Source: Candidatus Bilamarchaeum dharawalense (lineage in GTDB: Archaea; Micrarchaeota; Micrarchaeia; Anstonellales; Bilamarchaeaceae). Taken from it: a DNA stretch of 64,000 bases. The notes under the pieces were generated by a model that saw only the letters and a program-made list of their open reading frames with translations, was not told where the DNA came from and made no database searches. This document shows positions 1 through 64,000 of this stretch, piece by piece (positions within the stretch are counted from its first letter, which is position 1; every line of letters begins with the position of its first letter). Location of the stretch: positions 345,870-409,869 of the forward strand of contig CABMJJ010000009.1 in the NCBI GenBank assembly GCA_902386555.1, given 5' to 3'. Made by a program: the position numbers and the translations under genes.

Positions 1-402
1 GATAACACGTAGTGCTTCTGCCTCAGTATGCACTAGTTCATATTTTGGCGAACCTTTCACATTGTATTTCTTCAAAAGATTGCGCATGTAGGATTTGTCC
101 CATTCGATTCTGGATGCGGCTTTAGATGGGGATGCTACCAACATACCTGTTGATGCAAGTGCATCGCTCACTCCTGCAGCAAGGGTTGCATCAGGACTGG
201 AAAACCCAAGATCAAAGGACTTGCCAGAAATTGCCTTTAGTATTGCTTCGGGATTTTCAATGTCACAAATCCAGTATTCTTTGGAAAGTTGAGCTATTGC
301 TGGGTTTTTTTTGGACATGATGGCATATAGATCGCAATCATGCGCCAGCCTCTCAGCAATTGCATGCTCCCTGGCACCATTACCGATAAGAAGGACTTTC
401 AT
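1..402 (-). CDS. purD: Phosphoribosylamine--glycine ligase (PurD), N-terminal part; the gene runs off the window start
   Basis: My own minus-strand translation from the ATG (cat at 400-402) gives MKVLLIGNGAREHAIAERLAHDCDLYAIMSK..., a typical PurD N-domain. It is absent from the ORF track, presumably because it reaches the window edge. Confidence 0.6.
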   Translation of the reverse strand, partial: MKVLLIGNGAREHAIAERLAHDCDLYAIMSKKNPAIAQLSKEYWICDIENPEAILKAISGKSFDLGFSSPDATLAAGVSDALASTGMLVASPSKAASRIEWDKSYMRNLLKKYNVKGSPKYELVHTEAEALRVI

Positions 403-432
403 GAAGCGATTATATTGTGTTGGAATTTAAAA

Positions 433-750
433 TCAAACTTTCTTACCAGTTCCAAATAGCTCTAAAAATGTTTCTTTGAAGGATTTTTTTAGAGGTTGCT
501 TGAGAAGATAGGAACGAACAGTAGGATACTGCCGAGTAAGTTCAAAACTGAATACGTAGTCACTGATTATTTCGTGTGGAATATTTTCTTGGTGGATGAT
601 AATCTCTTTTTCATCCTTTTTTTCACCGTCATCAAATTCCAGTTTTTCGGTTATAACTTTTTTTGGTTTTGATTTGATTTTGGATGAGTGTTTTTGCGCC
701 TGTTTTTTATGTGGTGCTTTCTTCTTGAACACTTTTTTTGATTTCTTCAT
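433..750 (-). CDS. Small, very basic Lys-rich protein; the N-terminal half resembles a histone-H1-like tail and is followed by a roughly 50 aa globular part. Hypothetical.
   Basis: 105 aa ORF. The first roughly 45 residues are about 45% K. There is a 4-bp overlap (747-750) with the upstream gene. Confidence 0.4.
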   Translation of the reverse strand: MKKSKKVFKKKAPHKKQAQKHSSKIKSKPKKVITEKLEFDDGEKKDEKEIIIHQENIPHEIISDYVFSFELTRQYPTVRSYLLKQPLKKSFKETFLELFGTGKKV

Positions 751-1451
751 TCAAAGCGCCTCTTGATGTAACCCTCACGGATAAGAAGGTTCAGACCCTC
801 TTCCACCCTAGTCACAGCAACAGAATTGGCCTTTGCAAAATCACGAACATCGATGGTGCCGCCATGAACCTTGATCCAATTATAGAGGGATTCCTTAAGT
901 AAATCATCACTCATGCCACTCATTTGGGCTAACTTTTTCTGGAGTTCGTCGCGTTTTCTTTCACATTCCAATAAAAGACGGGTATTTGCTTCGCCAGATC
1001 GGACCAGATCATCATATTTGGCAGTAAGGTCTTCGTGTTTCGCTTCAAGTTCAGTGAGTTGGGTAGAAAATTCCATTGCATCCCGGTCAATTATTTTTGC
1101 AGTTTCAGATAAAACTGCAGTAACCTGAGAAAAGATGCTTGTGGGTTTTACATCATAGTAGTCTTCAGCAACCTGAATAATGTTTAGAAAAGTTGGCATG
1201 AGATCAAGGAGTCTTGCTATTTTACCCCGTTTAGCAGAATATCCATAGAAAAATTCTATGGCATTTGGTTTGAAATCAACCTTATATTCAAGATAGGGTT
1301 TACCCTGAAGATCAGAACCTTTGATCTTTTCCACAGAAAGTACATTTTTGATAAATGCAATTTTAGTAAAACCAAGACCGCTAAGAAGTGTGGCAAGGTT
1401 TTTCAGTGGTTTCTTCTGTTTTGCAGCAACAATTATCTTTTCCTCAGTCAT
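747..1451 (-). CDS. Hypothetical protein with an N-terminal globular domain, a central coiled coil and a C-terminal winged-helix-like domain
   Basis: 234 aa. A heptad-like stretch (TELEAKHEDLTAKYDDL...KRDELQKKLAQ) is followed by a predicted wHTH (ANSVAVTRVEEGLNLLIREGYIKRR). It overlaps the ATPase gene by 8 bp and the basic-protein gene by 4 bp. Confidence 0.45.
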   Translation of the reverse strand: MTEEKIIVAAKQKKPLKNLATLLSGLGFTKIAFIKNVLSVEKIKGSDLQGKPYLEYKVDFKPNAIEFFYGYSAKRGKIARLLDLMPTFLNIIQVAEDYYDVKPTSIFSQVTAVLSETAKIIDRDAMEFSTQLTELEAKHEDLTAKYDDLVRSGEANTRLLLECERKRDELQKKLAQMSGMSDDLLKESLYNWIKVHGGTIDVRDFAKANSVAVTRVEEGLNLLIREGYIKRRFE

Positions 1452-2928
1452 TGTCTTCCTCCAAAACGACGTTTACCACGCCTTTAGTAGCCTTTCTCAT
1501 TCTAACCAGTGAGAAGACTCGAATAAGGTTCTTTTCATCAATACCAAGCTGACGCAGGAAGGAGATGATCGATGGCCGGGCATAACCGAATTTTTCTAGG
1601 ATGGCAACAAGCTGTTCACCATCCACAAGACCATCGCCCTTGGAAAACTCATTTTTGATTAGGTTAAGTTGTCCTTCATTAAGTCCAATTTCATAAAGCA
1701 TCCTAACAAATTGCTCTCGTTCAACTTCAATAATCATTTCCCCACCTCTAATTTTATAGATGAGAAGTGGTTCCTCCCCATCAATCTTATCCATCAGAAA
1801 TGTCATAACTCTGGTTTGTCTTTCTGCAAATATCATATTGACTGCAGCATCACCCACACCAAACTTTGAGATTTCACCATCGATGAAATCAGAATACCCA
1901 ATTGAATTCCTTACATAGTCACGGAATTCTTTAAGGATGATCCTAAGAACGAAAACACTTCCAATGTTGCTGAATATTGTCTTATGCATATCAGTTGGGT
2001 TTTGGGTGGCGATGACCAGAGAAAAATTATACTTACGGCCTTCCCGGACAATGGTTATGACATCGCTTCTTTCGTCCTGTGCTATTTTCCAAGCTTCATC
2101 AAGAACAACAAAAAGCTTGACTTTCTTGTTATCAGGTTGCATACCCTCAGAACGCATGAGCTCCTTGATATACTGCAAAATAGTTAGACCTGCAAGGCTT
2201 CTCATTTCCTCGCTAGGAAGTCCATGAAGATCAATGCAGACAAGACCGCTGGAAGTTAGTTTCTTTATGTCCATGGTTGATGTTCCAGCAAAAAAATCAG
2301 TACCTTCAGTTGTGAATCTTTTTAGCAGTCTGGCAGATTTTTTCCTACCTGCTTCCTCAAGTATTTTTACCACATCAGCCAGGGTTGGCCTCATTTTGCT
2401 TGGGCCAGCATCATTTTTGGCTTTCTTTGCATTTTTACCATAGTAAACAGCTTCCAATGCATCTTCAATTTCATCTCTTTCATTTGGATAGCTCTTAAGA
2501 TCAAGAAGAATGTCCAATGCGGATATAATTTGTTTAATTCTGCTTCTTTTTTGAACACCAACAAGATCAAGAATATTCAATCTTTCTTTTGCAAGATTGA
2601 TGACCTTGCCACCGGCTTGTTTTACCCAGGGCTCGTATTCCCCAACCCAGTCTAGGATTATGGCATTGGTGTTCCAAATAAGGGAGGCGCGAGTTAGGAA
2701 AGTTTTTACTGTATAGCTCTTACCAGAACCAGTAATACCGATAACTGCGATATGAGGATTGATAAGCTTGCTCGGATCCCAAAAAACAGGAGTGCGTAAA
2801 AATCGTGTTTTACCAATGTATACACCGTGGGAGGGTGATGCCAGGAGTAGATCTTTGCGTGGCTCGGGTGGGTGCACCAGAATCATTTTCCGTGCAACCT
2901 CTTTCGAGAGCATGTAAGATGGTTTCAT
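1444..2928 (-). CDS. HerA/FtsK-superfamily (DUF87-like) P-loop ATPase with a roughly 140 aa C-terminal helical extension
   Basis: Walker A (GITGSGKS), Walker B (VVLDEAW) and an ATQNP sensor/arginine-finger-like motif typical of the HerA/FtsK/VirB4 clade. 494 aa. Confidence 0.7.
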   Translation of the reverse strand: MKPSYMLSKEVARKMILVHPPEPRKDLLLASPSHGVYIGKTRFLRTPVFWDPSKLINPHIAVIGITGSGKSYTVKTFLTRASLIWNTNAIILDWVGEYEPWVKQAGGKVINLAKERLNILDLVGVQKRSRIKQIISALDILLDLKSYPNERDEIEDALEAVYYGKNAKKAKNDAGPSKMRPTLADVVKILEEAGRKKSARLLKRFTTEGTDFFAGTSTMDIKKLTSSGLVCIDLHGLPSEEMRSLAGLTILQYIKELMRSEGMQPDNKKVKLFVVLDEAWKIAQDERSDVITIVREGRKYNFSLVIATQNPTDMHKTIFSNIGSVFVLRIILKEFRDYVRNSIGYSDFIDGEISKFGVGDAAVNMIFAERQTRVMTFLMDKIDGEEPLLIYKIRGGEMIIEVEREQFVRMLYEIGLNEGQLNLIKNEFSKGDGLVDGEQLVAILEKFGYARPSIISFLRQLGIDEKNLIRVFSLVRMRKATKGVVNVVLEEDND

Positions 2929-3001
2929 ATGAACAAACTTCCTCCAATATACCTATATTCGTAACCTTGGAGGATATTTAAAGGTTAGCTCTCGATAACC
3001 G

Positions 3002-3913
3002 CTATCCAACAAAGGTAAGAATTTTTTGAGCAACCACGTCGTTTTGAGGTATTTGATTAATAATTCCGTTGTGGTCTCTGCCAGAAACAACAAGTGTTTC
3101 CACCGGAACGTATTTTGCCTTGAGAGCAGTTTCAAATGCAGTGAGTTGGGAAACTGGCACCAGTTCGTCACTTGAACCTAGAATAAGCAGATATTGGGTT
3201 GTTTCACCGGCCTTGACTTGGGATGCTGGGGAAACATCTATTTTTGGGGTGGATCCTAGGAATGAATCCAGAGCAAGGCTTACTGCCCCCTGTTCTTCAA
3301 GAGTAACAAAATCATAGGGACCAGCCAGACCAACAACCTTATCCACATTGACAGAGTTGAATTCTGATTCCTTCAGACCATATAGGGCAGAAAGATGAGC
3401 ACCTGCAGAATGACCAAGAAGAACGATTCTGTAATTATCTTTCAAGGAGAATTGCTCCTTGTTGGAATCCACATATTTCAAAACCGATGAGATGTCTTCC
3501 ATGGGAGCAGGATATTTGCTCATCGGTGCCAGGCGGTAATCCATATTCACAACACTGTAGCCGTTTTTGGCAAGGAACTGGGCTATTGGAGCCATGTACC
3601 CCTTATCACCAGCCACCCAAGCGCCCCCATGAATAACGATCACGAGTGTATCGGATTGTTGTGATGGGGCATAGAAATCAAAAATCTGAAGCAGACTCGT
3701 TGTCCCATAGCGTATGTTTTTTTTATCACCCAATGAAGGGGTAGTTGTTGTGTTATCTTCAGGAGGAGTATAAAAGTCATTATCTGAATCGTTGGTCACG
3801 AGTATTGGATTTCCACTATCTGAATTTCGATGTAGAGCAGAACAACACCCGGTTAGAATTATGGTAAAAAGAAGTAAACCGAAAAAAACCCCCACTCCTA
3901 GAATATTTTTCAT
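3002..3913 (-). CDS. Secreted or lipid-anchored alpha/beta-hydrolase (esterase/lipase family)
   Basis: HGGAW oxyanion motif and GHSAGAH nucleophile elbow. The N-terminal hydrophobic segment has a TGCCS lipobox-like site. I chose the start at M34 of the track ORF (cat at 3911-3913) so that the gene does not overlap the downstream ORF. Confidence 0.6.
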   Translation of the reverse strand: MKNILGVGVFFGLLLFTIILTGCCSALHRNSDSGNPILVTNDSDNDFYTPPEDNTTTTPSLGDKKNIRYGTTSLLQIFDFYAPSQQSDTLVIVIHGGAWVAGDKGYMAPIAQFLAKNGYSVVNMDYRLAPMSKYPAPMEDISSVLKYVDSNKEQFSLKDNYRIVLLGHSAGAHLSALYGLKESEFNSVNVDKVVGLAGPYDFVTLEEQGAVSLALDSFLGSTPKIDVSPASQVKAGETTQYLLILGSSDELVPVSQLTAFETALKAKYVPVETLVVSGRDHNGIINQIPQNDVVAQKILTFVG

Positions 3914-3957
3914 GATTAGGAATGGAACTTGAAAAAATTTAAACCAAGCTGATGATG

Positions 3958-4740
3958 TCAGAATAATGCGTCCTTGATTTCTTCTGGAGTTGTTGGGAAG
4001 AAATAGTCCCATTCAAAGCATTTGAGCATTTCCAGATCATGAAGCTCGCGGATATCGCAACCAAGAGAACTGGAAAGAATTGTTTTCAATTCCTTTGCTT
4101 GCCTTGACACTCGGCTTACCGCTTCTTCACGAGTAAGACCAAATGCAGTGGTGGAAGCGAACGCAATAATCTCAACTGGTCTTTCACCCTGAGTAATTCT
4201 ATCAAGAAGACGATTCCAATAGGCCAATTCACGATCGATCCTCATGGACTCGTCAGCAGCCAATTTCACTTCCTTTGCTTTTCTGGATTCAACTGCCCCA
4301 CGTTTGGTTTTGATTTCATCAATATGCTTGGACAGATCAAGGGTACTGATCATGAGTGAAATTTTTACAATGTATTTTAGTGAGCTAACGGCCTTTTCAA
4401 AAGACTCGAACATGTTCTTTTTTTCCTCGGTGCCCTTGTCCATGGAACTTTCATAAAATTTGATCTCGAGGAATTTGGAAACATAATAACCGGATTCGTT
4501 TTTCTTAATTATATACTCCCTAGATGGAGGAACCTCATAGCCATCGTGCATCTCGATAATGTTTGTCGCCTTGGTGAAGAATGGGATGATGAGATAGCCA
4601 TATTTCCAAAGAACAAGACTAAGGAAAAAGAAACATGCTGCAACAACTGAAAGAAGTGGACTACCGTAAACAAGTGAAATGATTACGGCCAAAATGCCGC
4701 CGACAAGTGTTATAGCAGTAACTGCTCTGTTCAGAAACAT
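3958..4740 (-). CDS. Hypothetical membrane protein with 2 N-terminal TM helices and a cytoplasmic coiled-coil domain
   Basis: 260 aa. Hydrophobic N-terminus, then a charged helical region. Confidence 0.4.
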   Translation of the reverse strand: MFLNRAVTAITLVGGILAVIISLVYGSPLLSVVAACFFFLSLVLWKYGYLIIPFFTKATNIIEMHDGYEVPPSREYIIKKNESGYYVSKFLEIKFYESSMDKGTEEKKNMFESFEKAVSSLKYIVKISLMISTLDLSKHIDEIKTKRGAVESRKAKEVKLAADESMRIDRELAYWNRLLDRITQGERPVEIIAFASTTAFGLTREEAVSRVSRQAKELKTILSSSLGCDIRELHDLEMLKCFEWDYFFPTTPEEIKDALF

Positions 4741-4795
4741 AATATCACATTCACTTGCATGGTTTAAAAGTTTAATTAGGGGACCTGAACCAGGA

Positions 4796-5902
4796 TCATA
4801 TGGAGGTGAATGACTTTATACCAATCTCACTTCCAAGAATGCCGGCAAGCTCTTTCACGAATACTATGGTAATGATAAGTGAGAAGATTGGTGCCAGCAC
4901 ATTGTAGAGAATTGATTTGGCAATGGCATTGTTGTTACTTTGCGAGATTAGAGTGAGATCACCACTAAGATCAACTGACAGATTTTGGGTCTGGTTTTGC
5001 TGAGAGTAAAGCAATAAATCGCAGGAGCTACCGTTTTCAGCGAGAGTGATGTTTACCAAGCTACCATTAACGACAGTACTTGAAAAGTTCTGCATGGTCC
5101 CATTAATATAGAAAGGACTGCGGACAAAACTACAACGACCGCTCATCACATCCAGTTTGCTTGCAAGGACATAATTGTTATTCAAATCAATTATGGGGAC
5201 CGTAGCATAATAGCTATTGTTTGTGAAATTTTTCATGGTATCTATGGAGCCATTGATCGTAGCTATTGGACTTGGGAAAATAAGGATGAATGTTGGATAG
5301 AAAATGAAAAGACCAATTGCAAGACCGATTAGGAACCCACCCAGTTTTCTTGTGGCAAAGAGAGTCCTGAGCACAAGCCCCAATGGAAATAGAAGACCAA
5401 GTGCATTCTGACCAATAAATACGGCTATTTGACTATTAAGCTGACCGATTATCATGATTGCATTGAGACTAACAAGTTGAAGGGAGAGAATATTGGAAAC
5501 CGATGCAAGATTAGCAAATGGGGACAGTCCGAATGCCCCGAAATCCAATGACATGGTTTGGTAATAACCAAGGATATTGAGAGTTTGGACGACCTGTTGG
5601 AACAGAGCAAAAAGAGAGGTGTTGACACCATCCAGGGTGCAACTTAATTGATTAACCACATTTCCATTGGCACATTGGCCAACAACAACTGAAGAACTGA
5701 CTACACCGACCAATTCAACAATGGCTGCAAAAGATCCAATGATGGCTGCGTTGATAACTGATTGGATAAGTTCTTCCAATCCAAAATGTTCTACTTTCTT
5801 ATTACCAATGGCACGACCTATGCCTACCAAAATACCTGCAAGAACTATGGATGCGGTCACTACAATGACTGCAATTTCAATACCAACAAATGATTCTGCC
5901 AT
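4796..5902 (-). CDS. Hypothetical polytopic membrane protein with many N-glycosylation sequons in its Asn/Ser-rich loops
   Basis: 368 aa with multiple hydrophobic helices. More than 12 N-x-S/T sequons in the C-terminal extracellular region. Confidence 0.4.
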   Translation of the reverse strand: MAESFVGIEIAVIVVTASIVLAGILVGIGRAIGNKKVEHFGLEELIQSVINAAIIGSFAAIVELVGVVSSSVVVGQCANGNVVNQLSCTLDGVNTSLFALFQQVVQTLNILGYYQTMSLDFGAFGLSPFANLASVSNILSLQLVSLNAIMIIGQLNSQIAVFIGQNALGLLFPLGLVLRTLFATRKLGGFLIGLAIGLFIFYPTFILIFPSPIATINGSIDTMKNFTNNSYYATVPIIDLNNNYVLASKLDVMSGRCSFVRSPFYINGTMQNFSSTVVNGSLVNITLAENGSSCDLLLYSQQNQTQNLSVDLSGDLTLISQSNNNAIAKSILYNVLAPIFSLIITIVFVKELAGILGSEIGIKSFTSI

Positions 5903-5960
5903 TGGATTGGATAAATTGTTCTAAACTTAAATAGATTTCGGATTTGGGTGGCAAGTGCAA

Positions 5961-6614
5961 TTAGATAATTTTCAATAGTTTTTTACCCATGTAGATAAAT
6001 CGTGTAGTACCTCTAGCGTAAATGGGACCTTTTTTTGTAACGAACTTTACTTTTTTCAAAGCCTTGAGCAACGCTTTTGGATCATTAAAATCAAAATCAG
6101 GAAATTCGTTGTAGTTGTAACCAAATTCAAAAAGAAAATGACTGTCGCTCCCAACTGCCTTTAGCATTTTGTTCCTACTGGCAAATGATTCGGCCAGGTG
6201 ATTAAAATTTGGATTTAAACAGCGTGCATTGAAAACTTCAATAACATCCACCTTTTTTGCTTCATCATCGCTCACGTGAGCACCGGAACGAGCATGATCA
6301 TACATGTGCGGTAGATAGGCAATGCCCCCCTGTTCATGAATGTTATCTATTGCTTCCAGAAAAGGTATTCTTTTTGGAATACGTTCATTGATATGGAGTG
6401 CAACAAGATCGCCCTTATCTGTGGAAATTTCTTCACCTGGGATGAAATCCGCACCAAGAGAACGCATTTCATTATGGGCTTCAATTGAATTGTGGTCAGT
6501 AACAGTGGGGATTATTCCCAGTTTTTTTGCCTTTGCGGCCAGGTCCCTGGGCTGGGTTAGTGAATCAGGAGAATATTTTGTGTGAATATGAAAATCGATT
6601 TTCATGTTAATCAA
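5961..6614 (-). CDS. PHP-domain metal-dependent phosphoesterase
   Basis: N-terminal IDFHIHTKYSPDS motif (H-x-H) typical of PHP domains. 217 aa. 8-bp overlap with the upstream gene. Confidence 0.7.
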   Translation of the reverse strand: MINMKIDFHIHTKYSPDSLTQPRDLAAKAKKLGIIPTVTDHNSIEAHNEMRSLGADFIPGEEISTDKGDLVALHINERIPKRIPFLEAIDNIHEQGGIAYLPHMYDHARSGAHVSDDEAKKVDVIEVFNARCLNPNFNHLAESFASRNKMLKAVGSDSHFLFEFGYNYNEFPDFDFNDPKALLKALKKVKFVTKKGPIYARGTTRFIYMGKKLLKII

Positions 6615-6906
6615 TTAGGGCATTACCTTTTTCAAGAATTGTAATCAATTCCTTTGCAATCCCATTTCCCTGTTTATGATTTATCTTCTTTTTTCCTTTT
6701 ACCATTATTCTTCCGCTGGCATAGAGACTAACCGAATAGTCTTTGAATTTTGCAAGAATAACAACCGGACTATTGCCAAGAGAGGAAAGAAGTAACTCGG
6801 CTTTTTTTAAATCAATTTTTTTATTTTTAAGTTTTATTTCTACCCCATTTGAAGAACTACATGGCTCCACAACAAAAAAATCAGTCATCCGAGTTTCGCC
6901 TTCCAA
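6607..6906 (-). CDS. Small hypothetical protein (99 aa) co-transcribed with the ThiF-like E1. It contains a segment (VSLYASGRIMVKGKK) reminiscent of the TBP-domain repeat motif. No C-terminal GG.
   Basis: ORF overlaps on both sides (6885-6906 and 6607-6614). The motif resemblance is only my own inspection. Confidence 0.35.
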   Translation of the reverse strand: MEGETRMTDFFVVEPCSSSNGVEIKLKNKKIDLKKAELLLSSLGNSPVVILAKFKDYSVSLYASGRIMVKGKKKINHKQGNGIAKELITILEKGNALID

Positions 6907-7562
6907 AATATTTCTTTTTTATAAAGATCAAAAAAAATTGCATTGGGGGCTTTGGTAATTGGTTTTTTTAGCAAAAAGTTCATTGCCTGAGATACCGCAA
7001 GCGTGCCAGCCAAGGATGCTGCCGGGCACATGATGGAAGAACATGAAGAAAAATTATCAATATCCTTGCCCGCAAGCTGAAATGCTTTTTCAAATTTATA
7101 GGTTGTAAAAATTGTCACCATACCGCGTGTGGACTGAGCAGAACAAAAAACGTAGGGGATTTTTTTATCCCGGGCCATTCTGGCCATGAGTAACTTCGAC
7201 TCCAGATTATCAGTTCCGTCTAGCAGCATGTCTGTTGTGTTAATATCGGTATCCTCATCGAATTTTCTGAATGTTTTTAGGTTAATATTTTTGTTGATTG
7301 TTTTTGCCCTGGCAATGGCAGCGTGAACCTTAGGGATGTCAAGAAATTCATCGGTGGCCAGGGTTTGACGATTGAAATTAGATAGTTCAAAGCGATCGTG
7401 ATCAAAAACAATGATGTTCTCGGCACCAAGTCTAAGTAAGTTTTCCAGAATAAATCCGCCAGTTCCTCCTAGACCAACAATGGTAAATTTTGTTTTACGA
7501 ATTTTTTCCTGTTGGTTTTTCGTAAGTGGATTTCTCAGAAATTTAAATTTATAGAAGTTCAT
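6885..7562 (-). CDS. ThiF/MoeB/HesA-family E1-like adenylyltransferase (TcdA-like size)
   Basis: Rossmann nucleotide motif VGLGGTGG, then DHDRFELSNFNRQ. 225 aa. Confidence 0.75.
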   Translation of the reverse strand: MNFYKFKFLRNPLTKNQQEKIRKTKFTIVGLGGTGGFILENLLRLGAENIIVFDHDRFELSNFNRQTLATDEFLDIPKVHAAIARAKTINKNINLKTFRKFDEDTDINTTDMLLDGTDNLESKLLMARMARDKKIPYVFCSAQSTRGMVTIFTTYKFEKAFQLAGKDIDNFSSCSSIMCPAASLAGTLAVSQAMNFLLKKPITKAPNAIFFDLYKKEIFWKAKLG

Positions 7563-7984
7563 TTGCTCAGTTTTTTCGATATGTGTTCTTGCGAAATGCG
7601 ATTTAACTTATCTTTGATCATGCGTACCTCTTCCTTTTTCACATTACCACTTTGAAGTTCGGTTAGGTTTCGCAGAATTTCCAGCCTGCGCTGAACATGA
7701 GGGTCCAGTGCCTTTTCCTGAAATAGTCCGAAGTGGGTAACATGGTAAAAGAAAATTGAAACACCGGAAAATAGAACTACGATGGTGAATAGTTTCCCAA
7801 TACTGGTATGGGGAGTTATATCACCATAGCCAACTGTGGTTATTGTGATTGACACAAAATAAATCGCATCTATCAGTGAAAGACCTTCGAAATAGATATA
7901 GAATGGAACTGCAATCAGATACACCAAAAATAACATGACAACTGCACTGAGCAGACTTTTTCTGATCTGATCTGAACTAGACAT
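7559..7984 (-). CDS. Small two-TM potassium channel (KcsA-like) with a cytoplasmic coiled-coil tail
   Basis: Selectivity filter TTVGYGDITP between two hydrophobic helices. 141 aa. ATGA overlap with the ThiF-like gene. Confidence 0.7.
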   Translation of the reverse strand: MSSSDQIRKSLLSAVVMLFLVYLIAVPFYIYFEGLSLIDAIYFVSITITTVGYGDITPHTSIGKLFTIVVLFSGVSIFFYHVTHFGLFQEKALDPHVQRRLEILRNLTELQSGNVKKEEVRMIKDKLNRISQEHISKKLSK

Positions 7985-8014
7985 AATTAGTTCTTATCAT
8001 TCATACATTTAAAA

Positions 8015-9826
8015 CTAACTGAGAGTAAGTACCTCTTTTTTGGGTTGTTTTTTCTTTCTATGCCTTGAACTGGCAACTATGATCAAATCTTTTGAAGATG
8101 CCTTGGCAGACGGATAGTTAACGAAAATTGGTCTGCGCCCACTTATCATGAACCATACTGATGATGCGCGAATGGCACTCCAAAAGAAGAATACCGAAAG
8201 TACACCAAACACAAGCGAAAACCAGATGAAGATTCTGGGAAGAACCAACCATTCAATCAGCAGCGGATAATTAACAAAAACAGCAAAGAAAATTATTGAA
8301 ATAATTAAATTGCGCAGGATTATGCTTCTTTGTGCTGCACCTGTTGTTTGAGAGAAAACAGTGGACAGTGTGTCAAGAAGACGTCTGAAGGAACTAAGAA
8401 TCCTATAGAGCGGAATAATTGAAACCAGTAGGAATACAAGAAAAACCAGGAAATCTGCACTTGCAGTATAACCCATAATAGCTATTGGAAATCGTAATAG
8501 GGAACGAGAAAACCAGAGGCTTACGCTGGCCACAGTAACAAATGCCAGGTCCCAGCGTATGGAAGTTAATTCGTTAACCAATCGGGTATGGAAGTAACCT
8601 TTTGGTTCGAATGCAGTCATAACATTTCTAAAGTAGCCTGATGCGTGTTTCAGAGTGTCCAAAAGATTCTGTGGGGTGTGGGTTTTTATCGCCAGATAAA
8701 TTTTATCGTATTTCCTCAAGCTAAAAGAGCATAGGATAGAACTAAACAAAACACCGACTGAGACAATGCTCACCAGATTGATTGGTACGATGCCAACACT
8801 TTCCCTGGCGATTAAAAGAGAAAATTCACCCAATGGGAGCATGGCAATACCAGCAAAAATAGCTGATTTGCCATCTGAGCCAATGAGATAGAAAACAAAG
8901 GACGTTGTTAGAAACACTGCAATCAGATAACTGATGACTAGAATAACGGTTACATCCAAGGATACAAAAAGCGCAGTTGGATCAATAAGCATGCCAACGG
9001 AAAGGAAGAAAAATGATGAGAAAACAACACTAAATGGTCTGATGGAACGTTCAAAATCCTTACCATTGGGAAGACCAGCTACGATGCTTCCTGCTAAAAA
9101 CGCACCAACTGCCGGTGTGAGACCAAGTAGGGAAGCAAGAGCACTCATCCCAATACCCAAAGCAAGTGAAACCATTGTCAGAGTATCCTCGGTTTGATAG
9201 CGGAAAAATATGATGGATAATTTCCTAAGTGCTCGAAGCAGAATAACATAGCAGAATATGAGGATACCAAGAGAAAGCAGGATGGCACCAAAAATTGATT
9301 GGGGATCATAGGTATTGGTTGTGAGATTTGAAAAAAAGGTAAGTAGAAAAACTGCCACTATATCTTCTATAATAAGCATGATAATGAGAAGCGGGACTTC
9401 CGTTCTTTCCAAGAGTTTTTTTTGCTCAAGAATTTTCATCATGATTGCAGTACTACTCATGGAGAAAACAGATGCAAGGAAAAGAGAGGAGAGGGAATCA
9501 AAACCAAGAATAATTGAAACTTCATGCATCGCAGCAAACATGATTAGTATAAGCAGAAATCCACTGATGACTGCCCTAAGACCGGTTGAGAATAATTTGG
9601 CAATACTGAATTCAACACCAACCATAAAAAGCAATAGAATTGAGCCAACTTCTGCAATAATTTCAATGGTGGACTGATCAACCACATTCAGTAAATTGGG
9701 ACCAATCAACATACCAGCAAAAAGAAGCCCAACCACTGGGGGGATCTTGAATCTAACTGAAAAAATTCCGGCCAGGGCAGCTAGAAGTAGCACCCAACCG
9801 AAATCAAACATATCTATTCCATTCAT
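8015..9826 (-). CDS. Cation/proton antiporter (CPA/Kef-like Na+/H+ exchanger domain) with an extra C-terminal membrane domain in place of a KTN/TrkA domain
   Basis: About 12 TM helices of Na_H-exchanger type, then 4-5 further hydrophobic helices. I set the start at the MNGIDMFDF methionine (cat at 9824-9826) to avoid overlapping the divergent gene at 9895. Confidence 0.6.
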   Translation of the reverse strand: MNGIDMFDFGWVLLLAALAGIFSVRFKIPPVVGLLFAGMLIGPNLLNVVDQSTIEIIAEVGSILLLFMVGVEFSIAKLFSTGLRAVISGFLLILIMFAAMHEVSIILGFDSLSSLFLASVFSMSSTAIMMKILEQKKLLERTEVPLLIIMLIIEDIVAVFLLTFFSNLTTNTYDPQSIFGAILLSLGILIFCYVILLRALRKLSIIFFRYQTEDTLTMVSLALGIGMSALASLLGLTPAVGAFLAGSIVAGLPNGKDFERSIRPFSVVFSSFFFLSVGMLIDPTALFVSLDVTVILVISYLIAVFLTTSFVFYLIGSDGKSAIFAGIAMLPLGEFSLLIARESVGIVPINLVSIVSVGVLFSSILCSFSLRKYDKIYLAIKTHTPQNLLDTLKHASGYFRNVMTAFEPKGYFHTRLVNELTSIRWDLAFVTVASVSLWFSRSLLRFPIAIMGYTASADFLVFLVFLLVSIIPLYRILSSFRRLLDTLSTVFSQTTGAAQRSIILRNLIISIIFFAVFVNYPLLIEWLVLPRIFIWFSLVFGVLSVFFFWSAIRASSVWFMISGRRPIFVNYPSAKASSKDLIIVASSRHRKKKQPKKEVLTLS

Positions 9827-9894
9827 GAAAACAACCGCATGGGATAAAACTAACTGCAAGAATGTATTAAAACCTTCTATGTGAATTTGCAAAT

Positions 9895-11154
9895 ATGGAA
9901 TTTTTCGTCGATTGTCTAGGGGCATCTAGGGAAGTTGGTCGAAGTGCATTCATGCTCCGCACGGACAAAAATATACTGTTGGATTATGGAATAAAAATTT
10001 TCGATGAAAGTAATCTTCCTAAATTTCCACTGGAAACCTCGCTCAAACCAGATATGATGCTTTTATCTCACGCCCATCTTGATCATAGTGGGTGTATCCC
10101 AGCACTTTATCGGGATAATAAGATTACCTGGTATTCCACCCCTCCAACAAAAGATATCTGCGAAATCCTTTGGCTGGATTCCATGAAAATTATGGGGGAT
10201 GGTTTACCCTACAGACTAGGGCATTTTAATAAAGCACTGAAACATTGGGATCCGTTGCTTTACAAAAAACCAATCCAAACTGGTCAAACAAGAATAGAAC
10301 TTTTTGATGCTGGCCATATTAGCGGTGCATCAATGATCGACATAGAGTATAAGGGAAAAACATTTTTTTACACTGGAGATTTCAAATGTGATGAAACCAT
10401 GATGCATAAGGGTGCCAAATTTATTGACGGAGTGGACACTTTGATGATAGAAAGCACCTATGCACAGAAGGACCACCCACCACGCAAAGAAGTTGAACAG
10501 AGACTGATGGAAGAAATTTACGACACTCTTGAGAGCGGAGGGAATGTCCTACTACCATCCTTTGCACTTGGCAGAACACAGGAATTGATCGCACTAATCA
10601 GAAGTTATGACGAGAATGTTCCCGTCTATGTGGATGGAATGGGAAAGGAAATATCAAGGATATATATGCAATATCCGAGTTATATTAAAGACCCGGAAAA
10701 GTTTAAACGAGCAATAAGAAGCGTGAATCTGGTTGCTGGGATACCAGATAAAAAAGCAGCCACTCGCCAACCATCTGTAATTATTACGAGTTCTGGGATG
10801 ATGAATGGTGGGCCAGTACTTAATTACCTATTTAATCTAAATAGTAATTCCAAAATTATTCTTACAGGTTATTGCGTTGAAGGAACCAACGGGAACACGT
10901 TATTGAATCAGGGATTTATTACCCAGGACGGGGAACAGCTTCAGGTGGACCTACCAATAGAATATCTTGATCTTTCAGCCCATGCAGGTAGAACTGATCT
11001 TATAAAATTCATCAAGAAAGCAGGTCCAGAGAAAGTTTTGTTGGTACATGGGGATCATCCAGAAGAATTTGCAAAGGAATTGAAAGAACAGCATGGATTT
11101 GATGCTCTGGCTCCACTACCGGGTGAGAGAGTAATTTTGGATGAAGAAAAATAG
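9895..11154 (+). CDS. Metallo-beta-lactamase / beta-CASP family ribonuclease (aCPSF2 or RNase J-like, no KH domains)
   Basis: HAHLDHSG (HxHxDH) motif, and C-terminal SAHAG and VHGDH motifs matching beta-CASP motifs B and C. 419 aa. Confidence 0.7.
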   Translation: MEFFVDCLGASREVGRSAFMLRTDKNILLDYGIKIFDESNLPKFPLETSLKPDMMLLSHAHLDHSGCIPALYRDNKITWYSTPPTKDICEILWLDSMKIMGDGLPYRLGHFNKALKHWDPLLYKKPIQTGQTRIELFDAGHISGASMIDIEYKGKTFFYTGDFKCDETMMHKGAKFIDGVDTLMIESTYAQKDHPPRKEVEQRLMEEIYDTLESGGNVLLPSFALGRTQELIALIRSYDENVPVYVDGMGKEISRIYMQYPSYIKDPEKFKRAIRSVNLVAGIPDKKAATRQPSVIITSSGMMNGGPVLNYLFNLNSNSKIILTGYCVEGTNGNTLLNQGFITQDGEQLQVDLPIEYLDLSAHAGRTDLIKFIKKAGPEKVLLVHGDHPEEFAKELKEQHGFDALAPLPGERVILDEEK

Positions 11155-11171
11155 ATTATAAAAATAAAAAA

Positions 11172-12338
11172 TTAGTTTCGTATTGGTGGACAGCGTGAAA
11201 CTGTTATGTCCGCCCATTTTGCAGCGAACGTGTCACCAGATGCAACCTGATTTACAGTAACAACAAATGCCTCGCCAGCAATTGACATTTCAAGTGATGC
11301 ACCTTCTTTGATTTTGCTTTTTTTGAGAACATTGTTTTGTGAATCAAGTATGGAAATAATTGCATAGACGCCGTCATTCTGATTAGCCAGATCATCGAGC
11401 TGAACCTTCATTCCTGCCCCCATGGTCAATGATTCACCTTGGTTCAAAAGTCCAGACACCTCAGGTTGTGCCTGGGTACAATCAGAAGCTTCGCATGGCA
11501 CACTAATATCTATTTTAGCCCATTTTGCAGCGAACGTGTCACCAGATGATAGTTGGGATACGGTCAAACGAATTACTTTTCCATCAACCACCATATCCTT
11601 GGTCTCACCTTGGGCAACCTTATCTTTCTTGATAACATTGCCGCAATTGTCCAGGATAGAGAAGATTGCCAGGGTGGAATCATCATGGGTTTCAAGATCA
11701 TCAAGTTGTAGTTTCAAACTTCCGATTGGAACAGACTCGCCTTGATTTAAAACACCTGAACCATAGGAATTTGACATACAGGCTGGAACTTGGATATTTG
11801 GAGTGCATTCGGGATTTTCTTCGCATGTTGCCTCCACTTTCAAAATTGCACCGCTGCTTTTTCCTTCAACATAGTAAGTGTCAACCATAGAAACAGTAAA
11901 GCTCCAAACAGAGACAACAACGTTGATTGCTTCTCCTTGGTATACTTTTGCGCTATTGATCTCATCACAATTTGGATCAGAAACACCAAAAACAACAAAT
12001 TTTCCTTTGGAATCCTGACCTACGTCACTAACGGTAAAATGAAGTTCTTCAACATCCAATGTTTGGCCCAGGCGAACATATTTTTGGATTGCCGTATCGC
12101 CACAGGTTAGCTTTGGCCCAGATTTACAAGTTGAAACATCAGTTGAACCAGCATCGGTTTGTTCGCTATCTCCACCATAATAGTAATTATTAGTGGTACC
12201 ACCACAGGCACTTAATGTACCTGCAACCAGTAAAGTGCCTACCCCCAATAGGGCTTTGTTTCTAAACCCATTGGCTTTCGAAACATCATGAGCAACATCG
12301 CTTCTAACTCGGTTTACATCTCTACTAATTCGTGTCAT
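11172..12338 (-). CDS. Secreted lipoprotein-like protein with two tandem copies of a roughly 100 aa domain
   Basis: N-terminal hydrophobic segment ending in LSAC (lipobox-like). Two repeats: GLLNQGESLTMGAG...SGDTFAAKWADI and GVLNQGESVPIGSL...SGDTFAAKWAKI. A 31-bp exact DNA repeat sits 306 bp apart. Confidence 0.5.
   Translation of the reverse strand: MTRISRDVNRVRSDVAHDVSKANGFRNKALLGVGTLLVAGTLSACGGTTNNYYYGGDSEQTDAGSTDVSTCKSGPKLTCGDTAIQKYVRLGQTLDVEELHFTVSDVGQDSKGKFVVFGVSDPNCDEINSAKVYQGEAINVVVSVWSFTVSMVDTYYVEGKSSGAILKVEATCEENPECTPNIQVPACMSNSYGSGVLNQGESVPIGSLKLQLDDLETHDDSTLAIFSILDNCGNVIKKDKVAQGETKDMVVDGKVIRLTVSQLSSGDTFAAKWAKIDISVPCEASDCTQAQPEVSGLLNQGESLTMGAGMKVQLDDLANQNDGVYAIISILDSQNNVLKKSKIKEGASLEMSIAGEAFVVTVNQVASGDTFAAKWADITVSRCPPIRN
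11212..11548. repeat. Intragenic tandem duplication. The 31-bp exact repeat gcccattttgcagcgaacgtgtcaccagatg occurs at 11212 and 11518 (period 306 bp).
   Basis: Exact string match seen in the sequence. It corresponds to the two protein repeats of the 11172-12338 gene. Confidence 0.8.
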
Positions 12339-12417
12339 TCAAACCCTCCTTAAAGTTATAACTAGTGATATTTTATAGGCAAATATTTAAAAGTGTGATA
12401 TTTTGGTTTTTTGTCTG

Positions 12418-13680
12418 TCACAGCTGGTCTATTATCACAAGTTCCTCACTGCAAGCTAGATGAGAGGGTGATTTTCTAAATTGTTTGAAAAAGTCCTTTA
12501 TTGCATCTTTTACCCCTATAATGGGCCTTTTCGCCTGGGCATAGATTTTATTATTTTTAAAAATAAATTTGGACGATTTGTGAATTTTCCTGAATTTTAG
12601 AACATGTTCCTTCATGTCAAGTGGAGGGCCTTCCAGCATCATTGTTGAAGATAATTTATCCTGCTCTATGACAACAGCTAGCTGAACCAGATGTTTATGG
12701 TCATCGGCAATGATTGTGGGTTTGAATTCTGAAAGATGAAGCTCAAGCTGACCGATCATCTTGTATATTTGGCCCCAAAGAACATCATCAACAATTTCTG
12801 GTCTGGGCATGGAAATAACAACGACCTTTTTGGTTTTGGCGAGTTTGGTGATTTTTTCTTCGAATGTGGGTGTTTCCTGGAAGAAGAATGATTCCGATGG
12901 TTTTTTCAAAAACTTGGCGCACAGTTTTGCAAATTTGATAAAATTCTCTTCAGAAACTGCAGCAGCAACATTGCGGTTTTTATCAGTTGGATCGATTACC
13001 GTAAGGTAACCAAATTTTTTTATGGCACCGTTGACTTCGTCTTTTTTATAATATTTTTTTATGTCAATGAACACAGGTGCTTTCCACTTTGATGCGGATT
13101 GTAATAATTTTCTGAAACCACCATAATGGAGAATGAGAAGTTCGCAAAGATAACCGGAAAATCCTTTGATTTTTATCTCTGCGCCGTAGAGTGAATTGGT
13201 GTGTAGAAATTTCTTCAACAAAAGCACATCATCTATCTGTTTATCTGGTAAATTTTTTCGGATAAAGTCCGTATGTAAAACCGAACGATCCACTGCACTT
13301 AGACGCTCGGAAGCATCATTAATCTTATAGGCAGGCACAAGGTCGATTCTACGACCCTCATACCTAAATCTAGCATAGGGATGTTCTGCATAGCTAAGCT
13401 GATAGTGGGTGTCTGGGAAACATGTTTCCATGATTTTTTTCAAGGCTGGTTCAAATGAAGTTTTTGGCACTTTACGATTGAAAAGAACAAAAATATCCAC
13501 ATCCTTTTTGTCATGGAGAAATGTTTTTTTTGCCATGGAACCAGTTAGAACGATTTCACAACCATGGGGAATGTGGGTTTTGATCCTGAATATCAGGACA
13601 TGACAAAAATTTAACTCTCTTTCAAACTCTTGAGGGGATGGTTTTATAACAGACAAAACCTTGGAAAAGATGGAATGCAT
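12418..13680 (-). CDS. cca: CCA-adding enzyme (tRNA nucleotidyltransferase, archaeal class I)
   Basis: GSMAKKTFLHDKKDVDIFVLF nucleotidyltransferase motif, plus YAEHPY and GAEIKIKGFSGYLCELL motifs characteristic of archaeal CCA enzymes. 420 aa. Confidence 0.85.
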   Translation of the reverse strand: MHSIFSKVLSVIKPSPQEFERELNFCHVLIFRIKTHIPHGCEIVLTGSMAKKTFLHDKKDVDIFVLFNRKVPKTSFEPALKKIMETCFPDTHYQLSYAEHPYARFRYEGRRIDLVPAYKINDASERLSAVDRSVLHTDFIRKNLPDKQIDDVLLLKKFLHTNSLYGAEIKIKGFSGYLCELLILHYGGFRKLLQSASKWKAPVFIDIKKYYKKDEVNGAIKKFGYLTVIDPTDKNRNVAAAVSEENFIKFAKLCAKFLKKPSESFFFQETPTFEEKITKLAKTKKVVVISMPRPEIVDDVLWGQIYKMIGQLELHLSEFKPTIIADDHKHLVQLAVVIEQDKLSSTMMLEGPPLDMKEHVLKFRKIHKSSKFIFKNNKIYAQAKRPIIGVKDAIKDFFKQFRKSPSHLACSEELVIIDQL

Positions 13681-13730
13681 AAATATGCTAACCTCGCAAG
13701 GTTTTAAAAGAACAATATTGAAAGACTCTC

Positions 13731-15989
13731 ATGCGCAGAATCATAGCCTTGTTACTTCTGTTTTTCATGGGTTTCGGATGTCTGGAGGAACATAGTTTCC
13801 CTGGCAATAAAACCGAACAGATGGTCTCTCTTAATGCAGTAGACTTGGACAGTGATGGAAATGTGGACTATTCTGTGTATGACTATGCGCCATTCCAAGT
13901 AAATGGAATGGAAGTTCAGAGACAGGTTACTGTATCCGTAAGAACCAGTGCAGTTTATACGTCCTATAATCCCACGTTAACTGATGTTAATCTTCTCCAA
14001 GCCGATCAAAGTTTAGAAGAATTTTCCAAGGCAAGAGCCCAGGCAGATATGGAATGCGGTAATAGGCTGGGCATCAGCAATGTGGTTTGCTCCAATACCC
14101 CAACATGTAAAGAACTCTGCTCTGCAGCATCGCTAAAATGCAAGAAAATTGCCATGTATTATGAAGAAGCTTTGTCCGATTCCATCCTTTCTTACATAAA
14201 AAATAATAACGACATGCGAACTTTGATTATGAATACAAGAAAATCCGTGCTTACCCTGAGACTGTCTGGAGATCAGAGCAGAAATGCATTTCTTCAGGAC
14301 ACACGAGATATTGTTTACAGTATAGCAGATGCCAATGCAAACCCAGTATATACCAATCAGAATTTTGATCTCTGTGATAAATCAGACTTCGGCGTAGGTT
14401 ATGTATTGGAAGCAGCAAAAAAAATAGGGAATTACGAAACTAAAAATGAGGAATATACTTATCGAGTAATTATATCCTTTATACCAACCCAAGCAGTAAC
14501 AGATGACCTTACTCTTAGTGGAGTTGGTATGGTTGATAGAATGCCAGCCCAGGCCATACCCCACCCAGAAGTAATTTCATCCAGACAGGGGATTATTGCA
14601 AACCAGAATGGACAGGATGTTTTTATCAGCTGGGATTCAAGCAAAAGCTCAAAAGAAGGATATGTGCTGATGTATACCTTTACATCCACAACTCCACCTG
14701 AAACCACGCTGGCAGCACTAAAAGTACCAGGAGTAAAAACTAAAAAAATAAGCCTAATTATTCTCGGACCAACAAATTTTGTACTTTTGACATTAACAGA
14801 TTTATTGAAAAATTACTATATTGCCTATGGTTTAGCACTTGGATTTACGCTGGCAGCCTTGTTTTTTTTGTATACTATTTTGATCCTTGTATTTACCCTG
14901 GTCAATGAAAAGGCAGGGGGTTCAACCTTCCTAACCGGGTTCAGGAAGGCATTTGGTAGAACTGATATACGCTGGAGAACAGATATGGTAGTGGCAGTGG
15001 TGTTGTTGGGAGTTGGATACTACATTGCTTCGGTTATGACTGCGCCACCACAGATGATTTTGGGTATATTGGAGTCCATTGATTTTCTTCTGAGAAATGA
15101 TATGGGCATGATAAGCATTACGCTTGTTTTCATGGGTTCGGTAATGAGCTATCTTGCTGTTGAAAATTTTGTGAAAATAATCATACTTGAACGCGCCTAT
15201 GGTATGGTGATACGACAGGAAAAGGACCTTTATCTTGCAAAGGCAAGCACCCTTAAAGATAGAATCAAAGAACTTGGCAAACTCATTGATGAGGATACTA
15301 AAGAAGACTTTGATGTGAGTAAGGAATATGATGTTTATTCTTCGGTTAAGCTTGAGAGAGTAGATGAATTGGCAAAGGACATGAATGCGCGCAACCGTGC
15401 ACTTATAGAAGAACAGTTGATACACGTTGAAAGTGCCATAAGTACACTTAGTGAAAGAAAGAAGGTGGCAGACGAAAATTGGACTAAATGGAAAGAAAAT
15501 ATAGCCAAGCTATTGGAAGAACAGGAAGAGGTCTATTCATCATCATTGGTTACCGTACCAGCATCTTTACGTGCCTGGGCACTGAGCAGATATGTAAAAG
15601 AAGCCTCGGCTGAGGGGGTGTATTTTGAACGGGATGCACTCAAAAAGAGGAAGGTGTCTCCAACCCAGTTGGTACAGGAAATGATTGAAAAACGCTTGAT
15701 AAACGGTGCTGTTGTCCTGAAGCAGGATAAGGTGCTGGTTTCAGAGTTTGATGAACATGGCGGAACTTTACAAACTGCACTTACCCTCAAACTAAGAACA
15801 TACCTTAATTCTCTTGCAAAAAACCTTGGACAGCACCCACCACAGAGCTTTGCGGCCATAGGAGACAAAAATGTCATAGTTATAATGAAGGACTATTCCA
15901 CCGAGGCAGTTCTGTTTTTGAATAAGGATAAATTCAAGGATGCTGTGGAACATTGGAGAGCTAAAATTAAGGTATTTGAAACCGGTTAG
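13731..15989 (+). CDS. Large hypothetical membrane protein: signal peptide, roughly 330 aa extracellular domain, a TM bundle, and a roughly 250 aa cytoplasmic coiled-coil C-terminus
   Basis: 752 aa. N-terminal hydrophobic leader. Hydrophobic helices from about residue 340 to 480. Charged heptad-rich C-terminal third. Confidence 0.45.
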   Translation: MRRIIALLLLFFMGFGCLEEHSFPGNKTEQMVSLNAVDLDSDGNVDYSVYDYAPFQVNGMEVQRQVTVSVRTSAVYTSYNPTLTDVNLLQADQSLEEFSKARAQADMECGNRLGISNVVCSNTPTCKELCSAASLKCKKIAMYYEEALSDSILSYIKNNNDMRTLIMNTRKSVLTLRLSGDQSRNAFLQDTRDIVYSIADANANPVYTNQNFDLCDKSDFGVGYVLEAAKKIGNYETKNEEYTYRVIISFIPTQAVTDDLTLSGVGMVDRMPAQAIPHPEVISSRQGIIANQNGQDVFISWDSSKSSKEGYVLMYTFTSTTPPETTLAALKVPGVKTKKISLIILGPTNFVLLTLTDLLKNYYIAYGLALGFTLAALFFLYTILILVFTLVNEKAGGSTFLTGFRKAFGRTDIRWRTDMVVAVVLLGVGYYIASVMTAPPQMILGILESIDFLLRNDMGMISITLVFMGSVMSYLAVENFVKIIILERAYGMVIRQEKDLYLAKASTLKDRIKELGKLIDEDTKEDFDVSKEYDVYSSVKLERVDELAKDMNARNRALIEEQLIHVESAISTLSERKKVADENWTKWKENIAKLLEEQEEVYSSSLVTVPASLRAWALSRYVKEASAEGVYFERDALKKRKVSPTQLVQEMIEKRLINGAVVLKQDKVLVSEFDEHGGTLQTALTLKLRTYLNSLAKNLGQHPPQSFAAIGDKNVIVIMKDYSTEAVLFLNKDKFKDAVEHWRAKIKVFETG

Positions 15990-16097
15990 TTTACCTAAAA
16001 TCCATGCCTTTATAAAGCCTTTTTTGCAATTATTTAGTGTTAAAAAGAAGCTAAAAAAATCACATTCTCTACGACGTGAATTTAGTAACAAGAATTA

Positions 16098-17996
16098 GTG
16101 GTAAAAATGAACGATGAAACAAATTATACTGCAAAAGAAATTCAGGTTCTGGCAGGCCTGGAAGGAGTACGAAAAAGGCCAGGAATGTACATAGGAGATA
16201 CTTACAAAAGAGGGCTTCACCATTTGGTGTTTGAGATCGTAGATAACTCCATTGATGAGGCATTGGCAGGTTATTGTAAGAACATAACCGTTGTTCTGAA
16301 CAAGGATGGGAGCACCGCCATAAAAGATGATGGAAGAGGCATCCCAGTGGACAAACATACCTCAGGCAAATCCGCTCTGGAAGTAGTGTCCAGCTCTCTG
16401 CATGCAGGCGGTAAATTTGAAAAAAAAGCCTATAAAGTTTCCGGTGGTCTGCATGGCGTTGGTATGAGCGTTGTAAATGCTCTTTCAGAATCCATGAGAA
16501 TAGATGTACACCGGGAGGGTAAAATCCATTCCATTGGTTATTCCAAGGGTAAAGTGGTCTCTCCCGTAAGCATTGTTGGGGATACAACCCACCGGGGCAC
16601 TGTTGTTACATTCAAACCAGACCCAACAATTTTCCAATCCTGTGAATTTGACTATGAGTATTTGAAAGAAAGGATAATGGAACTTGCATTTCTCAATAAA
16701 GGGCTGGTAATGCACCTTATTGATGAAAGAAATGGGAAAACCGAACAATTCTGCTACCAGGGTGGAATTGTTGAATTTGTCACCTATTTGAATCAGGCAA
16801 GAAATAGGTTACATGACCCGGTTTATTTCACTAAAAAAGCAGATCACATCGAAATCGAGGTTGCCCTCCAATACACAGACAGCTACAATGAGATGATATA
16901 CAGTTTTGTTAATGATATTAAAACCATTGAAGGAGGTACCCATTTGGTTGGGTTCAGAACAGCAGTTACCAGAGCAGTAAATGATTTTGCCAGATCCAAC
17001 AAGCTCATAAAAGAGGACCATAAGCTCACCGGTGACGATGCAATAGAAGGGATGACAGCTATCCTGAGCTTAAAAATACCAGAACCCCAATTTGAAGGCC
17101 AGACTAAAACTAAACTGGGAAATAGTGAGGTTAGAGGCTACGTAGACAGCATGCTTTATGATGCACTAAAAACCTATTTTGAAGAACACCCACAGGAAGC
17201 TAAACAGGTCATGAACAAAGTAGTAAATGCCATGGAAGCCAGAGAAGCGGCTCAGAAGGCTAAGGAATTAATCAGAAGGAAAAATGTATTTGAAAGTTCG
17301 ATTTTGCCTGGTAAATTAGCTGATTGTAGTGAAGAAGATCCGGCAAAATCAGAGATATATTTCGTGGAAGGTGATTCTGCAGGCGGTTCATCAAAACAGG
17401 CCAGAGATCGAAGAACCCAGGCCATTTTGCCATTACGAGGTAAAATCCTGAATGTGGAAAAGGCACCCATGCACAAGGTGCTGACAAGCGAGGAAATAAA
17501 AAATATTGTTGTATCCATCGGTGCCGGCTTCAAGGATGATTTTGATGTGAAGAAGGTTAGATATCATAAGATAATTATTATGACTGATGCTGATGTGGAT
17601 GGATCGCACATTAGAACGCTTATACTTACCCTATTCTATCGTTATTTCCGTTCGGTAATCGAACAGGGCTATCTTTACATTGCCCAACCGCCACTTTACC
17701 GAATCCAAAAAGGAAAACACATACAATATGCCTACAGTGATGCCCAACTTGCTGAAATCCTAAAACAGGTTGGTGAGGGCTCGGGAATACAAAGATACAA
17801 AGGTTTGGGTGAAATGAACCCAACCCAGTTATGGGAAACAACCATGAACCCTGAAACCAGAACCCTCAAGAAGGTCACAATTGAGGATGGAATTGTTGCA
17901 GATGAGCTATTCACCATCTTGATGGGAGATCAGGTTGAACCAAGAAAGAAGTTCATTGAAGAGCATGCTGCTTTGGTGAAGAACCTCGACATTTGA
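16098..17996 (+). CDS. gyrB: DNA gyrase subunit B
   Basis: GHKL ATPase motifs (LAGLEGVRKRPGMYIG, GGLHGVG) and the Toprim motif EGDSAGG. 632 aa. Immediately upstream of gyrA. Confidence 0.95.
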   Translation: MVKMNDETNYTAKEIQVLAGLEGVRKRPGMYIGDTYKRGLHHLVFEIVDNSIDEALAGYCKNITVVLNKDGSTAIKDDGRGIPVDKHTSGKSALEVVSSSLHAGGKFEKKAYKVSGGLHGVGMSVVNALSESMRIDVHREGKIHSIGYSKGKVVSPVSIVGDTTHRGTVVTFKPDPTIFQSCEFDYEYLKERIMELAFLNKGLVMHLIDERNGKTEQFCYQGGIVEFVTYLNQARNRLHDPVYFTKKADHIEIEVALQYTDSYNEMIYSFVNDIKTIEGGTHLVGFRTAVTRAVNDFARSNKLIKEDHKLTGDDAIEGMTAILSLKIPEPQFEGQTKTKLGNSEVRGYVDSMLYDALKTYFEEHPQEAKQVMNKVVNAMEAREAAQKAKELIRRKNVFESSILPGKLADCSEEDPAKSEIYFVEGDSAGGSSKQARDRRTQAILPLRGKILNVEKAPMHKVLTSEEIKNIVVSIGAGFKDDFDVKKVRYHKIIIMTDADVDGSHIRTLILTLFYRYFRSVIEQGYLYIAQPPLYRIQKGKHIQYAYSDAQLAEILKQVGEGSGIQRYKGLGEMNPTQLWETTMNPETRTLKKVTIEDGIVADELFTILMGDQVEPRKKFIEEHAALVKNLDI

Positions 17997-18054
17997 TGAT
18001 TACTATGACATTGAACGACATCTCGTTCAATTATAAAAATTTGGGGAAATTTTT

Positions 18055-20493
18055 ATGACTGAAAATATAATTCTAAGGACAATCGAATCGGACATGAAGG
18101 AAAGTTATTTGGACTACGCCATGTCGGTGATAATAGGTAGAGCCATACCAGATGCCAGGGACGGACTCAAACCAGTTCACCGAAGAATTCTGTTCACCAT
18201 GCATGAACTGGGCAATGTTTATGGAAAACCATTCAAGAAAAGTGCTCGTGTGGTTGGTGATTGTTTAGGTAAATACCACCCCCACGGAGATATGGCCATC
18301 TATGATTCTTTGGTCAGAATGGCCCAACCATTTTCTCTTCGTTATACTTTGGTAGACGGCCAGGGAAACATGGGATCGGTGGATGGAGACAATGCAGCTG
18401 CCATGAGATACACTGAAGTGAGAATGGCAAAGATAACTGCAGAACTTCTTACGGATATTGAAAAGGAAACAGTGAAATATGGGGATAATTTCGATGGGAC
18501 CATGAGAGAACCATTGGTACTTCCATCAAAAATTCCAAATCTGCTTATCAATGGGTCTTCGGGAATTGCAGTCGGTATGGCAACCAATATGCCACCTCAT
18601 AATCTAAATGAGATTGTGGATGCTACCATGGCATTTATCGATGGGGCTCCTGAAGATGAGTTAATAAAAATGGTCCAGGGTCCGGATTTCCCAACTGGAG
18701 GAACCATAGTTGGCAGGTCAGGTATACTGGAAGCATACAAAACAGGAAGAGGAAGTATAAAACTCAGAGCAAAGGTAGAAAAAGACCTGAAAAAAAATAC
18801 CCTTATCATAAGAGAAATCCCCTACCAGCTTACAAAAACAGCGCTCATTGAAACGATTGTAGAGGCAGTTAGAGAGAAAAAGATTGACGGAATTAGCGGG
18901 GTTCATGATCGATCAGATAAGGACGGTATGGAAGTTATTCTTGATCTTAAGAAAAATGCAGATCCGGATATTGTACTAAATCAGCTTTATGCTCACACCC
19001 AGATGCAGACCAGCTTTGGCATCATTAATTTAGCTATTGTAAACAACCAGCCGAAGGTAATGGGCCTTCATACCATGCTAGATGTTTTCGTTGAATTTAG
19101 AAAAGAGATTGTAAGAAAAAGAAGCGAATTTGAACTCAGGGAAGCCCAGGCCAGAGCTCATGTGCTCGAAGGACTTAGAATTGCATTGCAGAACATTGAT
19201 CCAATTGTCGACTTTTTGAGAAAATCAAAAAACATGGAAGAGGCAAGGGCAGGTTTGATGAAGAACTACTCGCTTAGCGAGATCCAAGCCAATGCAGTTC
19301 TTGACATGAAAATTTCGCGTTTAATCTCCTTGGAAAGGGAAAAAATTGAGACGGAATACGGCGAATTAATGAAAAAGATATCCTGGCTTAAGGATGTCCT
19401 GGCTGATGTTAAAAAAATACTTGAAATTATCAAAAATGAGCTTAAGGAAATTAAAGAAAAATACGGGGATGAAAGAAGAACAGAAATTGTAGAAGGCGAA
19501 GATGAAGTGGATATCGAATCCCTTATTCCAAATGATGAAGTGGTGGTGGTCATAAGCAACCGGGGCTATGTAAAACGAGTGGGATTGCAGGAATATCGTG
19601 CTCAACATCGTGGTGGTAAGGGGGTTATTGGTTCGGAAACAAAAGAAGAGGACTTTGTTCAGGATGTTATCATAACCAAAAACCACAATTATTTGTTGCT
19701 GTTCACTGACAAGGGAAGAGGATTCTGGCTCAAGGCCTATAGAATACCAGAGGGAAGCAGATATGCAACTGGTAAAACACTGGTAAGCATGCTTGACCTG
19801 AAGGAAGAAAAAATAACTTCATGGATTAGTGTGGAGAACTTTGATAGTGGTGAATACCTATCCATGATAACCAAAAACGGGATCATCAAGAGAACTGCAC
19901 TTGATAATTTTAGCAACGTTAGAAAGGTCGGGATTATAGCAATTACTCTTAAGGAAAATGATAGACTGGTTGAAGTGGTTAAAACCGATGGAAAACAGGA
20001 CCTGCTTATTGCAACCAAAAAAGGCCAGTGTATTAGATTCAAAGAAGAGGAAGCAAGAGAGATTGGTAGAACCGGTCAGGGTGTAATTGGAATTAGACTC
20101 AAGGAAAATGAAGATGAGGTTGTTGGAATTGCAACCTGTAAGCGACCAACTGTAATGACGGTAACAGAGAACGGTTTTGGTAAGAGAACGCACATTGATG
20201 AATACCGAGTCCAGGGTCGTGGCGGAACTGGGGTAATTAACATAAAAACAGAAGGTAGAAATGGCGATGTTATTGGCATCAGAACTGTTGAAGATGATGA
20301 TGAGATTATTGTTATGAGTTCCCAGGGCCAGGCAATCCGGACACCTGTGAATGGTATTTCGGTTATAGGAAGAAATACCCAGGGGGTAACAATAATAAAA
20401 CTAGACAAAGGGGAGAAGGTTGCGAGTTTTGCAGTTGTCCGAGGAGCTATTGAACAACCTAAACCTCCAACTGACCAGCCACCTTCACAATAA
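18055..20493 (+). CDS. gyrA: DNA gyrase subunit A
   Basis: Active-site region with catalytic Tyr ([11 protein letters not shown]), the GyrA-box-like QGRGGKG motif and C-terminal beta-pinwheel repeats. 812 aa. Confidence 0.95.
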
Positions 20494-20953
20494 ATTTTAG
20501 TAATTCTTTTTTTGTTTTTGGATTCTTATTCCATTTTTTGACTAGTTCTTTGTGCTCAGACAGCTCCTGAACCAGTTGATCTGATTTTATATCGGGCCCA
20601 TTTAGCCGAGATAATATTTGAGAGGCTAATGGACAAAATCGGGTGTTGAGTTTACCTTGAACATTAAATGGATAGCGTCTGCAAGAAAGAGGGGCAAATT
20701 TGTGTATTTTGCATTGGTTCTTGGTGTTTAAAAAAACGCAGGGATGGGATTTCAGACCAAGAAGATAATAACCATAGTCGTCAGTGGTATCGAAAACATT
20801 GTCAGGATCATAGCTCAAGAGTCGTGGTTCGATAAGTGCAATAATGTTTTTTTCTTTGGATTTTTTTAGTATTCTAGCAAGATCGAAGAGGGTAATTGTT
20901 ATGGTATAGGTTCTGCAGCAGTCTGCTCTGCAAAAAATGCATGGATTTGGCAT
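20459..20953 (-). CDS. YkgJ-family putative zinc/iron-chelating (CxxCxxCC) domain protein
   Basis: N-terminal CIFCRADCC motif with further conserved Cys. 164 aa. Its 3' end overlaps the gyrA 3' end (convergent). Confidence 0.55.
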
Positions 20954-21007
20954 GAGAGTTGTTTGGAGATTGGATTTTTAAAGAATATAGAAGAATAGAA
21001 ACCAGGC

Positions 21008-22216
21008 ATGACCAGTAGTTTAGAAACCCATGAAATGTGGCTAATTGCTAGGCATCACCCAGACGAATCCACACGAATAGAAGCTGGCCTTAGAATTATA
21101 AAAAGTCTAAATGACAACGAATTAATTCAAGCAATACATGACAGGGAATTACCATTCCAGATAAGGCTGGCTGCCACCAAATACACTGTAAGAAGATGGA
21201 TAGACCAGGAAGAATACCAAAAATTAGAAATCCTATTTGCTGGTTTGACAGAGGATATGCTTGCACACATCGTAAAAAGCGGATTACGAGATCTTGCACT
21301 TGTTGATGGCCATCTTATGCTGATAGGACAGTTCAATCAAATAGATGGTAGTGATCTTGATGTTCTTACAAGAATATCTAGAATAGTAATCTACCATGAA
21401 GATAAGGGATATCGTGCAATGGCAACAAAAAGACTGATAAGAGCCTGTGAGGATATTGCAAATTTTTCTGAAGAAGTAGTCAGGTTTCTTATTAATCTGG
21501 CAGAGGATGAAAGATTTTCCATTGATTTGAGAGTAGCTGCTGGAAATGCAGCTGTGGGATGGTTTGTGGATGAAGGGGGAAAGAACACTGAACTGGTGGC
21601 TCTTGGCAACAATCCAAGAGTACTTGGTGTTATCCAGGAACAGGCAGGAGATAGAAGAAATCATGAAACTGCGGATATGAACTACCTTGCACACATAGAC
21701 TTTATGTTAGATAGAGAACAGCTAACACCGGAAGAAGCGGGGTTTATGTATTTGGAATTTGCAGAAAGACAAACAACAACAGAAAAAGGCAACAGGGAAG
21801 CAACAAAGCGGTTTGATCATCTACGATCATGGGTAAGGGAAAAGGCAATACGAGATTTGGAACAGGAAAGAGCGGCCCAGGCGATAATGGAAGAAAGCAC
21901 AGTAAAACAGGACGAAGTATCTTCCATGACCAGGATATTAACAGAATATGTGCGATGTTGTGTTGGTCGCAATAGAGATATTGCCAAGTTTTTCCGTGCC
22001 TTGGGAGACGAGAGAGTCCCAGGAGAACTCAGGGAAAAAGCCAAAGAGATTGCACGCAGAACTGCCATTGCTGCTGCGGAAAGATATGGACTGGGACTTA
22101 TTAGTGGGCAACCCGTAGGAGAACTGGGCATTAGATTGGAGAGAATAGCAAGACCGAGTGAAGGAGAAAATAGAAATTCAAGATTAAGAAGAATACCGCC
22201 GGCAGGTCATGCATAG
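21008..22216 (+). CDS. Hypothetical protein (402 aa), alpha-helical, rich in Arg/Ala/Glu, with locally elevated GC
   Basis: Long ORF with no recognisable motif. Its composition is visibly GC-richer than neighbouring genes. Convergent 10-bp overlap with gatE. Confidence 0.4.
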   Translation: MTSSLETHEMWLIARHHPDESTRIEAGLRIIKSLNDNELIQAIHDRELPFQIRLAATKYTVRRWIDQEEYQKLEILFAGLTEDMLAHIVKSGLRDLALVDGHLMLIGQFNQIDGSDLDVLTRISRIVIYHEDKGYRAMATKRLIRACEDIANFSEEVVRFLINLAEDERFSIDLRVAAGNAAVGWFVDEGGKNTELVALGNNPRVLGVIQEQAGDRRNHETADMNYLAHIDFMLDREQLTPEEAGFMYLEFAERQTTTEKGNREATKRFDHLRSWVREKAIRDLEQERAAQAIMEESTVKQDEVSSMTRILTEYVRCCVGRNRDIAKFFRALGDERVPGELREKAKEIARRTAIAAAERYGLGLISGQPVGELGIRLERIARPSEGENRNSRLRRIPPAGHA

Positions 22217-23994
22217 CTGGAATCGCGTTTTTTGATTATCCTATCAACTTCGGCAGCATCCACCTGCAATCTGCATTTTTGCATTATTGTTTTCATGTCA
22301 TAGTTGTGCTCTGCCACTAGTTTTTCAAGAGCAGGACCAGTGATTTTTTGCAAACGGAAAACTTTTAGTACCGCTTCCACCCTGGCACCCTTGGCCATCC
22401 CCTTCAAAACATCTGGTATGGCAGCCTTAACAAAACTGTCTTTTTTATATTCGGCAAACATTTCAGTGAGGGTTTTTTCAAGATCAGTGAATTCAAACTC
22501 TTCTCTTCTCAAGGAAACAATGGTGTCCTCCAGTGTGGTGGCAACAAGCATTGGATCAGCGCCTTCCGAAACAAGCTTATCAAAAAGATGAAGATTTCGT
22601 GATTTTATCATTCTCCCTGCCATTTCCTTATTGAGAAGTTTTTCCAGACGAGATTTTTTCTCATCAAGAGATTCGCTCTTTTCAATTGAACTTAGAAGAT
22701 CTTTAGTAATTGGAATAGGAGGAACATCTGTTTCTGGATAGAGTCTTGCCCGACCGGGTAGCGGTCGCATGTAGGTAGAACTGCCATCTGGATTTGCTCT
22801 ACGCGTCTCTTCTGGAACATAATTCATATTGGCCCGTTCGATGGCATGGTGCATTGCCCGTTCTGCCTGAGTCTGTGGAGCGATAATAAGTACAAACGCA
22901 TCATCTTTTTCCATTTCCAGGAATTTTCTTATCCTGTCCTCTTCCTCACCTGAGATATAGTACTTGGCCATATCCTCATCGCTATGAATTATACCCTTAA
23001 CTCCTGCTCGCTTAGCATATTCACTAAGTTCTGATCCATATCTTTTTCCTTTTTGAATTTCAGTACCAAGAATACCTTTGTGGCCAGGGAATTTTTGAGC
23101 AAGAATGATACTGCCAGTTCTAATGCCCTGAGATAGTAAATTGGCATGGGTGTTCTTGAAAACAACAGTCACATCCTGTGCATTGAATTGAATGGGAATC
23201 GCTTTACGATTGCGCAGTTCTGCAAGAATTTTTATTAATTCGGTTTGACGGTGCACTTCATTTTCAACATAGGTGGCAAGCATTTTCAGATCCTGTGCTC
23301 CTTTTATTTCCACCCTGGCACCGCCCTCTGTTGAGATATTAACATCCTGACGGATTGTCCCCAGACCACGAGCAACCTTGGCAGTGGTACGAAGAATCAT
23401 ACCGATTTTTTCAGCAACTTCAGTAAGATGAGCTCCATCTTTGATATCAGGAGTGGTGTTAATTTCGATAAGTGGAACGCCAAGACGATCAAGTCTATAG
23501 GTTGCCTTTGACTCAGAATTGGAAACAATACCTGCGCTCTCTTCTTCCAGAGCAATAAGCGGGATGCCAATGGTACCCTTTGAACTGTCAAGATGGCCAT
23601 TCATTGCAATTATGGATGTTCGCTGAAAGCCAGAGGTATTGCTACCGTCAATAACCATTTTCCGCATAATGTGTACTTCATCAACTATGGTTGCATGAAA
23701 TTGAAGTGCAATTTGAAGAACAATTTTGAGTGCTTCGTCATTGAGCATATGGGGTGGCTCTTCATCAGTTTCCACAAGGCAATTGTTGGAATTGAAAACC
23801 TGATATTCGAACACCCGGTCCTTGGATGATTCAACTTGGGATGCTGCATCAATTTCGCCCAATTCGCTAAGAACCGGATGAAGTCTGCGTTGAACAGTAA
23901 TTTTCGGAATCTCATCTTCAGAAATATCTGAAGTGCAATCGCAGAATAGTTTTTTAGTGTCAAGGCGTTGATGAATCTCAATTCCAATCTTCAT
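22207..23994 (-). CDS. gatE: Glutamyl-tRNA(Gln) amidotransferase subunit E
   Basis: N-terminal MKIGIEIHQRLDTKKLFCDC, typical of GatE/GatB. Size 595 aa. Directly downstream of gatD. Confidence 0.85.
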   Translation of the reverse strand: MKIGIEIHQRLDTKKLFCDCTSDISEDEIPKITVQRRLHPVLSELGEIDAASQVESSKDRVFEYQVFNSNNCLVETDEEPPHMLNDEALKIVLQIALQFHATIVDEVHIMRKMVIDGSNTSGFQRTSIIAMNGHLDSSKGTIGIPLIALEEESAGIVSNSESKATYRLDRLGVPLIEINTTPDIKDGAHLTEVAEKIGMILRTTAKVARGLGTIRQDVNISTEGGARVEIKGAQDLKMLATYVENEVHRQTELIKILAELRNRKAIPIQFNAQDVTVVFKNTHANLLSQGIRTGSIILAQKFPGHKGILGTEIQKGKRYGSELSEYAKRAGVKGIIHSDEDMAKYYISGEEEDRIRKFLEMEKDDAFVLIIAPQTQAERAMHHAIERANMNYVPEETRRANPDGSSTYMRPLPGRARLYPETDVPPIPITKDLLSSIEKSESLDEKKSRLEKLLNKEMAGRMIKSRNLHLFDKLVSEGADPMLVATTLEDTIVSLRREEFEFTDLEKTLTEMFAEYKKDSFVKAAIPDVLKGMAKGARVEAVLKVFRLQKITGPALEKLVAEHNYDMKTIMQKCRLQVDAAEVDRIIKKRDSSYA

Positions 23995-24020
23995 GCAGAA
24001 TCACCTAAGGAATTTTTTCA

Positions 24021-25328
24021 TTAATATCCCTCAAGATTTGAACGGGTGCTGATTTCACCGGCAATGTTGGTCATCATTAGTTTCTTCACTTCTTTCATAT
24101 CCTTTGTTTGTCCAAGCACCCAGCAAAGTTTGGTATATGCAGTTTCCGGAGTCCAATCTGCCCCGTCACCGATAACGCCTGCTTCCATAAGCAGCCTACC
24201 GGTGGTGTAAACACGCATACATATCCTACCGGAGATACATTGTGAACTCATGACAACAGGAATGCCGGACTGAACAAGTTCTTCGATTGGTTTCAAAACA
24301 CTGTTAACTGATTTGTCATTGAAAGCATTGGCAGCAACATGCCCAAGACCAGTCCCGATTAGAACCACTCCGTCGTAATCGCTGAGTTTTCTAAAAAATT
24401 CGGGTTTCATATTAGGATGGGAATAGATAAGTGCCACATTATCGTTGATGGATTTTTTTGCAATCAGACCATGATTATTACGTGGCATAAAATCAGATAA
24501 TTTGTCGAATTTTTTTGTGCGGTAATCCACTGCAAAAAGAGGGGATGAATCAATGGAACGGAAAGCATCTCTTGAGGAGGTGTGCATCTTTCTTACCCGG
24601 TTGCCGCGATGAAGATAACAAAAATCATCATTGGTACTGGCATGCATACAAACAGTTACTTCACCCAGGTCCTGGGATGCGGCAAAAACCGAGTTAAGCA
24701 TGTTCATCTCGTTTTCGCTGGAAGGTCGATCAGAACTGCGCTGAGAACCAACAAAAACAACTGGAACCGGAAGTTGTTGAAGCATGAAGCCTAATACTGA
24801 AGAGGTATAGGTCATGGTATCGGTTCCATGCATAACAACCACACCTTCGCTTCCATCTTTGATTTCTGCTTCAACAGAATCAGCAAGCAACTTCCAGTGA
24901 TGGGAATTCATATCTTCGGATAAGAGGGAGAAAATTTGTTTGGAATGTATGGACCAGTTTTTGAGTGCAGGAAATATCATCCTTAGCTCTTTTGGACTTA
25001 TGGAGGGAAAGACTGCACCAGTTTTATATTCTATTTTGGATGCAATGGTACCACCACAGCCAAGAATAGCAATACCTTCTTTGGATTCTGAATCCCCCCC
25101 ATCATTTGATTTTTTTAACTCGGCTTTGGCAACAAGTTCTATGGATTCTGGTTTTAGACCAGTGTTATAACCACTATCTAGTTTTAGAACAATAAGATTG
25201 GGATCGCCTGATGATGGTCTGGGCATTAGCAACCCCTCGAATTCGCCAGTGACTGTACGAACCCGAATCCGATCACCAATGCTGATCTTTTTCTCGTTGA
25301 TTTCTTTGGTTATTTTTGATGAATACAT
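24021..25328 (-). CDS. gatD: Glutamyl-tRNA(Gln) amidotransferase subunit D (asparaginase-like)
   Basis: Asparaginase threonine motif ILGCGGTIAS. 435 aa. Paired with gatE. Confidence 0.85.
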   Translation of the reverse strand: MYSSKITKEINEKKISIGDRIRVRTVTGEFEGLLMPRPSSGDPNLIVLKLDSGYNTGLKPESIELVAKAELKKSNDGGDSESKEGIAILGCGGTIASKIEYKTGAVFPSISPKELRMIFPALKNWSIHSKQIFSLLSEDMNSHHWKLLADSVEAEIKDGSEGVVVMHGTDTMTYTSSVLGFMLQQLPVPVVFVGSQRSSDRPSSENEMNMLNSVFAASQDLGEVTVCMHASTNDDFCYLHRGNRVRKMHTSSRDAFRSIDSSPLFAVDYRTKKFDKLSDFMPRNNHGLIAKKSINDNVALIYSHPNMKPEFFRKLSDYDGVVLIGTGLGHVAANAFNDKSVNSVLKPIEELVQSGIPVVMSSQCISGRICMRVYTTGRLLMEAGVIGDGADWTPETAYTKLCWVLGQTKDMKEVKKLMMTNIAGEISTRSNLEGY

Positions 25329-25333
25329 AAAAC

Positions 25334-28300
25334 CTACTCTTCTATTTTGAAAATTCTTACTGCACCATCGGGTGATGTGTAAACCAGCTTGAACCCGGGA
25401 ATATTACCAAGGAACATTGCGTGATAGAGGTTAGAATCGTAAAATTTGCCTTTTCGGTCTTCATACCCGGATTTCACAACACCATTATCAAGCCAGATGG
25501 GATCGTTGGTGTAGATGAGCGTAGCCTGGGTTACTGTTCCAAGATGGATTGTTGGTAGTTGGGCAGGTAATGCAAGCTGGGCCTTGTTTAGTTTAAGATC
25601 GCCATTGGGATAGGTCTCGTTTAGATAGAATGTGGTTGGAGTTTTTTGTCCATTTACCAATGTGGTTTCACCAACACAGTAGGTTGGAACTACCTGGTAG
25701 ACCATTCTACACTGATCTGCGATTTGTGAGTTTGCTGGTTGCATACAATCAGAAGGATAGTAGGGTAGAGTAATATCGCCCACTTTCAACTTATAGGCAG
25801 TCAGACCGGTTTTGTTTGTAAGTGAGGAGATGGTACAGGGAATTTGCGAAACGAATATGGTTTCCCAAAGATGCTCGGCTTCGCAGACCGATTCTCCTGG
25901 TTGTTTAAGAACAGTGGTTTCGTTATCTCTGGCGCAGGAAAGATAATTTAATGCGCCATACTTACCCCCAAGAGAATTGCCACCTGAGATGAGTTCCACA
26001 TCAAAAAGTGCATATTTGCTGTCATGGGCAATCATCCAGTCTTTTAGTTGCTGGGGAGTAGCATCAAGATAACCATGGGCAACATCACCAATCATTTTAT
26101 GAGAAGCATGCTCATTTCTTACAACAGCATTCCTTTCTCCAAAAAAGTTTATCCAGTGGCCATAGTACCACCAGGAGACTATTCTGGCACCTGGTTCAGT
26201 ATTATTTTTTATCCATTCCATTGAGTTGATCCAATAGTCACTTAGTCTGGTGCAACGAAGATAGGTGGCCTGAGGTTCCCAAAACGGTGCTGTGCTTGGG
26301 CTTTGCAGATAGGTTGGATTGGAAAACATGGAAAGCATGCATAATTTTTGATCATATTGGAAATTCGTACCCTGACTCGCATAGCCCATCGGATCCTTGG
26401 CTGCGGCACAAACATCTCCGTCATTGGTAACAGAACAAAGAACAGAAAATTTAGCTGCCAATGCATCTGGATTATTCTGGAATGTTGTTTGAAGAGAGCC
26501 CCAAAGAAGAGAAGGAGCAAGACCCATGTGAGCAAATTGAAGTATTACAAATAACGCCCCGATTATCAGTACAAACGATTGGGGGAATTTTTTTACTACC
26601 CCGTGATGCTTCGGGTCCTCAAATACTTTCCCCACCTGCCCAAGGGTTACTCCTATTGCAATGGCAAAGAGAACAGCTGCGTAGATTGTATATTTTGCTT
26701 TGAGCAAACCAACAACAAATGGTGGAAGAATGATGGCAAGGAAAAACAAGAATAGCCCGTCATCTTCTTTTTTAATAAATCTAAAAAGTGCATAAACAAT
26801 GGAAAGTAGATAGAGGAAGAACCAGAATAGGAGGAGACTGACATCCTTATCATTATAGGAAATACCAGTGTTAAGTGTAAGGTTCACTGCAGAAACAAAA
26901 AGATAGAGCACGAGATTTGAGATTAAAGAGAATGGAATGAGAATGAGGAACGCAAGTGCATTGAAAAAGTTGGGTATACTATCCAATGTTTTTGGAAATG
27001 AGTACTCCTGAGCGATAAAACCAATTTGACCGCCAAACGCTGTTGGAGCAACGCCCTGTTCGGCAATTGTTCTATCAAGAGGGGCATTGTACTGGGCTAT
27101 TTGAAACGTTGCACGCCCAACTTCTTTTATATGTTCACCAAATGGAGAAACATAAACCACCAATCCAAGAATAAGAATTGCGCCTAGTGCAACGATCTGT
27201 TGTTCTTTGGGTAGCTTTTGTTTAACAAGATAAAGAACTCCGGAAAAAAGGATGGGTATGGCAAACGTCAAGGCGTTGCTAAGAGAAATTGTTCCGACTT
27301 CGAAAAGGGATTTCACTATTGCCGAACCAATGAATACACCAAGAACGAAGATAATTCCATTAACAGTTAGCAGATGTTTGAGCCCTTCGTGATCATCATC
27401 TCTCAGGAAGAAGAGGATGGATTGAGCGATGGTGAATAAAAGAACCCCAACCAATGCAAGTACCTGGGAGCTGCTGCCAAGACCCAATGCGATCCAGGCT
27501 AGGCTTGCAAGAATGGGAAATATTATTTCCTTACGCCGAAGCGAGATCACATACATTGCATAGAAAAAGAATAGAGCAAAAAAAGCATAGGGCTGAACTT
27601 CCTGCTCGCCTGAAGCCAATTTATATATGAAAATCGGTATGAAAGTTGCGAGTCCAGCAGTAATTAAACCAAATTCTCTCTTTGTTACTGCTGAAACGAG
27701 TAGATAGATGAAGAAAACAGCTAGAACTGCGGCTATTGGTGGATACATGGATGCGATAACAGACAACAGCATATTGTCATAGGCACCACCACCAGTGTAA
27801 AGAGTGTACCAGGTTGATTCAAGATAGGATATGGCTGGGATATCCCTGTGGCTAACAGTGACTTCCGGGTACCAGGCAGTGGTATCATTGAACGGATTTT
27901 CACCAACGGTAAGTAGTTGGGTTGACATGTAGGTATAATAATAGGGGTCCAGTTCCATGAAAATTGGACCGTAGGACCCGATTCTGACCAAATAGGTAAT
28001 TACAAGTATCACCAGAAGTGCGATGGAGATCAAATGTTCCGTTGACACTTCAAATAAATTCCCTTTTTCAGGTTTCAGAATAGTAAGGTCCGGGAATGTT
28101 ATATTCTCATAAACTTTATTTTTAACAAAAAATGCAAATGCCATCAGATAGAGAAGTCCGACTGCGAATAGTGCAATGGTATAGGAATATTTTATTCCTA
28201 AAAATAAATATAGTAGAAATGGTATCAATGGCAGTAAAACAAAACCAAGAGCAAAACCGATGAATAATTTTTCTATAAAATTAAATTCATCCTTGCGGAA

Positions 28301-28399
28301 AATTGAGAAGGACAAGATTGCCCCAGGTAAAAAAGAAGAAACAAATAACCATCCTAGAAATACCAGTAGATCAAAAGATAGAAACACAAATTTCACCAA
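25334..28399 (-). CDS. aglB: Oligosaccharyltransferase AglB/STT3 homolog with a variant WWYYG motif
   Basis: 13-TM N-terminal domain with an EL1 ELDPYYY (EFDPYFNY-like) motif. C-terminal domain has SWWYYGHWI where WWDYG is expected. 1021 aa. Confidence 0.7.
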   Translation of the reverse strand: MVKFVFLSFDLLVFLGWLFVSSFLPGAILSFSIFRKDEFNFIEKLFIGFALGFVLLPLIPFLLYLFLGIKYSYTIALFAVGLLYLMAFAFFVKNKVYENITFPDLTILKPEKGNLFEVSTEHLISIALLVILVITYLVRIGSYGPIFMELDPYYYTYMSTQLLTVGENPFNDTTAWYPEVTVSHRDIPAISYLESTWYTLYTGGGAYDNMLLSVIASMYPPIAAVLAVFFIYLLVSAVTKREFGLITAGLATFIPIFIYKLASGEQEVQPYAFFALFFFYAMYVISLRRKEIIFPILASLAWIALGLGSSSQVLALVGVLLFTIAQSILFFLRDDDHEGLKHLLTVNGIIFVLGVFIGSAIVKSLFEVGTISLSNALTFAIPILFSGVLYLVKQKLPKEQQIVALGAILILGLVVYVSPFGEHIKEVGRATFQIAQYNAPLDRTIAEQGVAPTAFGGQIGFIAQEYSFPKTLDSIPNFFNALAFLILIPFSLISNLVLYLFVSAVNLTLNTGISYNDKDVSLLLFWFFLYLLSIVYALFRFIKKEDDGLFLFFLAIILPPFVVGLLKAKYTIYAAVLFAIAIGVTLGQVGKVFEDPKHHGVVKKFPQSFVLIIGALFVILQFAHMGLAPSLLWGSLQTTFQNNPDALAAKFSVLCSVTNDGDVCAAAKDPMGYASQGTNFQYDQKLCMLSMFSNPTYLQSPSTAPFWEPQATYLRCTRLSDYWINSMEWIKNNTEPGARIVSWWYYGHWINFFGERNAVVRNEHASHKMIGDVAHGYLDATPQQLKDWMIAHDSKYALFDVELISGGNSLGGKYGALNYLSCARDNETTVLKQPGESVCEAEHLWETIFVSQIPCTISSLTNKTGLTAYKLKVGDITLPYYPSDCMQPANSQIADQCRMVYQVVPTYCVGETTLVNGQKTPTTFYLNETYPNGDLKLNKAQLALPAQLPTIHLGTVTQATLIYTNDPIWLDNGVVKSGYEDRKGKFYDSNLYHAMFLGNIPGFKLVYTSPDGAVRIFKIEE

Positions 28400-28401
28400 A
28401 T

Positions 28402-29496
28402 TTAAAGATATTCAAGCTCGTCGCTACTTCTCCCAAATCCTGATGAACCTTCATCGGAATGTTCAGGCCCCTTACCCAAAATGTATGGTGATTTGACACC
28501 AGTTATTATGGCAGTCACGCTGATTGCGTCTCTTTGAGTTGGACTGATACGTGCACCGATTTTTATGTTGGCACTTTCATCAAAACTTTTTGTGACCAAT
28601 TCTCCTGCTTTGATCGCATCACCCAAAGTAAGATCAGGACCGCCTTCAATGTGCAATAAACAACCTTTTGCACCCTCATAGTTTACATCAAGTAGTGGGT
28701 GTTCCAATGTGTCCTTGGCAACATCTTCGATCTTTGTATGTCCAGAACCATGGCCAAGAGAGATCATTGAAAGGCCGCCGTTTTCCATAACAGTTTTTAC
28801 ATCGGCATAGTCCACATTCATAAGACTTGGGAATATGATGGTGTCAGAAATACCAGTCACTGCTCGTGTAGTTATTGAATCTGCAAGCTCAAATGCCTTG
28901 TTAATTGGAAGATTTGGAGCGTAGGCTGCAAGACGATTGTTGTCAATTACAACCACCGTATCACAAACTTTTACCAGTTCTTGTAAGGAGTGTTGTGCTT
29001 TCTTTATTCTAACTCTTTCTAGAGCAAATGGATAGGTAACCATTGCAACTACTATTGCACCCTGTTCTTTTGCAATCTGTGCGATCACAGGTGCGGCACC
29101 TCCACCAGTACCACCACCCATACCAGCGCAGAGGAAAACTAATTCGTTTTCACCGATTTCTTTTTTCAGAAGATCGCGATCTGCATCTGCACATTTTTTT
29201 GCAATCGCGATATCACCGCCAGCACCAAGACCGCGTGTAATGGTTTTTCCAATAAGTATTTTTTTGTGTGCCCCTATCATGTTCAAATGCTTACCGTCAG
29301 TATTAATGGCAATTGTTTTGGCACTTTTGATATCCCCATTATAAATTCTGTTTACGCAGTTGCAACCTGCACCACCCACACCTAAGACTGCAATCCTAAC
29401 TTGAGATGGTTCGCTGTCTTCCTTGGTTGGAGCTGTTGGCTGCGGGTTTCCTTCTTTTGCAGCTTTAATTATGTCATCGAACATTAGATCGACCAC
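28402..29496 (-). CDS. ftsZ: Cell division GTPase FtsZ
   Basis: Tubulin signature AGMGGGTGGGAAP and GVGGAGCN nucleotide-binding motifs. 364 aa. Confidence 0.9.
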   Translation of the reverse strand: MVDLMFDDIIKAAKEGNPQPTAPTKEDSEPSQVRIAVLGVGGAGCNCVNRIYNGDIKSAKTIAINTDGKHLNMIGAHKKILIGKTITRGLGAGGDIAIAKKCADADRDLLKKEIGENELVFLCAGMGGGTGGGAAPVIAQIAKEQGAIVVAMVTYPFALERVRIKKAQHSLQELVKVCDTVVVIDNNRLAAYAPNLPINKAFELADSITTRAVTGISDTIIFPSLMNVDYADVKTVMENGGLSMISLGHGSGHTKIEDVAKDTLEHPLLDVNYEGAKGCLLHIEGGPDLTLGDAIKAGELVTKSFDESANIKIGARISPTQRDAISVTAIITGVKSPYILGKGPEHSDEGSSGFGRSSDELEYL

Positions 29497-29556
29497 CGTT
29501 CACAAATAGATCAGAGTGATTATGCAGATAACTTTTATATACCTAAGGAATTTCCT

Positions 29557-30102
29557 TCATGAAAGAAAATTTTTAAACAAGTCTTCCATGCTGCAAACTT
29601 TACCAGGTGTTGCAAATTTGGATGGATCGTACAACCAGGGTCTGCAATCAATTTTGGATGGGGGAATTCCAGAAAGATCAGGGCCCTGATAGGTTGAATT
29701 TATAGTATAATTATTCTGAGGAATGGACACCCAGTCACAATCCTGGAACATTTTTCCACCAATACACCCCAGATAATGGGTGTTGGACTTGAAAACGCTG
29801 AGAGAGGAGTTGCATTTTGGATTCAGCCCTTGGAGTTCGGTTCTGAGTTCTTCACGACCGCGCATGTAAATTTTTAGAGTAATGGACCTGTTCTGTATTG
29901 ACGTTGAGATATCACATTCGAGGGGAATGCCAAGTGCACGCAGTGTTTCAAAATTTTTCCCAGCAATTTCATTTTGCAGCGTTTGATTGATGTCGTCTGG
30001 GGTAGAGGTTGTTATAGATAAAAAATAATATCCGAAGATGACAATTAGACCTAACACTAAAATTATCAAAATTAATTTCTGATCCATAATTAGTGAATGC
30101 AT
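29557..30102 (-). CDS. Small secreted/membrane-anchored cysteine-rich protein, paralog A
   Basis: 181 aa. N-terminal TM/signal. Conserved Cys pattern and C-terminal IDCRPWLYDPSKFATPGKVCSM shared with the next gene. Confidence 0.5.
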   Translation of the reverse strand: MHSLIMDQKLILIILVLGLIVIFGYYFLSITTSTPDDINQTLQNEIAGKNFETLRALGIPLECDISTSIQNRSITLKIYMRGREELRTELQGLNPKCNSSLSVFKSNTHYLGCIGGKMFQDCDWVSIPQNNYTINSTYQGPDLSGIPPSKIDCRPWLYDPSKFATPGKVCSMEDLFKNFLS

Positions 30103-30275
30103 CTAATGTTTAAAAACGGGAAGCCACCAACCAGAAGGAGGGATGGGTGGGTGGTATGGTGGCCCCCGTTATAAGCCTAAGTTTCATAACTTTTCATTAG
30201 ATCATCCATGCTGCAAACTTTACCAGGTGTTGCAAATTTGGATGGATCGTACAACCAGGGTCTGCAATCAATTTT
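29586..30275. repeat. 70-bp identical segment (ccatgctgcaaactttaccaggtgttgcaaatttggatggatcgtacaaccagggtctgcaatcaatttt) at 29586-29655 and 30206-30275
   Basis: Exact string match. It encodes the shared C-termini of two adjacent paralogous genes. Confidence 0.8.
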
Positions 30276-30830
30276 TGAAGTCGGAACATCGCTATAATCT
30301 GGGGTTTGGAAACTTCCAGCAACGCCCTGGTTTCCGTTGGATTGCTCGATCATAAGCCATTGACAACCTGGAAACATGGTGCCATCAGCACAACCAACAT
30401 AGTAGGTTTGACCTTTCATGATTCCTACCATCTTGGTACAGTCCCCGCTTGCTGCCGGAATTTCAGTTCGCATTTCCTGATTTCCCTTCATATAAATTTT
30501 AACATTCACAGTTTGCCCTTGGGAAGTTGAACTAACATCGCATTCAAGAGGAACACCCATGGCAGTTAAAGCTTCGAATGTTTTTCCTGCCAGATCATTG
30601 GAATTACCAGAAGTGGAACCGCCATTATTTGGCAAACCATTACCTGCCTGTGAACCAGCATCGGTTGGTAAACCAGAGCCAGTGGGTCCGGTTGTTTGAC
30701 CATTATCGCCAGGGGTTAAAGAGCAGCAACCAAAAACAAAAATCGAGGAGATAAGCAGAATTACTAAAATAAACTTTCCAACCATGTCTATGGAAACATG
30801 TTTAATGTTTAAAAAGCTACTGCGAAGCAA
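30177..30830 (-). CDS. Small secreted cysteine-rich protein, paralog B, with a Gly/Ser/Thr/Pro-rich low-complexity linker
   Basis: 217 aa. Same Cys framework and C-terminus as paralog A. 70-bp identical DNA segment. Confidence 0.5.
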   Translation of the reverse strand: MLRSSFLNIKHVSIDMVGKFILVILLISSIFVFGCCSLTPGDNGQTTGPTGSGLPTDAGSQAGNGLPNNGGSTSGNSNDLAGKTFEALTAMGVPLECDVSSTSQGQTVNVKIYMKGNQEMRTEIPAASGDCTKMVGIMKGQTYYVGCADGTMFPGCQWLMIEQSNGNQGVAGSFQTPDYSDVPTSKIDCRPWLYDPSKFATPGKVCSMDDLMKSYET

Positions 30831-30868
30831 ACTGCCGGTTTTTTATTTATTACAAAACCTAACTAGTT

Positions 30869-31792
30869 ATGTTGGAAACAAAATTCTTTAACAAAAAGAT
30901 CAAAAATCCGATTTTTCTTGCATCCGGTGTCCTGGGAATGACCAAAGGAAGTTTGGAAACTGCCTGCGACAATGGATGCGGTGGAGTGATTGCAAAATCA
31001 TTGACCATGGAACCTAGAAAAGGACACGAAGGACCTAATATTGTTGAGGTTGAGTGCGGCATCCTCAACGCCATGGGTTATCCAAATCCTGGAATTGACT
31101 ATGGCCTGAAAGAATTTGGAGGATGGGACCGAGAAGAAGCACTGGTTATCAGTATTGTTGGAAAGGATGCAAAAGAATTTGGGATGCTGGCAGAAAAAGT
31201 TGAAACGGTAAAAAAAGAACTTGGAGCAAGTGCGATTGAAGCTGCCATCTCCTGTCCGCATACGCCTGGATATGGAACCATGGCTGGACAGGGAACCCCT
31301 GAATCCGTTATGGAAATTGTTGGAGCGATAAGGGATAAATGCAAACTGCCTTTGATAGTAAAATTATCACCATCAATTCCAGGAGAAGGAAAGGCAGCAG
31401 AAGCTGCACAGAAAGCTGGTGCAGATGTAATAAACATGGGGAATTCGCTTGGCCCTGGGATGAAAATTGACATCAACAGAAAAAAACCAGTGTTGGGATT
31501 TGGCGTTGGTGGTTTGACTGGACCTGCAGTAAAACCAATAATTGTCAGATGTGTTTACGATATTTACAAAACAGTAAAGATTCCAATAATTGCAACCGGA
31601 GGAATAACAACCGGAGAGGATGCGGTGGAAATGATAATGGCCGGAGCAAGCTGGATAAGTGTTGGTAGTGCTGTATATTATAGAAGCCCGAAAGTTTTTG
31701 GTGAGATTGCAAAAGAAATGAAAAGCTGGATGGAATTGAACGGATACAAAAAATTAGCTGAACTAAAAGGTGCTGCACATGAAAAGATTTGA
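30869..31792 (+). CDS. pyrD: Dihydroorotate dehydrogenase catalytic subunit (class 1B)
   Basis: FMN-binding TIM-barrel motifs (ASGVLG..., GGITTGEDAVEMIMAGAS). 307 aa. 23-bp overlap with pyrK. Confidence 0.85.
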   Translation: MLETKFFNKKIKNPIFLASGVLGMTKGSLETACDNGCGGVIAKSLTMEPRKGHEGPNIVEVECGILNAMGYPNPGIDYGLKEFGGWDREEALVISIVGKDAKEFGMLAEKVETVKKELGASAIEAAISCPHTPGYGTMAGQGTPESVMEIVGAIRDKCKLPLIVKLSPSIPGEGKAAEAAQKAGADVINMGNSLGPGMKIDINRKKPVLGFGVGGLTGPAVKPIIVRCVYDIYKTVKIPIIATGGITTGEDAVEMIMAGASWISVGSAVYYRSPKVFGEIAKEMKSWMELNGYKKLAELKGAAHEKI

Positions 31793-32582
31793 AATCAACA
31801 ATAAAATTTACACCAATAAAATCCGGAAGGTCATAGGTGAAAATTATCGTGTTAAATCCATTGAAATAGACCACGATATGACCAAGGCGCTGCCTGGCCA
31901 GTTTATCATGATTTGGCTTCCAGGGATTGGTGAGAGGCCAATGAGCATCGGGAATAATGTTCCATTGACCATCTCTGTGGCAAACGTGGGAAACATTTCT
32001 GGAGAAATTTGTAAACTAAAAGCAGGCGATAAACTTTCCTACAGAGGACCATATGGGAAACCTTTCAGCGTACCTGAAAAAGCAAAACAAATTCTGGTTG
32101 TCGGTGGGGGATATGGAATTGTACCCATGTATTTTCTTGCTAAAGCTGCCAGGGAAAGCGAAATAGAACCTTTTGCAGTTGTTGGTGGAAAAACAGAAAA
32201 AGACCTGATCTATCAAAAACCTCTGTTTGCTGTGTGTAAAGAAGTTTTCATTACAACGGATGATGGATCAAAAGGAAGAAAAGGAAATGTCATGGTGGAA
32301 GTTGATGATCTTCTTCAAAAGAAAAAATTCGATTGTGTTTATGCCTGTGGACCAGAGAAGATGATGTATTTTGTTGCCCAGGCATGCAGGAAGCAGAACA
32401 TTCCATGTCAGGTTAGTTTAGAGAGATACATGAAGTGTGGTACTGGTGTCTGTGGATCCTGTGCGATAAATGGAAAATTCACCTGTGTAGACGGACCAGT
32501 TTTCACTGCAGAGGAAGCGTTTGCAGCATCTGAATTTGGGAAAAAACATAGGGATGCCACTGGACAGGCTAAGGATTGGTAG
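31770..32582 (+). CDS. pyrK: Dihydroorotate dehydrogenase electron transfer subunit
   Basis: FAD/NAD-binding fold plus a C-terminal 2Fe-2S cysteine cluster (CGTGVCGSC). 270 aa. Confidence 0.8.
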   Translation: MLHMKRFEINNKIYTNKIRKVIGENYRVKSIEIDHDMTKALPGQFIMIWLPGIGERPMSIGNNVPLTISVANVGNISGEICKLKAGDKLSYRGPYGKPFSVPEKAKQILVVGGGYGIVPMYFLAKAARESEIEPFAVVGGKTEKDLIYQKPLFAVCKEVFITTDDGSKGRKGNVMVEVDDLLQKKKFDCVYACGPEKMMYFVAQACRKQNIPCQVSLERYMKCGTGVCGSCAINGKFTCVDGPVFTAEEAFAASEFGKKHRDATGQAKDW

Positions 32583-32584
32583 GG

Positions 32585-33040
32585 CTATTTGATTGCTTGT
32601 AAAAAACCAATAAATTCATCAACAAAACCAGGTAGCTGTGCAACCTCAGTAAAAACCCTATCAAAAACAGGAACTATTTGACGAAGATGGGCTTCCAATG
32701 CCGAACGAATATCCAGGACGCCGTCATGAAGCCTTAGTATTGGTTTTTGAAATGCAGACAGCCAACCCTCTTCAATGCGAACACCGTGGGAATCGCCTGG
32801 AATCAGTATGGCACCTGTACAACTACGTACCCAATTTAGGTCACGCATAACTATTCCGGGGTTTGGATCTGCCTTCCATCCTTCTTCTCTAAGCGCACAG
32901 AAAGTTTTTACACCTCGGACTGTCGCTGCTCCTTCTATGGTTTCGATAATGCTCTTTAATCGTAAAAGCTCTGATGGATGTTTGTTTGATATTGGTGTGG
33001 CTAGGAATAGGGTCGTTGGGGCTAACTTGATAGTGGCCAT
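32585..33040 (-). CDS. Nucleoside 2-deoxyribosyltransferase/LOG-like Rossmann protein
   Basis: C-terminal PGDSHGVRIEEGWLSAFQKPI resembles the GT-x-E-x-G...KP motif of the NDT/LOG superfamily. I set the start at M41 of the track ORF (cat at 33038-33040). Confidence 0.4.
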   Translation of the reverse strand: MATIKLAPTTLFLATPISNKHPSELLRLKSIIETIEGAATVRGVKTFCALREEGWKADPNPGIVMRDLNWVRSCTGAILIPGDSHGVRIEEGWLSAFQKPILRLHDGVLDIRSALEAHLRQIVPVFDRVFTEVAQLPGFVDEFIGFLQAIK

Positions 33041-33124
33041 TAATTGTATAATGTGTTGTGAGTATATAAAATATAACAAAGAAAAATTAGCAAAAACACA
33101 ATATATTAAAGTTATATTGTAAAA

Positions 33125-34090
33125 ATGCATAATATGAAGATGGACACCACTGACAAACACCTACTTTATCTTTTGGATCAAAACGCGCGTATGTCCTTGA
33201 CCAAACTTGGTTCGGAACTACAAATTTCACGAGAGTCGGTAAATTACAGAATTAAAAAGCTTCAGAGAAATAAAATCATCAAAACATTTGTTACAAAGCT
33301 TAATTTTGACAGATTAGGATTGATCAACTACGTCGTATACTTGAAACTTAACAATCTGCATGCAAAGGAATACGAGAAACTTGTAACTGAGCTGTCTGAA
33401 AAAAAGTACATTGTTTGGTTGGCTTCCATTGGGGGAAAATTCGATTTAGTATTGGAAATCGCAGCAGCATCACTAGCTGAGTTTGATGGACATTATTCTG
33501 AGTTGATCCATAAACATTCTAACCAAATAGGTAGTTGTTACGTGTCCATAAGAGTATCCCAACACACTTTTGGAAAGAAGTACCTGTGGCCGGAAAGAAC
33601 AACATCGCAAGAGGTAAAGAGCGAGACGGCCCTAGTTAAAATAGATGATATAGATAGAAAATTAATAACTGCAATGACAGAGAATGCACGATTGAGTGTA
33701 ATGGAAATAGGCAACCGAACAAAGATCCCGCCAAGCACGGTTGCATTTAGATTAAAACAACTAGAACGCAGTGGGATAATAGATGGATATTTTGTATTTT
33801 CAAAACTGAACGATTACGGGTATAGTAGGTATAAATGCTTGGTCACGGTGAGAAATTTCTCAAAACAAGATGAAGAAAAGTTATTGAAATTTTGTCGCAC
33901 GCACGAAGATATTTACTATTATGCAAAAACCCTGGTAAATTGGAATTTTGAAATAGAGGTGGATGTCAAAACACCCATGGAATACCAACAATTTTTAATA
34001 GAGTTTAGAAACAACTTCAACGAGATGATCCAGGATACGGAATCCCTATCGATTTTTGAGGAACATAAGTTCAAGTTTTGGCCGTACTGA
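33125..34090 (+). CDS. Lrp/AsnC-family transcription regulator with two complete HTH+RAM units fused in tandem
   Basis: Two HTH_AsnC-like segments (LLDQNARMSLTKLGSELQISRESVNYRIKKL and LITAMTENARLSVMEIGNRTKIPPSTVAFRLKQL), each followed by a RAM-like region. 321 aa. Confidence 0.7.
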   Translation: MHNMKMDTTDKHLLYLLDQNARMSLTKLGSELQISRESVNYRIKKLQRNKIIKTFVTKLNFDRLGLINYVVYLKLNNLHAKEYEKLVTELSEKKYIVWLASIGGKFDLVLEIAAASLAEFDGHYSELIHKHSNQIGSCYVSIRVSQHTFGKKYLWPERTTSQEVKSETALVKIDDIDRKLITAMTENARLSVMEIGNRTKIPPSTVAFRLKQLERSGIIDGYFVFSKLNDYGYSRYKCLVTVRNFSKQDEEKLLKFCRTHEDIYYYAKTLVNWNFEIEVDVKTPMEYQQFLIEFRNNFNEMIQDTESLSIFEEHKFKFWPY

Positions 34091-34150
34091 ACGATCTACC
34101 AAAAAATTTGTAGTTACTAATAAATAGGTAGAGCCGGATAATAGAATCCT

Positions 34151-34777
34151 ATGACTATTCAAAAGGCAATGACCGAGCTTAGAAAAGGTAATTTTGTTTT
34201 AGTTTATGATGGAGATGACAGAGAGGGAGAAGCAGACCTGATAATGGCTGCCAAATTTATCACACCGGAAAAAATTGAAACCATGCGAAAGGACGGTGGA
34301 GGACTTATTTGTGCTGCCATCAACAAACAAAAAGCAGATGAAATCGGTTTGCCATTTTTTACAGACCTCGTCGAAAGCGGCAACTCCAATCTGGTAAAAA
34401 TGAGTTGTAGAAAAACCGCCTATGGTGACAAACCAGCTTTTTCCATTCCAATAAATCACAACGGGGTGTACACCGGTATAACTGATAAGGATCGGGCACT
34501 TACACTAACCAGGCTTAATGAAGTGATAACGAAAAAAATCAAAAGTTTCACAAAGGAATTTTACACCCCGGGCCATATTTTTCTTCTCATTGGTCGTGGA
34601 CTGAAAAACAGGAGAGGACATACGGAACTTGCCCTGGAACTGGGAAAGCAGGCGAATTTTGAAGTTATGGTATTATGCGAAATGCTTGGAAAGAAAAATG
34701 CACTTTCCAAAAATGATGCAAAAAAATATGCAAAAAATCACGGTTTGGTATTTATCGAAGGAAAGGAGATCGGGTGA
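34151..34777 (+). CDS. ribB: 3,4-dihydroxy-2-butanone 4-phosphate synthase (archaeal type)
   Basis: VYDGDDREGEADLIMAAKFITPE motif and GGLICAA. 208 aa. Confidence 0.85.
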   Translation: MTIQKAMTELRKGNFVLVYDGDDREGEADLIMAAKFITPEKIETMRKDGGGLICAAINKQKADEIGLPFFTDLVESGNSNLVKMSCRKTAYGDKPAFSIPINHNGVYTGITDKDRALTLTRLNEVITKKIKSFTKEFYTPGHIFLLIGRGLKNRRGHTELALELGKQANFEVMVLCEMLGKKNALSKNDAKKYAKNHGLVFIEGKEIG

Positions 34778-34781
34778 TATT

Positions 34782-35672
34782 ATGGTAAAAATAGGCATAG
34801 TTGATACAACTTTTGCCAGGGTAAATATGGGAGAGATAGCCCTGGATGAATTGAAAAAATTTCCAAATGTCGAAACAGAACGAAGAACTGTTCCGGGCAT
34901 AAAAGATCTTCCAGTGGAATGTAAGATTTTACTGGAAAAATGCGATGTTTGCATTGCATTGGGAATGGTTGGTGGTGCTCCCATAGACCAACAGTGCGGT
35001 CATGAAGCCTCACTTGGAATTCAACAGGCTAAACTGATGACAAACAAACATATCATAGAGGTTTTTGTTCATGAAAACGAAGGGTGGAATGAAGCTGAGT
35101 TGAAAGAGATATTTGAAAACCGCATAAGAAAACATGCACGCAATGCAATGGTGTTGGCTACAAAACCAGAGGAGCTTGTCAAACTTGCAGGAAAAGGAAT
35201 TCGACAGGGTAAAGAAGATGAAGGCGGATTGGATGATGAAAAAGCAACAGTGATTGGGATTGTTGTTTCTGAATTCAATGAGGATATAACAGAACGAATG
35301 GAAGACAGGGCAGTGGAGATTATCAAAGAAGAGAACATTTCTGCAAAAATTATCCACGTACCTGGAGTCTATGACATGCCACTGGTGGTAAAAAAACTTC
35401 TTATGGATAAAAAAATTGACGGAGTAATTACACTGGGAGCAGTAGTAAAAGGAGAAACTGCTCACGATGAAGTAATAACAAAGGATGTTGCAAAAAGACT
35501 GGGCGAACTTTCTCTGGAATTTAGAAAACCAGTTACGCTTGGTATAATAGGGCATAATGCAGAACAGGAAATAGCAGAGGAACGAGCAGAAGAGTATGCA
35601 GAACGGGCAGTCAGGGCGGTTATTGATTTAATAGAAATTTTGAAAGACGACGTTGTGAAGCAAGTTTCATGA
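34782..35672 (+). CDS. ribH: In-frame fusion of an archaeal-type riboflavin synthase (RibC-like) and 6,7-dimethyl-8-ribityllumazine synthase (RibH)
   Basis: N-terminal 150 aa: MVKIGIVDTTFARV...HEASLG...LMTNKHIIEVFVHE (archaeal RibC signature). C-terminal 145 aa: IGIVVSEFNEDIT...VPGVYDMPLVVKKLL...GETAHDEVI (RibH signature). There is no stop between them. I chose the ATG at 34782 because the track ORF start at 34629 overlaps ribB. Confidence 0.7.
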   Translation: MVKIGIVDTTFARVNMGEIALDELKKFPNVETERRTVPGIKDLPVECKILLEKCDVCIALGMVGGAPIDQQCGHEASLGIQQAKLMTNKHIIEVFVHENEGWNEAELKEIFENRIRKHARNAMVLATKPEELVKLAGKGIRQGKEDEGGLDDEKATVIGIVVSEFNEDITERMEDRAVEIIKEENISAKIIHVPGVYDMPLVVKKLLMDKKIDGVITLGAVVKGETAHDEVITKDVAKRLGELSLEFRKPVTLGIIGHNAEQEIAEERAEEYAERAVRAVIDLIEILKDDVVKQVS

Positions 35673-35696
35673 GTCCATTGAAACAGGAGGTAGAGT

Positions 35697-36275
35697 ATGA
35701 TAACTAAAGCAGCTGAGGCAGCATTACCAACACAATATGGAAAATTCAGAGTGCATGCATTTGTTGATGGTAAAGGAAAAGAACATCTTGCACTGGTAAG
35801 ATGCGAGCATAGACCACATGGTGCAGTACCAGTCCGAGTACATTCGAAATGTCTAACCGGAGATACGCTAACCTCGCTAAGGTGCGATTGTAGAGCACAG
35901 CTCAAGGCTTCCATGAAATATATTGAAAAGCACAAATGCGGAATTTTGATTTATCTTGATCAGGAAGGTAGAGGGATAGGACTTGCCAATAAGATCAAAG
36001 CCTATGCTCTACAGGAACAGGGAATGGACACCATAGAGGCAAATGTTCATCTTGGATTTAAGGAGGATATGCGCGATTTTTCCATTGCGGCTGACATTTT
36101 GAAATATTTTGGAGTGAAGGAAATTGCATTGATCACAAACAATCCTGAAAAGATAAAACAGATGAAAAAATATGGAATAGCGGTAGTTAAAAGAATCCCC
36201 ATCATTATCAAAGCAAACAAATACAACAAGAAATACCTCGATACAAAAAGAGAGAAGATGAAGCATCTGCTGTGA
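35697..36275 (+). CDS. ribA: GTP cyclohydrolase II (bacterial-type RibA)
   Basis: Zinc/catalytic motif SKCLTGDTLTSLRCDCRAQL and GRGIGLANK. 192 aa. Confidence 0.8.
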   Translation: MITKAAEAALPTQYGKFRVHAFVDGKGKEHLALVRCEHRPHGAVPVRVHSKCLTGDTLTSLRCDCRAQLKASMKYIEKHKCGILIYLDQEGRGIGLANKIKAYALQEQGMDTIEANVHLGFKEDMRDFSIAADILKYFGVKEIALITNNPEKIKQMKKYGIAVVKRIPIIIKANKYNKKYLDTKREKMKHLL

Positions 36276-36279
36276 TACC

Positions 36280-37371
36280 ATGGAAGATACAATGCATTTG
36301 GCAATTTCGCTTGCTAGAAGAGCCAACCCATCACCAAATCCTCATGTTGGTGCAGTGTTGATAAAGCAGGAGGAAATAATAGGGCAAGGATTTCACAAAA
36401 AAGCAGGATTGCCACATGCTGAAATTGAAGCCATAAATGATGCTAAAAAAAGAGGATATGATACGATCGGTTCGACGTTATATGTTACCCTGGAACCGTG
36501 TGCACATCATGGAAAGAGAACCCCACCCTGTGTTCCTGCAATAATTAAAGCCGGAATAAGAAAGGTTGTTTGCGCAATGAAAGATCCCAATCCAAAAGTT
36601 AATGGAAAGGGTATCGAAGCATTGGAAAATGCCGGAATAGCAGTTAAAGTTGGAAGTTATGAAGATGAAGCAAAAATGCTGAATGATGTTTACATTAAAC
36701 AAATAACCACCGGCCTTCCATTTGTAACAATGAAAGTTGCTGTGAGCCTGGATGGGAAAATAGCAACAAGAACAGGCGATTCAAAATGGATTTCAAGCGA
36801 AGCATCCAGAAGACTTGTTGGTGCAATGCGAGACAGACACGATGGAGTTATGGTGGGTATTGGAACGATTTTGAAGGACAACCCAAGACTAACCTGTAGA
36901 ATGAAAGGCTGCCGTGACCCAGTAAGAATAATTGTTGATTCAAAATTGAGAATTCCCTTGGATGTGAATGTATTGAAACGACCAAATGGAATGGTGGTTA
37001 TTGGCTGCGGAAATGACTTCGACAGAAGCAAAAAAGCAAAACTTGAAAGGATAGGTGCTCGAGTTTTTGTTGCAGCACAAGAGGATGGTGAAGTGGATTT
37101 GAAAAAATTCATGAAACAACTCTCAGATTATGGAATAACCTCAATTTTATTAGAAGGCGGAAGTGCATTGGATGGTGCAATGGTGGATGCCAAACTGGTC
37201 GATAAATTTTCTATTTTTGTAGCTCCAAAAATAATAGGCGGCCAGGATGCCAAGGGTCCCATAGGTGGCATTGGTGCGGCGCTGGTAAAAAATTCCATTG
37301 TTTTGAAAAACCTGAAAGTGGAACAGGTGGGAACAGACTATTTTTTTGAAGGCTATGCGGACTATCGTTAA
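36280..37371 (+). CDS. ribD: Bifunctional riboflavin biosynthesis deaminase/reductase RibD
   Basis: Cytidine-deaminase zinc motifs HAEIEAI and PCAHHGKRTPPC, followed by a reductase domain with a C-terminal GG-rich region. 363 aa. Confidence 0.85.
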   Translation: MEDTMHLAISLARRANPSPNPHVGAVLIKQEEIIGQGFHKKAGLPHAEIEAINDAKKRGYDTIGSTLYVTLEPCAHHGKRTPPCVPAIIKAGIRKVVCAMKDPNPKVNGKGIEALENAGIAVKVGSYEDEAKMLNDVYIKQITTGLPFVTMKVAVSLDGKIATRTGDSKWISSEASRRLVGAMRDRHDGVMVGIGTILKDNPRLTCRMKGCRDPVRIIVDSKLRIPLDVNVLKRPNGMVVIGCGNDFDRSKKAKLERIGARVFVAAQEDGEVDLKKFMKQLSDYGITSILLEGGSALDGAMVDAKLVDKFSIFVAPKIIGGQDAKGPIGGIGAALVKNSIVLKNLKVEQVGTDYFFEGYADYR

Positions 37372-38537
37372 TTGCTAATATTTTGATAGGTTTTATTGAG
37401 AACAGCATAATTCCTGAAAACAAACCAGCCATCAGACTCAACAGAATTGTTTATTTGTTTCCAAACTTTCTCAAATGCAGGATAGGTTGCGATTTGAGGG
37501 GAATAGAGAAGGGCTGGAAGAGCAGTGAGATTGTATTTGCCTATAAGAGTTTTGGCTTCTGAAGAATTGGAATCGTAATTGGTTTCGTTGTCGATGTAGA
37601 GCCCAGCAGACTCGGATAGGTAATAGCCAAGTTCGTGGATATCAAAACAATCTTTACAGCTACTATTGTACAAGTAGATCACATTCACAACCCCGTGAAT
37701 TTCGTGGGTGGGTAGTTCAACATAGGGTGGCTTAACTTCACGTAAAACAAACCAGCCATTTTCGATTGTACCAAGAACAGAAATTTGAGCAAAAATTGGA
37801 TAGACAGCTGCATCCTCACTTAACAAAAGAACTGGAAGTTTTGTTATGTTGTAGGTTTGAATTAGTACCTGTGCTTCTGGATCAGATTCGTTGAGGATGG
37901 TTTGGCTGGTGAAGACCATGGCGATCTGAGGATCTTCAAGTCCTGGCATAAATTCAGTGGCATCAAGACAATAGCTGCAATTGGAAGCCTGGATGGCAAT
38001 TCCTTTGATAAGACCCATGGGTTTGGCAGCCGTAATGTTATAGAATGGTGGATAGGGATATCTGGATACCAGAGTACCGTCCGGCTCCACTGACCCGGCA
38101 CTTTTGTTCCATAGGGCAACAAAATCAGGATCTGCTGCACTATCACCAATAACAACCAGGGAAGGCAGTTCGGTTATGTTATACTCAGAAATAATCATAT
38201 TCGCATCTTCAGAAGGATAGGAAATATTTTGCACAGATGATAAATAAATTTTTGTAGAATTGGAAATGATTGTTTTTGTTTGCTCGACCCCAATATCACC
38301 AAAATTACACTCTGCACATGGTGCATTGATAACCACTAATACAACTGGCATTTTCGTAGGTGTTTCTGGAGTTAGGTTTTGAGGTGGCGGGGAATTGTTT
38401 TGGGGAAGGGAAATATTTGGTTGCTGGATTTGTGGGGTGTTTGGCTGAAGAAACATGAATATAACTAGCCCAATAATTGCACCCAAAAGGATCCAAATAA
38501 GCACAGTAATATAGGGTTTCATAGAATAACGTGTCAA
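37368..38537 (-). CDS. Secreted protein with three tandem thioredoxin-like repeats, each carrying a CxxC motif; heavily sequon-decorated
   Basis: Signal peptide and Pro-rich linker. Repeats carry CAEC, CSYC and CKDC with conserved YNITELPSLV / YNITKLPVLL / YNLTALPALL segments. 389 aa. Confidence 0.55.
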   Translation of the reverse strand: MTRYSMKPYITVLIWILLGAIIGLVIFMFLQPNTPQIQQPNISLPQNNSPPPQNLTPETPTKMPVVLVVINAPCAECNFGDIGVEQTKTIISNSTKIYLSSVQNISYPSEDANMIISEYNITELPSLVVIGDSAADPDFVALWNKSAGSVEPDGTLVSRYPYPPFYNITAAKPMGLIKGIAIQASNCSYCLDATEFMPGLEDPQIAMVFTSQTILNESDPEAQVLIQTYNITKLPVLLLSEDAAVYPIFAQISVLGTIENGWFVLREVKPPYVELPTHEIHGVVNVIYLYNSSCKDCFDIHELGYYLSESAGLYIDNETNYDSNSSEAKTLIGKYNLTALPALLYSPQIATYPAFEKVWKQINNSVESDGWFVFRNYAVLNKTYQNISN

Positions 38538-38610
38538 AGCGATATTTTTAAATTGATGACTATAATAAAAGAAAACACAATCAAATGCTTATTTTTATTT
38601 TTGTGATTTT

Positions 38611-39129
38611 ATGGACGAAGAAACACTGAAGGCAAAGGTTGACGAACTCGAGAAGAAGAAGTCAGAGCTCATTGAGCGCATAAAGCAGCTCAACCGCAGG
38701 ATCAGGTATAAGAATTATGAGCAGAAGGCCCTTCAACCTTTCCTGGAACAGACCAAGGATGTTCAGGTGGCTCCTCTGAGAAAACAGAAAAGAGCGCTTG
38801 AGTTCAAGATTTCTACTGCAGCCTATACTCCGAAAATGGAGAGGGAAATACTTAAACACTTGAAAAAAGTCGACGAACAATTGGAAAAAGTAAAGGAAGT
38901 TGAACGAGCACGAAGAAAAATAAAATACGTCGAACAGGATATCAGTGAAGGAGAAGCTGAAATCGGAAAAATCGAAACCGAACTCAAGGTCATTAGAGAC
39001 GAGCTCAAAAAATACTATGATGAAATGAAAACCATGCGCATCAGCCAGAGAAAACAGGCTGCAGCACAGGCAAGAGCAGAAGAGGACATGGTTGCCCTCG
39101 GCGACTTGGCATTCATAGAAAAAGAATAA
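38611..39129 (+). CDS. Hypothetical coiled-coil protein
   Basis: 172 aa, almost entirely heptad-like charged helices. Confidence 0.4.
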   Translation: MDEETLKAKVDELEKKKSELIERIKQLNRRIRYKNYEQKALQPFLEQTKDVQVAPLRKQKRALEFKISTAAYTPKMEREILKHLKKVDEQLEKVKEVERARRKIKYVEQDISEGEAEIGKIETELKVIRDELKKYYDEMKTMRISQRKQAAAQARAEEDMVALGDLAFIEKE

Positions 39130-39137
39130 TTTTTGTT

Positions 39138-39180
39138 TGTGAAACCTACGGTTTCACATGTCTTCTTTATTTTATATTTA
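39138..39180. terminator. Hairpin (tgtgaaacc-tac-ggtttcaca) followed by a T-rich tract, between convergent genes
   Basis: Perfect 9-bp inverted repeat at 39138-39158, then tgtcttctttattttatattt. It sits between the coiled-coil gene (+) and the NUDIX gene (-). Confidence 0.5.
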
Positions 39181-39564
39181 TTGAAGATGCCTAATTGCAT
39201 CCCTAACTATTCTCCCATGGTCAGTGCACAATTTGGGCAAATTGTGAAGTTCGAACCACCTTGCCTCGTCTGCATCGTCTCCTGCACGAACTTCACCACC
39301 GGTTCTTTTGACTAAAAAAGCAGCAACAATTATACCTCTGGGATCGCGATTGGGATCAGAATAAAGTCCCGTAAAGGTTATTGGTTCGACATCTAGACCG
39401 GTTTCTTCTTTCATTTCCCGTTTTGCACATTCCTCTGCAGTTTCATTATCTTCAATTCTGCCGCCAGGAACTGCCCATTCTCCCTTGAATGGTTCTCGCC
39501 CTCTTTTTACAAGTAGGATTTTCCCATTTTCAACTAAAATCATGTCGCAGGCGAATGGTCTCAT
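39178..39564 (-). CDS. NUDIX hydrolase
   Basis: Nudix box GGRIEDNETAEECAKREMKEETGL. 128 aa. Confidence 0.8.
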   Translation of the reverse strand: MRPFACDMILVENGKILLVKRGREPFKGEWAVPGGRIEDNETAEECAKREMKEETGLDVEPITFTGLYSDPNRDPRGIIVAAFLVKRTGGEVRAGDDADEARWFELHNLPKLCTDHGRIVRDAIRHLQ

Positions 39565-39588
39565 AATTTAGAATAAGAGTGTGAATTA

Positions 39589-39840
39589 TTATTTGTTCAC
39601 TTTAACATCCCAGATATATTTGTTTCTCGTTGGTACGGCATCCACTTTCACAGTAATCCCGTAATCATGCTTTTTTATCAGATTATTAAGATCACGAAGT
39701 AGATTGTCATTAACTTCATCAGTATTAACCCAGGAACAGGATTTTCGTGTAATGATACAATCAGCAATAACCAATGCATCATGTTCGGTAATACCAATGC
39801 TTGTGAGCTCTGTAATGATTTCTTCTGATCTATCTGCCAT
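39589..39840 (-). CDS. Hypothetical small protein
   Basis: 83 aa ORF, no motif recognised. Confidence 0.35.
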   Translation of the reverse strand: MADRSEEIITELTSIGITEHDALVIADCIITRKSCSWVNTDEVNDNLLRDLNNLIKKHDYGITVKVDAVPTRNKYIWDVKVNK

Positions 39841-39875
39841 GGCTATGATTCTCTAAGAAAGTTTATATAAATAGG

Positions 39876-40331
39876 CTAGAATAGCCTTCCCTGAACTGCT
39901 TCTGGATCGACTTTTAGAAGAACCCTAGTAACCTGTCTAGATAGAGCGTCCTGAGGTAGTTGTGGCTGACCTCCATAAAATAAAGTAGATACCACTCGTT
40001 CTAAAACAGTTTTTGTCGCTGTTGCTGGTTCTGGAACCAAAGCGCGAACTTCAGCAATAACATCAAGAACTCTTTGGGCATCATCCGTACTTAGCACACC
40101 TTTGGCTTGATAGTTGAGGGCATGGGTGAATGTTATGTTTAATAGTGCAGAACCACGTGGAGACCGATCAGCCATTAAGCTTCTGAATCGTTCCATTCTA
40201 CCAGGAGTGGCCAGAATTCTAAGGCCTTCTTGAAGAACATCGATACCAGTGCCTGTTTTCTTCCAACGATCAAACAGCGCTGCCATGTCTTGCTTGCGTT
40301 CTGGAGGCATGGTACTAAAGCGAAAATCCAT
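39876..40331 (-). CDS. Hypothetical protein with atypical (GC-richer, Ala/Arg/Leu/Gln-rich) composition
   Basis: 151 aa. Composition contrasts with the Lys/Ile/Asn-rich neighbours. Confidence 0.35.
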   Translation of the reverse strand: MDFRFSTMPPERKQDMAALFDRWKKTGTGIDVLQEGLRILATPGRMERFRSLMADRSPRGSALLNITFTHALNYQAKGVLSTDDAQRVLDVIAEVRALVPEPATATKTVLERVVSTLFYGGQPQLPQDALSRQVTRVLLKVDPEAVQGRLF

Positions 40332-40509
40332 GAAGTGAATATGGTCCGTAAGTTATAAAAAGGTTTATTTTGTGGGTATGAATTAGATGTAGAGGTGTTG
40401 TAATGAGGTAAAAGGAGTAGAAATGGTCAGACGCTGTTGACTTCATCACAGATCAGAGGTTGTTCAGGTCATCATCCCAGATAGGATAGTATAACAAGTG
40501 GATATAAAC

Positions 40510-41097
40510 CTAAGGCTTGGTTGCTTTTGTAAGATAAAGCTTCTCAAAAAAGAATTTTTCCTGGGCAATGAAATTGATTTTATAACCCATTTCTTGGAGT
40601 TTTCTTATAATTGCCTTCTCATTGGTTAACGAACTTAGAATAATAAGCAGAACACCACCTGGTTTTAGGTAACTGTCCACATGATTCAAAAACTGTTTAA
40701 TAACTGACAGCCCATCAGGCCCGCCATCAAAAGCCAGATTAAGATCGCCTTCGATAACTTCCTCTCTGGATGTGGGAAGATAGGGCGGATTAAACAGAAT
40801 AGCATCGAATTGTTGTTTTGGAACATTGGAGAAAAGATCGCTTTCGATGAATTGCACTGATTTGATTTTGTTTCTTTTGGCATTTATTTTTGCGCATTTC
40901 ACTGCTTCGGGATTAACATCAACACCTAGAACATTGCCGCCCTCTCGAGCACATATGAGCGAAACTATTCCACTCCCACACCCGATTTCAAGTATTTTTC
41001 CTCTTAATTTCATGGCAGCATTTGCCAGTAGGAAAGAATCTTCCGCAGGCTCATAAACACTTGGGTAAATAACAAGATCAAGACCCAAATACTTCAT
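40510..41097 (-). CDS. HemK/Mtq2-like N5-glutamine methyltransferase (release-factor methyltransferase family)
   Basis: SAM motif ILEIGCGSG and the substrate motif NPPY. 195 aa. Confidence 0.7.
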   Translation of the reverse strand: MKYLGLDLVIYPSVYEPAEDSFLLANAAMKLRGKILEIGCGSGIVSLICAREGGNVLGVDVNPEAVKCAKINAKRNKIKSVQFIESDLFSNVPKQQFDAILFNPPYLPTSREEVIEGDLNLAFDGGPDGLSVIKQFLNHVDSYLKPGGVLLIILSSLTNEKAIIRKLQEMGYKINFIAQEKFFFEKLYLTKATKP

Positions 41098-41180
41098 AAA
41101 TTCTATTTAGATGGAAAGATTAATTACCCGTTCCTATGGATTTGAGACTGGAATTTTGATTTATATAACCTACCAAATAA

Positions 41181-41816
41181 TTGGTAGCTATGGATGAGCT
41201 AATTTTTGCCCTTCTAAAACATGGAGCTTACCTTAGGCCAATTCGAATTACAACCACAGAGTTAGGCAGGATAGGGAGAATGTCCCAGCAAAATGCTTCG
41301 TATAGGCTTCAGAGTTTGGAGAAAAACGGGATGGTTCAACGTAATGCAGAGGGGATTGTTTTTACTAAAAAGGCAAAGGATGAAATTGCCAGAATTTATG
41401 CTGATATGAAAACCAGTGTTGAGGGAGAAAAGTTTGAACTAAACGGCAAAATAGTGAGTGGATTGGGTGAGGGGAAATTTTATCTTTCGCTTGAGGGTTA
41501 TCGAAAACAGATAAGGGAAAGATTTGGATTCCGTCCGTTTCCAGGAACACTAAATATTGAGTTAAATGAAAAGGAAATGTGGAAAAAACAGCAGGTTTTA
41601 GGAATGGAACCGGTGGTCATAATGGGGTTTAAAGACAGAGATCGAACCTACGGAGATTTATTTTCTTACCGATGTAAAATTGAAGGAAGAGAGTGTGTAC
41701 TAATCATACCAATAAGAACTCACCATGGACCGAAGGTTATTGAAATAATCAGCCAATTTAATTTGAAGAAAACAATGCACAAAAAAGATGGAGATTCTGT
41801 TAGGGTGGTATTCTGA
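41181..41816 (+). CDS. ribK: CTP-dependent riboflavin kinase with an N-terminal winged-helix domain (RbkR-like regulator/kinase)
   Basis: C-terminal archaeal riboflavin-kinase motifs (PFPGTLNIEL, and the LIIPIRTHH region). N-terminal HTH-like segment. Confidence 0.75.
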   Translation: MVAMDELIFALLKHGAYLRPIRITTTELGRIGRMSQQNASYRLQSLEKNGMVQRNAEGIVFTKKAKDEIARIYADMKTSVEGEKFELNGKIVSGLGEGKFYLSLEGYRKQIRERFGFRPFPGTLNIELNEKEMWKKQQVLGMEPVVIMGFKDRDRTYGDLFSYRCKIEGRECVLIIPIRTHHGPKVIEIISQFNLKKTMHKKDGDSVRVVF

Positions 41817-41842
41817 TTGAATTTGAAGGAATTGTTAGTAAA

Positions 41843-43150
41843 ATGAGATATAATTACGGTAGGAAAGAGTACATTATTACAGATGGTAAAATAGAACAGA
41901 ATATAAAAAGTGATCAACCGCTTAGTCAGGGTTCGGTAGTGAAACTAGAGGGAGAATTGGACGACAGCGGAAGCATTGTAGCAAACAGAATAGTTTTTTT
42001 AGAGGGAGTAAAAGAAACAGACGTTCTGGAAAGGATTAAGGCGAATGTTAGAGACTCGTTAAGGGTCAGCGATGAACCAATACTGGTAAACGATGAGATT
42101 ACAAAAAAAATCTGGCCGCAGTTGAAAGAACTAGCAGTGGAATTTGTTCTTGCAAAAAAACTCGGACGGTCAATTCTGCTAAGGTTTCATGGAGATGCGG
42201 ACGGAGTGTGCGGGGCATTTGCCTTGACAGGTATATTGTACTGCAAAACATTCCAACAGAATTCGGCAATGTACAATGTTAAGGATGCTTTTCGAGATAT
42301 GTCAACCATAGGTCAGGAAAATAAACCGCTGATTGTTTTGTTGGATTTTGGATCCAGTGACTCCTGTAAAGAAGCACTTGAGCTGATCGCAGCTGCAGGA
42401 ATTGATTATGTGATAATTGATCACCACCCATATAATGCAAAGGAAAATAGAAAAATAATCAATCCATTTGGTTTTGCGGATAATGTTTCAAAATACACTG
42501 CAGGTTATCTGGCATGTGAAATTGCCATTGCCTCTGGTCTTGATTTGGAAAAAGGCAGAGAGCTGGCAAAAATCGCCTGTGCTGGGGATAAAAGTAGTAT
42601 TCTGGAAAGTGACGATTCAGACGTAAAAAAGGCCATGGTTCTTGATTTTTTAACCAACCATGTTTCATTTGGAAATAATCTTGATTTTTATAAAAAAGTG
42701 ATGGAAAAACAGGAGCTCTTCGCTTCCATTGCTCAACAGGCAGATGAATCAATTGAAGAAGCTGCAAAAAAAGCCCTGGCAGGAGCAAAACGAGTGATAG
42801 AAAAGGATGTTGAAATCTGCACCTTTCCTCTTGATGCGATTGTTAGAAAAGGAGAATGGCCATCCTCAAGTAAAATAACTACCAGAGTCTACGATAAGAT
42901 TAGAGGGGAACAACCGCTTATTTGCATAGGATATACTGAATATTCTGTGATAATGAGAATAAATGATGGGGCAGTTGCCAAGGGACTCAACGCCAATGAA
43001 TTGGCTGAGAACGTGAAGAAAACAATGGCTGATTTTGTTAAAGGGGGAGGCGGCCATGCAAAAGCAGGTGCCATATCAGTGAGGCCAGGATTTAACCGGG
43101 AGGTACTTGGAGAACTTCAAAGACAAATTTCGAAAAGTTTAATAGCCTAA
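41843..43150 (+). CDS. DHH-family phosphoesterase with an N-terminal OB-fold (RecJ/GAN/Cdc45-like nuclease)
   Basis: DHH motifs HGDADGVCG and IIDHHPY. N-terminal SQGSVVKLEGELDD...IVANRIVFLEG resembles an OB fold. 435 aa. Confidence 0.6.
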   Translation: MRYNYGRKEYIITDGKIEQNIKSDQPLSQGSVVKLEGELDDSGSIVANRIVFLEGVKETDVLERIKANVRDSLRVSDEPILVNDEITKKIWPQLKELAVEFVLAKKLGRSILLRFHGDADGVCGAFALTGILYCKTFQQNSAMYNVKDAFRDMSTIGQENKPLIVLLDFGSSDSCKEALELIAAAGIDYVIIDHHPYNAKENRKIINPFGFADNVSKYTAGYLACEIAIASGLDLEKGRELAKIACAGDKSSILESDDSDVKKAMVLDFLTNHVSFGNNLDFYKKVMEKQELFASIAQQADESIEEAAKKALAGAKRVIEKDVEICTFPLDAIVRKGEWPSSSKITTRVYDKIRGEQPLICIGYTEYSVIMRINDGAVAKGLNANELAENVKKTMADFVKGGGGHAKAGAISVRPGFNREVLGELQRQISKSLIA

Positions 43151-43188
43151 AGATCAATAGTGAAAATACTAATTACGGGTGAGAGAGA

Positions 43189-44190
43189 ATGAAAGTTGCC
43201 ATAAGTGGATTTGGTAGAATAGGAAAATCTTTTTTAAAAGCAGCAATTAAACAGGGCGTTCTAGGTAAAGATTTTGATGTTGTCGCGATAAATACTAAGA
43301 GTGCAGTGGAACAACACGTTCATCTTTTCAAATATGATTCGGTCTATGGAAGATTTGACGGCGAAGTAAAAGCTGCAGATGGTTATTTCATTGTAAATGG
43401 TTACAAGATAAAATGGATAAACGAAACCGATCCCCTCAAACTGCCATGGAAAGAACTTGAAGTGGATGTTGTTCTTGAGAGTAGTGGAACATTTAGAGGA
43501 AGAGAGGATAGTGAAAAACACATTAAGGCAGGTGCAAAAAAAGTATTGATTTCTGCGCCTGGTGAAAACGTGGATGCAACAATTGTACCTGGAGTTAATG
43601 ACCATATTCTGAACAAGAATATGGTTTTGCTATCTCTGGCATCCTGCACAACCAACTGCTTGGCACCCATTGTCAAGGTGATGGATGAAAAATTCGGGAT
43701 AGAAAATGGCTTTCTAAGTACGATTCATGCCTATACTAATGATCAAAACATTCTTGATGCAAGTCACAAAGACCTTAGAAGAGCCAGAGCAGGCGCAGTG
43801 AGCATTATACCAACCAGCACCGGAGCAGCAAAGGCCATTGGTGAGGTCCTGCCTCAGTTAAATGGAAAGATGGATGGTGTTGCGTTTAGAGTTCCTGTGC
43901 CAGATGGCTCCATGAATGATATGACATTTTTGCTGAAAAAACCAGCTAGCAAAGACGAAATAAATGCCGAATTGAAGCGAGCGTCAAATGAAGAACTGAA
44001 AGGAATTTTGGGTTATACAGATGAACCGATTGTCTCGGTGGATATTATTGGCACCACCTACTCGGCAATTGTGGATTCCAAATTGACAAAGGTTCAGGGA
44101 CGTTTGGTAAAAGTATCTGCCTGGTATGATAATGAGTTTGGCTATTCGAATAGATTGGTTGATTTTGTTAAGAAGCTGAAACAGCTTTGA
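43189..44190 (+). CDS. gap: Glyceraldehyde-3-phosphate dehydrogenase (archaeal type II)
   Basis: NAD motif ISGFGRIGK and the catalytic Cys region SCTTNCLAP. 333 aa. Confidence 0.9.
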   Translation: MKVAISGFGRIGKSFLKAAIKQGVLGKDFDVVAINTKSAVEQHVHLFKYDSVYGRFDGEVKAADGYFIVNGYKIKWINETDPLKLPWKELEVDVVLESSGTFRGREDSEKHIKAGAKKVLISAPGENVDATIVPGVNDHILNKNMVLLSLASCTTNCLAPIVKVMDEKFGIENGFLSTIHAYTNDQNILDASHKDLRRARAGAVSIIPTSTGAAKAIGEVLPQLNGKMDGVAFRVPVPDGSMNDMTFLLKKPASKDEINAELKRASNEELKGILGYTDEPIVSVDIIGTTYSAIVDSKLTKVQGRLVKVSAWYDNEFGYSNRLVDFVKKLKQL

Positions 44191-44238
44191 CCGTAAAATG
44201 GCAGAGGCTTTTTAAAGTTCACTTTCCATAGATTTCCG

Positions 44239-44493
44239 ATGGCAATTGGCGCAGAAGTAGTTGCAGCGGGAATAGCAGCTTTCCTTACAACAATAGCTCC
44301 GATTATAGCGATTATTCTACTTACACTCGGTGGCATTACCTATGGTCTTGCCCAGACCCAACCAGCAGAGATTAGAGGTAAATGGCAAACTGCAGCAATA
44401 AGCATGTTTGTCGGCGGTTTAATCGTTGGGGCAGTGGCTGGAGCAGCAGGAATAATCCAAACAGCATCATCAGGATTGCTTAGACCTGCATAA
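44239..44493 (+). CDS. Small Gly/Ala-rich two-helix membrane protein (TrbC/VirB2-like pilin topology)
   Basis: 84 aa: a hydrophobic helix, a short polar loop (AQTQPAEIRGKWQ), then a second hydrophobic helix. It is followed by a strong hairpin terminator. Confidence 0.4.
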   Translation: MAIGAEVVAAGIAAFLTTIAPIIAIILLTLGGITYGLAQTQPAEIRGKWQTAAISMFVGGLIVGAVAGAAGIIQTASSGLLRPA

Positions 44494-44520
44494 AAAGGAC
44501 CATGGGTCCTTTTTGAATCT
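44492..44520 (+). terminator. Hairpin (aaaaaggacc-atg-ggtccttttt) with a T tract, immediately after the stop of the 84-aa membrane protein gene
   Basis: Perfect 10-bp stem directly after the stop codon at 44491-44493, followed by ttttgaatctcctttttattt. Confidence 0.55.
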
Positions 44521-44682
44521 CCTTTTTATTTAAGAGGATGATCATTTGGTTAGCGTAAGCCAGGTTTTCGTCCCGCTTCTTCCTTAATAGCAAGCTAGTT
44601 TTTTGGTTCTTTTTTCCTAAAAAAGAACTGCGGAAATGAGGTCCCATAAACTATTTAAATAACAAAAGAAGTAATCTTCATT

Positions 44683-44711
44683 AGTATATACATATAATAT
44701 AAGTATATACT
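44683..44711. promoter_or_regulatory. 9-bp inverted repeat (agtatatac N11 gtatatact) within an AT-rich putative promoter, 15-40 bp upstream of the 44726 ORF
   Basis: Read directly in the sequence. A second inverted repeat (gttctttttt / aaaaaagaac) lies at about 44603-44632. Confidence 0.3.
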
Positions 44712-44725
44712 TATGGGGGATAAAA

Positions 44726-44983
44726 ATGAAATCTACGGAAGAAAAATTAGATGATGATGGCTTTGAGGAAATCGAATCAAAACCAGAGTCAAGTGGACAG
44801 CAGAGTGGAGGGGGAAACAGACCAGATTTCCGAATAGTTCAAACCGATCGAGACAAGGATGGGAATGTTGTTTATAGTAATATTGGCGGAATGTGGAAAA
44901 ACATTTCTAAAAACGGAAAAACATTCTACACCATGCGAATTGGGCAATTGAAATTACTTGTTTTCCCAAATGAGCGAAAGTAA
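44726..44983 (+). CDS. Small hypothetical protein with an acidic low-complexity N-terminus. The C-terminal half (PDFRIV...[22 protein letters not shown]) is reminiscent of DUF736 proteins from plasmids/ICEs.
   Basis: 85 aa ORF preceded by an AT-rich region carrying inverted repeats. The resemblance comes from memory of DUF736 consensus features only. Confidence 0.3.
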
Positions 44984-45002
44984 GTGGATAGAGGCGACTA
45001 TT

Positions 45003-45974
45003 ATGGCAGAGGATAAAGAAAAGGATAAGAAAAAGAAATATTATAAGGACCTGGAAGATTTACCAGGAATTGGAGAGGTAACTGCGGAGAAACTTAGAGC
45101 AGCTGGCTATGGCGAATTTTCAGCCATTGCAGCAGCAAACCCACATGAACTTGCAGAATCAGGTGGGATGGGAGTGGAGTCAGCAAAAAAGGCAATAGAA
45201 GCTGCAAAATCCATGGTGGAGATAGGCTTTGAAACAGCAGATGTGGTGTTTGAAAGAAGAAAGGACCTTGGAAGAATAAAAACAGGTTCCACCGCACTTG
45301 ATGAATTACTTGGTGGCGGCATCGAGACCATGGCTATCACCGAGATGTATGGTAAATTTTCAAGCGGTAAAAGCCAACTTGGATTCCAACTTGTTGTGAA
45401 TGTACAAAAACCAGTGGACCAGGGAGGGTTAAACGGTGCGGTCTTGTTTGTAGATTCAGAAGCAACATTCAGACCAGAAAGAATATTTCAGCTTGCTGAA
45501 TCCCAGGGACTTGATCCACAGACAGTGCTGAAGAACACTCACATTGCCAGAGCGGAGAATAGTGATCATCAAATAATTCTACTTGAAAAAGCAGAGGAAG
45601 TTATAGAAAAAAACAACATCAAATTGATTGTTGTTGACTCCCTAACCTCTCATTTTAGAGCAGATTATCTAGGTCGTGGTGCACTTGGCGAACGCCAGCA
45701 AAAACTGAATAAACATGTCCATACCTTACAGAAATTAGCTGAAAAATACAATCTGGCAGTTTATGTTACCAATCAGGTCATGGACAATCCTGGAATTTTA
45801 TTTGGTGACCCAACAACGCCGATTGGAGGCCATGTTCTTGCCCATATGTCAACATACAGATTATATGTGAGAAAAAGTAAAGATGACAAAAGAATAGCAA
45901 GATTGGTGGATTCCCCAAATCTACCTGAAGGTGAGGCAGTATTTCGCGTAACTCCGAAAGGACTAACAGATTAA
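45003..45974 (+). CDS. radA: DNA repair and recombination protein RadA
   Basis: N-terminal HhH domain ([20 protein letters not shown]) and a RecA core with Walker [11 protein letters not shown] chose the start at MAEDKE (atg at 45003) rather than the track start at 44958, which overlaps the upstream ORF. Confidence 0.9.
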
Positions 45975-45982
45975 TTTTTTTA

Positions 45983-46645
45983 TTATTTTTCGTATTTGGA
46001 CTTTGGATAAACTCCTACTCTACCATCGTCACTAAAATACACGTTTTTACCAGGAACTTCAAGGGTATTACCGTAAAGGTAGGTGTTGCCACCATTGATA
46101 ATGTGATTAAGATAAACAAACCACATCTTTATGGCTTCACTTCCAGCATAAACACCTTCTTTTTGAAGCCATCCGCCTCCAACATGATGAGCAACTTTGA
46201 GAAGATAATCATCACCGTCTTTTTTTATGTAAACACGAAGATGATCATTGCCAAAGCCTTCCCAGATCATTTCTGAACCTGAAAAATTATAGGCAAATTT
46301 GTGGTAGTAGCCACCTCTAGAAACGTCAACCATCACAGCAGCACCGCCATAGTTGAATGGTGTTTCATCACCACTGCTATCAAAACAGTCAGTAGTACAA
46401 ATCCCATTAACTTTGACGAGTTTTGGATCGGTAACCGCAAGCAGAGGGCCAAATGCTTTTTCAGTGGCTTCTATCACTGTTTTTGGGGGTATTTTGAGTT
46501 CAGAAACAGTTGACGGTCTAGTGCAAGCCATGGCACCTGCAAGCAAGGGAACGACGAGAGCAGCAGGCAACATCCTTTTAACTAAACTTTTGTCGTCCTT
46601 TTGATGAACAGGTTCTAGAACAGCAGATCTATTGATTCTAGTCAT
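45983..46645 (-). CDS. Hypothetical secreted/lipoprotein-like protein
   Basis: 220 aa. N-terminal hydrophobic segment with an LAGAMAC lipobox-like site. Convergent with radA. Confidence 0.4.
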   Translation of the reverse strand: MTRINRSAVLEPVHQKDDKSLVKRMLPAALVVPLLAGAMACTRPSTVSELKIPPKTVIEATEKAFGPLLAVTDPKLVKVNGICTTDCFDSSGDETPFNYGGAAVMVDVSRGGYYHKFAYNFSGSEMIWEGFGNDHLRVYIKKDGDDYLLKVAHHVGGGWLQKEGVYAGSEAIKMWFVYLNHIINGGNTYLYGNTLEVPGKNVYFSDDGRVGVYPKSKYEK

Positions 46646-46675
46646 GGAAAAACATATGGAACTAAGGATTTAAAT

Positions 46676-47350
46676 ATGTTTCCATTTTTTAACATGAATT
46701 ACAATATTATCCCAATAAAAAGATTTTTAGCTTTAAATAGCAAGACGAGTATGATGGCCGAGAACACGACAGATTGGTCTGGATTAGTACTGATAGCAGC
46801 AAATATCTTAACAATAATTTTAGCAGTTTTATTGCAGTATGATTTTGGAGTGATGATTTGGAGCTACTGGGCAGAAAGCGTAATCATAGGAATTTTTACA
46901 ATTGTTGGGATGATCACGATTGGACTGATGTCAAAGAACATTCTGGGGTGGTTCTCAGCAGTGCTCACGGTGGGATTTTTTACAGTTCATTATGGAATGT
47001 TTCATTTCATCTATGCGGTCTTCTTGTTAGTCATACCACTGTTTGTTGTAAACAATTGGGTGGATGTTACTATGACGACCGGAATTTTATTCCTGAGTCA
47101 TCTTTTTTCTTTTATTTACAATAGCTTTCTAAGAAAACAAACACAGACAACCGTGGATAAAATGATGCTTGAACCATATGGGCGCATAGTGCCGATGCAC
47201 CTGACGATCATGTTGTCTGGCTTCATAATATTTATTTTCCCAAGTATGGATGCATTACCAAAAACGATACTGCTGGTTGTTTTTATGTCATTAAAAACGA
47301 TTGGGGATTTCTTGGCTCATAGAAAGAAGCATACAGTTAACCAAGAGTAG
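46676..47350 (+). CDS. Hypothetical polytopic membrane protein (6-7 TM helices)
   Basis: 224 aa. The start could instead be the MMAEN methionine at 46751. Immediately upstream of the FlaI-like ATPase. Confidence 0.4.
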   Translation: MFPFFNMNYNIIPIKRFLALNSKTSMMAENTTDWSGLVLIAANILTIILAVLLQYDFGVMIWSYWAESVIIGIFTIVGMITIGLMSKNILGWFSAVLTVGFFTVHYGMFHFIYAVFLLVIPLFVVNNWVDVTMTTGILFLSHLFSFIYNSFLRKQTQTTVDKMMLEPYGRIVPMHLTIMLSGFIIFIFPSMDALPKTILLVVFMSLKTIGDFLAHRKKHTVNQE

Positions 47351-47384
47351 AATTATAAAAATCCCCTGTAATAGATTTGGGGGG

Positions 47385-48716
47385 ATGAATATGCTAGGCT
47401 GGCGGATTCTAGGCCAAGGAGAGTATAAATTAGACATACCAGAACTAAGCGATGATGAAAAAAGACTTATTTTAGCAACTGAAGAAAGGATCAAAGAGAT
47501 TGCCAGAACGAATAGTGTGGATGATTTGGAAGCGCGCAAATCAATGATAGAAAGCGCCATGAGTTATTGTGTCAATAAGAATTGCTTTTACTTAAATTCC
47601 AACCAGACAGCCTATTTGAACAAGATTGCGTTCATCCATATCTATGGTTTTGGTTTTCTTGAGCAATTGGTAAACGATAATGAAATTGAGGAAATAAGCA
47701 TTATTGGCCCTAACAAACCAGTTTATGTATATATAAGAAAAATCGGGTGGAAAAGCATTAATGCGTGTTTTGAAACCGAACAAGCCATAGCAGATATGAT
47801 AAATAAGATGGCGCGGGGCTTGGGACGCCATATAACGATGCAAAATCCAAGGCTTGATGCAGTTTTACCAAATGGCTCACGCCTTCATGCGTCATTGGCA
47901 CCCATATCAGAAGGAGAGATAACAGTACGAAAATTTAGACAGCGGCCATTTTCTCCAAAGGAACTTTCTGGTGATTTGGTCTCGATTGAGGGGTTGGCCC
48001 TACTTTCAATGATAATGCAATGTGATTTTTCTGTGATTCTGGCTGGCAACACGGCAAGCGGAAAAACAACAACCATGAACTCATTATTCTCATTTATACC
48101 ATCAACTGAGAGAGTTATTATCACTGAAGAAACTCCGGAGATTAATGTACCCCACAAACATCAGTTAAGATTAGTAGCAAACAAAGAGATGGATGTAAAA
48201 TTAAAGGACCTGGTGTATGATTCGTTGAGAATGCGACCGGATAGGGTGATCATTGGAGAGGTTAGAAATAAAGAAGAAATTGAAGCGTTGTTTGATGTTT
48301 TATTAGCTGGACAGGCACGTGGAAATTATGCAACTTTTCATGCACAAAGCGCTGATGAGACACTTACGCGATTATCATCTTTCGGAATTAGAAGAGCCGA
48401 CCTTACGTGCATAGACTGCATAGTAGTACAACGAAGAATGTTGGAATATAACCATCAAAAAAGAGAGAATAGAGAAATACGACGAATCACCGACATCGCA
48501 GAAGTGAGAGGTGAGGTAACCCATAGTTTATATCATGATGGAAGGTTACACCTCCAGGAATCGTTACTGGTAGAAAAGATATGTGACCATTTTAAGTTAG
48601 GTAAAAAGGAACTGGAAGTTGAATTGGGAAAACGAAAACAACTTATCCTAAATGCCAATTCTGATTACTTCGAATTTTTTGACCATATACAAAAGGCATT
48701 GTATGGAGGCGAATAA
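47385..48716 (+). CDS. FlaI/TadA/VirB11-family type IV pilus/archaellum assembly ATPase
   Basis: Walker A AGNTASGKTT and secretion-ATPase-fold motifs. GGGGGG SD-like sequence before the ATG at 47385. The track ORF start at 47301 is rejected because it overlaps the previous gene. Confidence 0.8.
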   Translation: MNMLGWRILGQGEYKLDIPELSDDEKRLILATEERIKEIARTNSVDDLEARKSMIESAMSYCVNKNCFYLNSNQTAYLNKIAFIHIYGFGFLEQLVNDNEIEEISIIGPNKPVYVYIRKIGWKSINACFETEQAIADMINKMARGLGRHITMQNPRLDAVLPNGSRLHASLAPISEGEITVRKFRQRPFSPKELSGDLVSIEGLALLSMIMQCDFSVILAGNTASGKTTTMNSLFSFIPSTERVIITEETPEINVPHKHQLRLVANKEMDVKLKDLVYDSLRMRPDRVIIGEVRNKEEIEALFDVLLAGQARGNYATFHAQSADETLTRLSSFGIRRADLTCIDCIVVQRRMLEYNHQKRENREIRRITDIAEVRGEVTHSLYHDGRLHLQESLLVEKICDHFKLGKKELEVELGKRKQLILNANSDYFEFFDHIQKALYGGE

Positions 48717-50279
48717 ATGTTCGACTTTCTTTGCGGGATGGTAGATAAATTTCCAAAGATAAAAATTAATGGGCAGTATGCGAAAGTTCTGAGATTAATA
48801 AAACCAGAAGTTGATGCTCATCGGTACTGTGGAATGGGTATTTGCTTGGCTTTGATTTTAGGATTTGTTTGTTGGGGGCTGGTCGGACAATTGGATGCCA
48901 TGTTCGCTGGGTTTGTATTCGCGCTTGTTTTTTTGCTAAGTTTACCAAATATGGAACTGGAAAAGAAAAAAAGAGAAATAGAGATGTACCTGCCGTTCTT
49001 CCTAAGAAATTTCGGGATGTTAATAGACATGAAAATACCGTTTTACCAAGCACTGGAACTTGCCGCAGAAGGAAACCAAACGCTTACTAAAGAGATAAGG
49101 ATTACCCTAAACTGCACCAGGAATGGACGGAGTATGCAAAATGCATTGGCAGAATTGGCAATTTCATTTAACTCAATGACAATAAAACGGGCAGTTTCAC
49201 AATTAATATCAGTATATGAAACCGGAGGGTCTGGAAGGGAAATAAGAAAATTCGGGGATGAACTGATGGCGCTGGAACAGCATCGTCTCAAAGAATATGC
49301 AGCTAAAAGCTCGATCTTTGGATTGTTGTTTGTGATGTTAAGCGCAGTGCTTCCAACTTTTTTTATTGTGTATATTATAACCGGAAGAATAGGATTGGGG
49401 AACTACATAAATCAAATGCAAATGACCATAATTCTCTTAATAATTCTACCATCGGTAAGTGCACTCGTATTGATGATATCAAAAATGTTCATGCCACGAT
49501 CAGTATTTAGCAATAATAATTGGTTTGACATAAAATTGTTATTTCCTGCCGTGTTACTGATCGTAGGTTCGATTTGGATAGAATTTAGATTGTTATTTTT
49601 TGGTGTAGGAACGGTTATTGGCATTTATTTTATATTTGATAATTATAAGCACGAACGAAAAATAGAAGATATTGAAGAGAAACTTCCGGATGCATTATTT
49701 GCCATAGGCGGCATGCCAAAATCAATACGGGTAGAAAGATTATTTGAAACAGTAGAACAGAATGAATTTGGAGCATTGTCACAGGAGATGGGCAAGGCAA
49801 AAAAACAGCTTAGTATGAATATAAAGGTAGGGATTGTACTCGATGATCTGGCAAAAAGAAATAAATCGAAAATGCTTGAACAAACATGCATGATGATGAA
49901 ACAAATGATTGAGACTAATTCGCTAGATCAGATGAGTTGTTTGGCAGATGATATGATAAGAAATCTCCAGATAAAACGTGACAGAAGCCAGCTTCTTTCC
50001 ATGCAAAAATACACGATGTTGTTGGGCGCGGTTTTAGTACCGACAATATTGAAAACTACATTAAACCTTATTCAGACTATGGGGGAAGTTATGGACAAGA
50101 GTATGATTAATGAATTAGTGATAAATTGTAATTTGTTAATTCCGCCATACCTGGTTATTTATGCGATAATGGTTGCAATAGCAATTGCGGATAGTGAGGG
50201 GAAAAAATCTGCCATGGGCGGGTACTCAATTGCCTTGACAGTTTTGGGTTTGGTTTCGTTCTACTTTATAAACTTATAA
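48717..50279 (+). CDS. FlaJ/TadC-like polytopic membrane platform protein (two T2SS-F-like halves)
   Basis: 520 aa. Two homologous halves, each with a cytoplasmic helical domain flanked by TM helices. Start adjacent to the ATPase stop. Confidence 0.7.
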   Translation: MFDFLCGMVDKFPKIKINGQYAKVLRLIKPEVDAHRYCGMGICLALILGFVCWGLVGQLDAMFAGFVFALVFLLSLPNMELEKKKREIEMYLPFFLRNFGMLIDMKIPFYQALELAAEGNQTLTKEIRITLNCTRNGRSMQNALAELAISFNSMTIKRAVSQLISVYETGGSGREIRKFGDELMALEQHRLKEYAAKSSIFGLLFVMLSAVLPTFFIVYIITGRIGLGNYINQMQMTIILLIILPSVSALVLMISKMFMPRSVFSNNNWFDIKLLFPAVLLIVGSIWIEFRLLFFGVGTVIGIYFIFDNYKHERKIEDIEEKLPDALFAIGGMPKSIRVERLFETVEQNEFGALSQEMGKAKKQLSMNIKVGIVLDDLAKRNKSKMLEQTCMMMKQMIETNSLDQMSCLADDMIRNLQIKRDRSQLLSMQKYTMLLGAVLVPTILKTTLNLIQTMGEVMDKSMINELVINCNLLIPPYLVIYAIMVAIAIADSEGKKSAMGGYSIALTVLGLVSFYFINL

Positions 50280-50293
50280 AGAGAGCAAATCCC

Positions 50294-50782
50294 ATGGACA
50301 CTATCAGCACCATCGCGGTTTCCATACAAAATCCATTACTAACCGCTCTGGATCTTTTTTTTGATAATGTATTCATATATGCAGGATTGATTTTGTTGCT
50401 TGTTTTCCTAGCAGAAAAAAGAGAAGAGAAAAGACGAAAACTAATTGTTTCACTGATACTAACATTCATACTGGCAACAATAATCAAAGTTGTTTTAGCA
50501 CATCAGCGCCCCTGCTTTGGCCAACTTGATTGCCCAGAGGATTATTCCTTTCCAAGTCTTCATGCAGCAATTGCATTCACCCTCATGACTGGCTTTTTGA
50601 ACAAAAAAAGTTTTCCACTGTTTTTGTTTTTTGCTTTGGTTGTTTGTTTCACAAGATTAAACCTGGGGGTTCATATCTTTCAAGACATAGTAGTGGCATT
50701 ACCACTAGCTTTGGTGTCCTATTATCTAACAGATATTCTTTGGAAAACTCCTAAGAGGAAGCCCTATGGATCGCGAAGTTAA
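50294..50782 (+). CDS. PAP2-family membrane phosphatase (candidate dolichyl/undecaprenyl pyrophosphate phosphatase)
   Basis: PAP2 motifs KVVLAHQRP, FPSLHAA and RLNLGVHIFQD. 162 aa. Confidence 0.7.
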   Translation: MDTISTIAVSIQNPLLTALDLFFDNVFIYAGLILLLVFLAEKREEKRRKLIVSLILTFILATIIKVVLAHQRPCFGQLDCPEDYSFPSLHAAIAFTLMTGFLNKKSFPLFLFFALVVCFTRLNLGVHIFQDIVVALPLALVSYYLTDILWKTPKRKPYGSRS

Positions 50783-51326
50783 CAGACAGATGTTTCATCT
50801 ACTAGTCGGTTTGATAGTGGTAGCTTTGCTCCTATATTATGGCAGAGGAACAACCATGGTGGCGGTTTTCTTTGTAATAATTTTTGGATTGTTAATAATG
50901 AATGCGCGCCTTCTCAAAAGTAAGAGTGTAGTACTAAGACTTGTTCAGTGGTTCGAAAAAAATTTCGAAAGAACCGATGCGCCACTTCCTGGGTGGGGCT
51001 CTGCCTGCTATGCTGCAGGAGTGCTAATTACAATAAGCGTGCTGCCTAATCAATATGAAATAATAGCAGTGGTATTGATGCTTGCTTTAGGCGACAGTTT
51101 CTCAACCATAATCGGAAGGAAGGGACGAATTCTGTTGCCCCATAACAAGAAAAAAACACTGGAGGGGGCCGTTGCTTTCTTTGTCGCTTCTTTACCAATA
51201 TATTACTTCATAGGACCAATGGCGATACCATTGATAATCGTTGGGACAATAATTGAAACACTGCCTTTAATAGATGACAATCTAATGATTCCGATCGTGG
51301 CTACGACATTATTGGTGATTTTTTGA
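50766..51326 (+). CDS. Polyprenol/dolichol kinase-like (CTP-dependent, CdsA/DolK superfamily) membrane protein
   Basis: C-terminal GDSFSTIIGRKGR...KTLEG motif, characteristic of the dolichol kinase/CTP-transferase family. 17-bp overlap with the PAP2 gene. Confidence 0.5.
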   Translation: MDREVNRQMFHLLVGLIVVALLLYYGRGTTMVAVFFVIIFGLLIMNARLLKSKSVVLRLVQWFEKNFERTDAPLPGWGSACYAAGVLITISVLPNQYEIIAVVLMLALGDSFSTIIGRKGRILLPHNKKKTLEGAVAFFVASLPIYYFIGPMAIPLIIVGTIIETLPLIDDNLMIPIVATTLLVIF

Positions 51327-52096
51327 TAATTCTCTTTACCTCAAATAACATAGCCAGCAAAAAAATTGCTGAGAACTTGATCCTGAAACACGGATTCCAA
51401 AAATTAGGCGATAGGGAATGGCAGAAAGAAGAGGTAAAATTGATTGACACCGACCTTCCAACGGTTCTAGATGTTCCACCAGCTATCGATACGGATTGTA
51501 TAATCATGCTCAGCACGCATAAGAGTAAAGTTCCTGGAAAAATGTTAACTGCACATATACCTGGAAATTGGAGTGATGCTGGACTTGGTGGCGAACCAGA
51601 AACCTTAAACATTGCTGCTACGGCAAGGCTAAAGAAAATTGCAATTGCGATGAAAAATGAGGCAGAAAAAATCGGCTGGCCGTTCTGCCTTGAAGCAGAC
51701 CACCACGGTCCAACCATAGCCGTACCAATTATCTTCGTAGAAATAGGAAATGATGAAGAGCAGTGGAAAGATGAAAAAGCAGCAGAAGCAGTAGCAAACG
51801 CAGTTAGTAGTTCTCTGGGGCCTTTAGAAGAATATAGAACAGTGGTTGGTTTTGGTGGGGGGCATTATCAAAAAAAATTCACGGAATTGATTGGTAGAAC
51901 AGATATGGCAATAGGACATATGGCACCGAAATATGTAATCGATGGATTAGATGAAAAAATGTTTAAGCAAGCCCTGGATAGAAACATCGAACCGGTCCAC
52001 GAGGTAGTTGTTCTTAAGGATGAAACAAATACGATGCATAAAAAGAAGATAAAAGAATTGGCAGATAAATTTGCGGTTAGATATACCGAAATCTGA
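51323..52096 (+). CDS. dtdA: D-aminoacyl-tRNA deacylase (archaeal DtdA/DTD2 type)
   Basis: Motifs ADHHGPT, IFVEIGNDEEQW, GFGGGHY and GHMAPKY match archaeal DTD2. 257 aa. Confidence 0.8.
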   Translation: MIILFTSNNIASKKIAENLILKHGFQKLGDREWQKEEVKLIDTDLPTVLDVPPAIDTDCIIMLSTHKSKVPGKMLTAHIPGNWSDAGLGGEPETLNIAATARLKKIAIAMKNEAEKIGWPFCLEADHHGPTIAVPIIFVEIGNDEEQWKDEKAAEAVANAVSSSLGPLEEYRTVVGFGGGHYQKKFTELIGRTDMAIGHMAPKYVIDGLDEKMFKQALDRNIEPVHEVVVLKDETNTMHKKKIKELADKFAVRYTEI

Positions 52097-52223
52097 GTTC
52101 AGCCAAAAAGCCTAGGTTTTTAATTACAAATTAGGAAACAAAAAACATGGAAGAAAACGAATTATTGTTAACCACAGTCTATGAGATAGAGAGTACGGTG
52201 GTTGCCAGGGGATTATTAGATAA

Positions 52224-52520
52224 GTGAGAGGCATGGAAGAGTCGCACAAAAAGTATGGGGTTCCAAAACCTGTTTCTGTAGGAGATACTCTAAAGGTTAA
52301 AATAGAAAGCCAGGGCGGGCAGGGAGATGGAATAGCCAAAATTGATGGTTTTATTATTTTTGTAAAAGGAGCAAAGAAAGGTGAGGAGTGCACGGTAAAA
52401 ATAAACGATGTAAAACGCACCTATGCTGTTGCTGAAAAGAGTTCCCCCAACCAACCATCTGAAGAAGAGAAGGAGATGGACGAAGAAGTTGAAGGTACCG
52501 GTGGCGGGCCAAGCGGCTAA
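52224..52520 (+). CDS. Stand-alone TRAM-domain protein
   Basis: 98 aa. TRAM-like beta-barrel region (VGDTLKVKIESQGGQGDGIAKIDGFIIFVKGAKKGEECTVKI) and an acidic tail. Confidence 0.6.
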   Translation: MRGMEESHKKYGVPKPVSVGDTLKVKIESQGGQGDGIAKIDGFIIFVKGAKKGEECTVKINDVKRTYAVAEKSSPNQPSEEEKEMDEEVEGTGGGPSG

Positions 52521-53753
52521 CTATCTTGTGACCCAAAAATTTACAAATGCCAGGAAAACCACTAGAGCAACAAGACCAAGGCTGATTTGAACATTGTTTA
52601 ACTGATCTTGAGTATAGGGTAGGCTGGGTCTAACCAAACTAGAGTCGTTTCCAAAAATCCCATTATAGGAGAGTGCGCGGCTGATAATTGTTTCGTTATA
52701 TTGTTCAGTTAGCAATGGATCCATTACCAGCAAAGACAGGTTGTGCTTTCCAATACCGACATAGGTGAAATTGAATTCATAGCCATAGGCAAAGGAATAA
52801 TTCTCTTTTTCTAGAGACACGGGGGTGGTTACATTTGGACCATGTTCGGCAAAATTTTTGATTGTGGATGTATTGGAGATTAGTTTCTCAATTCCATAGG
52901 GCCCTTCTTCAATGGAATAGCTTCGAAAGCTAAAATTTTTTGATTTGTTGCCATCTAGAAGAATTTCTCCATAATATAGCGGAGCTTGAGACAGTAAAAC
53001 AACATCAAAATGATTATTATCCGTCAACTGTTCACGTAGAATGGGAGAGCGAAGGAAGAAAAGTTTGTTCTCACCAGCAACAATGAATGATTTGTTAATT
53101 GAGATGGGAAGGTAGTTGGTTGTGGTTACAAAATTATCAACACATTGAACACCATCAAGACGTCTATCATTGATAACATAGATAAAAGCCGCATCGCCTT
53201 CTATGGTAACATCAACAATATCTGCACCAGAAGAAGTTTTCATTTCCTCCAGAAGATTATCAGGGATAGATATATGGGTAGAAGAAAATGGAACACGGAA
53301 TGAGGAATTTTTAAAAGTAAAAATAACATCCATTTGATAATCGATTGAGGTATTCTGTTCAAATTCAGGACAACCATCATTATCAAAATCACAATAGGGA
53401 ATGGAATTGTATTCTTGATTGCAGGTGAAGATTTGCCCGTCTTTAGTTGGAAGAGAGGCCAGATGGTCCATGTAATAGCCTCGAGCAACAAGCAGAGATA
53501 GACCATTAGTTGGATAGATAAGCTCATCAATGGAGTGGGACATGCCAATTATTTCAATGCTAGAAAGAACCTGAAATTGTTGGGAATGGGTACCGAAATT
53601 TAGATTAAAGGTGGTCGATTGAGATTCGTTGGGGTTGAAGTTATTCTCAAGAAAATTAGTTAGTTGTGAATTGTGCTGACCAACCTCGTCCAGAAGAGGT
53701 AGTGTTAGGGCAAAGGAACATGAAAAAAATAGCAGAACAAAAACTGCTTTCAT
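52521..53753 (-). CDS. Hypothetical secreted surface protein with a C-terminal TM anchor and many sequons
   Basis: 410 aa. N-terminal signal peptide, C-terminal hydrophobic helix, many N-x-S/T sites. 4-bp overlap with the upstream gene. Confidence 0.4.
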   Translation of the reverse strand: MKAVFVLLFFSCSFALTLPLLDEVGQHNSQLTNFLENNFNPNESQSTTFNLNFGTHSQQFQVLSSIEIIGMSHSIDELIYPTNGLSLLVARGYYMDHLASLPTKDGQIFTCNQEYNSIPYCDFDNDGCPEFEQNTSIDYQMDVIFTFKNSSFRVPFSSTHISIPDNLLEEMKTSSGADIVDVTIEGDAAFIYVINDRRLDGVQCVDNFVTTTNYLPISINKSFIVAGENKLFFLRSPILREQLTDNNHFDVVLLSQAPLYYGEILLDGNKSKNFSFRSYSIEEGPYGIEKLISNTSTIKNFAEHGPNVTTPVSLEKENYSFAYGYEFNFTYVGIGKHNLSLLVMDPLLTEQYNETIISRALSYNGIFGNDSSLVRPSLPYTQDQLNNVQISLGLVALVVFLAFVNFWVTR

Positions 53754-55657
53754 AACAATCCGCTTAGTTTATCTACAGTAACAAAAGATAAGGTATCATT
53801 AATTTGAGCGATTTTTAAACTGGCCCGTTCGCGCTCACTGAGCGACCCTAGTATGTGTTTTATCTCTGCCTCATCATCCACAACAATTATTGCTTTCTTA
53901 GTGAAATGGGTTCCGAAAAAGCCGATTTCAGAATCCTTGAGTATAAATTTGTTATCCTGTTCGGTGAATGAACTACCGCTTTCAATTAATTTTTCCCTAA
54001 TAATACGACTAAGAACGTTTTGTTTTACATTACCTTCCCCTTTGAGCTGATAATAATCCCTGTGGGTCTCCAGATAGCCTGCTTTGACAAGACGGTTTAG
54101 GATTTCTTCAACATTACCCTCAGTAACATCTGCACCATTTGTTAGATAGCGTTTGAGAGAAACGGTAAATTCATGAGGAGTGATGGGGGATTTGGAAAGA
54201 TGCATATCATGTCGAATTTTCTTGAAGCTTTCCAATGCACGATTAGTCGGTAGACGAATTTCTTGGCGAACATAGGTTGAACTGTCGCCAAATCGTAAAC
54301 GATAGGTTGGTTTTCTGGTCATTCTTGCACCAAAATAAACAATAATCACAATAATAAGCCCTGGAAGCCCGTAGGTAACATAAATACCGAAAACAGGTTC
54401 CTGGTTATTTTCCACAACCACTGGAATGATCCTACCGCCAACGTCAAAATTAAATGTATTTGGACCTTTGGCAAGATCAGCACTGACCACCACTTCGCCA
54501 TTGGTTACATAGAACTTTTTCTTTATGGATGAATTACCTAGCCAGACATTTACCTCTGCACTGCTCATGGGTTTGCCATCAACAGTGATCAAGAAGATAT
54601 AGGACGTACCAACATGGTTCACGTAATTTATCTTAAGATCCTTGAGATGTAAAAGACCACTGGCGATGGTACCAGAATTATCATCAACAAAAATAGTGTA
54701 CTCTCCAGGTTGGGAATATTCCAATTTTTTTATGAAAACATTTTGATCAGTTACACGACGAAGTTCTTCGGTTTGGACAACGTCCCCGTCCCGTTTTATT
54801 GTTAAGATCGCAGTCCCGCTGGTCTGACTTAACTCGAATTGTAAGGAGGATTTTTCCCAGGGATAGATTGATGGTGGGGATGGAACAAGAACTTTTGGAG
54901 CTTTTGTTAGTTGAATTGAATCGTAAATACCATGAACATCGCCAATGTCGAAAATAAGTCTTAGATAGGTAGGGGATCCGATGGGAACTACGGAACTTTT
55001 GATACCGCTACCAGAGATGGTGTAGGTTTCGTTGGATTTGAGCATCCATTTATTGTAAAGGATATCCTGTGCCAAGGACACCTGGTTTTGCTCAAAAAGT
55101 TCGTCTAGAGTACCTTCATAAACAATGATTTTTCGCCTTTGTTCAACGGAAAGCTGGTCATACCAGGAGAATTCTTTGATACCGCTGCTCAGGATCAGAT
55201 CCTTGGCGCCAATGTAGATGATGGTTCCGTTTGTACCCTGCTGAAGATTAAAAAGTGCATATGATGGAAGGGCGCCAGTCGGGATAATATAAATATCTGA
55301 ACCTATTTTTGGTTCATCACTTACGGTGACTTTATATCCGTATTTTTCAAGAGTCTGAAGTTGTTCCACCAGCTCTGCAAATCTAGAGACTTGAATGGCC
55401 TGGCTATCGTTAATAATAGTAATAGAACGTTTTGGCGGAGAATCATAACTAATCAAAGTGATATTACCAGTACCACGATAGTTATACACCATATAGCCAT
55501 AATCGCCAGCCGTATTGGTTTCAAGAATAGCAAATGTAGGCGGTAGGGATTGGATTTGAGTTTCTGATTCTTCAGATGAAAAAATAAAAAACACTATGCC
55601 TCCCAGCACAAGTAATAGGATGAGAATAACACCAATTATCACATTCAGGATCTTCAT
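53750..55657 (-). CDS. Hypothetical bitopic-plus membrane protein: N-terminal TM, roughly 400 aa extracellular domain, a second TM, and a roughly 190 aa cytoplasmic domain
   Basis: 635 aa. Hydrophobic helices at residues about 5-27 and about 425-445. ATGA overlaps with pheS upstream and the 410-aa gene downstream. Confidence 0.4.
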   Translation of the reverse strand: MKILNVIIGVILILLLVLGGIVFFIFSSEESETQIQSLPPTFAILETNTAGDYGYMVYNYRGTGNITLISYDSPPKRSITIINDSQAIQVSRFAELVEQLQTLEKYGYKVTVSDEPKIGSDIYIIPTGALPSYALFNLQQGTNGTIIYIGAKDLILSSGIKEFSWYDQLSVEQRRKIIVYEGTLDELFEQNQVSLAQDILYNKWMLKSNETYTISGSGIKSSVVPIGSPTYLRLIFDIGDVHGIYDSIQLTKAPKVLVPSPPSIYPWEKSSLQFELSQTSGTAILTIKRDGDVVQTEELRRVTDQNVFIKKLEYSQPGEYTIFVDDNSGTIASGLLHLKDLKINYVNHVGTSYIFLITVDGKPMSSAEVNVWLGNSSIKKKFYVTNGEVVVSADLAKGPNTFNFDVGGRIIPVVVENNQEPVFGIYVTYGLPGLIIVIIVYFGARMTRKPTYRLRFGDSSTYVRQEIRLPTNRALESFKKIRHDMHLSKSPITPHEFTVSLKRYLTNGADVTEGNVEEILNRLVKAGYLETHRDYYQLKGEGNVKQNVLSRIIREKLIESGSSFTEQDNKFILKDSEIGFFGTHFTKKAIIVVDDEAEIKHILGSLSERERASLKIAQINDTLSFVTVDKLSGLL

Positions 55658-57012
55658 ATGTCCAACCTTGAGGATGTGAGAAAATCAACATCATTCTTAT
55701 AGAATGTTCTTATGTCTTCCAATTCAAGTAAAAGCATCAACGGGCGTTCAAGACTAAGTCCCCAAGCTAAAACTGGGTAGACCCCAACCAGGGGAATGCT
55801 AACCTCAGGTCGAAATATTCCTGCACCACCCAGTTCAAGCCATTGTTTTTTCTTTTCAAAGTATACTTCGATCTCCAAGCTTGGCTCGGTATAGGGAAAG
55901 AAACTTGGTCTGAAACGAATATTTTCAAAGCCCAGTTTACGGTAAAACTCCTTCAAAACACCCAAAAGATCAGTAAACGTTGCATTCTCCCAAATGATTA
56001 TTCCTTCAACTTGATGAAATTCTGCAAGATGTTTGTAATCCGTTGCCTCGTTACGGAAAACTCTACCGATGGAGAAAAATTTCTTGGGTTTTTTCTCTTT
56101 GTTGGCAGCAACATAGCGAGCAGATAGGGCAGTCGTATGAGTTCGCAATACTGCCTTGCTTGCCTCCTTTGGATCCCATTGATACTTCCATCCTTTTTCA
56201 TGGGCTGCCTTGACCCTTTCAATCAGTGCCTTGTCAGATGGGAGAGGACATTCCCCTTTTACATAAAATGTATCTGCCAATTCTCTGGCAGGGTGGTCCT
56301 GAGGCTGGAAAAGCGCATCGAAATTCCAGAATGAGCTTTCCACAAGATCTCCTTCCATTTCTTCGAAACCCATCTCAGTCATGATGGTTTTTATTTTTTT
56401 AGTAATTTGAGTAATCGGATGATTTTTACCAAGAGAGGCATTTTTACCAGGAACATTAATATCGAAACCATCGGAGAATACTGATGGATCGATCTTTTTA
56501 CCGGTGTATGAGATGGTTGTTGAACGAATGGTTTTCTTATCTAAGAGATGGCGCTCAAAAAATTCTTCAACAAGTTCAAGATCGCTTGAATTGCCATTGT
56601 TTTTTAATTCGGTAGAACAGTGAGTGAGTTTGGTAACCAGTTGATCGACTTCGTTTTGTGTTTTTGCAGGAACAAGCTTTCCAGCTTCAACTTTAACCAA
56701 CCCCTTAACTTTTGCCCATCTTATACCGATTGATTTTTCTACAGGTGAGAGATCGGTGATTGAGGCACCGGAAACGGCTTTTTGAAAAACAGAAACCTCA
56801 GGGAACGTGCTGGAACTGTATTGAACAAGCTCTGCTGTTGGGGAACCGACAACTGATTCTCTGGTATCGATGGTTACATATCCTTCTTCTCGAAGAGACT
56901 CGATAATTCTTCGTATACTATCAACATTAAGTGATGATAGCTGGGCAAGTTCCTCGATAGTCCTGCTCCTTTTAATTAGCAGATCAAGAACAATATCAGA
57001 ACCTTTGTACAT
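55654..57012 (-). CDS. pheS: Phenylalanine--tRNA ligase alpha subunit (archaeal type)
   Basis: Class II aaRS motifs (FRNEATDYKHLAEFHQVEG, GAGIFRPEV, GLSLERPLML). 452 aa. Confidence 0.85.
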   Translation of the reverse strand: MYKGSDIVLDLLIKRSRTIEELAQLSSLNVDSIRRIIESLREEGYVTIDTRESVVGSPTAELVQYSSSTFPEVSVFQKAVSGASITDLSPVEKSIGIRWAKVKGLVKVEAGKLVPAKTQNEVDQLVTKLTHCSTELKNNGNSSDLELVEEFFERHLLDKKTIRSTTISYTGKKIDPSVFSDGFDINVPGKNASLGKNHPITQITKKIKTIMTEMGFEEMEGDLVESSFWNFDALFQPQDHPARELADTFYVKGECPLPSDKALIERVKAAHEKGWKYQWDPKEASKAVLRTHTTALSARYVAANKEKKPKKFFSIGRVFRNEATDYKHLAEFHQVEGIIIWENATFTDLLGVLKEFYRKLGFENIRFRPSFFPYTEPSLEIEVYFEKKKQWLELGGAGIFRPEVSIPLVGVYPVLAWGLSLERPLMLLLELEDIRTFYKNDVDFLTSSRLDI

Positions 57013-57854
57013 TACTCCTCGTCCCTCCTCTTTGACATTACAATGTAGGCATAGGAACCCATTAGAACGACAATTAAAATGACCAAAGCGACCCCATGCG
57101 GACTTTTCAGAGTTTCAATAATTCCACGGATTATTCCGCCAAAAAAATCAGAGACTTCCTGGTCAATACTTTCTTCAACATCAAAAATCAGTGAAAACTT
57201 AACAAGAACGCTATCAGTCCAGGAAAGACTTTCAACATGGGACGGCAGTGCAATTGCAGCGTTGGTTGGTTGTGGATTTGCATCCAGAACAAGACTATCC
57301 TGGGGAAGCTTTAGAATAAGATAAATGTCCTTATCCAGAATAATATTTCCTTCTGGTGTGGTGGTAAATGAAAGTGCACCGGGATTGATGGTATATCTTC
57401 TAGTACGGGGTTTGTATTGCTCCACACTAAAGAGACCACTGTTAATGGTGGAATTAATCGATGGATAGGCCTGGTAATCCAGTATTATTTCACCATGGCA
57501 GGTTTTTTGTATCGGATTACATTGAGTACGAGGTTGGGGTCTAACCCTAAGATCACGGATATCCACCAAAGATGGATTAACATGAAATTTGATGTCCTTT
57601 AGACCAAGATTTGAAGACCAATAGGATAGCTGATCGCTGGTCATTCCGCTGTCATAGAGAGAACTGGCATAATCGCCATAGATAATGAATTTTATACTTT
57701 CATGAACCTTGGCACTACCATCACTTTGGATATCACTTATGGTTACATCTACTTTTTCAATTAGGAATTCGGCACTAACCATGGTGGTTAGTAAAACTAA
57801 TGCCAGCAACCATCTCATAAAGATATGTCTTCGTGAAGGTATATAAAGTTTCAT
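57012..57854 (-). CDS. Hypothetical secreted surface protein with a C-terminal TM anchor
   Basis: 280 aa. Signal peptide and C-terminal hydrophobic helix followed by KRRDEE. Confidence 0.4.
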   Translation of the reverse strand: MKLYIPSRRHIFMRWLLALVLLTTMVSAEFLIEKVDVTISDIQSDGSAKVHESIKFIIYGDYASSLYDSGMTSDQLSYWSSNLGLKDIKFHVNPSLVDIRDLRVRPQPRTQCNPIQKTCHGEIILDYQAYPSINSTINSGLFSVEQYKPRTRRYTINPGALSFTTTPEGNIILDKDIYLILKLPQDSLVLDANPQPTNAAIALPSHVESLSWTDSVLVKFSLIFDVEESIDQEVSDFFGGIIRGIIETLKSPHGVALVILIVVLMGSYAYIVMSKRRDEE

Positions 57855-58330
57855 TCTATTCTCTGGCCAAACATATTATGGTACCACCAATAGGGCAATT
57901 TAACTCTTGCTGGTAGGGTATTGACAAATTTCGTCCCTAAAGTTAGAAAATGCCATTTGTGTTCTGGAAGATTGAAAGCAGCAGCAAGATCCCAGACGGG
58001 TGGAATAAGAAAGATAACGTTTTCAGAAACACGAGAAAGCTCTTTGTAAAATTTCTCAGGATCATCAACATGTTCTATGATGTGGGATGCCATGACAGTC
58101 TTGAACTGTTTGTTCTTGAAAGGAAGATGATAGATGTCCTTTATCAAAACAAAATTAGGTACTTTTCTCGGGACAACATCAGCATTCAGACCACCGCCAT
58201 CGGTAGGACCGCAACCTATGTTCAAATCCCATTTTTGCTTTTTAAAATAATGCAGTTTTAGTGGGTAATAGTCAATGATGTGGGTTACAATTACTAGGGC
58301 AAACAAAACCAATAGTGCTTCTAGGATCAT
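57851..58330 (-). CDS. Membrane-anchored class I SAM-dependent methyltransferase (Methyltransf_11-like)
   Basis: NIGCGPTDGG SAM motif and HIIEHVDDP. N-terminal TM helix. Start uncertain: the track ORF extends to 58423 and would overlap the divergent MarC gene. Confidence 0.5.
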   Translation of the reverse strand: MILEALLVLFALVIVTHIIDYYPLKLHYFKKQKWDLNIGCGPTDGGGLNADVVPRKVPNFVLIKDIYHLPFKNKQFKTVMASHIIEHVDDPEKFYKELSRVSENVIFLIPPVWDLAAAFNLPEHKWHFLTLGTKFVNTLPARVKLPYWWYHNMFGQRIE

Positions 58331-58382
58331 GGGTATAAAATCAAGGCTAGGATTTTTAACCTTGACATGGATAGTTGGCCAT

Positions 58383-58967
58383 ATGGACCTCCCAAGTGCC
58401 ATCGTAACTTGCTTTATTACCATATTTGCGATTATGGATCCGTTTGCAAGTCTGCCGCCTTTTTTGATGTTTACTAAAAATTACAAAAAAGAAGAAACAA
58501 TAAAAGTTGCAGACCGAGCAGTGCTGATAGCAGGTGTGGTGGCTATTATTTTCATGGTGGCCGGACCGTACATACTCGCTGCATTATCCATAACATTATC
58601 AGACTTTAGAATCGCGGGTGGGATTGTTTTGGTCTTACTTGGAATTGAAAATACACTGAATATTCATCTTAATAAAAATAAAAAAGACGAGGGGTTGGAT
58701 TCGGCTGCAGTATTGATAGCAACCCCTTTGCTCACAGGGCCAGGACTCATGACCAGCCTGGTGATATTAAATAAAGAGAATGGAATAACCCCGGTCATAA
58801 TAGCATTGATAGTGTCCCTTATTTTATCTCTAATAATTTTTAGAAATGCAACAAAAGTAAGAAACCTGCTTGGTCCAAGAATCATTATGATTTTCTCTAA
58901 AGTGATGGGATTATTTTTAATCGCCATAGGGATTGCGTTCATTAGAAGCGGGATGTTAGGCGGTTAG
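58383..58967 (+). CDS. MarC/UPF0056-family integral membrane protein
   Basis: N-terminal IVTCFITIFAIMDPFASLPPFLMF is characteristic of MarC. About 6 TM helices. I chose the start at MDLPSA (atg at 58383). Confidence 0.6.
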   Translation: MDLPSAIVTCFITIFAIMDPFASLPPFLMFTKNYKKEETIKVADRAVLIAGVVAIIFMVAGPYILAALSITLSDFRIAGGIVLVLLGIENTLNIHLNKNKKDEGLDSAAVLIATPLLTGPGLMTSLVILNKENGITPVIIALIVSLILSLIIFRNATKVRNLLGPRIIMIFSKVMGLFLIAIGIAFIRSGMLGG

Positions 58968-59008
58968 ACATTCGCTATCAATTTAAATTCTAAGTTTGAA
59001 TAAGTAAT

Positions 59009-60097
59009 ATGGAATATACTATTTCTACATTGGGAAGCCACTCGGCATTGGATGTTTCTGAGGGCGCAAAAAAAGAAGGATTTAGGAGTCTGGTTGTTGC
59101 CCAACGAGGGCGAGAGAAAGTTTATCTTGGACCCTATAAAACCCGAAAACGTGGGAAAAAGGAAATCGGAGTTATTGACGAGCTTCTTTTACTTGGAAAG
59201 TTCAATGAGATCCTAACACCAGGTAATAGGGAATTTATGAAAAAAAGAAACTGTATTTTCGTTCCGAATAGATCATTTGCAGTCTATGTTGGTTATGAGG
59301 GTATAGAAAAAGAATTTGATATCCCAGTTTTTGGAAATAAATATTTACTACGAGCTGAGGAGAGAGATGTTCCCAAGAACCAGTATTATCTGATGGAAAA
59401 GGCAGGAGTTAGAACTCCAAAACAGTTCAAATCACCGAAAGACATAAACAAATTAAGCATAGTGAAGGTGAGTGAAGCAAAACGAACCTATGAAAGAGCT
59501 TTTTTCCTTGCAAGAAATTTCGAGGAGTACACTGAAAGAAGCGAAGCGCTAATAAAAAGCGGTAAAACAACGAGAGAACAGCTACAGAAAGCAAAAATTG
59601 AAGAGTATATTGTCGGTGCACAATTCAATCTAAATTTCTTTTATTCACCAGTGCATGAGGAATTGGAGCTTCTTGGGGTTGATACCAGAAGACAGACCAA
59701 CCTGGATGGGTATCTTAGAATGCCGGCTGATGTCCAGCTGGATTTGTTGAAGATGCAACAACCATCCACAATAGAAGTGGGACATATCGCCTGCACACTT
59801 AGAGAATCGCTACTTGAACAGGTTTATGAAGTTGGGGAGAATTTTGTCCGGGCAGTCCAGAAAGAATATAAAAATGGGATTATTGGACCTTTTGCTCTAC
59901 AGGGCGCTTTTGTAGAAGAGGAAGGGGAGAAATTTGTTTGTTTTGATGTTTCACTTAGAATGCCAGGCTCGCCGGGAACACGATTCACCCCCTATTCAGA
60001 ATACATGTTTAGAGAAAGCATTAGTTTTGGAAGAAGAATTGCAATGGAAATAAAAGATGCGCAAAAAGCGAAGATGATGGATAAAATTACTACCTAA
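59009..60097 (+). CDS. purP: 5-formaminoimidazole-4-carboxamide ribonucleotide synthetase (PurP, archaeal ATP-grasp)
   Basis: N-terminal ISTLGSHSALDVSEGAKKEGF is typical of PurP. ATP-grasp-like core. 362 aa. Confidence 0.85.
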   Translation: MEYTISTLGSHSALDVSEGAKKEGFRSLVVAQRGREKVYLGPYKTRKRGKKEIGVIDELLLLGKFNEILTPGNREFMKKRNCIFVPNRSFAVYVGYEGIEKEFDIPVFGNKYLLRAEERDVPKNQYYLMEKAGVRTPKQFKSPKDINKLSIVKVSEAKRTYERAFFLARNFEEYTERSEALIKSGKTTREQLQKAKIEEYIVGAQFNLNFFYSPVHEELELLGVDTRRQTNLDGYLRMPADVQLDLLKMQQPSTIEVGHIACTLRESLLEQVYEVGENFVRAVQKEYKNGIIGPFALQGAFVEEEGEKFVCFDVSLRMPGSPGTRFTPYSEYMFRESISFGRRIAMEIKDAQKAKMMDKITT

Positions 60098-60115
60098 TGG
60101 AATGGAAATAAAAAA

Positions 60116-60523
60116 TTAGTAGTATTGATTTCCGTTGTGGCCCAGTAGGAATGGACTTAGCATTTTGTAGGCCTTTCGCGGTTTATCAACTTGGATGGCA
60201 AAAACACCATCTTCCTTATCTGCAGAAAGCATTGAGAGTTCGGTAACCGTGATGTCCTCGATTTCTAACATCTCAGTAAGTTTTTCCATTGAATCTCCGG
60301 AAACTTTTACAACAATGGCCTCTGGATGAGCAAGACTGAAACCATTACCTTCCAGAATGGTGGATGCTTTCTTTGGATCCTTCACTTCTATGGAGATTAC
60401 GGCCTTACCACCAACAACATCAACAAATAGGCCATCAATATTAACTCCAGATTTACCAAGAATATAAGAAATATCAGCTAACAAACCAACCCTATCATCA
60501 GAAATTATTGTAACAGATTTCAT
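60116..60523 (-). CDS. ACT-domain protein
   Basis: 135 aa. ACT-like beta-alpha-beta-beta-alpha-beta segments (VTIISDDRVGLLADISYILGKSGVNID...). Confidence 0.5.
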   Translation of the reverse strand: MKSVTIISDDRVGLLADISYILGKSGVNIDGLFVDVVGGKAVISIEVKDPKKASTILEGNGFSLAHPEAIVVKVSGDSMEKLTEMLEIEDITVTELSMLSADKEDGVFAIQVDKPRKAYKMLSPFLLGHNGNQYY

Positions 60524-60533
60524 TTCATATCAC

Positions 60534-60812
60534 CTATAATAATTGAACCAGATCATTACTGATTTCGTCCAATTCTTTGAATGTTCTATAATTATCAGCT
60601 GAGCCAACCATAAACGCCCGCACTTTTGCTCTTGCCATGGACTTAACCACCTGCATTTTTTCAGGTGTACTTAACTCAATGTCCTCGTTACGCAACATGT
60701 TACACAAAGCAACCATGTGATGAATCACACCTGATGGATCGCTTTCCAACGATGATGCAAGTCCGATAAGTTTTTTGGTCTTATGCCTGGTCTTTCGGGT
60801 TTTAGCAAACAT
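60534..60812 (-). CDS. Hypothetical small protein
   Basis: 92 aa ORF with a basic N-terminus. Confidence 0.35.
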   Translation of the reverse strand: MFAKTRKTRHKTKKLIGLASSLESDPSGVIHHMVALCNMLRNEDIELSTPEKMQVVKSMARAKVRAFMVGSADNYRTFKELDEISNDLVQLL

Positions 60813-61008
60813 AACTGTCCCCCCACTAGAGTAGTATATATTTAGGGTAGTATTAATATGTTTCGCTAAATTTTATGTGTAATTTATTAGTTGTTTTTTA
60901 AATTTTATGTAAAAAAACACATGATTTTTGTTACAAACAGGACAGGTTAGTACCACAATCATAACGAAAAAAGAAACCAATATATGGGTTTTTCAATAAA
61001 TAGAAATC

Positions 61009-61899
61009 ATGCGAATTGTTATTGCTGATCAGATGGAAGAAGAGGTAGTAGACGAAATACGGAAATTGGGCCAGGTTGACTATAAACCAAGTGATGTAAA
61101 AAAAGCACTGGTTGACGCTGACGTATTAATAGTACGAAGTGCTACCAAAGTTACTAAAGAGCTTGTTTCAGATGCAACAAAGCTTAGGGTAGTTGCCAGG
61201 GCAGGAGTCGGACTTGATAACGTTGATCAACAGGCATGTAAAGATAAAAAAATAAAAGTATTGAATACTCCCGGAGCTTCAAGTAATGCGGTGGCTGAAC
61301 TTGCACTTGGACTTATTATGTCAATGATGAGGAATGTCCAGAAAGCTCATCACCAGATGAAAAATGGGAAATGGGATAAAAAAAATTTAATCGGAAGTGA
61401 AGTTGCTGGAAAGACACTTGGAGTAGTTGGGTATGGGAGAATTGGTTCCATGCTTGGTAAAAAAGCCCAGGCGTTAGGAATGAGTATTATAGCCTATAAT
61501 CCACCACCAAGAATTACAGTGGAAGGGATAGAGTATATAGAGGATATAGCTGACCTTTTTTCCAAAGCTGATATCATTTCTCTTCATGTACCGGCAACCA
61601 ACGAAACAAAAAATTTGATCAATAAACAGAATATAGCAAAGATGAAAGATGGAGTGTTTATCGTTAATACCTCCCGCGGAGAAATTATAGATGAAGATGC
61701 TTTGTATGAGGGTTGTAAAAGCGGGAAAATTGCTGGGGCTGCTTTGGATGTTTTCTGCAATGAACCATACACGGGGAGGTTATTGGAGCTGGAAAATGTT
61801 TGTTTCACTCCCCATTTGGGCGCTAGTACAAAAGAAGCGCAGGTAAGGATAGGACAAGAGTTGGTGGCACTTCTACAGGCTGAGTTGAATGTTGACTGA
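61009..61899 (+). CDS. serA: D-isomer-specific 2-hydroxyacid dehydrogenase (probable phosphoglycerate dehydrogenase lacking a C-terminal ACT domain)
   Basis: NAD motif GVVGYGRIGS and the catalytic R/E/H region (RGEIIDE..., HLGAST). 296 aa. Confidence 0.7.
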   Translation: MRIVIADQMEEEVVDEIRKLGQVDYKPSDVKKALVDADVLIVRSATKVTKELVSDATKLRVVARAGVGLDNVDQQACKDKKIKVLNTPGASSNAVAELALGLIMSMMRNVQKAHHQMKNGKWDKKNLIGSEVAGKTLGVVGYGRIGSMLGKKAQALGMSIIAYNPPPRITVEGIEYIEDIADLFSKADIISLHVPATNETKNLINKQNIAKMKDGVFIVNTSRGEIIDEDALYEGCKSGKIAGAALDVFCNEPYTGRLLELENVCFTPHLGASTKEAQVRIGQELVALLQAELNVD

Positions 61900-62620
61900 T
61901 TTGATAGGTGGAGCAGTATTAGTTACACTTGCTACGGGGTTAGGTGCATTGAGCACATTTTACATAAGCGATATTTGTAAAAGTAAATATACCCTGTTGC
62001 TTGCATTCTCGGCAGGAGTAATGATGTTCACTTCACTAGAGATGATTTCACAGGCACACCATGAAATTGGACACGTTTTGACTGCCGTTGGTCTCCTGTG
62101 TGGTATGCTTTTGATTTTTTTATCAGAAAAACTTTTACCTCATATTCATCAGCAAATAAAAAAAACAGAATTACCAACGTCTAAGAAAAAGGCTGCACTT
62201 ATTGTTGGAACAATCGCAATACACAATATCCCCGAAGGATTTGCAATAGCAGCCGCTTTTGCTGGATCGGTTCCTCTGGGGTGGTTTACGGCTACTTCCA
62301 TGGCAATACAGGATGCACCAGAGGGTGCGCTCATTTCAGCACCATTAATTTGTTATGGTCTTGACAAAAAAAGAGCAGTTGGGTTTGGGATTCTTTCCGG
62401 GGTTGTTGAAGGCCTGGCAGCCGTAATTGGCTATTTGTTTTTGACTGTTGTTTTGAGTCTGGTTCCATTTGCACTTGCTTTCTCTGCTGGAGCAATGATG
62501 TACGTGGTTCTGGTGGAGATAATGCCGGATGTTTTAAGAGAAAAGGAAAAATATGTTGGTTCGTTGGTTTTTATTATAGGGATAGTGATTGCCTTTCTTC
62601 TGGCAGGATTATTTTCGTAG
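61889..62620 (+). CDS. ZIP-family metal (zinc) transporter (ZupT-like)
   Basis: Signature HNIPEGFA plus a second HNxPEG-like QDAPEGA. About 8 TM helices. 243 aa. Confidence 0.75.
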   Translation: MLTDLIGGAVLVTLATGLGALSTFYISDICKSKYTLLLAFSAGVMMFTSLEMISQAHHEIGHVLTAVGLLCGMLLIFLSEKLLPHIHQQIKKTELPTSKKKAALIVGTIAIHNIPEGFAIAAAFAGSVPLGWFTATSMAIQDAPEGALISAPLICYGLDKKRAVGFGILSGVVEGLAAVIGYLFLTVVLSLVPFALAFSAGAMMYVVLVEIMPDVLREKEKYVGSLVFIIGIVIAFLLAGLFS

Positions 62621-63250
62621 GTGTTTTTTGAACCACTTCAAACTGTGCTTGGTAGCTTCTCGTTGGGTTCCTGGCTCATCGAAAAAGTGCCCAGCATTGG
62701 GAACCACGATCATGAGTTTTTCTCCAGCCATGTTAACATAGGCCTGCTCATTTAACTCACAGATTATTTCGTCCTCTTCACCAACTATAAATAGCATCGG
62801 TGCTTTTATCATATCAAGATAGGACATGGACAGATCGGGCCGCCCGCTTTTCGAGACGATGGCAAAGATATCTTTTTTTAGTTTGGATGCTGCGATTATA
62901 GCTGCCGCAGTACCGCTGCTTACGGCAAAGTACCCCATTCTTAATTTCTTGACCTCGGGTTGTTTTTTTAACCAGAGAGTTGCGGCTATCAGACGCCTAG
63001 AAAGAAGGCGGATATCTAGGTTATTCTTATTGGAATTGTCCTCTTTTTTAGTAAGCATATCAAAAAGCAGAGTGCCCATATTGTTTTTGTTTAGTACTCT
63101 GGCAACGGAATTGTTTCTTGGGGCATACCGTCCACCCCCACCACCATGGGCAAATATAATTATAGATTTGGCTCTCGGTGGGATTGTTAGGCTACCCTCG
63201 AATTTTTTTGAATCGATTGGGATTATAACTTTCTTATTGACAAATGCCAT
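62609..63250 (-). CDS. Alpha/beta hydrolase of the dienelactone-hydrolase type
   Basis: IIFAHGGGGG..., nucleophile elbow AVSSGTAAA, and C-terminal GHFFDE. 213 aa. Confidence 0.55.
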   Translation of the reverse strand: MAFVNKKVIIPIDSKKFEGSLTIPPRAKSIIIFAHGGGGGRYAPRNNSVARVLNKNNMGTLLFDMLTKKEDNSNKNNLDIRLLSRRLIAATLWLKKQPEVKKLRMGYFAVSSGTAAAIIAASKLKKDIFAIVSKSGRPDLSMSYLDMIKAPMLFIVGEEDEIICELNEQAYVNMAGEKLMIVVPNAGHFFDEPGTQREATKHSLKWFKKHLRK

Positions 63251-63564
63251 TATTCCACTTCTGCTTCGATGGTATCTGGTTCCACAGTGGCAATTTTCTC
63301 TGCAAAAGTACTTGGCATTGTCCCCTTTGGAAAAACCACTGTGTCCTTGTGTTTGATGGGCAATTGAAACTCTTCAGCCAGACGAACCATTTCAGTGGCT
63401 GGGATATAGTGCTTGCAAACTAAAAAGGGCACATCACCATGAGCGGTTTTTTGTTTTTGAACTTCTAATCGGTGACTTTGTCTTAATCCTGCAACAAAAA
63501 CTTTAACATCAACAAAACCCTGTTTGAGTATTTCCTGTTTACTAGTCATTTTTTCCCACTCCAC
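63250..63564 (-). CDS. Hypothetical small protein co-transcribed with nadK
   Basis: 104 aa. 23-bp overlap with the upstream nadK end. Confidence 0.35.
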   Translation of the reverse strand: MEWEKMTSKQEILKQGFVDVKVFVAGLRQSHRLEVQKQKTAHGDVPFLVCKHYIPATEMVRLAEEFQLPIKHKDTVVFPKGTMPSTFAEKIATVEPDTIEAEVE

Positions 63565-64000
63565 TAAAGAATATCATATCAGAACCTTTTTCTACATTTA
63601 CTATTTCGCCACTTTTTAAATTTCTAATAAAAATACCATCGATGATAAACGCGCAATCAGCACCTGCCTTAATGGATACCTTTCCGTTCTCGTTTAAAAC
63701 TTCTGGTAAAAAAGCGCGTTTGTAGGCACAGATGGGAACAACAGCTATTTTTCTTTCAGTTGGTTTGAACTTTGCACCGCCTGCAGAATAGGCATAGGCT
63801 GCAGAACCTATTGCTGATGAAACGATCATCCCATCACCTTCGAAGGAATGGACATCGCCGCCTGCGGTTACGTCCATCTCAGCCACCCGGTAGCGCGTGG
63901 CATGGATAACCACATCATTCATAACATGGAATTTTTTCCCGGCAACTTTACAGGTCAGTGTCATTATTTTTTCTCTATGGTGATCATCCAGTAGTTTCAA
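63542..64000 (-). CDS. nadK: NAD kinase, C-terminal part; the gene continues beyond the window end
   Basis: NDVVIH region and the GDGMIVSSAIGSAAYAYSAGG motif (NAD kinase GDG...TPTGSTAYS signature). Confidence 0.75.
   Translation of the reverse strand: MKLLDDHHREKIMTLTCKVAGKKFHVMNDVVIHATRYRVAEMDVTAGGDVHSFEGDGMIVSSAIGSAAYAYSAGGAKFKPTERKIAVVPICAYKRAFLPEVLNENGKVSIKAGADCAFIIDGIFIRNLKSGEIVNVEKGSDMIFFSGVGKND

Follow-up and report, generated by a model that had tools for sequence, protein, structure and literature searches.

Ced and Ted are domesticated T4SS (PMC9905601), and both of these characterised archaeal systems move DNA (PMC9905601, PMC11868833). The Ced system of the Sulfolobales (CedA, CedA1, CedA2 and CedB, with CedD and CedE described later) is a chromosomal, relaxase-less T4SS derivative in which a VirB4/HerA-like ATPase with an N-terminal membrane anchor is accompanied by a polytopic membrane protein and a small two-helix pilin. 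Its VirB4 N-terminal domain is shared out between CedB and CedD, with a part on each (PMC11868833). The Ted system of the Thermoproteales (TedA, TedB and TedC) has a chromosomal VirB2-like pilin, a VirB6-like channel and a VirB4-like ATPase, and it has diverged so far from Ced that profile methods alone link the components of the two (PMC9905601). In the Patescibacteria (CPR), a T4SS of MPF-FATA ancestry is phylum-wide, chromosomal, mostly relaxase-less and centred on VirB4, with VirB2-like pilins, in ultrasmall host-dependent cells, where it is reported to be essential for epibiotic growth (PMC12102498). Giant nanohaloarchaeal proteins with VirB4-like domains have been proposed to secrete effectors (PMC10266531).

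The stretch of DNA that we analysed, 64 kb long and called the window below, comes from Candidatus Bilamarchaeum dharawalense (Micrarchaeota, DPANN). Micrarchaeota are tiny, host-dependent archaea. The initial annotation had described three overlapping minus-strand genes, lying between a lipoprotein esterase gene and purD, as an operon for a HerA/FtsK-like ATPase, a coiled-coil winged-helix protein and a histone-H1-like basic protein. Both flanking genes are present, and the three ORFs do overlap, by 8 bp between the ATPase gene and the 234-aa gene (1444-1451) and by 4 bp between the 234-aa gene and the 105-aa gene (747-750). These ORFs are genuine genes and not chance, because 80 species genomes have orthologues of the whole trio, arranged in the same way. 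The coupling is not the tightest in the window, as had been claimed, since the run 5961-6614, 6607-6906, 6885-7562 and 7559-7984 overlaps by 8, 22 and 4 bp. The features of the locus are as follows.

1-402: N-terminus of purD, with GARS domains at the orthologous position in relatives
433..750, minus strand: microprotein, 105 aa, with a Lys-rich tail (about residues 1-60) and a conserved C-terminal core of ~40 aa (YVFSFELTRQYPTVRSYLLKQPLKKSFKETFLELFG)
747..1451, minus strand: cytoplasmic partner, 234 aa, with a basic beta-rich N-terminal domain (residues 1-101), a single long helix (104-178) and a C-terminal winged helix (182-225)
1444..2928, minus strand: VirB4/CedB-type ATPase, 494 aa, without the VirB4 N-terminal domain and with a conserved acidic helical C-terminal extension
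2975..2982, minus strand: TATA-like TTTAAATA, read from the sequence, ~50 nt upstream of the ATPase ATG
3002..4012, minus strand: esterase lipoprotein gene (Pfam BD-FAE/Abhydrolase_3) with a signal/lipobox-like LTGC
3958..4740, minus strand: membrane-anchored VirB4 N-terminal-domain-like protein, 260 aa, with a TM hairpin (about residues 1-56) and an alpha/beta domain
4796..5902, minus strand: membrane protein, 368 aa, polytopic by hydropathy, with an extracellular loop rich in N-glycosylation sequons
44239..44493, plus strand: VirB2/TrbC-like two-helix pilin, 84 aa, unlinked, 38 kb from the cluster

The three genes are conserved as a unit, although the boundaries of that unit had been drawn wrongly, and the genes at 3958-4740 and 4796-5902 belong to the same conserved cluster. 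In Micrarchaeota (80 species genomes) the genes run from the polytopic membrane protein through the 260-aa membrane-anchored protein, the ATPase, the coiled-coil/winged-helix protein and the microprotein with the ~40-aa core to purD; stop/start overlaps mostly link the cluster genes and occur between all four core genes. The initial annotation had missed the 260-aa gene, the polytopic membrane gene and the VirB2-like pilin. Both upstream genes are in the window, separated from the ATPase gene only by an inserted esterase gene. ATPase and coiled-coil/winged-helix protein were found in all of the fetched loci (85/85), and the microprotein core lies directly 3' of the 234-aa gene in 70/86 sources. 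Synteny of the cluster with purD and a transglutaminase gene is kept across many species. We believe that the three genes probably encode the cytoplasmic, distal portion of an envelope machine that derives from a T4SS (Ced/Ted-like), has a split VirB4 and is fixed in the chromosome of Micrarchaeota; our literature search found no published description of such a machine in Micrarchaeota.

The family matches of the ATPase bear out its placement as a motor of the HerA/FtsK superfamily. The motifs GITGSGKS, VVLDEAW and ATQNP are all present, and the R-x-G-R-K motif of VirB4/HerA-type ATPases occurs as REGRKYN. Pfam matches above the cutoffs are DUF87 (75.4 bits) and AAA_10 (56.8 bits). The top NCBIfam matches are CedB (94.9 bits) and the CD1110 VirB4-like model (89.6 bits), with HerA models at ~42-51 bits, all scores that are far below the curated cutoffs. 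The CedB alignment pairs ATPase residues 33-363 with positions 251-573 of a 590-position model, so that only part of the model is covered, and because the score is so far below the equivalog cutoff of 700 bits the ATPase is not a CedB orthologue. The public label "DNA import protein CedB" for 1444-2928 is an over-annotation of a fragment. PDB profile matches include HerA and VirB4 (4ag5), the best being to anti-phage HerA, and the PADLOC HerA model matches at 90 bits (best 2.7e-26). Judged by such matches, VirB4 and HerA are not separable by the ATPase domain alone. By the initial annotation's own standard, an ATPase that falls in a characterised family would refute it, and this is essentially the case: the 494-aa protein represents the C-terminal ATPase half of a VirB4/CedB-type protein.

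Across the 80 species loci the ATPase is 55-91% identical, and among the homologues listed, some of which contain inteins, it is 70-92% identical across Micrarchaeota. No second HerA/VirB4-type ATPase was found in the window by tblastn, and none appears among the called neighbours. The domain match stops near residue 363 and therefore leaves over a C-terminal extension of ~110-130 aa (about residues 385-494). This extension, already described as unusual in the initial annotation, is conserved and has a pI of 5.0. It matched no family, giving only weak matches to EF-hand pairs, HhH repeats and designed helical repeats, and no gamma-domain-like match was found in it.

By profile comparison, the VirB4 N-terminal domain that is missing from the ATPase is encoded by the separate upstream 260-aa gene. 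Among 67 orthologues of the 260-aa protein, NCBIfam matches are to the N-terminal part of CedB (19/67, best E 2.5e-5), the CD1110 VirB4-like model (17/67) and VirB4_plasma (11/67), and CedB is the best NCBIfam model for both this protein and the ATPase. We also compared it with full-length VirB4-like relatives from the representative library (e.g. P0413 in locus L087), which are proteins of 689-913 aa in which an N-terminal region of ~250-300 aa precedes an ATPase domain 27-33% identical to the one here (BLASTP). Alignment of the 260-aa protein with the N-termini of seven of these relatives by hhalign gave a probability of 85.6 and an E-value of 5.5e-6; the soluble part without the TM hairpin gave 1.7e-5, and controls gave 0.014-0.61. 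This moderate signal argues that the 260-aa protein is homologous to the N-terminal region of the closest full-length VirB4/CedB-like ATPases. In 22 genomes the gap between the 260-aa gene and the ATPase gene is at most 1 nt. The AF2 model of the 260-aa protein has a mean pLDDT of 69, its best Foldseek match is the non-significant 8rtd_h of the R388 T4SS (E 0.026), and a PDB profile search with the protein gave nothing useful. No fusion of the 260-aa protein to the ATPase (Rosetta-stone) was found among 150 representatives, where the long matches are intein-bearing or true full-length VirB4-like proteins. Unlike the arrangement in the window, the full-length relatives are single polypeptides with other downstream partners (432 aa, 119 aa) and a different C-terminal region, which the extension matches weakly (E 0.0044). 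In L087, two genes upstream of the full-length ATPase carry Pfam CedA1 matches.

The esterase gene is an inserted passenger that separates the halves of the split VirB4 and is not part of the machine; among the fetched loci, a homologue at the same position occurs only in L037. Its true start is likely the internal Met at 3913. The TATA-like TTTAAATA, together with a GGAGG at 2941-2945 upstream of the ATPase ATG, could possibly give the three distal genes a promoter and ribosome-binding site of their own.

In relatives, the membrane gene comes immediately before the 260-aa gene, and the two often overlap by 4 bp. The place of the 368-aa membrane protein in the cluster and its multi-pass topology would suit a positional counterpart of VirB6/CedA. 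Searches with it gave no Pfam or PDB match and no detectable similarity to VirB6 or CedA, and the hhalign comparison with the CedA-like protein of L087 was non-significant (E 0.15). By hhalign (probability 99.1) it has a homologue in the membrane protein of outgroup locus L086, and its pilin-like N-terminal hairpin gives a weak match (E 0.0016).

The pilin orthologue is the first gene of the cluster in deeper-branching Micrarchaeota and in outgroup loci. An HMM of three outgroup pilin-like proteins matched the window ORF 44239-44493 at E 8.8e-19, and in 14 distant loci the same HMM matches the gene that directly precedes the membrane gene on its upstream side. Within this family, 14/18 match Pfam T4SS_pilin and 3/18 match TrbC/VirB2, and one member, the L083 orthologue, exceeds the TrbC/VirB2 gathering score (30.2 bits, cutoff 27.9). 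The window pilin taken alone is a weak match (T4SS_pilin, E 0.48), the pilin has no PDB sequence match, and its comparison with the CedA1-matching protein of L087 was non-significant. At the level of the family, these profile matches indicate that a two-helix pilin of the VirB2/TrbC/CedA1 type is present. In the window, the pilin gene adjoins a DUF736-like gene and radA, neighbours that hint at a link with DNA or recombination.

The architecture is repeated in outgroup loci whose ATPases are 26-38% identical to the one in the window. A pilin-like gene is first in L086, L088 and L089, and a partner of ~230 aa is last in L086, L089 and L090. In L086 the membrane and N-domain proteins are homologous to those of the window, and so is the partner, in a profile of L086 and L089.

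We found no family assignment for the two partner proteins, which the initial annotation had also called an unrecognised combination, and PADLOC gave zero matches for them. The winged helix of the 234-aa protein is near-neutral (pI 6.8), and its best match in both structure and sequence is the peptide-binding winged helix of CdvB (ESCRT-III), so DNA binding by it is not implied. EAP30/Vps36 is weakly matched by 23/76 orthologues. Some orthologues carry the JGI label "RNase H-like nuclease (RuvC/YqgF)", which we rejected: no set of acidic catalytic residues is conserved, and the strands are predicted in an order unlike that of RNase H. The 105-aa protein had been read as a histone-H1-like DNA clamp with an N-terminal half of about 45% lysine. 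The first 32 residues are 47% lysine, but for the half as a whole the figure is 37% (19/52). Lys-rich tails were found in the window protein and in those of L037 and L038 only; elsewhere the tails are R/G/A-rich or absent (proteins of 42-43 aa). The conserved part is not a Lys-rich segment of the kind that marks histone-H1-like proteins, it is the C-terminal ~40 aa, and with a tail that is lineage-specific and variable or missing in other orthologues we abandoned the clamp interpretation.

Compared with the described systems, the locus resembles Ced in being chromosomal and apparently relaxase-less, in having the same three kinds of component, and in a VirB4 N-terminal domain that is not on one polypeptide. 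It differs in how VirB4 is divided, into an N-domain gene and an ATPase-domain gene in Micrarchaeota and into two paralogous full ATPases in Ced, in a membrane protein without detectable CedA similarity, in the ~110-aa extension of the ATPase, in two cytoplasmic partners beyond the Ced components that PMC9905601 and PMC11868833 name, and in its host, here a mesophilic DPANN symbiont. With Ted it shares the trio of pilin, channel-position protein and VirB4-like ATPase, and a divergence that only profile methods bridge. TedB, in contrast, is a single full-length VirB4, Ted loci have ParA, Rad50 and HerA neighbours that are absent here, and no coiled-coil/winged-helix or microprotein partner is named among the Ted components (PMC9905601). 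The Patescibacteria T4SS, which is bacterial and has a single-chain VirB4 and other accessory genes, is an ecological and organisational parallel, for which we consider homology at the level of the VirB4 and VirB2 families only.

Several other readings of the cluster deserve weighing. HerA helicases, which act in DNA end resection and anti-phage defence, share the P-loop ATPase fold and motifs with the ATPase, and the anti-phage HerA structures 8wiv and 8xau are its strongest PDB profile matches, which, with the PADLOC score given above, would suit a module built on a HerA-type helicase and serving DNA repair or anti-phage defence, in which the coiled-coil/winged-helix and basic proteins would be effector or sensor. 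However, the HAS-barrel is absent, the HerA models aligning from about position 140 onward to ATPase residues 57-363, and no gene for NurA, Mre11, Rad50, a nuclease or a sirtuin adjoins the cluster. Membrane and pilin partners are ill-suited to a HerA system, the other partners match nothing in PADLOC, and the cluster is a syntenic, near-universal chromosomal core with 60-92% identity, unlike patchy defence islands, so that we consider such a module very improbable. The defence or partition role floated in the initial annotation is disfavoured on these grounds, and the translocation role floated with it is plausible. An FtsK-like segregation or division module, in which the CdvB-like winged helix would link the motor to the division machinery, is quite improbable. 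It would draw on the CdvB and EAP30/Vps36 matches of the partner, and conservation of a housekeeping kind, like the inteins in homologues, would suit an essential gene; against it, the Pfam FtsK_SpoIIIE match covers 36 P-loop residues (44-79) at the cutoff (24.5 bits, cutoff 24), a full FtsK motor and gamma (KOPS-reading) domain are absent, and the pilin gene at the head of the cluster in deeper lineages would be out of place in segregation. The locus might also be a decayed integrated conjugative element or plasmid remnant and not a host system, as VirB4-like ATPases and VirB2-like pilins are hallmarks of such elements and the best plasmid match is annotated as a VirB4-like conjugal transfer ATPase. 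We regard this as extremely improbable, because the same chromosomal neighbours, purD and the transglutaminase gene, are found in many species, the ATPase is conserved over the 80 species loci, and the neighbourhood is chromosomal core, with no integrase, relaxase or repeats seen at the locus. Searches for close relatives on plasmids, phages and IMG/VR contigs found none, with plasmid and phage matches at <=28% identity and zero matches in IMG/VR.

A different question is whether the same machine does another job, namely pilus assembly or delivery of proteins or effectors for attachment to, or exploitation of, a host archaeon, instead of DNA import. VirB2, VirB6 and VirB4 form the core for conjugative-type pili, as is established for T4SS (PMC9905601), and no relaxase, coupling protein or nuclease was seen adjoining the cluster. 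The epibiotic role of the relaxase-less Patescibacteria T4SS (PMC12102498) and the effector secretion proposed for the nanohaloarchaeal giant proteins (PMC10266531) point the same way, and the near-neutral, CdvB-like winged helix suggests peptide binding. On the other hand, DNA is the cargo of Ced and Ted, the characterised relatives in archaea (PMC9905601, PMC11868833), radA and the DUF736-like gene beside the pilin gene hint at DNA, and a candidate effector was not identified. We therefore judge the pilus or effector function rather unlikely, though it deserves to be taken seriously.

Under the reading that we prefer, a T4SS-derived envelope machine with a split VirB4, the motor would consist of two polypeptides, the membrane-anchored N-domain protein (3958-4740) and the ATPase domain (1444-2928). 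The other parts would be the VirB2-like pilin, relocated to 44239-44493, and the polytopic protein at the VirB6/CedA position (4796-5902). The ATPase presumably oligomerises as other VirB4/HerA ATPases do and may dock at the membrane through the 260-aa protein. It could use ATP for extracting pilin from the membrane, for driving a substrate through the membrane protein, or for both. By analogy with the Ced system, we infer that the substrate is most likely DNA and that it is imported. The dimerising coiled-coil/winged-helix protein (747-1451) and the microprotein (433-750) would be lineage-specific cytoplasmic partners whose translation is coupled to that of the ATPase; they may bind its acidic C-terminal extension and serve as its adaptor or regulator, a role that would otherwise fall to a coupling protein or relaxosome.

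Little is known about the way in which DPANN archaea acquire material from their hosts. For this, a conjugation-type machine with 55-91% identity across Micrarchaeota species is a concrete, testable candidate that parallels the Patescibacteria T4SS. It would extend domesticated T4SS of the Ced/Ted type from the Crenarchaeota to DPANN, and it adds a second and different split of VirB4, into an N-terminal-domain gene and an ATPase gene. The two new partner proteins may show how substrates are selected without a coupling protein or relaxase. More tentatively, we suggest as a possibility that the machine is the core-chromosomal counterpart in Micrarchaeota of the Patescibacteria T4SS, a conjugation-derived pilus and translocon whose VirB4 is encoded by two genes and whose new adaptor, made of the coiled-coil/CdvB-like winged-helix protein and the microprotein, replaces the coupling protein and relaxosome, taking DNA or other macromolecules from hosts of the Thermoplasmatales type. 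If this is true, such a counterpart would be a central determinant of the symbiotic lifestyle of DPANN archaea.

The initial annotation described a translationally coupled operon of three genes, and ORF translation places them where it had put them, on the minus strand and with the claimed overlaps of 8 bp and 4 bp:

1444-2928, minus strand, ATPase ORF, 494 aa
747-1451, minus strand, 234-aa ORF
433-750, minus strand, 105-aa ORF

The ATPase motifs GITGSGKS, VVLDEAW and ATQNP were all found, as were the claimed flanks, the start of purD downstream and, upstream, an alpha/beta-hydrolase with a signal/lipobox-like N-terminus. The coupling had been called the tightest in the window, but overlaps of 8, 22 and 4 bp join four other minus-strand genes, at 5961-7984. 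These are genes for a PHP-domain protein, a 99-aa ORF, a ThiF-family protein and a small K+-channel-like protein, and close relatives, among them locus L001, have the same run in front of the cluster. The genes of the window are archaeal, no tRNA was found in its 64 kb, and the sole Rfam match at the gathering threshold is the C/D-box sRNA sR9 at 40425-40479 on the minus strand (37.6 bits; gathering score 36).

The ATPase shares 100% identity with a protein of Candidatus Bilamarchaeum dharawalense, which belongs to the Micrarchaeota (DPANN). Homologues of the ATPase are abundant in Micrarchaeota metagenome-assembled genomes (70-92% identity among the matches listed), and scanning GTDB species, each by one genome, gave 280 relatives, the best 80 of which all carry Micrarchaeota-type labels. 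Examining relatives' loci by ORF calling and tblastn, we found a fixed order: a polytopic membrane protein of about 310-370 aa, a 259-260-aa protein, the ATPase, a 231-235-aa protein, a small ORF and purD. The reported triad recurs across Micrarchaeota loci, but it is not the whole unit, as the conserved cluster also takes in the two genes upstream, which stand in the same order in the window:

4796-5902, minus strand, membrane protein gene (368 aa)
3958-4740, minus strand, 260-aa protein gene

Neighbouring genes in the relatives' clusters are for the most part spaced at -8 to +5 nt. In 13 genomes the membrane gene shares a 4-bp overlap with the 260-aa gene, and in 22 genomes the 260-aa and ATPase genes are separated by at most 1 nt. 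In the window an esterase gene stands between the latter two, and among the loci examined a homologous esterase is at the same spot only in L037, the closest relative. This junction (window 2929-3957) is a recurrent insertion site, with 0.6-5 kb of unrelated genes in about 17 genomes (loci L001, L008-L012, L016, L020, L026, L028, L033, L037, L038, L046, L051, L060 and L085). The insert in the window and L037 is an esterase lipoprotein, and several others code for large proteins whose N-termini resemble signal peptides (1200-1259 aa in L008 and L016, 787 aa in L010). Two elements follow the insertion upstream of the ATPase gene, and they suggest that the three distal genes may be transcribed separately in the window:

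2975-2982, minus strand, TATA-like TTTAAATA
2941-2945, minus strand, GGAGG

Among Pfam families the ATPase matches DUF87 and AAA_10, and its best NCBIfam model is CedB (94.9 bits, with residues 33-363 aligned to positions 251-573 of the 590-position model), followed by the CD1110 VirB4-like family (89.6 bits) and then by the HerA models (about 42-51 bits), all of these scores being far below the curated cutoffs. PDB and PADLOC profiles of HerA also match strongly, so the ATPase domain alone cannot separate VirB4 from HerA. Of the VirB4/CedB models, the match covers only the C-terminal portion with the ATPase, and the upstream 260-aa protein matches that CedB model in its N-terminal portion (positions 8-175); its orthologues match CedB in 19/67 cases (best E 2.5e-5), CD1110 in 17/67 and VirB4_plasma in 11/67. 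When 1.84 billion representatives were searched exhaustively with HMMER, full-length relatives of 689-913 aa were recovered, in which an N-terminal region, about 250-300 aa long, precedes the ATPase domain. The 260-aa family profile is co-linear with those regions (hhalign probability 85.6, E 5.5e-6, 202 columns; E 1.7e-5 without the transmembrane hairpins), while three negative controls gave E 0.014-0.61. From these sequence comparisons we infer, at moderate confidence, that this family has separate genes for the VirB4 N-terminal domain and the ATPase domain. The partition differs from that in Sulfolobales, where CedB and CedD each have part of the N-terminal domain (PMC11868833). The public record's name for the ATPase, 'DNA import protein CedB', over-annotates a fragment: the score is 94.9 bits where the cutoff is 700, and the N-terminal half is absent. 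Two homologues from the representative search, P0370 (1196 aa) and P0369 (1026 aa), have LAGLIDADG inteins directly after Walker A (GITGSGKS) and just before Walker B (VVDEAW), with significant matches to Pfam Intein_splicing and LAGLIDADG_3.

In representatives at 26-38% identity the ATPase has kept its length and most of the C-terminal extension, and their contigs repeat the cluster architecture, with the N-domain and ATPase genes again split.

Cluster proteins of the outgroup loci
L086: pilin-like, 82 aa; membrane, 289 aa; N-domain, 232 aa; ATPase, 479 aa; partner, 238 aa
L089: pilin-like, 82 aa; membrane, 291 aa; N-domain, 229 aa; ATPase, 505 aa; partner, 232 aa
L088: pilin-like, 79 aa; membrane, 314 aa; N-domain, 260 aa; ATPase, 498 aa; a different protein of 648 aa in the partner place
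L090: contig begins inside the membrane gene (at least 351 aa); N-domain, 238 aa; ATPase, 377 aa; partner, 225 aa

At a further locus, L087, two genes with Pfam CedA1 matches precede a 913-aa full-length VirB4-like gene, an arrangement that links the entire group with Ced-like systems.

The outgroup loci begin with a two-helix protein of 79-82 aa. An HMM from three of these proteins detected an orthologue in 14 deeper-branching loci of Micrarchaeota, where it directly precedes the membrane gene, and one in the window:

44239-44493, plus strand, pilin orthologue, 84 aa (E 8.8e-19)

Against Pfam, 14/18 members of this family match T4SS_pilin and 3/18 match TrbC/VirB2, one of the latter over the gathering score (30.2 against 27.9 bits). 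The gene in Bilamarchaeum has moved 38 kb off the cluster and adjoins a DUF736-like ORF and radA. Directly downstream, the 85-aa ORF (44726-44983, plus strand) has a sub-threshold Pfam DUF736 match (E 0.0014, 19 bits; cutoff 22.1) and overlaps the start of the RadA recombinase gene (44958-45974, plus strand), recognised from its sequence. The DUF736 family is found on conjugative elements, and this stretch is a possible DNA-transfer/recombination neighbourhood. A T2SSE/FlaI-type secretion ATPase 3 kb from the pilin gene (47301-48716, plus strand; Pfam T2SSE 8.3e-35) may be part of a type IV pilus locus; in Sulfolobales, Ced acts in concert with type IV (Ups) pili.

The membrane protein of 368 aa, with about six hydrophobic segments and a loop rich in sequons, is homologous to the membrane protein of L086 (hhalign probability 99.1). 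Pfam, PDB and hhalign comparisons detected no likeness to VirB6, TrbL or CedA, and the protein is a putative channel by position and topology alone.

The 234-aa protein has a confident predicted fold (mean pLDDT 85.9) with a basic beta-rich domain (1-101, pI 9.4), a 75-residue helix (104-178) and a winged helix (182-225, pI 6.8). Its family is restricted (176 homologues, the named ones all Micrarchaeota) and homologous to the partner of L086 and L089 (probability 88, E 3e-6). The JGI label 'predicted RNase H-like nuclease (RuvC/YqgF family)' on some orthologues found no support here. The conserved part of the 105-aa protein is a C-terminal core of ~40 aa, and in 70/86 sources this core directly follows the 234-aa gene. 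The protein had been described as histone-H1-like, a reading we do not support because the Lys-rich tail was seen only in the protein of the window and those of two close relatives. The C-terminal extension of the ATPase, for which no family match was found, is highly conserved and acidic (pI 5.0); coupled translation and complementary charge suggest that it could be the docking site of these two basic partners.

We consider it probable that the cluster encodes a T4SS-derived machine. A HerA defence or repair module, the defence option having been raised in the initial annotation, is disfavoured despite the HerA profile matches, since the ATPase is without a HAS-barrel region, no nuclease or sirtuin accompanies it, PADLOC has no match for the partners and the locus belongs to the syntenic core. 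An FtsK-like segregation module is also disfavoured, its sole support being a 36-residue P-loop match and generic winged-helix similarity. So is a mobile element, a setting that had been proposed for checking in relatives: their chromosomal context is constant, and plasmid and phage matches reach at most 28% identity, with none in IMG/VR.

That the T4SS-derived machine moves DNA seems doubtful to us. The same machine in a non-DNA role, building an adhesion pilus or delivering proteins, is the live alternative; precedents are the relaxase-less T4SS of Patescibacteria (PMC12102498) and the VirB4-like domains of giant proteins in nanohaloarchaea (PMC10266531). A full-text search found no literature linking Micrarchaeota with Ced, VirB4 or T4SS, and DPANN are unmentioned in both the Ced/Ted paper and a 2025 T4SS review. 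We interpret the system as a probable domesticated T4SS like Ced/Ted of Sulfolobales and Thermoproteales, in which VirB4 would be encoded in two genes and would be joined by two new cytoplasmic partners.
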